Source: Kineococcus radiotolerans SRS30216 = ATCC BAA-149
GTDB lineage: Bacteria; Actinomycetota; Actinomycetes; Actinomycetales; Kineococcaceae
Direction: 5' to 3'
Length of the DNA: 32,000 nt
Assembly (NCBI RefSeq): GCF_000017305.1
Contig: NC_009664.2
Location: 3,330,001-3,362,000 of the forward strand
Shown here: in pieces, positions 1-32,000 of the stretch
Layout of the letters: every line of letters begins with the position of its first letter
Numbering within the stretch: the first letter of the stretch is position 1
The notes under the pieces: model-generated
The model's database searches: none
What the model saw: the letters and a program-made list of their open reading frames with translations, nothing else
What the model was told of the DNA's origin: nothing
Position numbers and translations under genes: made by a program

Positions 1-852
1 CTGGTGCTCACCCAGTTCGCCTTCCTCGGCCACGACGGGGCGCACAAGCAGATCTTCGCCTCCCACCGCGGCAACGAGTGGGCGGCGCGGATCTTCGCGG
101 CGCTGCTGACCGGCCTGAGCTACGGCTGGTGGATGGGCAAGCACACCAAGCACCACCAGGCCCCCAACGCGCGCGGGATCGACACCGACATCGAGTCCGA
201 GGTCGTCTCCTTCCACGAGGAGGCCGCGGCGAGCCGTCGCGGGCTGCTGCGCTGGGCCACGTCCAAGCAGGGCTACTGGTTCTACCCGCTGCTGCTGCTG
301 GCCGGGCTCAACCTGCACGCCGACTCGACGAAGTCGCTCATCACGGGCCGCCGGACGAAGAAGCGCTGGATCGACGCCTCGCTGATCGTCGTGCACTGGG
401 CCGTCTACCTCAGCGCGCTGGTGCTGCTGCTGGGCCCGGCCCGCGGGGCCGCCTTCTTCGCCGTCCACATGGGCGCCTTCGGGGTCTCCATGGGCGGGGC
501 CTTCGCCCCCAACCACGTCGGCATGCCCATCGTGGCGCGCGAGACGAAGGTCGACTTCATCCGCCGCCAGGTGCTGATGTCGCGCAACATCTCCGGCGGC
601 TGGTTCGTGGACCTCTTCATGGGCGGGCTGAACTTCCAGGTGGAGCACCACCTCTTCCCCAGCCTGCCCCGGCCCAACCTGCGGGCCGTGCAGCCCTTCG
701 TGCGCCGCTTCTGCGCCGAGCACGGCATCGACTACACCGAGACGTCGCTGCCGCAGGCGCTGCGCGACATCACCACCTACCTCAACGAGGTCGGGCTGGC
801 CGCGCGCGACCCGTTCCGGTGCCCGCTGGTGTCCCAGCTGCGCAGCAACTGA
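1..852 (+). CDS. Membrane fatty-acid desaturase family protein, 5'-truncated by the window edge
   Basis: Frame-1 ORF is open to base 1, with stop TGA at 850-852. It carries the three His boxes of membrane desaturases (HDGAH, HTKHH, QVEHHLFP) with hydrophobic segments between them. Confidence 0.85.
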   Translation: MVLTQFAFLGHDGAHKQIFASHRGNEWAARIFAALLTGLSYGWWMGKHTKHHQAPNARGIDTDIESEVVSFHEEAAASRRGLLRWATSKQGYWFYPLLLLAGLNLHADSTKSLITGRRTKKRWIDASLIVVHWAVYLSALVLLLGPARGAAFFAVHMGAFGVSMGGAFAPNHVGMPIVARETKVDFIRRQVLMSRNISGGWFVDLFMGGLNFQVEHHLFPSLPRPNLRAVQPFVRRFCAEHGIDYTETSLPQALRDITTYLNEVGLAARDPFRCPLVSQLRSN

Positions 853-1036
853 CGTCCCCGCCGCGGGGGGTTGCGCACCCCGGACCTGATCGTGGTAGCT
901 TTCTCTCAGTCGCAGTTTCTCGACGTGCATGATGCGCCCCGGGGACTAACTCGAGGGTCCAGCACGCTTTCCAGACAGGTCAGCCCCTCGGCGACGAGTT
1001 CCACTCCGGTGGAGCGCATACCTTGAGGAGGCCTTC
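853..1036 (+). promoter_or_regulatory. Promoter and long 5' leader of the cold-shock gene, with SD GAGGAGG at 1025-1031
   Basis: 184-bp non-coding stretch of lower GC upstream of cspA. A strong SD lies 5 nt before the ATG at 1037. Long structured leaders are typical of csp genes (established knowledge). The promoter itself was not located. Confidence 0.4.
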
Positions 1037-1240
1037 ATGGCTCAGGGAACTGTCAAGTGGTTCAACGGCGAAAAGGGCTTCGGCTTCATCGCCCCGACTG
1101 ACGGCGGCCCGGACGTCTTCGTCCACTACTCCGCGATCGCCGGCAACGGCTTCCGCAACCTGGAAGAGAACGACCAGGTCGAGTACGAAGTGACCCAGGG
1201 CGCCAAGGGCCCCCAGGCCTCGAACGTCACGCGTCTCTGA
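1037..1240 (+). CDS. cspA: Cold-shock protein, CspA family (67 aa)
   Basis: [20 protein letters not shown]...DVFVHYSAI contains the RNP1 (KGFGFI) and RNP2 (VFVHY) motifs. ATG start with a strong SD; canonical 67-aa length. Confidence 0.97.
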
Positions 1241-1251
1241 TCTGCAGACGC

Positions 1252-1310
1252 TGACGGTCTGACCGTCACGCGATCCCCGTCCCGGCTCCGGCTGGGGCGG
1301 GGATCGTCGC
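1252..1310. terminator. Two GC-rich hairpins between convergent cspA and the DinB-family gene (possible bidirectional terminator)
   Basis: TGACGGTC/GACCGTCA dyad at 1252-1268. GCGATCCCCG ... CGGGGATCG dyad at 1270-1306. There is no clear U-tract, so the terminator call is weak. Confidence 0.3.
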
Positions 1311-1323
1311 GTTCGGGGGTCCT

Positions 1324-1830
1324 TCAGCGCCGGTCGAGGACGCCGCGCACGAAGGCCGCCTGCCCGGCGTGCTCCAAGTCGTCGTCCAGGACGCTGACCA
1401 GCCGCACGCCCAGGGTGACCGGCGGGTCCCAGGCGTCGTCGACGACGCGGTCGAGGTCGGCGCCGGTGAGGCCCCGCAGGTACTGCGCGGTCCGGGCCGA
1501 CACCGCGTCGAGGTACCCGGTGAGCAGGTCCGCCCCCGCCCGCACCCGCCCGACCTGCTCCGCGCTGAAGCCGTAGCCCGTCTCGCCCGGCCCGAAGGGC
1601 AGCCCGAAGCGCTCCGCCCACCCGTCCGCGGTCCAGGTCTGCTCGTGCCCCGCGACCTCGCTGACGTGGTCGTCCTGCACCCGGGTCAGGTGCCACACGA
1701 GCCACGCGATGGAGTTCGCCCCCTCGTCCAGGCGCATGCTCAGCGCCTCCTCGTCCAGGCCCTCGACCGCCGCGTGCACCACGGGGGAGATGCGGCCGTA
1801 GCCGTCCAGCAGGATGTCTGCGATGTCCAC
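1324..1830 (-). CDS. DinB/DUF664-family protein (putative mycothiol-dependent transferase)
   Basis: 168-aa ORF with GTG start at 1830. WLVWHLTRVQDDH and C-terminal LEHAGQAAFVRG resemble the DinB four-helix-bundle His-triad family common in Actinobacteria. Confidence 0.75.
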   Translation of the reverse strand: MDIADILLDGYGRISPVVHAAVEGLDEEALSMRLDEGANSIAWLVWHLTRVQDDHVSEVAGHEQTWTADGWAERFGLPFGPGETGYGFSAEQVGRVRAGADLLTGYLDAVSARTAQYLRGLTGADLDRVVDDAWDPPVTLGVRLVSVLDDDLEHAGQAAFVRGVLDRR

Positions 1831-1931
1831 GCCCCCTGCCTAGTCCCCCCGGACCGCTCCCGCACCCGCGGCCCCGCCCGTGCCGGCCCCGGCGCCGTGC
1901 CGATCGACCCCCGGCACGGCAGACTCCTGAC

Positions 1932-2939
1932 GTGCCCCGTCCCGACGTCCGCCTGCGCCTGCCCCGCAGGCGGCCGCTGTCCCCGCTGGTGGCCATCGCC
2001 GCACGGCTCGGCGTGGCCCTGGCTCTCGTCCTCGCGGCCTGGGGGATGGTGCTGCTGGAGCGGGACGGCTACACCGACAACCTGGACGGCGCGGTCTCGG
2101 TCACCGACGCGCTCTACTACACGACGGTGACCCTCTCCACGACCGGCTACGGCGACATCGTCCCCACCAGCGACGCCGCGCGGCTGGTCAACGCGCTCGT
2201 CGTGACCCCGATGCGCGTCCTCTTCGTCATCGTCCTCGTGGGGACCACCATCCAGGCCCTCACCGAACGCTCCCGCACCGAGATCCGCCTCGCGCGGTGG
2301 AGGTCCCGCATGCGCGACCACGTCATCGTCCTGGGCTACGGCACCAAGGGCCGCAACGCCGTCCGCGCGCTGCGCCTGCAGGGCCAGCCCGTCGACCGGA
2401 TCGTCGTCGTCGACCGCAACCCGGCGATGACGGCCGACGCGGCCGAGGACGGCTACGTCTGCGTCACCGGCGACGTCACCCGCTCGGCGACGTTCACCGC
2501 CGCCCTCGTGGAGCGGGCCGCCCGCGTGGTGGTCGCCGTGGACCGCGACGACACCTCCATCCTGGCCACCCTGGCCCTGCGGCGGATCAACCCCACGATC
2601 ACCGTGGTGGCCTCGGCCCGGGAGGCCGAGCACGCCGACCTGCTGCGCCAGAGCGGGGCGAGCTCGGTGGTCGTCTCCTCGGAGACGACGGGCCGGCTGC
2701 TGGGGCTGGCCGCCCACAGCCCCGCCGCGGTCGAGGTGGTCGAGGACCTGGTCTCCTTCGGCGCGGGTCTGGACCTGGCCGACCGCCCGGTGACCGCGCA
2801 GGAGGTCGGGCGCGGCGCGGAGGACCTCGACGTGCCGGTGCTGGCCGTGGTGCGGGAGGGGCGGACCCTGCGCTACCGGGACCCCGAGCTGGGGGTCCTG
2901 CGCCGGGGTGACCGGCTGCTCTACGTGGCGGCCGGGTGA
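1932..2939 (+). CDS. Potassium channel protein with RCK/TrkA-N and TrkA-C domains (MthK-like)
   Basis: Selectivity filter TVTLSTTGYGDIVP flanked by two TM helices. Rossmann motif VIVLGYGTKGRNAVRAL follows. GTG start at 1932; start uncertain. Confidence 0.88.
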   Translation: MPRPDVRLRLPRRRPLSPLVAIAARLGVALALVLAAWGMVLLERDGYTDNLDGAVSVTDALYYTTVTLSTTGYGDIVPTSDAARLVNALVVTPMRVLFVIVLVGTTIQALTERSRTEIRLARWRSRMRDHVIVLGYGTKGRNAVRALRLQGQPVDRIVVVDRNPAMTADAAEDGYVCVTGDVTRSATFTAALVERAARVVVAVDRDDTSILATLALRRINPTITVVASAREAEHADLLRQSGASSVVVSSETTGRLLGLAAHSPAAVEVVEDLVSFGAGLDLADRPVTAQEVGRGAEDLDVPVLAVVREGRTLRYRDPELGVLRRGDRLLYVAAG

Positions 2940-3002
2940 ACCTCACCCCGTTCCCGCGCGCCGCGGTCCAGCCCGGGCCCCAGGTGGCCGACACCTGCTG
3001 AC

Positions 3003-4379
3003 GTGACCCCGCAGCCCTCCCCCTCGAGGACCCCGGCGGCGGACCCCGCGGTCGCGCTGCTGGCGGAGCTGCACGACCTCGTCACCGACCGGCCCGCGGA
3101 CCTCGAGGCGCTGCTGGGGGTCGTCGTGGACCGGCTGGCCCGCCCCTGCGGCGTGCTCGCGGCGCGGGTCGAGGCGGACGGCGCGCAGGCGGCGGGGGGA
3201 CGGGCGCTGGTGCTGCCCCTGCGGCTGTTCGGCGAGGACCTCGGCCGGCTGGTCCTCACCGGCGCCCCCGGGCTGCGGCTGCCCCCCGACCTCGCGCGCG
3301 GGCTCGCCCACCACGTGGCCCTCGTCGTGGAGGCCGGCGCGGTGCGCCGGGCGCGCGCCCTCGACACGGCCGCGGCCGGGGCGGTCCGCCGGCTGTTCGA
3401 GGAGGGCACCCGGGCCGCGACGGTGCGCGAGGCCGGGGAGGTCCTCGCCCGGGTCACCGCGCAGGTCCTCGGCACCGAGCGCGTCGCGGTGCACCTCATC
3501 GACCCCGGCGGGCGCGTCCACGACCTGCTCGACCTCGGGGTCCCGGCGGAGGTCGCCGAGGCGCTGCGGGTCCAGGTCCTGGGCCGGCTCGCCGGGGACT
3601 CGCCGGTCTGGCGCCGGGCCCTGCGCGAGGGGGGACCCGTCCTCGCCGACGACACCGCGGACGCCCCGGGGCGTCCCGGCGGCTTCATCGCGACGATGCG
3701 GTTGCGCAGCTACGTCGCGATGCCCCTGCTCTCGGCCTCCGGGGCGGTGGGGATGGTCGTCTGCGGCGACGTCGGCGCGACCCGCACCTGGAGCGACCGC
3801 GACCGCCGGGTGGCGCAGCAGCTGGCCCTGGAGGGGGCGCTGGTCGTCGACAGCGCCCGGTTGCGGCAGTCCGAGCGGGCCCACCTGGAGGAGCTGCGGT
3901 TCCACGCCGACCACGACGAGCTGACCGGTCTGCCCAACCGCCGCCGGCTGCTGGACGCGATCGCCGCGGCGACGGCCCCGGGTGCGGAGGGCGGCGCGCT
4001 CCTCCTGCTGGACCTCGACGGGTTCAAGCGGGTCAACGACGCCCTGGGCCACTCCGCCGGCGACGAGCTGCTGCGCGAGGTCGCCCGCCGGTTGCGCCGG
4101 GAGGTCCGGGCCGAGGACGTCGCGGCCCGCCTCGGCGGGGACGAGTTCGCCGTGCTGCTCCGCGGGACCACCCGGGCGGAGGCGGAGGACCTCGCGGCCC
4201 GCCTCGCCGCGGCGCTGCGCGAACCCGTCGCGGTCGAGGGGACGTCGGTGCGGGTGGGGGCGAGCGTGGGCGTGGCGGCGCTGGCCGACCACGCGCAGGA
4301 CGTCACCGGTCTCCTGCGCGCGGCCGACACCGCGATGTACGCCGCCAAGCGCGCGGCCGGTCGCCGCTCGCGACGCTGA
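3003..4379 (+). CDS. GAF domain-containing diguanylate cyclase (GGDEF)
   Basis: GAF-like N-terminal half. DELTGLPNRR, active site RLGGDEFAVLL, and an RxxD I-site (RAED) five residues upstream of GGDEF. GTG start at 3003. Confidence 0.9.
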   Translation: MTPQPSPSRTPAADPAVALLAELHDLVTDRPADLEALLGVVVDRLARPCGVLAARVEADGAQAAGGRALVLPLRLFGEDLGRLVLTGAPGLRLPPDLARGLAHHVALVVEAGAVRRARALDTAAAGAVRRLFEEGTRAATVREAGEVLARVTAQVLGTERVAVHLIDPGGRVHDLLDLGVPAEVAEALRVQVLGRLAGDSPVWRRALREGGPVLADDTADAPGRPGGFIATMRLRSYVAMPLLSASGAVGMVVCGDVGATRTWSDRDRRVAQQLALEGALVVDSARLRQSERAHLEELRFHADHDELTGLPNRRRLLDAIAAATAPGAEGGALLLLDLDGFKRVNDALGHSAGDELLREVARRLRREVRAEDVAARLGGDEFAVLLRGTTRAEAEDLAARLAAALREPVAVEGTSVRVGASVGVAALADHAQDVTGLLRAADTAMYAAKRAAGRRSRR

Positions 4380-4406
4380 CCCCGCCGCCGGGTGGGCGGG
4401 CCGGCC

Positions 4407-5624
4407 TCAGCGGCCGGCGAGCCGCCCGGTGAGGAACGTGCCGATGCGCCCCACGGCGCTCTCCAGGTCCTCCACGCGGGGGAGGGTCACGATCCGGAAG
4501 TGGTCGGGCTTGGGCCAGTTGAACCCGGTGCCCTGCACGACGAGCACGTGCTGGGACTCCAGCAGGTCGACGATGAGCTGGTAGTCGTCCTCGACCCGGT
4601 GCACCTCGGGGTCGAGCCGGGGGAAGCAGTACAGGGCCCCGCGGGGTTTCACGCAGCTGACCCCGGGGATCTGGTTCAGCAGCTCCCACGTCCGGTGCGA
4701 CTGCTCGGCCAGCCGCCCGCCGGGCAGGACGAGGTCGTTGATGGACTGGTGCCCCGACAGCGCCGCCTGCACGACGTGCTGGGCGGGGACGTTGGCGCAC
4801 AGGCGCATGTTCGCCAGCAGGTCGAGGCCCTCGACGAACCCGGCGGCGTGCCCCTTGGGACCGGACAGGTACATCCAGCCGGACCGGAAACCCGCCACCC
4901 GGTACGCCTTGGACAGCCCGTTGAACGTGATGCACAGCAGGTCCGGGGCCAGCGAGGCCGTGGAGACGTGGACGGCGTCGTCGTAGAGGATCTTGTCGTA
5001 GATCTCGTCGGACAGGACGAGCAGGCCGTGCTCGCGCGCGACCTGGAGCATCCCCTCGAGCACGGCCTTGCCGTACACCGCGCCGGTGGGGTTGTTGGGG
5101 TTGATGACGACCATCGCCTTGGTCCGCGGGGTCACCTGCGCCCGCAGGTGGTCGAGGTCGGGTTCCCAGCCGGCGGACTCGTCGCAGAGGTAGTGCACGG
5201 CGCGCCCGCCGGCGAGGCTCGTCGCGGCGGTCCACAGCGGGTAGTCCGGGGCCGGGACGAGGACCTCGTCGCCGTCGTTGAGCAGCGCCTGCATCGTCAT
5301 GACGATGAGTTCGCTGACCCCGTTGCCCATGTACACGTCGTTGACGTCGACCCCGGGGACGCCCTTGAGCTGACTGGACTGCACCACCGCGCGGCGGGCG
5401 GAGGGAACCCCCTTGCTGTCGCTGTAGCCCTGCGCCACCGGCAGGTTGGCGACCATGTCCTGGAGCAGTTCCTCGGGGGCCTCGAAGCCGAACGGGGCCG
5501 GGTTGCCGATGTTCAGCTTGAGGATCCGGTGGCCGGCCTCCTCGAGCTGCTGGGCGCGGCGCAGGGCGGGGCCGCGCACGTCGTAGAGGACGTCGGCCAG
5601 CTTGTCGGACTGCTCGAGCTTCAT
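4407..5624 (-). CDS. alaA: PLP-dependent alanine aminotransferase (AlaA-type class I aminotransferase)
   Basis: 405 aa. LKLNIGNPAPFGF, QGYSDSKG, NPNNPTGAVY and FNGLSKAYRVAGFRSGW (PLP lysine) are nearly colinear with E. coli AlaA as I recall it. Confidence 0.92.
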   Translation of the reverse strand: MKLEQSDKLADVLYDVRGPALRRAQQLEEAGHRILKLNIGNPAPFGFEAPEELLQDMVANLPVAQGYSDSKGVPSARRAVVQSSQLKGVPGVDVNDVYMGNGVSELIVMTMQALLNDGDEVLVPAPDYPLWTAATSLAGGRAVHYLCDESAGWEPDLDHLRAQVTPRTKAMVVINPNNPTGAVYGKAVLEGMLQVAREHGLLVLSDEIYDKILYDDAVHVSTASLAPDLLCITFNGLSKAYRVAGFRSGWMYLSGPKGHAAGFVEGLDLLANMRLCANVPAQHVVQAALSGHQSINDLVLPGGRLAEQSHRTWELLNQIPGVSCVKPRGALYCFPRLDPEVHRVEDDYQLIVDLLESQHVLVVQGTGFNWPKPDHFRIVTLPRVEDLESAVGRIGTFLTGRLAGR

Positions 5625-5679
5625 CGTCCTGCCTCGTCCTGGTTCCCGGGTCGGTCGGTGGTCGGTCCGTGCCAGCTTG

Positions 5680-6565
5680 TCACGATCGGATCCTGGTGCG
5701 GACGGCGAGGGCGGCGCACCCCACGACGGCCAGGCCCCCCGCGACGGTCGTCGCGGTCAGCGGTTCGCCGAGCAGCAGCGCGGCCCAGGCGATGGTCAGG
5801 ACGGGTTGCACGAGCTGGACCTGGCTGACGCGGGCCATCGGCCCGATCCGCAGCCCGCGGTACCAGGCGAAGAACCCCAGGAACGCGCTCACCACGGCCA
5901 GGTAGCCGAAGGCGGCCCACTGCCCGGCCGTCGCCGCGGGGGGGCGCGGCCAGCGAGGAAGCCGCGGTGACGGCCAGCGCCGCCGGCGCCGCGAGCACGA
6001 GCGCCCACGAGATCGTCGGCCACGCGCCGAGCTCGCGGGCCAGCAGCCCGCCCTCGGTGTAGCCGACGGCGGCGGCGAGGACCGCCGCGAACAGCAGCAG
6101 GTCCGCCCGGTGCAGCCCCCCGGGTCCCCCGTCGCGGGCGGCGAACGCGACGGCGCACACCGCCCCGGCCGCGGCCGCCGCCCAGAACGCCCGCGAGGGC
6201 CGCTCCCCGGTGCGCAGCACGGCGGTGACCGCGGTGGCCGCCGGGAGCAGGGCGACGACCACGGCGCCGTGGGCGGCCGGTGCGCTGGTCAGGGCGAAGG
6301 AGGTGAGCAGCGGGAACCCGGCGACGACGCCGCCGGCCACGAGGGCCAGGCGCCGCCACTGCCGGCGGGTCGGGCGGGGGGCCCGGGTCAGCAGCAGCGC
6401 CGCGCCGGCGAGGGCGGCGGCGACGACCGCGCGGCCGGCGCCGGTGAACAGCGGGTCCAGCCCGCCCACGGCGACCCGGGTCAGGGGGATGGTGAGGGAG
6501 AACGCGAGGACCCCGAGGGCGCCCCAGGCCAGCCCCGCGGCGGGCGCGGGGGGCGGGGGTAGCAC
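5680..6565 (-). pseudogene. EamA/DMT-family transporter, reading frame broken at G7 run 5938-5944 (start 6565 GTG; alternatives 6598/6604 ATG)
   Basis: The upstream frame encodes TM helices up to ...AASSLAAPP. The canonical EamA C-terminus (YLAVVSAFLGFFAWYRGLRIGPMARVSQVQLVQPVLTIAWAALLLGEPL) lies in another frame (ORF 5680-5895). Deleting one G restores ...AAPPAATAGQWAAFGYLAVVSAF... Confidence 0.8.
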
Positions 6566-6602
6566 CGACCCGCCGACGACAGTAGCGTTACTCTGCATCC
6601 TC

Positions 6603-8015
6603 ATGAACGACGATAGCACCAGCCGGATCGTGGCGGAGCTGCGGGCGTGGGTCGACACCGCCGCCCCCGGGGCCCGGCTGCCCTCCAACCGCGAGCTCGT
6701 GGCCCGGTTCGCGGTGAGCCCGGTGACGGTGCAGAAGGCGTTCCGCCGCCTGACCGCCGCCGGGCTCGTCGAGTCCCGCCCGGGGGTCGGCACCTTCGTC
6801 CGGGGGGCCCGCCCGGTCCGCCCGGCCGACTACGGCTGGCAGACCGCCGCCCTGCGCGCCCCGCACACCCGCCCGCCCGCGGTGTCGGCGCCGGTGCGGG
6901 CGGCGGCCCCCGACGCGGTCGCCCTCCACTCCGGGTACCCCGCCCTGGACCTGCTGCCCGAACGGCTGCTGCGCAACGCCTTCGCCCGGGCTGGACGGGG
7001 GGAGGCCGGGTGGACCCGGTCCCCGGTGGAGGGCCACCCCGACCTGCGGGCGTGGTTCGCCGCCGAGCTCGCCGCCGTCACCGCCCCGGGGACGACCGCG
7101 CCCACGGCCCGCGACGTCGTCGTGCTGCCGGGGACCCAGAGCGGGCTCTGCTCGGTGTTCCGCGCCCTGGCCGGGGCCGGGCAGCCGGTACTCGTGGAGT
7201 CCCCGACGTACTGGGGGGCGCTGCTGGCCGCCGCCCAGGCCGGGGTCGACGTCGTCCCGGTGCGCGGGGGCCCGCAGGGGCCGGACCCCGCCGACCTCGC
7301 CCGGGCCTTCACCGAGAGCGGGGCCCGGGTGTTCTACGCCCAGCCCACCTTCGCCAACCCCACCGGCGTCCGCTGGAGCGCACGGCGCGTCGAGGAGGTC
7401 CTCGACGTCGTGCGCGCCCACGACGCCTTCCTCGTCGAGGACGACTGGGCCCACGACTTCGCCCTCGACGGCGAGGTCGCCCCCGCCGCGGCCCGCGACG
7501 ACGGCGGGCACGTGGTCCACCTGCGCTCGCTGACCAAGAGCGTGTCGCCGGCCGTCCGGGTGGGTGCCCTCGTCGCCCGCGGACCGGCCCGCGAGCGCAT
7601 CGTCGCCGACCGCCTGGCCGAGTCGGTCTACGTCAGCGGCGTCCTGCAGGCCGCCGCGCTGGAGGTCGTGACGGCCCCGGGGTGGCGGACGCACCTGCGC
7701 TCGATGCGGCACCGGCTGCGCGCGCGCCGCGACCTGATGGTGGAGGAGCTGGCCCGCCACGTCCCGGGCGCGCACCTGCCGCTGGTCCCCGCCGGGGGGC
7801 TGAACCTGTGGGTGCGCCTGCCTGACGCGACCGACGTGCAGCGGCTGGTGGGGGAGTGCGAGCGGGAGGGGGTCGTCGTCGCCGCGGGCGACGAGTGGTT
7901 CCCGGCGGAACCGTCGGGGCCCTTCGTGCGGCTGAACTACTCCGGGCCGGAGCCGGAGCGCTTCGGGGAGGGCCTGGCGGTCCTCGGCCGGGTGCTGGCT
8001 CGGCAGGAGGGGTGA
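6603..8015 (+). CDS. MocR-subfamily GntR transcriptional regulator (wHTH fused to an aminotransferase-like PLP domain)
   Basis: N-terminal LPSNRELVARFAVSPVTVQKAFRRLTAAGLVESRPGVGTFV is a GntR HTH. The C-terminal ~350 aa has an aminotransferase fold with SLTKSVSPAVRVGALV (PLP lysine). ATG at 6603. Confidence 0.9.
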   Translation: MNDDSTSRIVAELRAWVDTAAPGARLPSNRELVARFAVSPVTVQKAFRRLTAAGLVESRPGVGTFVRGARPVRPADYGWQTAALRAPHTRPPAVSAPVRAAAPDAVALHSGYPALDLLPERLLRNAFARAGRGEAGWTRSPVEGHPDLRAWFAAELAAVTAPGTTAPTARDVVVLPGTQSGLCSVFRALAGAGQPVLVESPTYWGALLAAAQAGVDVVPVRGGPQGPDPADLARAFTESGARVFYAQPTFANPTGVRWSARRVEEVLDVVRAHDAFLVEDDWAHDFALDGEVAPAAARDDGGHVVHLRSLTKSVSPAVRVGALVARGPARERIVADRLAESVYVSGVLQAAALEVVTAPGWRTHLRSMRHRLRARRDLMVEELARHVPGAHLPLVPAGGLNLWVRLPDATDVQRLVGECEREGVVVAAGDEWFPAEPSGPFVRLNYSGPEPERFGEGLAVLGRVLARQEG

Positions 8016-8722
8016 GCGTCCCTTTGCCCGACGACGCCGGAGGCGCCAGGGTGGCGGGTGTGCGTGCGCGGACGAACGGCCCCGGGGCGTTCCTGGGCCC
8101 CGGTCTGCTGGCGGCGGCCGCGACGGTCCTCGCCGTCGAGCTCGTGCACGCCGTCGCGGCGCGCTGCGGGTTCCCGGGCGGGCGCGGCGGCGGGGAACCC
8201 GACGTGGTCCTCGTCCTGGGCCACCCCTCCCGCCGGGACGGCACGCTGCACCCGGTGCAGCGCTGGCGCACCGAGATCGCGGTGCGCTCGTCGTCCTCGG
8301 CGCTGCTGGTGTTCTCCGGGTACGCCCCGGCGCGCGGGCGCAGCGAGGCCGCGGTCATGGCCGAGCACGCCCGCCGGGTGCTGGGGGTGGCGCCCGGGCG
8401 CCTGCGCCGGGAGGAGGCCGCGACCTCGACGTGGGACAACATCGCCTTCACCCTCGACGACCTCGCCGCGGGCAGCCGCATCGCGATCGCCTCGTCGCCG
8501 GTGCACGCCCTGCGCGCCCGGCGCTACCTGCGGCGCCTGCGCCCGGACCTCGCCGCCCGCCTGGTGCCCGCCGACGACTACCGCCCCGGGGAGCGCTGGG
8601 GGTGGAAGGCGGCCACCGTCCTCTACGACGGCGCCCGTTCCCTGCGGTTGCGGGTGGGACCGGCCACCGCCGAGACGTCCGAGGTCGCCGGCCGGGGCGA
8701 GGCGGGCGCGCCTCAGGGCTGA
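8012..8722 (+). CDS. DUF218 (YdcF/ElyC/SanA-like) domain protein with an N-terminal TM helix
   Basis: VVLVLGHPS...LLVFSGYAP...SEAAVMAEHA...ATSTWDNIAF...IAIASSPVHALRARRY matches the DUF218 pattern. GTG at 8012 overlaps the MocR stop (GTGA). Start uncertain. Confidence 0.75.
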   Translation: MSVPLPDDAGGARVAGVRARTNGPGAFLGPGLLAAAATVLAVELVHAVAARCGFPGGRGGGEPDVVLVLGHPSRRDGTLHPVQRWRTEIAVRSSSSALLVFSGYAPARGRSEAAVMAEHARRVLGVAPGRLRREEAATSTWDNIAFTLDDLAAGSRIAIASSPVHALRARRYLRRLRPDLAARLVPADDYRPGERWGWKAATVLYDGARSLRLRVGPATAETSEVAGRGEAGAPQG

Positions 8723-9384
8723 CGGCGCTCGGTCCGCCAGGGCGCGGGGTCGTCCAGGCGCGCCGGGCCGTCCGCGGCGACGAGGACGAGCCGGTCGTGC
8801 AGGCGGGAGGTGCGCCCCTGCCAGAACTCCACCTCCAGCGCGCGCACCAGGTACCCGCCCCAGTGCGGCGGGGTCGGGACGTCGTCCGGGGAGCCGGTGT
8901 CGGGCCAGCGCTCGCGCAGCTGCGCCTCGCGCTCGTGCAGCGCGGCCGCCGACGGGGTGGTCCGGGACTGCTCGCTGACCCAGGCGCCGATGCGCGAGCC
9001 GTAGGGCCGGCTGGCGAAGTACGCCTCGGTCTCGGCGCGGGGGACCTCCTCGGCCGTCCCCCGCACGGCCACCTGGCGGTGGGTGCCGTGCCAGGTGAAG
9101 AGCAGCGCGACCCGCGGGTCGTGGGCGATGGCGAGGGCCTTGCGCGAGCGCTGGTTGGTGTAGAACACGAACCCCCGCCCGTCGACGGCCTTGAGCAGCA
9201 CCGTGCGGGCCGAGACGCCGTCGGCGCCGGCGGTGGCGACGGTCATCGCGTTGGGTTCCACGACCCCGGCCTCGACGGCGTCGGAGTACCAGGCCTGGAA
9301 CTGGGCCAGGGGGGTGGGCGCGAGGTCGTGCTCGTCGAAGCGCCGGTCGCCGTAGTCGACCCGTCGGCCCGCTGGATCCTCCAC
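8713..9384 (-). CDS. pdxH: Pyridoxamine 5'-phosphate oxidase
   Basis: RTVLLKAVDGRGFVFYTNQRSRKA, ASRPYGSRIGAWVSEQS and VEFWQGRTSRLHDRL are colinear with E. coli PdxH. Inferred GTG start at 9384, in frame. Confidence 0.9.
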   Translation of the reverse strand: MEDPAGRRVDYGDRRFDEHDLAPTPLAQFQAWYSDAVEAGVVEPNAMTVATAGADGVSARTVLLKAVDGRGFVFYTNQRSRKALAIAHDPRVALLFTWHGTHRQVAVRGTAEEVPRAETEAYFASRPYGSRIGAWVSEQSRTTPSAAALHEREAQLRERWPDTGSPDDVPTPPHWGGYLVRALEVEFWQGRTSRLHDRLVLVAADGPARLDDPAPWRTERRQP

Positions 9385-9444
9385 CGTCGCAGCGTACGGG
9401 CCCTGCCGGGGCGCGGTGGGCCGGCGGGGTCCAGACTGCGCCCC

Positions 9445-10932
9445 GTGCCGCTGGAACCGCTCGCGACCGCGCTGGGCCTCACCCCGACGACGGCCGTGCG
9501 CCCGCCGGTGGAGGACCCGACCCTGGGCGTCGACGTGCCCGGTGCGGGGGCCGCGCGCGAGCGGGCCCACCGCCTCGTCGCGGTGGGCGACTCCCTGACC
9601 CAGGGGTTCCAGCACTACGCCGTGCCCGACACGTCGCTGAGCTGGCCGGCGCTGGTCGCGGAGCGGCTGGGGACGCCGCTGGCGCGGCCGGTGGACCGCG
9701 GCCCGGGCGGCTACCCCCTGAACTTGGAGCGCCTGGCCCGCCGGGTCCTGGGGCGGCCGCTGCTGCCCGGGCTGGTGGACGGCCTGCGCTACGTCCTGGA
9801 GGTGCAGCGGGCCTACGAGGTCGACCCCGGCCCACCCGGCGGCCCGCCCTCGGAGGCCCTGGGGGTGTGGGGGTGGGACCTGCGCGACCACCTGTCCCGC
9901 ACGGCCGACACCGAACGGGCCCGCATCCGCTCCTCGCGCCTGAACCCGCTGGTGGACACCGCCAACGCCCGCGCCGCCGTGGCGGTGCTCGACGGTTCCC
10001 GGGCCGCCGACGGGCACGCGCTCACCACCCTGGAGGCGGCCCGCGACCTGGGCCGCGAGGGCGTGGAGACGCTCTGCGTGTGGCTGGGCGCGAACAACGC
10101 GCTGCGCAGCGTCGTCTCCCTCGACGTCGTCCCGAGCGGGCCGCGGTTCCGCGAGGTGGGGGTCAAGGACCGGTACACGGTGTGGACGCTGCCGCACTTC
10201 CGCGCCGAGCTCGCCGACCTGGCCGCGGCCGTGCGCGCCGTCGACGCCGACCGGGTGCTGTGGGGGACCGTCCCGCACGTCACGATCCCCCCGATCACCA
10301 GGGGGCTCGGCGGTGCCCTGCCGGAGTGCCCGCGCTACTTCCGCTGGTACGCGCGGCCGTGGGCGAGCGAGCGGAGCTTCGACCCGGCCCGCGACGAGCA
10401 CCTCACGGGGTTCGAGGCGTGGGCGGTCGACCTCGCGATCGACGGCTACAACCGGGCCCTGCTGGAACTGGTGGAGACCGAGCGCCGCCGGGGGCGGGAC
10501 TGGCGGGTCGTGGACTGCGCGGCCCTGCTCGACCGGCTCGCGGTGCGGCGCAACGACGAGCTCGGCGCGCGTCCCCCGGAGTTCCCGCCGCTGCCGCTGC
10601 CGCCCGCGCTGGCGGGGCTGGACACCCGGTTCCCGGTCACCGACGAGGGGGGCCGGCTGCTGTCGGGGGGGATCATCGGGCTGGACGGCCTGCACCCCAC
10701 CGCGTGCGGGTACGGCCTGGTCGCGCAGGAGTTCGCGACGGTGATGGCGGGGGCCGGTGTCCGGTTCGCGAACGGGCCCGCGATCGACTTCGCCGCCCTC
10801 CGGCGACGGGACACGTTCGTGTCCGCCCCGCCGCCCGGGACCGGGCGCGCCCTGCGCTACCTGGACCGGCTGGACCGCCTGGACCGGTCCATCCGCCCCG
10901 CCCGCCGGAACCGGCCCGCGACGGGGCCGTGA
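9445..10932 (+). CDS. SGNH/GDSL-family hydrolase, large (~495 aa)
   Basis: Block I VAVGDSLTQG, block III WLGANNAL, block V GLDGLHPT. The start is inferred (GTG 9445). The upstream part of ORF 8431-10932 is antisense to pdxH and was rejected. Confidence 0.75.
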   Translation: MPLEPLATALGLTPTTAVRPPVEDPTLGVDVPGAGAARERAHRLVAVGDSLTQGFQHYAVPDTSLSWPALVAERLGTPLARPVDRGPGGYPLNLERLARRVLGRPLLPGLVDGLRYVLEVQRAYEVDPGPPGGPPSEALGVWGWDLRDHLSRTADTERARIRSSRLNPLVDTANARAAVAVLDGSRAADGHALTTLEAARDLGREGVETLCVWLGANNALRSVVSLDVVPSGPRFREVGVKDRYTVWTLPHFRAELADLAAAVRAVDADRVLWGTVPHVTIPPITRGLGGALPECPRYFRWYARPWASERSFDPARDEHLTGFEAWAVDLAIDGYNRALLELVETERRRGRDWRVVDCAALLDRLAVRRNDELGARPPEFPPLPLPPALAGLDTRFPVTDEGGRLLSGGIIGLDGLHPTACGYGLVAQEFATVMAGAGVRFANGPAIDFAALRRRDTFVSAPPPGTGRALRYLDRLDRLDRSIRPARRNRPATGP

Positions 10933-10960
10933 CGGCCCCACCCGTCGTCTACCCTGCGCC

Positions 10961-10972
10961 GAGAACGTTCGC
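10961..10972. promoter_or_regulatory. Operator-like palindrome GAGAACGTTCGC just upstream of the LacI-family gene
   Basis: Core GAACGTTC is a perfect 8-bp palindrome centred on CG, 17 bp upstream of GTG 10989 and adjacent to the SD GGAGGAGG. A related GGGAACGTTCCC occurs at 30184-30195. Confidence 0.3.
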
Positions 10973-10988
10973 AGGCGGAGGAGGCCGG

Positions 10989-11999
10989 GTGGCAGGGGCA
11001 CGACCGCCCACGATGCGCGACGTCGCGGCGCACGCCGGGGTCAGCATCAGCACGGTCTCGCGGGTCGTCAACGCCGAGCGCTACGTCGACCCGGCCACCC
11101 GCGAGAAGGTCGAGGCGTCGGTGGCCGCGCTGGGGTTCCTGCGCAACGAGAGCGCGCGCACCCTGCGGCCCGGGCAGCGCACCGCCACCCTCGCCCTCGT
11201 CGTCGAGGACCTCACCAACCCGTTCTCGGCCGAACTGGCCCACGGAGTCGAGCTCGTCGCGGCGGCGGCGGGCTACGTGATGCTGCTGTTGTCCACCGGC
11301 CGCGACGCCGGCGGGGAGCGGGACCGGGTGCGCGAGCGCGAGATCGTCGCCGAGCTCCTCAGCCGCCGCGTCGACGGCGTCCTCGTGGTGCCCGGGGCCG
11401 ACGACGCCGAGGGCCTCTACGCGGCGCTGGCCGCGCGGGCCCCCGTCGTCTTCGTCGACCGCCTGCCCCGGGGGGTGCGCGGCGACGTCGTGCTGCTGGA
11501 CAACGCCGGGGGCGGCCGGCGCCTGACGCAGTGGCTGCTCGAGCGCGGCCACCGCCGGATCGGCTACGTCGGGGGCGACCAGCGCTCCGGGCCCGGCGCG
11601 CGGCGCCTCTCGGGGTTCCGCGCCGCGCTGCGGGCCGCGGGGGTCGCCGAGCACCCGGAACTGCTCCGCTTCGGGCGCCGCAGCAGCGACGAGGCGCTCT
11701 CGGCGGTCGAGGAGCTGCTCGCCCTGGCCGAACCGCCCACGGCGCTGTTCTGCGACAACAACCGGATGACGGTGGGGGCGCTGCTGGCCGTGCACCGCGC
11801 GCGGGCCGACGTCGTCCTCGCGGGGTTCGACGCCGTCGAGCTCGCCGAGGTCCTCGTGGACCGGGTCGCGCTGGTGACCTACGACCCCGCCGACGTGGGG
11901 CGGCGGGCCGCGGGGCTGCTCACCGCGCGGCTGGCGGGGGAGACCTCCGCCCCCCGCCGCGTCACCGTCCCGGTCGACCTCGCCGAGTTCGGCACCTGA
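10989..11999 (+). CDS. LacI-family transcriptional regulator
   Basis: MRDVAAHAGVSISTVSRVVN HTH followed by a periplasmic-binding-protein-like sugar-binding core. SD GGAGGAGG at 10977-10984 favours GTG 10989; alternative ATG at 11013. Confidence 0.92.
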   Translation: MAGARPPTMRDVAAHAGVSISTVSRVVNAERYVDPATREKVEASVAALGFLRNESARTLRPGQRTATLALVVEDLTNPFSAELAHGVELVAAAAGYVMLLLSTGRDAGGERDRVREREIVAELLSRRVDGVLVVPGADDAEGLYAALAARAPVVFVDRLPRGVRGDVVLLDNAGGGRRLTQWLLERGHRRIGYVGGDQRSGPGARRLSGFRAALRAAGVAEHPELLRFGRRSSDEALSAVEELLALAEPPTALFCDNNRMTVGALLAVHRARADVVLAGFDAVELAEVLVDRVALVTYDPADVGRRAAGLLTARLAGETSAPRRVTVPVDLAEFGT

Positions 12000-12026
12000 G
12001 GCGGGTTCGGCGCCCGGGGCGGCCGC

Positions 12027-13034
12027 TCAGCCGACGTGGAGGAGCTCCACCCCGGCCAGGGCGACGCCGGCGACCAGGGCCCAGGAGCTGAGCCCGAGGA
12101 CGAGCGAGCGCCCGCCCGTGCGGACCAGGTGCGGCACGTCGATGCCGGTGCCGAGGGCGAAGAGGGCGGCCACGAGGAGGACCGACTGGACCTCCTGGGC
12201 CCCGTCCAGCACCCCGGCGGGCAGCAGCCCGGTGGCGCGGACGACGACGGCGGCGACGAAGGCCGCGACGAAGAACGGCAGCACCGGCGGGCGCTGCGCG
12301 GTGCCGGTGCCGACGGTGCGGCGCCGACGCAGCGCGACGAGCGCCACCAGCGGGGCCAGCAGCAGGACCCGCGACAGCTTGACCACCACGACCGTCGCCA
12401 GCGCCCCCGGCACCCGGTCGCCGGTGGCGACGGCCTGCCCGACGTCGTGGACGCTGGCCCCGGCCCAGGCGCCGAACTGCTGCGCGTCCAGCCCGAGCGG
12501 CCCCCGCAGCAGGGGCAGCAGGACGATGGCCAGCGTCCCGCAGAGGGTGACCAGGGCGATGGCGGTCGTCGTGTCCTCGTCGTCGGCGTCGGTGGCCGGG
12601 CGCACCGCGGCGATGGCGGAGGCCCCGCAGATGGAGAACCCGGTCGCCACCAGCAGGGAGCGGGCGGGGGGCAGGCCGAGGGCGCGGCCGATGAGCTGGG
12701 TGCCGAGGAACGTCACGACGACGACGACGAGGACGAGGGCGATCCCGCCGAACCCCAGGGCGGCGACGCCGGCCAGCGGCAGCTGCAGCCCCAGCAGCAC
12801 CACGGCGATCCGCAGCAGGCGCTTGGCGGCGAAGCCCGTCGCCGGTCTCCAGGAGGCCCGGAACGTCCCCGTGCTGCGCAGCACCGCGCCCAGGGCGACG
12901 GCGACGGTGGAGGCGGTCAGGGCGGAGGTCAGGCCCTCCACCGCGAACGCGGCGGCGGTGGCGACGGCGACGACGAGGAGGCCGGGCAGCAGGGGCCGGA
13001 GGACCCCGGCGGGACGGGGCGGGACGCGGAGCAC
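12027..13034 (-). CDS. YeiH/UPF0324-family putative sulfate-exporter-type membrane protein
   Basis: Polytopic membrane protein with LVATGFSICGASAIAAV, characteristic of the YeiH family. GTG 13034 was chosen because GC3 drops upstream; the TTG 13157 extension was rejected. Confidence 0.8.
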   Translation of the reverse strand: MLRVPPRPAGVLRPLLPGLLVVAVATAAAFAVEGLTSALTASTVAVALGAVLRSTGTFRASWRPATGFAAKRLLRIAVVLLGLQLPLAGVAALGFGGIALVLVVVVVTFLGTQLIGRALGLPPARSLLVATGFSICGASAIAAVRPATDADDEDTTTAIALVTLCGTLAIVLLPLLRGPLGLDAQQFGAWAGASVHDVGQAVATGDRVPGALATVVVVKLSRVLLLAPLVALVALRRRRTVGTGTAQRPPVLPFFVAAFVAAVVVRATGLLPAGVLDGAQEVQSVLLVAALFALGTGIDVPHLVRTGGRSLVLGLSSWALVAGVALAGVELLHVG

Positions 13035-13141
13035 CGCCCCACCCTCTCCCGGGGCGAGTGCCCCGGGAAGTCGGCCGGTCCCGTGGAGCCACAGGCGGGG
13101 CCTGTGACGTTGACCCCGGGGGACGGCTGTGCCACGCTGCG

Positions 13142-13155
13142 GGAAAGCGCATTCC
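13142..13155. promoter_or_regulatory. LacI-type operator-like dyad GGAAAGCGCATTCC
   Basis: 14-bp dyad centred on CG with 6 of 7 symmetric pairs. It resembles the TGGAAAGCGCTTTCCA class of LacI/CcpA operators. It lies 22 bp upstream of the isomerase ATG (13178), in the YeiH/isomerase divergent region next to the LacI gene. Confidence 0.4.
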
Positions 13156-13177
13156 AACGAGGACGACGGAGTGGACG

Positions 13178-13975
13178 ATGGACCCCGCGCGACTCAGCCT
13201 GAACCAGATCACCGTGAACACCCTCGGCCTGCCCGAGGCGCTGGACGCCTGCGTGCGCCACGACGTCGGGGCGATCGCCCTGTGGCGGGACAAGATCGCC
13301 GCGGTCGGCCTCGACCGGGCCGTGGAGCTCGTCGCCGCCTCCGGCGTCCGCGTCAGCTCCGTCTGCCGCGGCGGGATGTTCACCACCGGCGACCCTGCCG
13401 ACGTCCTCGCCGACAACCGCCGCGCCGTCGACGAGGCCGCCGCCCTGGGGGCCGACGCCCTGGTGCTGGTGTGCGGGCCGCTGACCGACCACGACCTCGC
13501 CGGGGCCCGGGCGCGGGTCCGCGACGGCATCGCCGCCCTGCTGCCGCACGCCTTGGCCGCCGGGGTGCCCCTGGCGATCGAGCCCCTGCACCCGATGATG
13601 ATCACCGAGCGCTCGGTCGTCGTCTCGCTGCGCCAGGCCCTCGACCTCTGCGACGACCTCGGCGAGGGGGTGGGGGTGGTCGTCGACGCGTACCACGTGT
13701 GGTGGGACCCCGACCTCGACGCCCAGCTCGCCCGGGCGCGCGGACGGGTCCGCGGCTACCACGTCTCGGACTGGCTGCCGCGCACCTCCGACCTCCTGCT
13801 GGACCGCGGGATGGTGGGCGAGGGGGTCATCGACCTGCCCCGGTTGTCCGCGGCGGTGGCCGCGACCGGCTACGACGGGCCCGTGGAGGTGGAGGTCCTG
13901 TCCTCGCGCTGGTGGGCCGAGGACCCCGACGAGGTCGTCCGCACCGCGCGGAAGCGGTTCGAGGAGTTCGTCTGA
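13178..13975 (+). CDS. Sugar phosphate isomerase/epimerase (xylose isomerase-like TIM barrel)
   Basis: 265 aa. ...ALVLVCGPL..., PLAIEPLHP, VVVDAYHVWWDP and PVEVEVLS are typical of the AP_endonuc_2/TIM-barrel family. ATG with GGAG 6 nt upstream. Confidence 0.85.
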   Translation: MDPARLSLNQITVNTLGLPEALDACVRHDVGAIALWRDKIAAVGLDRAVELVAASGVRVSSVCRGGMFTTGDPADVLADNRRAVDEAAALGADALVLVCGPLTDHDLAGARARVRDGIAALLPHALAAGVPLAIEPLHPMMITERSVVVSLRQALDLCDDLGEGVGVVVDAYHVWWDPDLDAQLARARGRVRGYHVSDWLPRTSDLLLDRGMVGEGVIDLPRLSAAVAATGYDGPVEVEVLSSRWWAEDPDEVVRTARKRFEEFV

Positions 13976-14023
13976 CGCCCCGCCGGACCCGCGGCCCGGC
14001 CGGCCCGGGCGGCCCGGGCGGGG

Positions 14024-14455
14024 TCAGTCCCGGCTGAGCCGCTCGGTCGTCTCCCCGTCCCGCTCCCCGCCGAAGTACTCCTCCAGGACCCCCGCGAAGG
14101 AGGGTTCGTCCGGGTCGGCGGCGGCGAACAGCGTCATCGAGCTGCGCAGCTTCACCGCGTCGATCCCGCCGAACACCGCCTCGGCGTCCTTCTCCGGCAG
14201 GTCGAGCAGGGTGCGGGCGCACTCGCGCAGCCGGTCCCCGAGCGCGGGGTGGGCCAGGTAGGCGCGCGCCTCGTCCAGACCGCTGATCGCGTAGCGCACC
14301 GAGGTCGGGCTCGTGCCCAGACCGGCGAGCTGGGGGAAGACCCACCACATCCAGTGCGTGGTCTTGCGCCCGGCGCGCAGCTGCGCGCAGGCCTGCTCGA
14401 AGGTGTCGCGCTGGGCGTCGAGGAAGCGGGCGAGGTCGTACGGGTGGGTGCTCAC
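14024..14455 (-). CDS. DUF1810-family protein
   Basis: 143 aa. YDLARFLDAQ...KTTHWMWWVFPQLAGLGTSPTSVRYAI...EARAYLAHPALGDRL...KLRSSMTLF matches the DUF1810 pattern. GTG start inferred. Confidence 0.85.
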   Translation of the reverse strand: MSTHPYDLARFLDAQRDTFEQACAQLRAGRKTTHWMWWVFPQLAGLGTSPTSVRYAISGLDEARAYLAHPALGDRLRECARTLLDLPEKDAEAVFGGIDAVKLRSSMTLFAAADPDEPSFAGVLEEYFGGERDGETTERLSRD

Positions 14456-14521
14456 CTCCCCGACTCTGCCCCCGGACGGACGTCCCTGCGCGGCGGTCCG
14501 GACGTGCGGGAGGATCTGCCC

Positions 14522-15661
14522 GTGAGCCACCACGTCCTCCCCGCCTCCCTGCTGCCCGCCGACGGCCGCTTCGGCTCCGGCCCCTCCAAGGTCCGCCCCG
14601 AGCAGGTCGCGGCCCTCGCCGCCGCCGGGGCGGGGGTGCTCGGCACCTCCCACCGCCAGGCGCCGGTGAGGTCGCTCGTCGCCCGCGTGCGGGCCGGGCT
14701 GGCGGAGCTCTTCGCGCTGCCCGCGGGCTACGAGGTCGCGCTCGGCAACGGCGGCAGCACGGCCTTCTGGGACGTCGCCACCCTCTGCCTGGTGCGCGAG
14801 CGCACCCAGCACCTGGTCCTGGGGGAGTTCTCCGCCAAGTTCGCCGCCGCCGCCGCGGCCGCCCCGTTCCTGGCCGAGCCCGTCGTCGTCCGGGGCGAAC
14901 CCGGGACCCTGCCGCGGCTGGGGGAGGTCGCCGAGGGGGTCGACGTCGTCGCCTGGCCGCACAACGAGACCTCGACCGGGGTGATGGCCCCCGTGCTGCG
15001 CCCGGCCGGTCCGCACCCCGCCGACGGGGGCCCGCTGGTGGTCGTGGACGCGACGTCGGGCGCGGGCGGGCTGGCCGTCGACGTGTCGCAGACCGACGCG
15101 TACTACTTCGCGCCGCAGAAGTCGTTCGCCTCCGACGGGGGGTTGTGGATCGCGCTGCTCTCGCCCGCGGCGCTGGACCGCGTCCACGAGGTCGCGGCGA
15201 CCGGGCGGTGGGTCCCGGCGTCGCTGGACCTGGGGATCGCGGTGGAGAACTCCCGCAAGGACCAGACCTACAACACCCCCGCCGTCGCGACCCTGGTGAT
15301 GCTGGCCGAGCAGGTCGAGTGGATGCTGCGCCGCGGCGGGTTGTCGTGGGCGGCGGCACGTTCGGCGGAATCCGCGGGGATCGTCTACGACTGGGCCGGG
15401 GCGCGGGAGTGGGCGCAACCCTTCGTGACCGAGCCCGCCGCGCGCAGCAACGTCGTCGCGACCGTCGACCTCGACCCCTCGATCGACGCCACGCACGTGC
15501 AGGACGTGCTGCGGCACAACGGGATCGTCGACGTCTTCCCCTACCGCAGCCTGGGGCGGAACCAGTTGCGGATCGGGGTGTTCCCGGCCGTGGAACCCGC
15601 CGACGTGCGGGCCCTGACCCGGTGCGTGGACCACGTCGTGGCGGGGATGAGGAAAGCCTGA
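14522..15661 (+). CDS. serC: Phosphoserine aminotransferase (actinobacterial type)
   Basis: DGRFGSGPSKVR, GTSHRQAPV, GNGGSTAFWD, HNETSTGV, DATSGAGG, YYFAPQKSFASDGGLW and YRSLGRNQLRIGVFPAVEP are colinear with mycobacterial SerC. GTG 14522 has GGGAGGA 7 nt upstream. Confidence 0.95.
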   Translation: MSHHVLPASLLPADGRFGSGPSKVRPEQVAALAAAGAGVLGTSHRQAPVRSLVARVRAGLAELFALPAGYEVALGNGGSTAFWDVATLCLVRERTQHLVLGEFSAKFAAAAAAAPFLAEPVVVRGEPGTLPRLGEVAEGVDVVAWPHNETSTGVMAPVLRPAGPHPADGGPLVVVDATSGAGGLAVDVSQTDAYYFAPQKSFASDGGLWIALLSPAALDRVHEVAATGRWVPASLDLGIAVENSRKDQTYNTPAVATLVMLAEQVEWMLRRGGLSWAAARSAESAGIVYDWAGAREWAQPFVTEPAARSNVVATVDLDPSIDATHVQDVLRHNGIVDVFPYRSLGRNQLRIGVFPAVEPADVRALTRCVDHVVAGMRKA

Positions 15662-15674
15662 CCTGGCCTTTTCT

Positions 15675-15721
15675 CCGGGGGTCAGGAAAGGCGTTCCTTG
15701 CTGGTCAGGAATGCTCCCCGG
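15675..15721 (+). promoter_or_regulatory. Structured, repeat-bearing leader upstream of the DUF1540 gene
   Basis: Outer dyad CCGGGG (15675-80) / CCCCGG (15716-21). Inner hairpin AGGAA-AGGCG-TTCCT (15684-15698). Direct repeat GGTCAGGAA at 15680-88 and 15703-11. Locally lower GC. Confidence 0.35.
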
Positions 15722-15736
15722 GGTTACGTTCGGTCC

Positions 15737-16036
15737 ATGGCGACCGTGAACCTGGACCTGACCCCCATCCACCAGTGCTCCGTCGACGGCTGCACCTTCA
15801 ACGCCGCGACGGCCTGCCACGCCCCGACGATCACCGTGGGCGACCACGGCGCGAACCACTGCGGGACGTTCCTGGGCCTGCCCACCAAGCACGGCTCGAC
15901 GCCCGCGGGGCACGTCGGGGCCTGCCAGCTGGCGGACTGCACGCACAACTCCGACCTCAGCTGCACCGCCCCCACCATCGAGGTCGGGACCACCGCGTCG
16001 GGCTCGACGGAGTGCCTGACCTACGCCGCCGCCTGA
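15737..16036 (+). CDS. DUF1540 domain protein (two tandem Cys-rich repeats, 99 aa)
   Basis: CSVDGCTFNAATACHAPTITVG...HC and CQLADCTHNSDLSCTAPTIEVG...EC form two copies of the C-x4-C-x7-C-A/HAPTI-V pattern. ATG at 15737. Confidence 0.8.
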   Translation: MATVNLDLTPIHQCSVDGCTFNAATACHAPTITVGDHGANHCGTFLGLPTKHGSTPAGHVGACQLADCTHNSDLSCTAPTIEVGTTASGSTECLTYAAA

Positions 16037-17226
16037 CGCACCGCCCGCAGCTGCGGGGCGAGCATCCGCGCCAGCGCGGGTTCCACGCCCCACGCGCCGG
16101 TCAGCTCGTCGAGCTCGGCGAGCAGCTCCACCACCCGTGAGCCCTGCGGTGCGCCCGTGCGGACCGCGCGGATCATCGCGTTGCGCGGGGTGTGCGCGGA
16201 GTCGATGAACTCCACGACCTCCACGCGGTAGCCGAGCAGTTGGAGCACGAGCGCGCGCAGGGTGTCGGTGAGGACGTCGGCGAAGCGCTCGCGCAGGATC
16301 GCGTGCCGCACCAGCGGCGAGCGGTCGCCGTGGGCGACGAGCTGGCGCTGGACGTCGCGGTGGCAGCACGGGGCGGCGAGGACCAGCGGCGCCTCCCAGC
16401 GCACCGCGCGGGCCAGCGCCTCGTCGGTCGCGGTGTCGCAGGCGTGCAGCGCCATGACCACGTCCGGGGTCGCGGCCTCGAACGGGTCGGCCCCCTCGAT
16501 CGAGCCCACCGCGAACCCCAGCCCGGGCAGACCCGCCTCCGCGGCGGCCCGCCGGCCCGTCGCGACGACGTCCTCGCGCACGTCGACCCCGACGGTCGCC
16601 AGCTCCCGTCCGGTCTCCCGCGCCCGCTCGCCGAGCCAGCGGTGCGCGGCGAAGGTCAGGTAGGCGTTGCCGCACCCGAGGTCCACGGCCCGGACCACCG
16701 GGCCGGAGCGCTCCAGCACCGCGGGGGTCAGCGGGGCGAGCTGCCGCACGAACGCCTCCACCTGCCGCCGCTTGTCCCCGCCGGCGCCGAGGACGCGGAA
16801 CAGCGGGTCGTCGGGGTCGACGAGCCGCTCCTTGGCCTTGTCGTGGCGCTGCGGCCCCGCGGCGTGCTCGGCGGGGGCGCGGTGGACCTGCGCCTCGCCC
16901 CGCTTGGTGATCCGGACCTGGACGACCTCGCGCGCGGTCTCCACGTGGAGGTTCCCGTAGGGCTGCGCCAGCAGCTCGTCGACGGCACCGCCTGCCTCCG
17001 CCACCGCGACGTTGCGGGTGGTCACGACCGGGCCGGTGCGGGCGGTGAACTGCAGGTGGGGGCCGTTCTTCAGCTGCACCGGCCGCACCTCGACCCGCTC
17101 GGCCGGCGGCGGTTCGAGCCCGCGGCGGCGTCCCGCGGCCACGGCGCGGGCGAGCTGCCCGGTGTCCAGCAGCAGGGCGCGGACGTCGGCGAGGGCGGTC
17201 GGGAGGTCGGTGGGCACGGGGTCCAT
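16021..17226 (-). CDS. Class I SAM-dependent methyltransferase with a ~180-aa N-terminal domain of unknown function
   Basis: 401 aa. SAM motif I VDLGCGNAYLTF, then VGVDV and MALHACDTATD. ATG start at 17226. The 3' end overlaps the DUF1540 gene by 16 nt. Confidence 0.8.
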   Translation of the reverse strand: MDPVPTDLPTALADVRALLLDTGQLARAVAAGRRRGLEPPPAERVEVRPVQLKNGPHLQFTARTGPVVTTRNVAVAEAGGAVDELLAQPYGNLHVETAREVVQVRITKRGEAQVHRAPAEHAAGPQRHDKAKERLVDPDDPLFRVLGAGGDKRRQVEAFVRQLAPLTPAVLERSGPVVRAVDLGCGNAYLTFAAHRWLGERARETGRELATVGVDVREDVVATGRRAAAEAGLPGLGFAVGSIEGADPFEAATPDVVMALHACDTATDEALARAVRWEAPLVLAAPCCHRDVQRQLVAHGDRSPLVRHAILRERFADVLTDTLRALVLQLLGYRVEVVEFIDSAHTPRNAMIRAVRTGAPQGSRVVELLAELDELTGAWGVEPALARMLAPQLRAVRQAAA

Positions 17227-17260
17227 CCTCCCCCCGCCGCGACCGCGCCCCGCACGGACC

Positions 17261-18547
17261 TCAGGCCGCGGCGGAGTCCCGCTCGTCGCGGGCGAGGGGC
17301 ACGATCCGCAGGTGCGGGCTGGTGCGCAGCGACCACCCGACCCGGACCCGCGCCCGGCGCAGCAGGTAAACCCCGACGACGACCGCGACGAGGACCGAGG
17401 GGATCGAGCCGACGAGGATCGACCACTGCGGGCCGAACCGGGTGCCGACCCAGCCGACGAACGGGCCGCCGACGACGGTGCCGCCCTGCACGAGGGACAT
17501 GTAGATCGCCATGACCCGCCCGCGCATGCGCGGTTCGGTGCTCAGCTGCACCGTCGCGTTGGCCGCGGTCAGCAGGGTCAGCGAGGCCAGGCCCGTGAAG
17601 GGCAGGACGACGAGGTAGAGGACGTAGGTCGGCATCAGGGCGGCCGCCGAGGAGAGCACCCCGAAGGCGGTCGCGGCCCCGATGAGCAGCCGGTGGCGGG
17701 GGCGCTCGCGGCGGGCGGCGACGAGGGCCCCGGCCAGCGACCCGACGGCGAGCGCGGTGCCGGCCAGGCCGAACCCGGCGGAGCCGGTGCGGAACTCCAC
17801 GCTGGTCATGAGGGCGCTGGTCAGCTGGAAGTTCAGGCCGAACGTCCCGACGACCCCGACGAGGACGAAGACCGCCATCAGCTCCGGGCGGGCCCGGACG
17901 TAGGCCAGGCCCTCCCTCATCCCGCCCGTCCCGACGGCCGGCCTCACCCGGGGGACCGGGTGCGCGGGCCGCATGAGGTGCAGCACGACCAGCGGGGCGG
18001 CGAAGGAGAGGGCGTTGAGCAGGAACACCGGCCCGGTGCCGATCCAGGCGATGAGCACCCCGGCCAGCGCCGGCCCGAGGAGGCGGGCGGAGTTGAAGGA
18101 CGCGGAGTTCAGGCCGATCGCGTTGGGCAGGTCCTCGCGGGGGACGAGCTGGCTGACGAACGTCTGCCGCACGGGCCCGTCGATCGCCGAGGCGCAGCCG
18201 AGCAGCGCGGCGAGCACGTAGACGTGCCAGAGCTCGGCCCGTCCCGACATCACGAGGACGGCCATCACCAGCCCGAGGAACCCCATGGCGGCCTGGGTGG
18301 CCATGAGCGTGCGGCGCTGGGGGAAGCGGTCGGCGATGGTGCCCGCGACGGGGGCCAGCAGCAGGATCGGGCCGAACTGCAGCCCGGTCGTGATGCCGGC
18401 GGCCGTGCCGGAGCCGTCGGTGAGGACCTGGATGACCAGCCAGTCCTGGGCCACCCGCTGCATCCAGGTGCCGGTGTTGGAGACGATCGAGCCCGCGGCC
18501 CAGAGGCGGTAGTCGCGGTGCCGCAGGGAGCGGAAGGTCTGGTTCAC
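17261..18547 (-). CDS. MFS transporter (EntS/MFS_3-like efflux type)
   Basis: 428 aa, about 12 TM. N-terminus FRSLRHRDYRLWAAGSIVSNTGTWMQRVAQDWLV is typical of this MFS subfamily. The GTG start overlaps the MarR stop (GTGA at 18544-18547). Confidence 0.88.
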   Translation of the reverse strand: MNQTFRSLRHRDYRLWAAGSIVSNTGTWMQRVAQDWLVIQVLTDGSGTAAGITTGLQFGPILLLAPVAGTIADRFPQRRTLMATQAAMGFLGLVMAVLVMSGRAELWHVYVLAALLGCASAIDGPVRQTFVSQLVPREDLPNAIGLNSASFNSARLLGPALAGVLIAWIGTGPVFLLNALSFAAPLVVLHLMRPAHPVPRVRPAVGTGGMREGLAYVRARPELMAVFVLVGVVGTFGLNFQLTSALMTSVEFRTGSAGFGLAGTALAVGSLAGALVAARRERPRHRLLIGAATAFGVLSSAAALMPTYVLYLVVLPFTGLASLTLLTAANATVQLSTEPRMRGRVMAIYMSLVQGGTVVGGPFVGWVGTRFGPQWSILVGSIPSVLVAVVVGVYLLRRARVRVGWSLRTSPHLRIVPLARDERDSAAA

Positions 18548-18993
18548 TCGCTGATCACCGTGCGCAGGATCCGGGCGGCCTCGGCCAGGGTGGCGCGCTC
18601 GGCGTCGGTGAGGGTCTCCAGGCGCCGGCTCAGCCAGGCCGCGCGCCGGGCCCGGGTCTCCTCGACGACGCCGCGCCCGGCGGGGGAGACGGTGATGAGC
18701 ACCTGGCGGCCGTCGTCGGGGTGGCCGGCGCGCTCGACCAGGCCCTGCTCGACGAGGCCGGCGATGGTGCGCGTCATCGAGGGCGGGCGCACGTGCTCGG
18801 CCTCGGCGAGCTCGCCGGGGGTGCGCGGACCCTGGGTGAACAGGTGCGCCAGGACCGAGAACTGGGCGTCGGAGAGCTCGTCGACGCTCTTCTCGGCCCG
18901 CAGCCGGCGGGCGGTCCGCAGGAGCGAGACGCGCAGGTCGACGGCGAGCTGGTCGGTGGTGGGAGGAGCGGGGCGGGTCCGGGCGGCGGGCAC
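18544..18993 (-). CDS. MarR-family transcriptional regulator
   Basis: LSDAQFSVLAHLFTQGPRTPGELAEAEHVRPPSMTRTIAGLVEQGLVERAGHPDDGRQVLITVSPAG is a winged HTH. GTG 18993 was preferred because GC3 collapses (~64%) in the 18994-19086 extension; alternative ATG at 19086. Confidence 0.85.
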   Translation of the reverse strand: MPAARTRPAPPTTDQLAVDLRVSLLRTARRLRAEKSVDELSDAQFSVLAHLFTQGPRTPGELAEAEHVRPPSMTRTIAGLVEQGLVERAGHPDDGRQVLITVSPAGRGVVEETRARRAAWLSRRLETLTDAERATLAEAARILRTVISE

Positions 18994-19001
18994 CGCTCCA
19001 C

Positions 19002-19027
19002 GGTAATCCTTAGGTGAGCTAATTACC
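19002..19027. promoter_or_regulatory. AT-rich palindromic element (putative MarR operator/promoter)
   Basis: GGTAAT-CCTTAGG-TGAGCTA-ATTACC has outer 6-bp inverted repeats plus internal CCTtAGG, AGCT and AATT palindromes. The 30-bp window is ~47% GC against a ~74% background. It lies immediately upstream of the MarR start. Confidence 0.45.
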
Positions 19028-19164
19028 ACCGGCAACGACCCTGCGGGGTGCGGGCGGGAAACACCGTCGAGCTTCCCTGGATGCATACGGCGCGTTAGGA
19101 TCGGTCACGTTGTGTAGCACCGGTCGGGTTCCCCGGCCCGCGGCGTGGAGGGTGGGACGAACGA

Positions 19165-21360
19165 GTGAGCGGTTCCCCGGCGGCCTCGGCCACCCGCAGG
19201 GCGCGTCGAGCGCTGGAGCGGGCGGCAGCGTCCGCGTCCGAACGGCACGAACCCGTCCTGGAGGTCACCGCGCCCCCCCAGGTCCTCGACCCCGGGCCGG
19301 ACCTGCTGCGCGCCCAGCGGCGCCTCGCCGAGTCCCAGGACCTCGCCGCCCTCGCGGAGGAGCTCGTCGCCGAGGTCCACCGCTGCGGGCACCAGCGCGT
19401 CCTGCTGCTGGAGACCGTCGCCCGCTCCCGCCACCGGGAGCTGGAGGTGCTCACCGCCCGCGGCGACCTCTGCCCGGCCCCCGGCCACCGGCTGACCGGC
19501 GGCGACCTCACCCGGATGGCGCCCACCGCCGTCGTCGAGCTCGTCCCCGGCCACCCCCGCGCCCCCCGGCTCGCGGTCTGGGGGACCGTCGCCGGCTCCA
19601 CCCTCGAGGTCCTGGCCTCCGCCGGCGGTGCGGTCTGGCGCGCGCTGGTCGCCACCGAGGAGGCCCGCCGCGCTGCGCGCGAGGCCACCGGGGCGCAGCT
19701 GCTGCTGTCCGGGGCGCTGCGCCTGGCGGGCCTCGGCTCCTGGTCCTGGGACCCCGCGACCGGCGTCGTCCGCCTCGACGACCGGCTGCGGCGGATGCTC
19801 GGCCTGTGCCCCACCGACCCCGACCCCGACCTGGAGACCTGGCGCAGCGGGATCCACCCCGACGACCGCGGCCCCTTCACCGGGGTCGAGGACCCCGCCG
19901 CGCACGTCGGGACCTCCGCCCCGTACCCCTTCCGGGTCACCTCCGCCGACGGCACCGAGCGCACCTTCCTCGGGATGAGCGTCCCGCTGGCCACCACCAG
20001 CTCCAGCGCCGTGCAGGGTCTCGTCCTCGACGTCTCGGCGGGGGAGAAGTCCACCGGCGAGCTCGTCCGCCTCGCCCAGTGCGACTCCCTCACCGGCCTG
20101 GCCAACCGCTCGGTCATGGACCTGCGCCTCGTCGAGGCGCTGGAGACCGCGACCCCCACCGACGCCGTCGCCCTCGTGCTGCTCGACCTCGACCGCTTCA
20201 AGCTCGTCAACGACACCCTCGGCCACCAGATCGGCGACGCGCTGCTGCGCCAGGTCGCCGTCCGCCTGCAGGACGCCGTGCCGCCCGGAGCCGTCCTGGC
20301 CCGCCTCGGCGGCGACGAGTTCGTCGTCATGGTCCCCGGCGTCGACCGGCCCGAAGCGGTGTCGATCATGGCCCGCGACCTCCTCCGCCGGCTGCGGGCG
20401 CCCATGATGCTGCCCGGGCTGCCCGAACCCTTCGTCTGCACCTCCAGCGCCGGGATCGCCGTCGGGCACAGCGGCACCGCCGACGACCTGTTCCGCAGCG
20501 CGGACATGGCCCTCTACCGGGCCAAGGACGGCGGCCGCGACCGCGTCGCCCTCTACGACTCCGCGATGCGCCACGAGGCCCAGGCCCGCCGCGACGCCGA
20601 GCACCGCGTCCGCCGGGCGCTGCGCACCGACGGGCTGCGGGTGGTCTGGCAGCCCATCGTCAGCCTCAGCGACCACGAGATCGTCGCCGCCGAGGCCCTC
20701 GTCCGCCTCGAGGACCCCGTCGAGGGCCTGCTCGAGCCCAAGGAGTTCGTCGACACCGCCGAGGACACCGGCCTCATCGTCGACGTCGACACCTGGGTGC
20801 TCGGGGAGGTGCTGCGGCAGCTGCGCGAGTGGCGCCGCGCCGGCGTCGGCCTGCAGGTCTCCTTCAACGTCTCGGGCAAGACCCTGGAGCACCCCTCCTT
20901 CGCCCACCGCCTCGCCCACAGCGTCGAGTCCACCGGCGCCTCCGGGTCCTCGCTGCTGGCCGAGGTCACCGAGCGCACCCTCATCGACCTCTCCAGCTCC
21001 ACCCGGGCCAGCCTCGGGGAGCTGCGCAGCATCGGGGCCCGCGTCGGCCTCGACGACTTCGGGACCGGCTACTCCTCGCTGTCCTACCTCGACCGCTTCC
21101 CGCTGAGCTTCCTCAAGATCGACATGAGCTTCGTCCGCCCGCTCGGGACCTCCGACCGCGCCGAGGCCGTGGTGCGGGCGCTCATCAGCCTCGCCCACGC
21201 CCACGGGATGGTCGTCACCGCCGAGGGCGTGGAGACCGAGCTCCAGGCCGCGATGCTGCGCGACATGGGCTGCGACCGCGCCCAGGGCTACCTCTTCGGC
21301 CGCCCCGTCGTCGCCGCGGCGCTGCCCCAGGGCGTGCTCGGCCCCCGGTTCCGCCCCTAG
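19165..21360 (+). CDS. Bifunctional c-di-GMP signalling protein (N-terminal sensor region - PAS - GGDEF - EAL)
   Basis: PAS-like LGSWSWDPATGVVRLDDRLRRMLG...IHPDD. GGDEF site SLTGLANR...RLGGDEFVVMV. EAL motifs EALVRL, SFNVS, EVTE, DDFGTGYSSLSYL, KIDMSFV, EGVETE and QGYLFGRP are all intact. Confidence 0.92.
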   Translation: MSGSPAASATRRARRALERAAASASERHEPVLEVTAPPQVLDPGPDLLRAQRRLAESQDLAALAEELVAEVHRCGHQRVLLLETVARSRHRELEVLTARGDLCPAPGHRLTGGDLTRMAPTAVVELVPGHPRAPRLAVWGTVAGSTLEVLASAGGAVWRALVATEEARRAAREATGAQLLLSGALRLAGLGSWSWDPATGVVRLDDRLRRMLGLCPTDPDPDLETWRSGIHPDDRGPFTGVEDPAAHVGTSAPYPFRVTSADGTERTFLGMSVPLATTSSSAVQGLVLDVSAGEKSTGELVRLAQCDSLTGLANRSVMDLRLVEALETATPTDAVALVLLDLDRFKLVNDTLGHQIGDALLRQVAVRLQDAVPPGAVLARLGGDEFVVMVPGVDRPEAVSIMARDLLRRLRAPMMLPGLPEPFVCTSSAGIAVGHSGTADDLFRSADMALYRAKDGGRDRVALYDSAMRHEAQARRDAEHRVRRALRTDGLRVVWQPIVSLSDHEIVAAEALVRLEDPVEGLLEPKEFVDTAEDTGLIVDVDTWVLGEVLRQLREWRRAGVGLQVSFNVSGKTLEHPSFAHRLAHSVESTGASGSSLLAEVTERTLIDLSSSTRASLGELRSIGARVGLDDFGTGYSSLSYLDRFPLSFLKIDMSFVRPLGTSDRAEAVVRALISLAHAHGMVVTAEGVETELQAAMLRDMGCDRAQGYLFGRPVVAAALPQGVLGPRFRP

Positions 21361-22589
21361 CCCGACGCCGGCACCGTCCCCAGCGCGGCCTCCAGCGCGG
21401 TCCCCAGCCGCGCCACCCCCTCGTGGATCCGCGCGGGGGTGTGCGTCGTGAACGACAGCCGCAGCGTCGCCCGGTCCGGTGCCCCGGCGAAGAACGGTTC
21501 CCCGGGCACGAACGCCACCCCGGCGGCCAGCGCGCCCGGCAGCAGGGACGCGGTGTCCAGCGTGCCGCCGGGGTCCGGCAACCGGACCCAGGTGAACATG
21601 CCGCCCTCGGGGCGGGACCAGGAACTGCCCGCGGGCAGCGCGTCCGCCAGGGCCGCGAGCGCGGCGTCGCGGCGCTCGCGGTAGGCGGCGACGACGGTGG
21701 CGACGTGGGCGTCGAGGTCGGTCCGCGCCAGGTAGACCGCCGCGGCGGCCTGGTCGACGGTGGAGGTCTGCAGGTCCGCGGCCTGCTTGGCGACCACGAG
21801 CGCCGGGCGCAGCGACCTCGGGACCCGGGCCCAGCCCAGCCGCAGGCCCGGGGCGCCGGTCTTGGAGAAGCTGCCCAGGTGCACGCACCGGTCGGCGAGC
21901 GCCGGGTCCGCGGCCAGCGGGGCGACGTGCTCGCCGGAGTAGCGCAGCTCGCCGTAGGGGTCGTCCTCGACGACCCAGGTCCCGTGCTCCGCGGCGAGTT
22001 CCGCGATCCGGGCGCGCCGCGGCGCGGGGAGGGTGCGCCCGGTCGGGTTCGCGAAGTTCGGGACGAGGTACAGGACCCGCGGGCGGTGCTCCCGGAGGAC
22101 CTCCTCGACCGAGGCCGGGACGACCCCGTGCTCGTCGGCGGCGATCCCGACGACGCGCGCCCCGGCCAGCGCGAACGACTGCAGCGCAGCGAGGTAGCTG
22201 GGTTCCTCCACCGCCACGACCGCGCCGGGTTCCAGCAGGGCCGTCGTCAGCAGGCTGAGGGCCTGCTGCGAACCCGTCGTGATCAGCAGGTCGTCCGGCT
22301 CCGTCGGCAGACTGCGCCGGGTGAGGCGGGCGGCGACGAGCTCCCGCAGCGCCGGGTCGCCCTCGCTGGCCGCGTACTGGAGGTTGCGCCGCGCCGCGTC
22401 CCCGGTCAGTGCCTGCGCGTAGGCCTCGCGCAGACCCTCCACGTCGAACAGCTCCGGGGCGGGCAGCCCTCCCGCGAAGGAGATCACGTCCTCGTTCCCG
22501 ACGAGGGCGAGCAGGTCCCGGACGGGGGAGGAGCGCACCCCCGCGAGCCGGGAACCGATCGGCGGCAGGGGGGCGGGGACGGTGGGCAC
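21357..22589 (-). CDS. PLP-dependent aminotransferase family protein (class I/II fold, stand-alone MocR/LysN-like catalytic domain)
   Basis: ISFAGGLPAPELF, NFANPTGRTL, SFSKTGAPGLRLGWA (PLP lysine). GTG 22589 is preceded by GAGGAG 6 nt upstream; alternative GTG at 22649. Confidence 0.85.
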   Translation of the reverse strand: MPTVPAPLPPIGSRLAGVRSSPVRDLLALVGNEDVISFAGGLPAPELFDVEGLREAYAQALTGDAARRNLQYAASEGDPALRELVAARLTRRSLPTEPDDLLITTGSQQALSLLTTALLEPGAVVAVEEPSYLAALQSFALAGARVVGIAADEHGVVPASVEEVLREHRPRVLYLVPNFANPTGRTLPAPRRARIAELAAEHGTWVVEDDPYGELRYSGEHVAPLAADPALADRCVHLGSFSKTGAPGLRLGWARVPRSLRPALVVAKQAADLQTSTVDQAAAAVYLARTDLDAHVATVVAAYRERRDAALAALADALPAGSSWSRPEGGMFTWVRLPDPGGTLDTASLLPGALAAGVAFVPGEPFFAGAPDRATLRLSFTTHTPARIHEGVARLGTALEAALGTVPASG

Positions 22590-22755
22590 GGAGGGCTCCT
22601 CGGGGCGGCGGTGGGGTTTCGTGCCGCCCCGCGACGGTCGTGGCGTCACGGCGCGACGGGGACGCGGCCGGGGTGAGGAGCGTTCGGGCCGAGGTTACAC
22701 GGCGGGTCGCGCGCCGGGTCGGGTGTTTTCGTCCGCGCGCCGGGTCGCGCGGGGT

Positions 22756-23539
22756 TCAGGCGCCGGGCGGCACGCGGTGCACGTGCGCGGCGTCGGCCTG
22801 GGCGATCGGCCGCAGCACGACCTTGTCGAGGTCGACGTGGGCGGGGCGGGTCACGGCGAAGGCGATGACGTCCGCGACGTCCTCGGCGGTGAGGGGGGTG
22901 AGCCCCTGGTAGACCTTCCCGGCGGCCTCCGCCGACCCCAGGCGGACCACGGAGAACTCCGTCTCCACCATGCCGGGGGCGATCTCGGTGACCCGCACGG
23001 GCTCGCCCAGCAGTTCCTGGCGCAGCGTGCGGCACAGGGCGTTCACGCCGTGCTTGACCGCGGTGTACCCGCCGCCGCCGGGGTAGACCTCGAACCCCGC
23101 GATGGAGCCCAGGACGACGACGTGGCCGTTGCCGCCGCGGCGCACCCCCGCCAGCAGCGCCTGGTGGACCCGCAGGACGCCGACGACGTTGACGTCGTAC
23201 ATCGCCTTCCAGCCCTCCGGGTCGCCGTTCTCGACGGTGTCGGAGCCGAAGGCGCCCCCCGCGGAGTGCACGACGACGTCGACGTCCCCGACCTGCGCGG
23301 CCATCGCGGCGACCGACGCGGCGTCGGTCACGTCGAGGGCGACGGCGCGCCCGCCGACCTCGCGGGCCAGTTCCTCGCAGCGCTCGACGCGGCGGGCGGC
23401 GGCGACGGTGTCGAAGCCGGCGGCGGCCAGCGCCCGCACGGTGGCGGCGCCGATGCCGCTGCTGGCCCCCGTGACGAGGGGCGGTGCGGCGGCGGGGGGT
23501 CTGCGGGGCGTCGGTGGTCTGCGGGGCCATGCGGGCCAT
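22756..23539 (-). CDS. SDR-family oxidoreductase; N-terminus apparently frameshifted at G6 run 23494-23499
   Basis: LVTGASSGIGAAT (TGxxxGxG), HSAG, YTAVKHG (YxxxK), PGMVETEF. There is no in-frame ATG/GTG/TTG within 340 nt upstream of the Rossmann motif. ATGs at 23539/23530 lie in the neighbouring frame, which has 100% GC3. Confidence 0.8.
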
Positions 23540-23592
23540 CCCAGCAGACCGCGGGCTGGAGCGGCGCGCGGGGGAGGGAGGACACTGGGCGG

Positions 23593-23841
23593 GTGCCGCT
23601 GTTCCTGCCCCCCTCCCGGGCGAAGCCACCGCCCCCGCCGATGCGCACCGACGACCGGCTCGCCGTGCTCGTGGGCCTGGCGGTGTGGGCCGTGCTGCTC
23701 CTCGTGGCCGTCGCGGTGCCGGAGGTCCGCGGCACGGGTCAGGGGCGCTGGCTCGGTTCCTGCGTGGCCGGGGTGGTCCTCGGCCTCCTCGGCCTCGCCT
23801 TCGTCCACCGCCGCGACCACCGGGACCGTCGCGGCCGGTAG
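23593..23841 (+). CDS. Small two-TM membrane protein (DUF2530-like)
   Basis: Pro-rich N-terminus followed by two hydrophobic helices (LAVLVGLAVWAVLLLVAVAV; CVAGVVLGLLGLAFV). High GC3. GTG 23593 has GGGAGGA ~10 nt upstream; alternative ATG at 23641. Confidence 0.55.
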   Translation: MPLFLPPSRAKPPPPPMRTDDRLAVLVGLAVWAVLLLVAVAVPEVRGTGQGRWLGSCVAGVVLGLLGLAFVHRRDHRDRRGR

Positions 23842-23885
23842 GGCCCGGGGGCCGGTGGGACCGCGGTGCCCCCCGCCCGCGCGGG

Positions 23886-26800
23886 TCAGCCCGGCAGGCC
23901 GGGCAGTTCCGCGGCCAGCGCCGCCGTCGGGTCGGCCGCGGTGAGCACCTCAGCGAGCGCCGTGCGCAGCGACCAGCGGCCCACCGCCTGGGCCAGCCCG
24001 GCCGCGGCGGCCGCCGCGTCGACGGCCAGGACCCCGCCGTCCTCCCCGACCCAGAACCGGACGGGCTCGCCGTCGCAGCGCAGCCGCTCGACGTGGCGCC
24101 ACGACCCGGGCAGGTCCGGGGCGAGGACGGCGGCGGCCGCGGGGACCTCGCGCTCCTCCCCGCCCGGGTGCTCCACGACCCCCGCCGCCCGGTCGGAGGA
24201 GAGGTCCAGGTCCAGCAGGTCCGCCACGGCCACCGCGGCGTGCGCCGGGACGAGGACCCGCGGCCCGAGGTCGGTGCGCTGGGCCCACGCCGGGGACTCC
24301 ACGACGACCGCGTCGCCGGCCGCCGCCACCACCACCCGCCCCCCGGCGTCGAGGGCGGCCAGGCGCGGCGGCGCGGCGAGGACGACGTCGCCGGCGCAGC
24401 GGCCCAGCAGCCCCCACAGCACCAGCAGGTCCACCGGCGCGGGCGGCTGCTCCGCGCTCAGGCGCAGCAGCGCCGGCAGGTCCTCCGCCCCGGCCGCGCC
24501 CAGGTCCGGCAGCACCCCGAGCGCGGCCCGGGCCGCGGCCGGCAGCGAGGCGCTCCAGCCCGGCGCCACCGGGACCCACGCCGGGGCGCGGCCCCCCGCG
24601 GTGCGCGAGACCTCCGGCAGCGGGCCGTGCCGGCGCAGCCACCAGGACGTCAGCCCCGTCCTCCGGTGCTCCCCGAGGCACCACGGGGCGGTGAGCGCGC
24701 GCAGCCCCGCGGGGGTGCCGGCGAGGTCGGCGAGGACCTCCGGCCACGCCCCGACGACGAGGTCGAGGTCGCGCACGACGACGACGTCGGGCACCGCGGC
24801 CCCCTCGTCCAGCACGTCGCCCCAGACGTCCTCGACGTACTCCGCGAAACCCGCCAGCCCCGCCTCCTCGCCCGCCCCGGGATCGCCCAGGTCGAGCTCG
24901 TCCAGGTGCGTCAGCGCCGGGCCGGACAGCACCCCCACCGCCCGCAGGACGGCGGATCCCCACTCCCGCAGCGTGTCCGGCGCCACCGGGACGACGTCGT
25001 CGGGGTCGAGGGCCCGTTCGGCGAGGGTGCCGGGCAGCAGCAGCGCACCCGCCGGGGCGAGGTCGTCCACCTCGTCGGGCAGGGCGAGGTCGGCCAGCCA
25101 GGGGAGGTCCTGCGCGGTGCGCCGCACCGCGTCCTCGTCGGGGGCGCCGCCGGGGCCGGTGACCACCGCCGCCACCAGGTCCAGCACGGCCCCGGCCACC
25201 TCGTCGGGGTCCTCGGCGTCGGGGGAGGCCGCGACCGCGGCCCGCACGGCGGGATCGGTCAGCACCGCCCACGCCCCGCCCTCGCGCGCGCCCAGGCGCA
25301 GCAGCAGGTCCCGGCCAGGACCCTGCGAGGCCACCGGGTCCACCACCCGCAGCCCGTGCCCGGCGAAGACCCGCGCGGCGGCGGGGTCGAGCAGGTCGGG
25401 GTCGTCGAGCAGGACCGTCCCGCGGGGGCCGTGGACCCGCCGCCCGTCCAGCAGGGGGACCGGCAGGCCGGACATCGCCTCGCGGGCGGAGGGGTCCGCG
25501 GCCAGCGGGGCCAGCGCCGCGAACAGGTCCCGGCTGCCCGTCGCGTCCAGCCCGGGCAGGACGTCGAGGACGTCGGCCAGCCCCAGCCGGGCGACCCCGA
25601 GCTCGGTGAGCAGCCGGTCCGCGGAGCGCGGGGCCGCGATCAGCCCGGCCAGTGCCGGGGCGAGCGCGGCCAGCAGCGCGGGGTCGTCGGCGCCGGCGCC
25701 GGTGAGCGCCACCGCGGAGCTGGGCCGCAACAGCAGCGGGGCGGCCCCCCCGTCGTGCCCGGGGTGCTCCACGGCCACCAGGAGCGGGGCGTCGCGGGCC
25801 CGGTCCAGGACCCGGCGGCGCAGCTCCGCGTCCACCCGCCCGGCGCCGAGGCCGAAGGGGAGCAGCGCCGGGGCGTCGCCCCCGTCGGCGGCGACCTCGG
25901 TGAGCAGCGCGCAGTACGCCTCGGCCGCGGCGTCGAGCAGGGCGTCGGTGGCCCGCCCGGGCGCGAGCCGGCGCCGGTCGGGACCCAGCGGGAACGTCGC
26001 CACCAGGACCGCCGGCCACGGCAGGTCCTCGTCGGTGGGGGTCGGGGCGCACACCACGCCGGGCAGGAGCGCCGGGGCCGGACCGTCCCCGGTCTCGTCC
26101 CCGGGTCCGGCGGCCCCGGCGGGCAGGGCCCAGGTCAGCTGCCAGCCCAGCCGGCGGCGGTCCTCCACCCCGCGGTCGGCGAGGTCGGCGGGGTCGTGGC
26201 GGCCGGTGCGGCGCAGCACCCGCCAGCGCCGCCCGACGTCGGTCACGCGCCGGGCCGGGTGCCCCGGCACCTCCACGACGACCTCGGCCAGCGCGGGGAG
26301 CGCGAGCAGCAGCACGTCGCCCACGCCGTGGCGGACCCCGGGGGCCAGCAGGGCCTCCACCGCCGCGCGGGCCTCGGCGTCGCGCAGCGGGAGGTCCACG
26401 ACGGTGTCGTAGCCGGCCGGCACCTGCGCGGCGTCGGGGGCGGGGAAGGGCAGCCGCAGCGCCGGCACGTGACCCTCGCGGCGGTCCACCTCGGCGACCA
26501 GCCCGGGCGAGGCGCCCGCCCGCAGCAGGGCGGCGGATTCCGTGCGGGAGAAGCGGACCGCGCCGGTCGAGGAGCGGATCGCCGGGGCGTCGGTGACGGC
26601 GAGGACGGCGGCGAACCCCACGCCGAAGCGCCCGACGACGCCCGGCGCGCCGGCGGGGCCGGCCTTGGCGCTCGCGCGCAGGGTGGCGAGCCCCTGCACC
26701 CCCTCGGCGTCGAGCGGGGCGCCGGTGTTCGCGGCCAGCAGCCGGCCCGGGCCCCCGGCGGGGTCGTCGAGCAGCCGCAGCAGCAACCGGCCCTCGACGC

Positions 26801-26993
26801 CGGCGTCCGCCGCGGCGTCGGCGGCGTTCTGCGCGAGCTCCACGACGAGCCGGTCGCGGTAGGCGCCCAGGGAGGCGTCCTCCTCGGCGTTGGCGTCCTC
26901 GCGCAGCCGGGCGGGGGAGTCGGCCCACCCGGCCAGGACCCGCGCCCGCAGGGCGGCCGTGCCGAACGGGTCGTCCCCGCCGAGGGGGGTCAG
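23886..26993 (-). CDS. Large (~1035 aa) sacsin/Hsp90-like GHKL ATP-binding domain protein of unknown function
   Basis: N-terminal DPFGTAALRARVLAGW...LVVELAQNAADAA (N-box, 26814-26840) and VGRFGVGFAAV (G-box, 26613-26633) resemble Hsp90 ELISNSSDA / GQFGVGF. The rest is Ala/Leu/Asp/Pro-rich without named motifs. The start is inferred at CTG 26993; there is no canonical start nearby. Confidence 0.8.
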   Translation of the reverse strand: MTPLGGDDPFGTAALRARVLAGWADSPARLREDANAEEDASLGAYRDRLVVELAQNAADAAADAGVEGRLLLRLLDDPAGGPGRLLAANTGAPLDAEGVQGLATLRASAKAGPAGAPGVVGRFGVGFAAVLAVTDAPAIRSSTGAVRFSRTESAALLRAGASPGLVAEVDRREGHVPALRLPFPAPDAAQVPAGYDTVVDLPLRDAEARAAVEALLAPGVRHGVGDVLLLALPALAEVVVEVPGHPARRVTDVGRRWRVLRRTGRHDPADLADRGVEDRRRLGWQLTWALPAGAAGPGDETGDGPAPALLPGVVCAPTPTDEDLPWPAVLVATFPLGPDRRRLAPGRATDALLDAAAEAYCALLTEVAADGGDAPALLPFGLGAGRVDAELRRRVLDRARDAPLLVAVEHPGHDGGAAPLLLRPSSAVALTGAGADDPALLAALAPALAGLIAAPRSADRLLTELGVARLGLADVLDVLPGLDATGSRDLFAALAPLAADPSAREAMSGLPVPLLDGRRVHGPRGTVLLDDPDLLDPAAARVFAGHGLRVVDPVASQGPGRDLLLRLGAREGGAWAVLTDPAVRAAVAASPDAEDPDEVAGAVLDLVAAVVTGPGGAPDEDAVRRTAQDLPWLADLALPDEVDDLAPAGALLLPGTLAERALDPDDVVPVAPDTLREWGSAVLRAVGVLSGPALTHLDELDLGDPGAGEEAGLAGFAEYVEDVWGDVLDEGAAVPDVVVVRDLDLVVGAWPEVLADLAGTPAGLRALTAPWCLGEHRRTGLTSWWLRRHGPLPEVSRTAGGRAPAWVPVAPGWSASLPAAARAALGVLPDLGAAGAEDLPALLRLSAEQPPAPVDLLVLWGLLGRCAGDVVLAAPPRLAALDAGGRVVVAAAGDAVVVESPAWAQRTDLGPRVLVPAHAAVAVADLLDLDLSSDRAAGVVEHPGGEEREVPAAAAVLAPDLPGSWRHVERLRCDGEPVRFWVGEDGGVLAVDAAAAAAGLAQAVGRWSLRTALAEVLTAADPTAALAAELPGLPG

Positions 26994-27988
26994 GAGCTCG
27001 GGTCCACGAGCTCGAAGGCGGCCGGGTCGAGGTCGTCGACGACCAGGGGCGACGCGGGGGCGTCCGCCACCACCTCGACGTCGGTCTCGCTGTGGGCCCC
27101 GCAGCCGTGGTCGGCGCTGACGACGCGGGCGTCCTCGGGGGACCACTCGTTGGCGCAGACGCCGAAGACCTGGCGCAGGGACCCGGCCAGGGGCAGGAAG
27201 AAGCCGCACGTCGAGCACGGCGCCTTGGCGTTCTCGGCGATCTCGGTGCGCGGGCCGCGGTCGCCGTCGTACCAGCGCGTCGCGGCCTCGTCGCGGCCGA
27301 GGGGGGAGAGGACGCGCTCGCGGCCCAGGCCCAGCTCCCAGAGCGCCAGCTCGTCGGCCTCGGCGTCGCCGGTGGCCTCGTAGCCCTGCTCCAGCAGCGG
27401 GTCGTCGGCCTTGCGCGGCAGGGTGTCCTGCGGGCCGACGTCGCCGGGGGCGATGCGCTCGGACCACGGCAGCCACTCCGGTGCGCGCAGGGCGTCCTCG
27501 CCGGGCAGCAGGCAGACCTCGTTGACGGTGACGTTGCGCGCGCGGGAGGCGCGGGTGACGGTGACCGTCCAGCGCCAGCCCCGGTAGCCGGGCAGCAGGC
27601 AGGCGAAGGCGTGGCTGACGATGCGGTCGCCCTCGGCGGTGGCCTCGAGGTGCTCCCCGACGCTGTCGTCCTCGGCGACCTCCTCGGCCGCGGTGCGGGC
27701 GAGGTCGACGGCGGCGGCCGCGGCGGCGTCCAGGGTGGGCTTGCGGGGGCGGCGGGCGCGCTTGGCGGGCACCTCGACGCCGGCGGTCTCGGGGTGCTCC
27801 CCGGCGCCGGCGTCCTCGGCGACCTCCTCGGCCGCGGCGAGCTCGACGGCGGCGGCGGCGGCCGGGGTGGGCTTGCGGGGGCGGCGGGCGCGCTTGGCGG
27901 GCACCTCGACGGCAGCGGCCTCGGGGGCTTCGGGGGCCTCGACGGCCTCGGGGGTGGCGCCGTCCAGGGGCGCGGTCGCCTCGCTCAC
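26990..27988 (-). CDS. DUF3027-like protein (acidic/basic repeat N-terminus, C-terminal Cys/His cluster)
   Basis: 332 aa. The GTG start overlaps the csp stop (GTGA at 27985-27988). Two VEVPAKRARRPRKPT repeats. The C-terminal CSTCGFF...GVCANEWS...DHGCGAHS suggests metal binding. Confidence 0.75.
   Translation of the reverse strand: MSEATAPLDGATPEAVEAPEAPEAAAVEVPAKRARRPRKPTPAAAAAVELAAAEEVAEDAGAGEHPETAGVEVPAKRARRPRKPTLDAAAAAAVDLARTAAEEVAEDDSVGEHLEATAEGDRIVSHAFACLLPGYRGWRWTVTVTRASRARNVTVNEVCLLPGEDALRAPEWLPWSERIAPGDVGPQDTLPRKADDPLLEQGYEATGDAEADELALWELGLGRERVLSPLGRDEAATRWYDGDRGPRTEIAENAKAPCSTCGFFLPLAGSLRQVFGVCANEWSPEDARVVSADHGCGAHSETDVEVVADAPASPLVVDDLDPAAFELVDPSS
27649..27924 (-). repeat. Imperfect tandem duplication (144 + 132 bp) inside the DUF3027-like CDS
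   Basis: Copy A is 27649-27792 and copy B is 27793-27924. A 46-nt perfect core GGTGGGCTTGCGGGGGCGGCGGGCGCGCTTGGCGGGCACCTCGACG occurs at 27734-27779 and 27866-27911. The copies differ by two 6-nt indels, so the reading frame is kept. Confidence 0.9.
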
Positions 27989-28374
27989 GCGCCGGCCTCG
28001 AAGTCGTCGGCGACGGCCCGCAGGACGGTGGCGACCTTCTTCGCCCCGGCCTTGTCGGGGTAGCGCCCGCGCCGCAGCGACCCGGAGACCCCGTCGAGGA
28101 GCTTGATGAGGTCCTCGACGATCGGCACCACGTCCTCGGGCTTCTTGCGCGTCGCGCGGGCGACGGAGTGCACCGGGTCGAGCAGGCGCACCGAGAGCGC
28201 CTGCGTCCCGTTCTTGCCCTGCACGACGCCGAACTCGACGCGGCTGCCCTTGGACAGCGTCGTCGTGCCCGCGGGCAGCGCGGAGGCGTGCACGAACACC
28301 TCGGCGCCGTCCTCGGCGGCGAGGAAGCCGAACCCCTTGTCGGCGTCGAACCACTTGACCTTGCCAGTGGGCAC
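27985..28374 (-). CDS. Cold-shock domain protein with a ~60-aa C-terminal extension (mycobacterial CspB-like)
   Basis: PTGKVKWFDADKGFGFLAAEDGAEVFVHASAL followed by ...EDLIKLLDGVSGSLRRGRYPDKAGAKKVATVLRAV. GTG 28374 (GGAGAAGG upstream) gives the N-terminus VPTGKVKW, as in M. tuberculosis CspB. Alternative ATG at 28443. Confidence 0.85.
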   Translation of the reverse strand: MPTGKVKWFDADKGFGFLAAEDGAEVFVHASALPAGTTTLSKGSRVEFGVVQGKNGTQALSVRLLDPVHSVARATRKKPEDVVPIVEDLIKLLDGVSGSLRRGRYPDKAGAKKVATVLRAVADDFEAGA

Positions 28375-28503
28375 GGGAACCTTCTCCAGTTGCGGTGCCG
28401 GGCGCTGCGGCGGGGCCGCGCGCACCGGCGGGTGTGCGTTCATGTCTCGAGAGCCGGCGGCGGCGCGCCCGGGGGCGGCGCCGCGACGGCGGTCCCCCCC
28501 AGG

Positions 28504-29229
28504 TTAACGGGGGACGGGGGTCCCGCGCTCACCGCGGCGCAGGTCCGCGACGTGGGTGGTGAGCCAGGCGGGGAAGTCCTCCAGGCCGGCGAGCACCACG
28601 TCGGCGCCCGCGGCGCGCAGCGCGGGCGCGTCGTGCGCGCCCGTCGTCACCGCGACGGCGACGGCGCCGGCCACCCGCGCGGCGCGCACGTCCCCGGGGT
28701 GGTCGCCGACGTAGGCCGTCGCCCCCAGCTCCGCCAGCCGCACCCCCTTGGCCTCGGCGAAGAGGTCGCCGGTGACGTCCGCCGCCGCGACCGAGCCGGC
28801 CAGCCCGCTCACCGCCAGCACGCGGTGCACGTTGGGGGCGTGCTTGGCGCTGACGACGACGCTGCGCCCGCCGTGGGCGGCGGGGGCGGCGAGCGCGGCG
28901 GCCGCACCGGGGTAGGCCCGGACGGAGTCGACGCCCAGCACGGGGTAGAGCCCGCGGTAGCGGGCCGCGAGGGCCTCGACGGCGCTCGCGGGGGTCCCGG
29001 GGGCCAGCCCGGCGAGGATGAGCTCCAGCGGCATCCCGGCGTAGGGGCGGGTGTCGGCGGCGGTGACGGTGACGCCGGCCTCGGCCAGCACGGCGATCAG
29101 CGTCGCGGCGATGCCGTCGCTGGAGTCCACCAGCGTCATGTCGAGGTCGAAGCCCACGACCGGCGCCACCGGCGGGACGGGGGCGGCCGGGGCGGCCGCG
29201 ACGTCGTCGGTCTCGGGCGCGCTGCTCAC
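28504..29229 (-). CDS. HAD-superfamily hydrolase (subfamily IA, phosphoglycolate-phosphatase-like)
   Basis: Motif [13 protein letters not shown], motif II VVSAK, motif [14 protein letters not shown] start at 29229, TAA stop. Confidence 0.85.
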
Positions 29230-29402
29230 CGGGCCAGCCTAGGTGGACCCCGGCGGCGGGGGGGCGTCCGCCCGGTGAGACGCTGCGCACGCCGCTTGCG
29301 CGCCTCCCGGGGCTGCGCAAGGGTCGCTGTGCGAGGCGGGCCGGTGCCGCCGGACCTCGTCCCGCGCACGACGACGTTCGAAGGAAGGGACGAGGAGAAC
29401 GC

Positions 29403-30026
29403 ATGGCTGACTACACGCTTCCGGATCTGCCCTACGACTACTCCGCGCTCGAGCCCCACATCTCCGGGGCGATCATGGAGCTGCACCACGACAAGCACCA
29501 CGCCACCTACGTGGCCGGGGCGAACACCGCGCTGGAGAAGCTCGCCGAGGCCCGCGCCAAGGACGACCTCTCGACGGTGAACCTGCACGAGAAGAACCTC
29601 GCGTTCAACCTCGGCGGGCACGTCAACCACTCGGTGTTCTGGCCGAACCTGTCCCCGGACGGCGGCGACAAGCCGGTCGGCGAGCTGGCCGCGGCCATCG
29701 ACGAGAACTTCGGTTCCTTCGAGGGCTTCCAGAAGCACTTCACCGCCACCGCCCTGGGCATCCAGGGCTCCGGCTGGTCGATCCTGGCCTGGGACTCCAT
29801 CGGGCAGAAGCTCGTCAACGTGCAGCTCTACGACCAGCAGTCGAACCTGGCCCTGGGCCTGGTGCCGGTCCTCATGCTGGACATGTGGGAGCACGCGTTC
29901 TACCTGGACTACAAGAACGTGAAGCCGGACTACGTCAAGGCGTGGTGGAACGTGGCGAACTGGGCCGACGCGGCGCAGCGCTTCGAGCGTGCCCGCACCC
30001 AGACGGTGGGCCTCATCGTCCCCTGA
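29403..30026 (+). CDS. sodA: Fe/Mn superoxide dismutase
   Basis: [38 protein letters not shown] and [13 protein letters not shown] carry the metal ligands H, H, D, H. 207 aa. Confidence 0.97.
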
Positions 30027-30050
30027 GGACGCCCGCGCACCGCTGAGCGA

Positions 30051-30082
30051 CCCCCCACCCCGCGCGCGGGGTGGGGGGTTCT
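30051..30082 (+). terminator. Intrinsic-terminator-like hairpin after sodA
   Basis: Perfect 28-nt palindrome CCCCCCACCCCGCG/CGCGGGGTGGGGGG at 30051-30078, followed by TTCT. It starts 25 nt after the stop codon. Confidence 0.65.
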
Positions 30083-30203
30083 GCACGTCCGGGGGCGGCG
30101 GTGGGCCGTCGAGCCGGCGGGGCCCGGGGAGCAGCGCGTGCCCGGGGTTCCGCGTGCGGCTCCGGGCGCCGGTGCCGGATCCTGGGAACGTTCCCGCGCC
30201 CGG

Positions 30204-31100
30204 TCACCCCGCCGGGGCCGCCAGGTGCCGGCGCAGTTCGGCGAGGAAGGCCCGGGTCGCGGCGGAGGACGTCGCCCCGGCGTGCAGGACGCAGCTGCGC
30301 CGGACCGGGCCGTCGGTGACGACGACGGTGCGGACCCCGTCCCCGGCCTCGCCGCCGCGCACCGCCGCGGCCGGGAGCAGGGCCACGCCCGCCCCGGAGC
30401 GCACCAGGTCCAGCAGCAGCCGCAGGTCGTCGGTCTCCACCACGACGTCGCGGGCCAGGCGGGCCGCGGCGAACGCCTCGTCGGTCTGGCGCCGTCCCCC
30501 GGTCCCGGCGGGGAAGTCGACGAAGGGGCAGGCGGCCACGTCCCGCAGCCGGACCCGGCGCCGCGCGCGCAGCGGGTGGTCGGGGCCGAGGACGGCGACG
30601 TGGGGTTCGGTGGCCAGCACCTCGGCCTCGACCCCGCGCGGCGGGGCGTCCAGCGGGAACCCGGCCAGACCCGCGTCGAGGGTGCCCGCCGCGACCTGGG
30701 CCAGGGTGATCTCGCTGCTGTGCACGGTGACCGAGGCGCGGATCCCCGGGTGGGCCCGGCGCAGCGCCAGCAGCACCTCGTGCAGGCGCAGGTCGGGCAG
30801 GGTGGGGATGGTCCCGATCCGCAGGCGGCCCTCCACCGCCCCCGAGGCGGCCACGACGTCGGTGCGCAACCGGTCCAGCTCCGCCAGCACGCTGCGGGCC
30901 CGGGGGAGCAGCGCCTCCCCGGCCGGGGTCAGCCGCACCCGGCGGCTGGTGCGCTCGAACAGCGGGGCCCCGAGCTCCTCCTCGAGGGCGGCGACCTGGT
31001 GGCTGAGGGCGGACTGGGCGATGCCCAGCGCGGCCGCGGCCCGGGTGAAGTGCAGGCCGTCCGCGACGGCGAGGACGCAGCGCAGCTGCAGCGGGGTCAC
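30204..31100 (-). CDS. LysR-family transcriptional regulator
   Basis: MTPLQLRCVLAVADGLHFTRAAAALGIAQSALSHQVAALEEELGAPLFERTSRRVRLTPAG is a LysR HTH, followed by a substrate-binding domain. GTG start at 31100. Confidence 0.93.
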   Translation of the reverse strand: MTPLQLRCVLAVADGLHFTRAAAALGIAQSALSHQVAALEEELGAPLFERTSRRVRLTPAGEALLPRARSVLAELDRLRTDVVAASGAVEGRLRIGTIPTLPDLRLHEVLLALRRAHPGIRASVTVHSSEITLAQVAAGTLDAGLAGFPLDAPPRGVEAEVLATEPHVAVLGPDHPLRARRRVRLRDVAACPFVDFPAGTGGRRQTDEAFAAARLARDVVVETDDLRLLLDLVRSGAGVALLPAAAVRGGEAGDGVRTVVVTDGPVRRSCVLHAGATSSAATRAFLAELRRHLAAPAG

Positions 31101-31113
31101 CCCCGCAGGCTAG

Positions 31114-31154
31114 CCGTCGATCGGGTTCCGCGATCGGTCCCGACCCGTCGATCG
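31114..31154. promoter_or_regulatory. LysR-box-like dyad and repeats in the LysR/MFS divergent intergenic region
   Basis: CGATCG-GGTTCCG-CGATCG dyad at 31118-31136 contains T-N11-A (31121-31133). The 10-bp direct repeat CCGTCGATCG occurs at 31114-23 and 31145-54. Confidence 0.45.
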
Positions 31155-31191
31155 CTTGGACAGCGGTCGCGGGGACGACGACGATGGTCCG

Positions 31192-32000
31192 GTGCTGACC
31201 CGACCCCTCCTGCTCGTCATGGCCCTCGCCACCGGACTCACCGTGGGCGGGAACTACGTCAACCAGCCGCTGCTGCACACCATCGCCGGCGACCTCGGCG
31301 TCCCCGACGGCCGGGCGGCGGCCCTGGTGACGGTCGCGCAGGTCGCCTACGGGCTGGGGCTGCTGCTGGTCGTCCCCCTCGGGGACCTGCTCGAGCGCCG
31401 GCGGCTGCTCACCGTGCTGGCCCTGCTCGCGGCCGCGGGGCACGCCGTCTGCGCGCTCGCCCCGAACTACGCGGTGCTGGTCGTGGGCACCGCCGTCGCG
31501 GGGGTGTTCTCCGTGGCCGCCCAGGTCCTCGTCCCGTTCGCGGCGGAGCTGGCCGAGCCGGGCCGGGAGGGCCGGGCCGTCGGCACGGTGATGAGCGGCC
31601 TGCTCATCGGCGCCCTGCTGGCGCGCAGCGTCTCCGGGGCGCTGGCCGAGGTCGCCGGCTGGCACGCGCCCTACGCCGTCGTCGCCGCCGGCCTGGTGCT
31701 CATCGCCCTCGTGCTGCGGTGGCGGCTGCCGCGCAGCGTGCCCTGCTCCGTCGGCGGCTACCGCGCGACGCTGCGCTCAGGAGCCCGGCTGGTGGGGGAG
31801 CTGCCGCGGCTGCGCACCCGGGCCCTGCTCGGGGGGCTGGGGTTCGCGGGCGTCTCGGTGCTGTTCGCCACCACGACCTTCCTGCTCGCCGGGCCCCGGT
31901 TCGGGATGTCGGAGCTGCAGATCGGCCTCGTCGGGCTGGCCGGGGTGGCCGGGGCCGCGATGGCCTCCGCCGCGGGCCGGATGGCCGACGCCGGGCGGGG
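31192..32000 (+). CDS. MFS transporter, 3'-truncated by the window edge
   Basis: Open frame from GTG 31192 to the window end; it is absent from the ORF track because no stop is reached. VLTRPLLLVMALATGLTVGGNYVNQPLL...VPLGDLLERRRLL...GTVMSGLLIGALLAR gives the typical MFS TM1-6 and loop motif. Divergent from LysR. Confidence 0.8.
   Translation, partial: MLTRPLLLVMALATGLTVGGNYVNQPLLHTIAGDLGVPDGRAAALVTVAQVAYGLGLLLVVPLGDLLERRRLLTVLALLAAAGHAVCALAPNYAVLVVGTAVAGVFSVAAQVLVPFAAELAEPGREGRAVGTVMSGLLIGALLARSVSGALAEVAGWHAPYAVVAAGLVLIALVLRWRLPRSVPCSVGGYRATLRSGARLVGELPRLRTRALLGGLGFAGVSVLFATTTFLLAGPRFGMSELQIGLVGLAGVAGAAMASAAGRMADAGR

Follow-up and report, generated by a model that had tools for sequence, protein, structure and literature searches.

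A conserved cspB-DUF3027 gene pair with an optional sacsin/Hsp90-type GHKL ATPase gene in Kineococcus radiotolerans and other actinobacteria

CspB of Mycobacterium tuberculosis forms a dimer through a C-terminal helical hairpin of solved structure and binds sRNAs, which are structured small RNAs, with nanomolar affinity (PMC12840758). In M. tuberculosis, CspB co-purifies with RNA and degradosome baits (PMC6582357), and cspB of M. smegmatis is not cold-induced. Named CspB orthologs are Rv0871 (M. tuberculosis), SCO4325 (CspB, S. coelicolor) and MSMEG_5696 (M. smegmatis). DUF3027 (SCO4330/ML2142/Rv0877) has been listed as an actinobacterial "signature" protein. Its disruption in S. coelicolor reduced actinorhodin production in a transposon screen with >5 independent insertions, the only phenotype found for the family; RNase J was also among the top hits of that screen. 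Among the GHKL ATPases, TmtA belongs to the Tiamat anti-phage system (PADLOC PDLC03964-03972), the mechanism of which is listed as unknown.

We identified in K. radiotolerans a tightly packed block of three minus-strand genes in the order cspB, DUF3027 and a sacsin/Hsp90-type GHKL ATPase gene, which is almost certainly the local copy of a widely conserved actinobacterial cspB-DUF3027-ATPase block. The block lies in the window that was analysed, a stretch of 32,000 nucleotides, and positions below refer to this window.

23641-23841, plus strand: convergent gene for a DUF2530 small membrane protein, 66 aa (PF10745, 28.7 bits, cut-off 25.5)
23886-26993, minus strand: sacsin/Hsp90-type GHKL ATPase, 1035 aa (NF047352, AF2, Foldseek, PADLOC)
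23889-25646, minus strand: C-terminal ~590 residues of the ATPase, predicted confident alpha/beta fold (AF2, pLDDT mostly >90)
26613-26633, minus strand: GHKL glycine-rich ATP-lid motif GRFGVGF (alignment; translation confirmed)
26814-26840, minus strand: GHKL motif I (N-box) ELAQNAADA (alignment; translation confirmed)
26990-26993, minus strand: DUF3027/ATPase stop/start overlap CTGA with CTG start (sequence and register comparison across loci)
26990-27988, minus strand: DUF3027 protein, 332 aa (PF11228, 299.6 bits)
27089-27217, minus strand: putative Cys4 (plus His) metal site, CSTCGFF...GVCANEWS...DHGCGAHS (invariant residues)
27634-27951, minus strand: internal direct duplication of 132-144 nt in the DUF3027 N-tail (repeat families D1 and D2, 83-84% identity)
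27985-27988, minus strand: cspB/DUF3027 stop/start overlap GTGA (direct sequence reading)
27985-28374, minus strand: cspB ortholog, 129 aa, with a cold-shock domain (CSD) at residues 1-65 and a conserved 64-aa C-terminal two-helix extension (PF00313, 9xw3 alignment)
27988-28179, minus strand: C-terminal extension of the CSD protein, residues 66-129, predicted dimerising alpha-helical hairpin (conservation and 9xw3 alignment)
28504-29229, minus strand: HAD-family hydrolase gene directly upstream of cspB, 129-nt gap (Pfam HAD, E 8.7e-19)

An earlier note on this DNA had described the three reading frames, both 4-nt overlaps, the domains (CSD, DUF3027 and GHKL/sacsin-like), several short motifs and a DUF2530-like gene convergent on the 3' end. 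All were recovered: the frames are present and strongly coding, with GC at codon positions 1/2/3 of 0.72/0.47/0.99 (CSD gene), 0.80/0.56/0.99 (DUF3027) and 0.89/0.57/0.98 (ATPase) and GC3 of ~0.98 in the block, the overlaps can be read in the sequence, Pfam and NCBIfam profile searches returned the same domains, and the quoted motifs, including two copies of KRARRPRKP, occur exactly as given. At the first junction, the CSD stop codon TGA (27985-27987) overlaps the DUF3027 start codon GTG (27986-27988). An independent coding-potential gene caller also gave the starts at 27988 and 28374, and the GTG at 28374 yields the family N-terminus MPTGKVKW. At the second junction, the rare codon CTG is the probable start of the ATPase, an assignment supported by comparison with other loci. 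No in-frame ATG, GTG or TTG is found from 51 codons upstream to 50 codons downstream of it, ATPase homologs begin 2-6 residues ahead of a conserved DPFGT, residues 31-48 are near-invariant among homologs, and the coding-potential breakpoint is at 26999. A GTGA overlap stands in the identical register at six loci from other orders (L006, L011, L015, L018, L054 and L079), and CTGA does so in three more Kineococcus loci (L001-L003). The start in public gene calls, GTG at 26843 (985 aa), was rejected, as it would remove 50 conserved residues. Because the packing is so tight, with the GTGA and CTGA overlaps, the three genes are most probably co-transcribed with coupled translation in K. radiotolerans. 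Among overlaps in bacterial operons, those of 4 nt are the most frequent and by themselves not unusual; the part that goes beyond chance is the conservation of the arrangement.

Gene order was compared in 80 loci anchored on DUF3027, 77 of which were informative for CSD and ATPase (tblastn). The cspB-DUF3027-ATPase order was seen in every actinobacterial order sampled. Linkage is not confined to close relatives, a restriction that would have refuted the earlier note; it recurs in Kineosporiales, Streptosporangiales, several families of Micrococcales, Mycobacteriales (Nocardia, Tsukamurella) and Streptomyces. The same order was found in Tsukamurella (1-nt gap), Nocardia and Streptomyces clavuligerus and in two look-ups anchored on the ATPase. 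Tsukamurella and Nocardia have cspB in the same position with respect to DUF3027, and in S. coelicolor SCO4325 is five gene numbers away from SCO4330. In 76/77 informative loci DUF3027 is preceded on its own strand by a long CSD gene, its most constant neighbour (compare DUF2530 with 51, an NCS2 permease with 48 and MarR with 43 of the 80 loci). The two genes abut or overlap in 13 loci, and in 45/74 they are at most 150 nt apart.

The ATPase gene is facultative at the DUF3027 locus: it follows DUF3027 immediately in 44 of the 77 informative loci and is absent beside it in the other 33. All 42 copies recognised by the gene caller are the next same-strand gene after DUF3027, with a gap of <=150 nt in 33 of them and many -4 overlaps; the two further loci are tblastn matches at contig ends. 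In an Actinopolymorpha-like clade (three look-ups) the ATPase gene is unlinked from DUF3027 and located elsewhere in the genome. No true gene fusion was found; P0340, which alone looked like a DUF3027-ATPase fusion, results from a frameshift. Streptosporangiales and Tsukamurella have an opposite-strand MFS gene between CSD and DUF3027, and in Micromonospora two or three further genes stand there with it. The single operon is therefore not universal. The probable translational coupling of cspB and DUF3027 in this genome contrasts with Mycobacteriales, where other genes intervene. The tight coupling described in the earlier note is correct here.

The genes around the block are conserved as well. 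The whole region from an XPB helicase gene to SerC forms a conserved syntenic backbone with flanks of mixed functions (XPB, helicase-associated protein, MFS, DUF2530, NCS2 permease, MarR, MFS, ThpR and SerC). The DUF2530 gene, which has a counterpart annotated as DUF2530 in locus L086 and would encode 82 aa if it started at GTG 23593, lies downstream on the opposite strand in its 51 loci with or without the ATPase, and an HAD hydrolase gene often, though not always, precedes the CSD gene (29/80 loci). Adjacency alone is therefore a weak sign of shared function. The three genes could be neighbours simply because this core region rearranges slowly, the overlaps being a product of genome compaction; CspB would then act as a general RNA chaperone, DUF3027 would have an unrelated task (metal or redox sensing, for example) and the ATPase would be a protein chaperone in its own right. 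The mixed flanks, the separation of CSD and DUF3027 by opposite-strand genes in several orders, the dispensable and relocatable ATPase and the lack of a true fusion all fit this explanation. It accounts less well for the constancy of the CSD gene, as any other backbone gene near DUF3027 reaches at most 51/80, for the ATPase as next same-strand gene in 42/42 called loci, and for stop/start overlaps that were maintained or re-created across orders, with the register kept even where GTG became CTG. We consider synteny without shared function unlikely, though it is the alternative to be taken most seriously.

This neighbourhood would also fit a role of the module in repairing DNA or handling the nucleoid together with XPB, in which DUF3027 acts with CspB bound to single-stranded DNA and with the ATPase serving as a DNA clamp. 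The helicase-associated partner of XPB is found in 44/80 loci and XPB itself in 24/80, both <8 kb upstream. In Actinomyces oris, DUF3027 has no CSD or ATPase gene nearby and directly follows the helicase-associated gene, close to XPB and with UDG and a 1674-aa DEAD/DEAH helicase as flanking genes, a context that favours DNA over RNA. Cold-shock domains bind single-stranded DNA too. However, XPB and its partner are mostly encoded on the other strand at a distance of several genes, the ligands measured for CspB are RNAs, and the fold matches listed for the ATPase are Hsp90-type chaperones and phage RIIA. A DNA module is thus quite improbable.

The CSD of the first gene product was detected with PF00313 at E 1.6e-19. 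The protein aligns over its full length with M. tuberculosis CspB (PDB 9xw3_A) at 51% identity, and both the CSD and the C-terminal two-helix hairpin lie within this alignment. The anatomy of a cold-shock protein with a C-terminal extension had been recognized correctly, but "CspB-like" understates the relationship: the protein is the ortholog of M. tuberculosis CspB and, as the latter is characterised, not an uncharacterised one. A Pfam search assigned no domain to the extension, which is kept in 23 aligned orthologs and aligns with the helical hairpin through which 9xw3 dimerises as a four-helix bundle. Dimerisation and sRNA binding were measured for the M. tuberculosis protein; the Kineococcus protein is predicted to dimerise and may bind sRNAs likewise.

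DUF3027 is a phylum-specific, near-universal protein (6509 homologs found; 1775 clusters at 50% identity). The Kineococcus copy matches the family profile over its full length and keeps every invariant residue. It consists of a disordered, basic Ala/Pro/Glu-rich N-tail and a conserved core (residues ~85-305). Compared with the family, the N-tail has an additional duplicated basic and acidic segment; the internal duplication explains the two KRARRPRKP copies, and other Kineococcus homologs (272-308 aa) have a single copy. The Cys/His cluster was confirmed by translation: 36 sequences all have C258, C261, C278, C296 and H299, and another subfamily has Tyr in place of H294. The AF2 model gave no confident fold for the Cys region, and a structure search with DUF3027 gave no match. 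DUF3027 had been described as a family with no assigned function, which stands, but it is not without a phenotype, as the published S. coelicolor transposon mutants show. That DUF3027 binds nucleic acid is something we purely infer.

The ATPase carries a sacsin-like ATP-binding domain (NF047352, 70.3 bits, cut-off 50), and Pfam SACS scored 24.8, under its cut-off of 32.8; besides SACS, no Pfam family, HSP90 included, matched the full-length protein at E 0.01. E52, N56 and D59 of the N-box are invariant in 40 homologs, as are G121, R122, F123, G124, G126 and F127 of the lid motif among homologs. As in sacsin SR1 and Hsp90, a Bergerat ATP-binding fold with E-x3-N-x2-D and GRFGVGF is apparent. 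The lid region LRASAK...VGRFGVGF is shared with sacsin, in which the lid motif reads GRFGIGF, and so is Asn in place of the Asp of the G1 box, which is NTGAP instead of DxGxG. The protein retains the ATP-binding residues of Hsp90 and sacsin and is a putative ATP hydrolase. It differs from sacsin in being bacterial, with a single repeat and without the J and HEPN domains. In Foldseek searches, the AF2 model (pLDDT 90) matched full-length Hsp90/TRAP1/GRP94 at E 2e-7, over 550-730 columns, and sacsin SR1 at 1e-4; these alignments have ~12% identity and TM-scores of just 0.2-0.35. The N-plus-middle-domain fold is accordingly predicted to be Hsp90-like. Residues 151-1035 match no Pfam family, and residues 450-1035 match none even at E 10; unlike the N-terminal part, these C-terminal ~590 residues lie outside the TmtA and Hsp90 sequence matches and are related to nothing searched.

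A chaperone dedicated to DUF3027 would fit this fold: the ATPase would fold, metallate or disaggregate DUF3027 or a client bound to it, nucleic acid would not be involved, and CspB would merely be the upstream neighbour. Its best structural matches, Hsp90-family chaperones and sacsin SR1, are to our knowledge not DNA-acting GHKL enzymes, and the literature describes sacsin as a chaperone. DUF3027, with long disordered tails and a putative metal site that AF2 cannot model, may be a suitable client, and its adjacency to the ATPase is tighter than that of CSD to DUF3027. However, DUF3027 is kept without the ATPase in 33/77 informative loci and so does not need it, the ATPase persists apart from DUF3027 in Actinopolymorpha-like genomes, and the absence of an HSP90 Pfam signal and of any Pfam match beyond residue 150 also argues against this explanation, which we regard as improbable.

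At the sequence level, no relationship found for the ATPase module was stronger than that with TmtA. Residues 22-447, from the N-terminal extension through the GHKL domain into the middle domain, are matched by eight PADLOC TmtA profiles (best E 1.6e-28, 96.8 bits). The N-terminal GHKL fold had been assigned correctly, but the large protein does have a relative of known phenotype, since its first ~400 residues match TmtA. Phage RIIA-type GHKL proteins resemble the GHKL and middle region at the fold level (E 1e-6 to 1e-4), with low TM-scores of 0.15-0.26. As RIIA-type proteins act in phage-host conflict, both relationships would suit a Tiamat-like defence against phages or mobile elements, with DUF3027 as sensor or partner of a TmtA-related ATPase. 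The TmtA profiles (1302-1782 positions) are, however, covered to just 13-30% and always at their N-terminal end, the ATPase is 270-750 residues shorter, and DUF3027 has no PADLOC match. No sequence-level match to the ATPase was found in phage records, and its "plasmid" matches are chromosome-sized or chromosome-like records, both annotated ones bearing the same backbone. The ATPase lies not in a variable defence island but among conserved housekeeping neighbours, in a core-genome block that is chromosomal and apparently vertically inherited. A role in defence is therefore highly improbable.

A shared role of the three products with nucleic acids is plausible. We tentatively favour, at somewhat less than even confidence, a CspB/DUF3027 core with an optional ATPase that together handle nucleic acid, most likely RNA. 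For the RNP remodelling module proposed in the earlier note, which would be a reading of this kind, the only experimental support is RNA binding by CspB from another species. CspB and DUF3027, as the most constant neighbours of the region, would form the core pair, and CspB may supply RNA. The ATPase would be an add-on that works physically with DUF3027, as an ATP-driven dimeric clamp or chaperone on DUF3027 or on its nucleic-acid-protein complex. Counting against this reading are the conserved backbone, the genes between CSD and DUF3027 in several groups, the DNA-related context in Actinomyces oris, the loci with no ATPase or a relocated one, the artefactual fusion, the poorly modelled Cys region and missing structural match of DUF3027, the M. 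smegmatis cspB that cold does not induce, and the altered G1 box. Because a core pair would be joined by an optional ATPase working with DUF3027, the module would be a housekeeping or stress unit for handling nucleic acid, most likely RNA, and not a mobile defence system.

Three genes on the minus strand of the window, encoding a long cold-shock domain (CSD) protein of 129 aa (27985-28374), a DUF3027 protein of 332 aa (26990-27988) and a sacsin/Hsp90-type GHKL ATPase of 1035 aa (23886-26993), were confirmed as coding at the positions described in the earlier note. The G+C content of the window is 70-82%, and all three genes showed the codon-position GC expected of coding DNA, with values at positions 1, 2 and 3 of 0.72/0.47/0.99 for the CSD gene, 0.80/0.56/0.99 for the DUF3027 gene and 0.89/0.57/0.98 for the ATPase gene. 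This signature is absent from the alternative frames that overlap them, indicating that the three frames are the coding ones. Coding potential was scored with our own log-odds suffix caller; two stop-to-stop GC3 callers missed the target genes in this DNA of 77-81% GC. The log-odds caller placed starts at 28374 and 27988 and a breakpoint for the large gene at 26999, two codons off the proposed start.

The genes are tightly coupled in this genome. At the junction between the CSD gene and the DUF3027 gene (GCG-TGA / GTG-AGC) the proposed 4-nt GTGA overlap was read directly in the sequence, and the caller gave the same starts. The junction between the DUF3027 gene and the ATPase gene (TCC-TGA / CTG-ACC) would make CTG the start codon of the ATPase. 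No ATG, GTG or TTG occurs in the ATPase frame from codon -51 to codon +50. The next canonical start is the GTG at 26843, which is used in public gene calls (985 aa), and starting there rather than at 26993 would remove 50 N-terminal residues, including a near-invariant motif. Among 40 ATPase homologs, the start lies 2-6 residues ahead of 'DPFGT', and residues 31-48 (REDANAEED...GYRDR) are near-invariant. In several other Kineococcus genomes the annotated ATPase is likewise shortened (starting MREDAN..., MVELAQ... or MELAQ...). An overlap in the same register, in which the TGA of the DUF3027 gene lies over a GTG start, is found in Sanguibacter, Cellulosimicrobium, Isoptericola, Sphaerisporangium and two MAGs, and TGAcATG is found at this junction in two Streptosporangiales loci. 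CTGA is also present in three other Kineococcus loci (L001, L002 and L003), as against GTGA in other orders, so that the CTG start recurs within Kineococcus; in a further Kineococcus locus (L004) no recognisable start codon is in register at this junction. Based on the lack of a canonical start nearby, the N-termini of the homologs and the same-register overlaps elsewhere, the CTGA overlap and the 1035-aa protein proposed earlier were accepted. Stop/start overlaps are common in operons, and it is their conservation, not their presence, which is informative. A single transcript over both junctions is predicted from the 4-nt overlaps and the lack of intergenic space. Scans for sigma-70 promoters and terminators were uninformative at this GC content. 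Folding of the stretch between the convergent genes (z -1.24) was equally uninformative, and an Rfam scan of the window gave no match.

Pfam and NCBIfam searches identified a CSD, a DUF3027 domain and a sacsin-like ATP-binding domain in the three products, in agreement with the initial assignments, and all three families are already catalogued. In the product of the first gene, the CSD (PF00313) covers residues 3-63 (E 1.6e-19) and contains the RNP1/RNP2-type motifs 'DKGFGFL' and 'EVFVHAS'. A profile of 23 orthologs matched the PDB entry 9xw3_A ('Probable cold shock-like protein B CspB') with an E-value of 2.3e-52 over positions 2-126. The protein itself is 51% identical to 9xw3_A including the C-terminal extension, the alignment running to residue 126 of 129. 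It thus has the CSD and, as predicted from its sequence, the C-terminal two-helix hairpin of about 60 aa with a flexible linker that define the long actinobacterial CspB (MtbCspB) type; no Pfam domain was detected in the extension, even at E 10. The family is already characterised. CspB of M. tuberculosis dimerises through its C-terminal two-helix hairpin to form a four-helix bundle and has nanomolar affinity for the sRNAs MTS0997 and MTS1338 (PMC12840758); dimerisation and nanomolar binding of structured RNA are features documented for the M. tuberculosis protein alone. It was also co-purified with RNA and degradosome baits in this species (PMC6582357). In M. smegmatis cspB is not induced by cold. 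CspB was recently proposed to be the missing small-RNA chaperone of mycobacteria, from which both Hfq and ProQ are reported to be missing. The S. coelicolor ortholog is SCO4325. The window contains a second, canonical cold-shock protein of 67 aa without the C-terminal extension (1037-1240, plus strand).

The second product matched PF11228 over profile positions 1-192 of 193 with 299.6 bits (cut-off 25). DUF3027 homologs were numerous: one search gave 6509 matches, and a second yielded 1775 clusters at the 50% identity level; all named matches and all loci were actinobacterial, the 1775 representative clusters carrying no taxonomy. In the literature, DUF3027 is listed as an actinobacterial signature protein, one of about two dozen proteins present in nearly all Actinobacteria and only there. 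The motifs quoted in the earlier note for this protein and for the ATPase translate as written. Of the CxxC...C...C(GAH) cluster, C258, C261, C278, C296 and H299 are invariant, and H294 is replaced by Tyr in one subfamily ('DHGCGAHS' to 'EYGCGAHS'). Proteins of this subfamily (P0344, P0359 and P0322) carry acidic, Ala/Ser/Gly/Asp-rich C-terminal tails of low complexity and 300-700 residues. The N-terminal tail contains a direct duplication of 132-144 nt (27634-27951, minus strand; 83-84% identity) which doubles KRARRPRKP together with a degenerate copy of the first core helix; the two KRARRPRKP copies are therefore the product of an internal duplication peculiar to this lineage. The AF2 model of the protein has a pLDDT of 60, falling below 50 in the Cys region, and is confident only at residues 80-165 (a helix and a four-stranded sheet). 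A Foldseek search with this model gave no significant structural neighbour (best E 0.19). In a search of the DUF3027 profile against the PDB, a likeness to SRCR proteins (PIT54, CD5L; E 7e-4) was found in the following segment:

27095-27163, minus strand: SRCR-like motif GVCANEWSP.D.RVVS.DHGCGA, DUF3027 residues ~276-298, a weak repeated profile match

This likeness was judged to be probably a motif-level convergence on a short Cys motif. We found no paper on the function of DUF3027 or Rv0877. In an S. coelicolor transposon screen, more than 5 insertions with reduced actinorhodin production were obtained in SCO4330, the ortholog in that species.

The large protein is 99% identical to a Kineococcus radiotolerans protein, which places the window in that species or a very close relative. 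It carries the sacsin N-terminal ATP-binding-like domain (NF047352) at residues 47-139, scoring 70.3 bits where the cut-off is 50. The Pfam SACS family (PF25794) scored below its gathering threshold (24.8 versus 32.8 bits, profile positions 23-125 of 247), and a precomputed PF25794 match is carried by many of the homologs. Motif I (E52, N56, D59) and the lid G121-F127 (GRFGVGF) are invariant in 40 homologs. In place of the GHKL G1 box DxGxG the protein has N89-T90-G91-A92-P93, a position at which sacsin has Asn-Asn ('YNNA'). By motif I and the glycine-rich lid, the protein is placed in the GHKL superfamily, with ATP binding and hydrolysis predicted. Its AF2 model has a mean pLDDT of 90, and the best Foldseek matches in the PDB were full-length Hsp90, TRAP1 and GRP94 (E 2e-7, 550-730 aligned columns), with sacsin SR1 at E 1e-4; TM-scores of these fold matches were only 0.2-0.35. 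At the sequence level, no PDB relative other than sacsin SR1 fell below E 1e-3, and Hsp90 proteins matched with E 0.015 or weaker at residues 61-137 only. The similarity to the Hsp90 fold is thus real, at a TM-score of 0.35 or less, but judged by the Hsp90 family profile and the three-domain N-M-C architecture with a C-terminal dimerisation domain, the protein does not fall into the Hsp90/HtpG family, SACS being the sole Pfam family at E 0.01 on the full-length protein. A dedicated protein-chaperone role for the ATPase is considered improbable. No Pfam domain was found at residues 151-1035, even at E 10, and residues 450-1035 form a confident fold in the AF2 model for which no match was found. 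Our literature search returned no paper on bacterial sacsin-like proteins.

The strongest sequence relationship found for the ATPase is with the PADLOC profiles of TmtA, the anti-phage protein of Tiamat (E 1.6e-28, residues 22-447). The match is confined to the N-terminal 13-30% of the TmtA profiles, which are 1302-1782 positions long (best matches at positions 50-279 of 1782, 23-356 of 1538 and 29-422 of 1370). TmtA is the nearest relative with a known phenotype, and the mechanism of Tiamat is still listed as unknown in recent literature. Viral fold matches of the ATPase are RIIA-type GHKL proteins with similarly weak scores. Tiamat has been described in hotspots, whereas the gene studied here is flanked by a conserved housekeeping backbone in the 80 loci compared, which is not the location of a defence island. 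No phage match was found for the ATPase, and the four 'plasmid' records that it matched have the size or the character of chromosomes; two annotated 'plasmid' records that were examined carry the same DUF3027 block or its backbone. The 'phage' matches of DUF3027 are two 'UNVERIFIED: Bacteriophage sp.' records from human faeces, MT835499 (locus L091) and MT838041, which are most likely bacterial contigs, MT835499 having 72.5% G+C and a CSD gene directly upstream of the DUF3027 gene. The block is apparently a vertically inherited core locus and not a defence island, and a Tiamat-like defence role is regarded as highly improbable. In our assessment, the locus represents a branch of the sacsin/TmtA-type ATPases that is coupled to DUF3027 and of a housekeeping kind.

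Conservation of gene order was analyzed in 80 genome loci anchored on DUF3027, onto which the proteins of the window were mapped and in which all called genes were clustered. The window contains these further genes of the neighbourhood:

14504-15661, plus strand: SerC-like aminotransferase, part of the shared backbone (18 of 80 loci)
17261-18993, minus strand: MarR regulator and MFS transporter, part of the shared backbone (43 and 36 of 80 loci, respectively)
19165-21360, plus strand: PAS-GGDEF-EAL cyclic-di-GMP protein, an insertion that separates DUF2530 from MarR, compared with the backbone elsewhere
21357-22649, minus strand: aminotransferase beside the PAS-GGDEF-EAL gene, same insertion
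22756-23520, minus strand: SDR beside the PAS-GGDEF-EAL gene, same insertion
23641-23841, plus strand: small two-TM DUF2530 protein (PF10745), 28.7 bits versus a cut-off of 25.5

The convergent small ORF had been called DUF2530-like before and passes the DUF2530 profile, and a DUF2530 gene was also called in three other loci (L082, L086 and L088). The general order is XPB helicase, helicase-associated protein, [HAD], CspB, [MFS], DUF3027, [ATPase], DUF2530, NCS2 permease, MarR, MFS, [ThpR], SerC. In 76 of 77 informative loci the DUF3027 gene has the long CSD gene upstream of it on its own strand, which makes the CSD gene its most constant neighbour; the gap is at most 150 nt in 45 of 74 loci, 13 of which have overlaps. 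An opposite-strand MFS gene lies between the two in Streptosporangiales, joined by two or three other genes in Micromonospora. The ATPase gene was detected by tblastn in 44 of 77 informative loci, and wherever it was called by the gene caller (42/42 loci) it is the next same-strand gene after DUF3027. It is present in Kineosporiales, all sampled Streptosporangiales, Sanguibacter, Cellulosimicrobium, Isoptericola, Cellulomonas, Georgenia and a Motilibacteraceae MAG, and absent from the Intrasporangiaceae, Dermatophilaceae, Dermacoccaceae and Micromonospora loci, where the DUF3027 gene is directly followed by the convergent DUF2530 gene or a permease gene. In Tsukamurella (L082) the order is moaA, hypothetical, cold-shock, TetR, MFS, DUF2771, MFS, DUF3027, ATPase, PAP2, DUF2530, MarR, and the 840-aa ATPase homolog follows DUF3027 after a gap of 1 nt; the same gene order is kept in Nocardia and S. 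clavuligerus. The CSD-DUF3027(-ATPase) order thus recurs across the actinobacterial orders sampled, both in the 80 loci and in annotated records, and in many orders translational coupling is predicted between the DUF3027 gene and a conserved gene for a sacsin-like ATPase.

Look-ups anchored on the ATPase found the full block in two loci and the ATPase away from DUF3027 in three, from Actinopolymorpha pittospori and two relatives (L084, L087 and L089), where an AICARFT_IMPCHas-like gene diverges from it and a PAP2-DAGK fusion and SerRS are nearby. The PAP2 gene of Tsukamurella is also directly 3' of the ATPase gene. In Actinomyces oris (L090) a 565-aa long-tailed DUF3027 protein is encoded after XPB and the helicase-associated protein, with neither CSD nor ATPase nearby, and is followed by uracil-DNA glycosylase and a 1674-aa DEAD/DEAH helicase, flanks of the DNA-repair type. 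An apparent DUF3027-SACS fusion (P0340, metagenomic, 1231 aa) was rejected as a frameshift artefact, as DHGCGAHS is lost and long out-of-frame Arg/Pro/Cys stretches are present; this frame-shifted read-through from a high-GC assembly shows that domain fusions should be inferred with caution in such genomes. No fusion was seen in the other long DUF3027 proteins that were examined (P0344, P0359 and P0322), which have only their acidic tails.

The constancy of CspB as a neighbour, and the position of the ATPase immediately 3' of DUF3027 in all cases of linkage, suggest a functional CspB-DUF3027 core with the ATPase as an optional partner. This is the best reading of the locus, and it is put forward tentatively. 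Its main rival, conserved synteny without shared function, is somewhat less probable; it is favoured by flanks that are conserved yet of mixed function, by the genes that intervene in several orders and by the dispensability of the ATPase. If CspB and DUF3027 do form a core, RNA would be the likeliest substrate, because the measured ligands of CspB are RNAs. A DNA-directed role is considered unlikely. We found no paper discussing the linkage of the DUF3027 signature protein to CspB and a sacsin/TmtA-like ATPase.

As a bolder proposal, to which we give little credence at present, CspB and DUF3027 could together form the core of a machine for RNA chaperoning that is specific to Actinobacteria, boosted in about half of the sampled lineages by the Hsp90/sacsin-type ATPase; a role like that of Hfq and ProQ is proposed since mycobacteria are reported to have neither. 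If this were true, the ATPase would provide the first example of a GHKL enzyme with proven remodelling of RNA-protein complexes, and it might give a clue to the working of its relative TmtA in Tiamat. Should the products not cooperate, the clean map of synteny and the correction of the start codon would still be of use. Should they cooperate, the locus would offer a genetically tractable entry to small-RNA chaperoning in Actinobacteria, and also to the role of the phylum signature protein DUF3027 and the targets of sacsin/TmtA-type ATPases.
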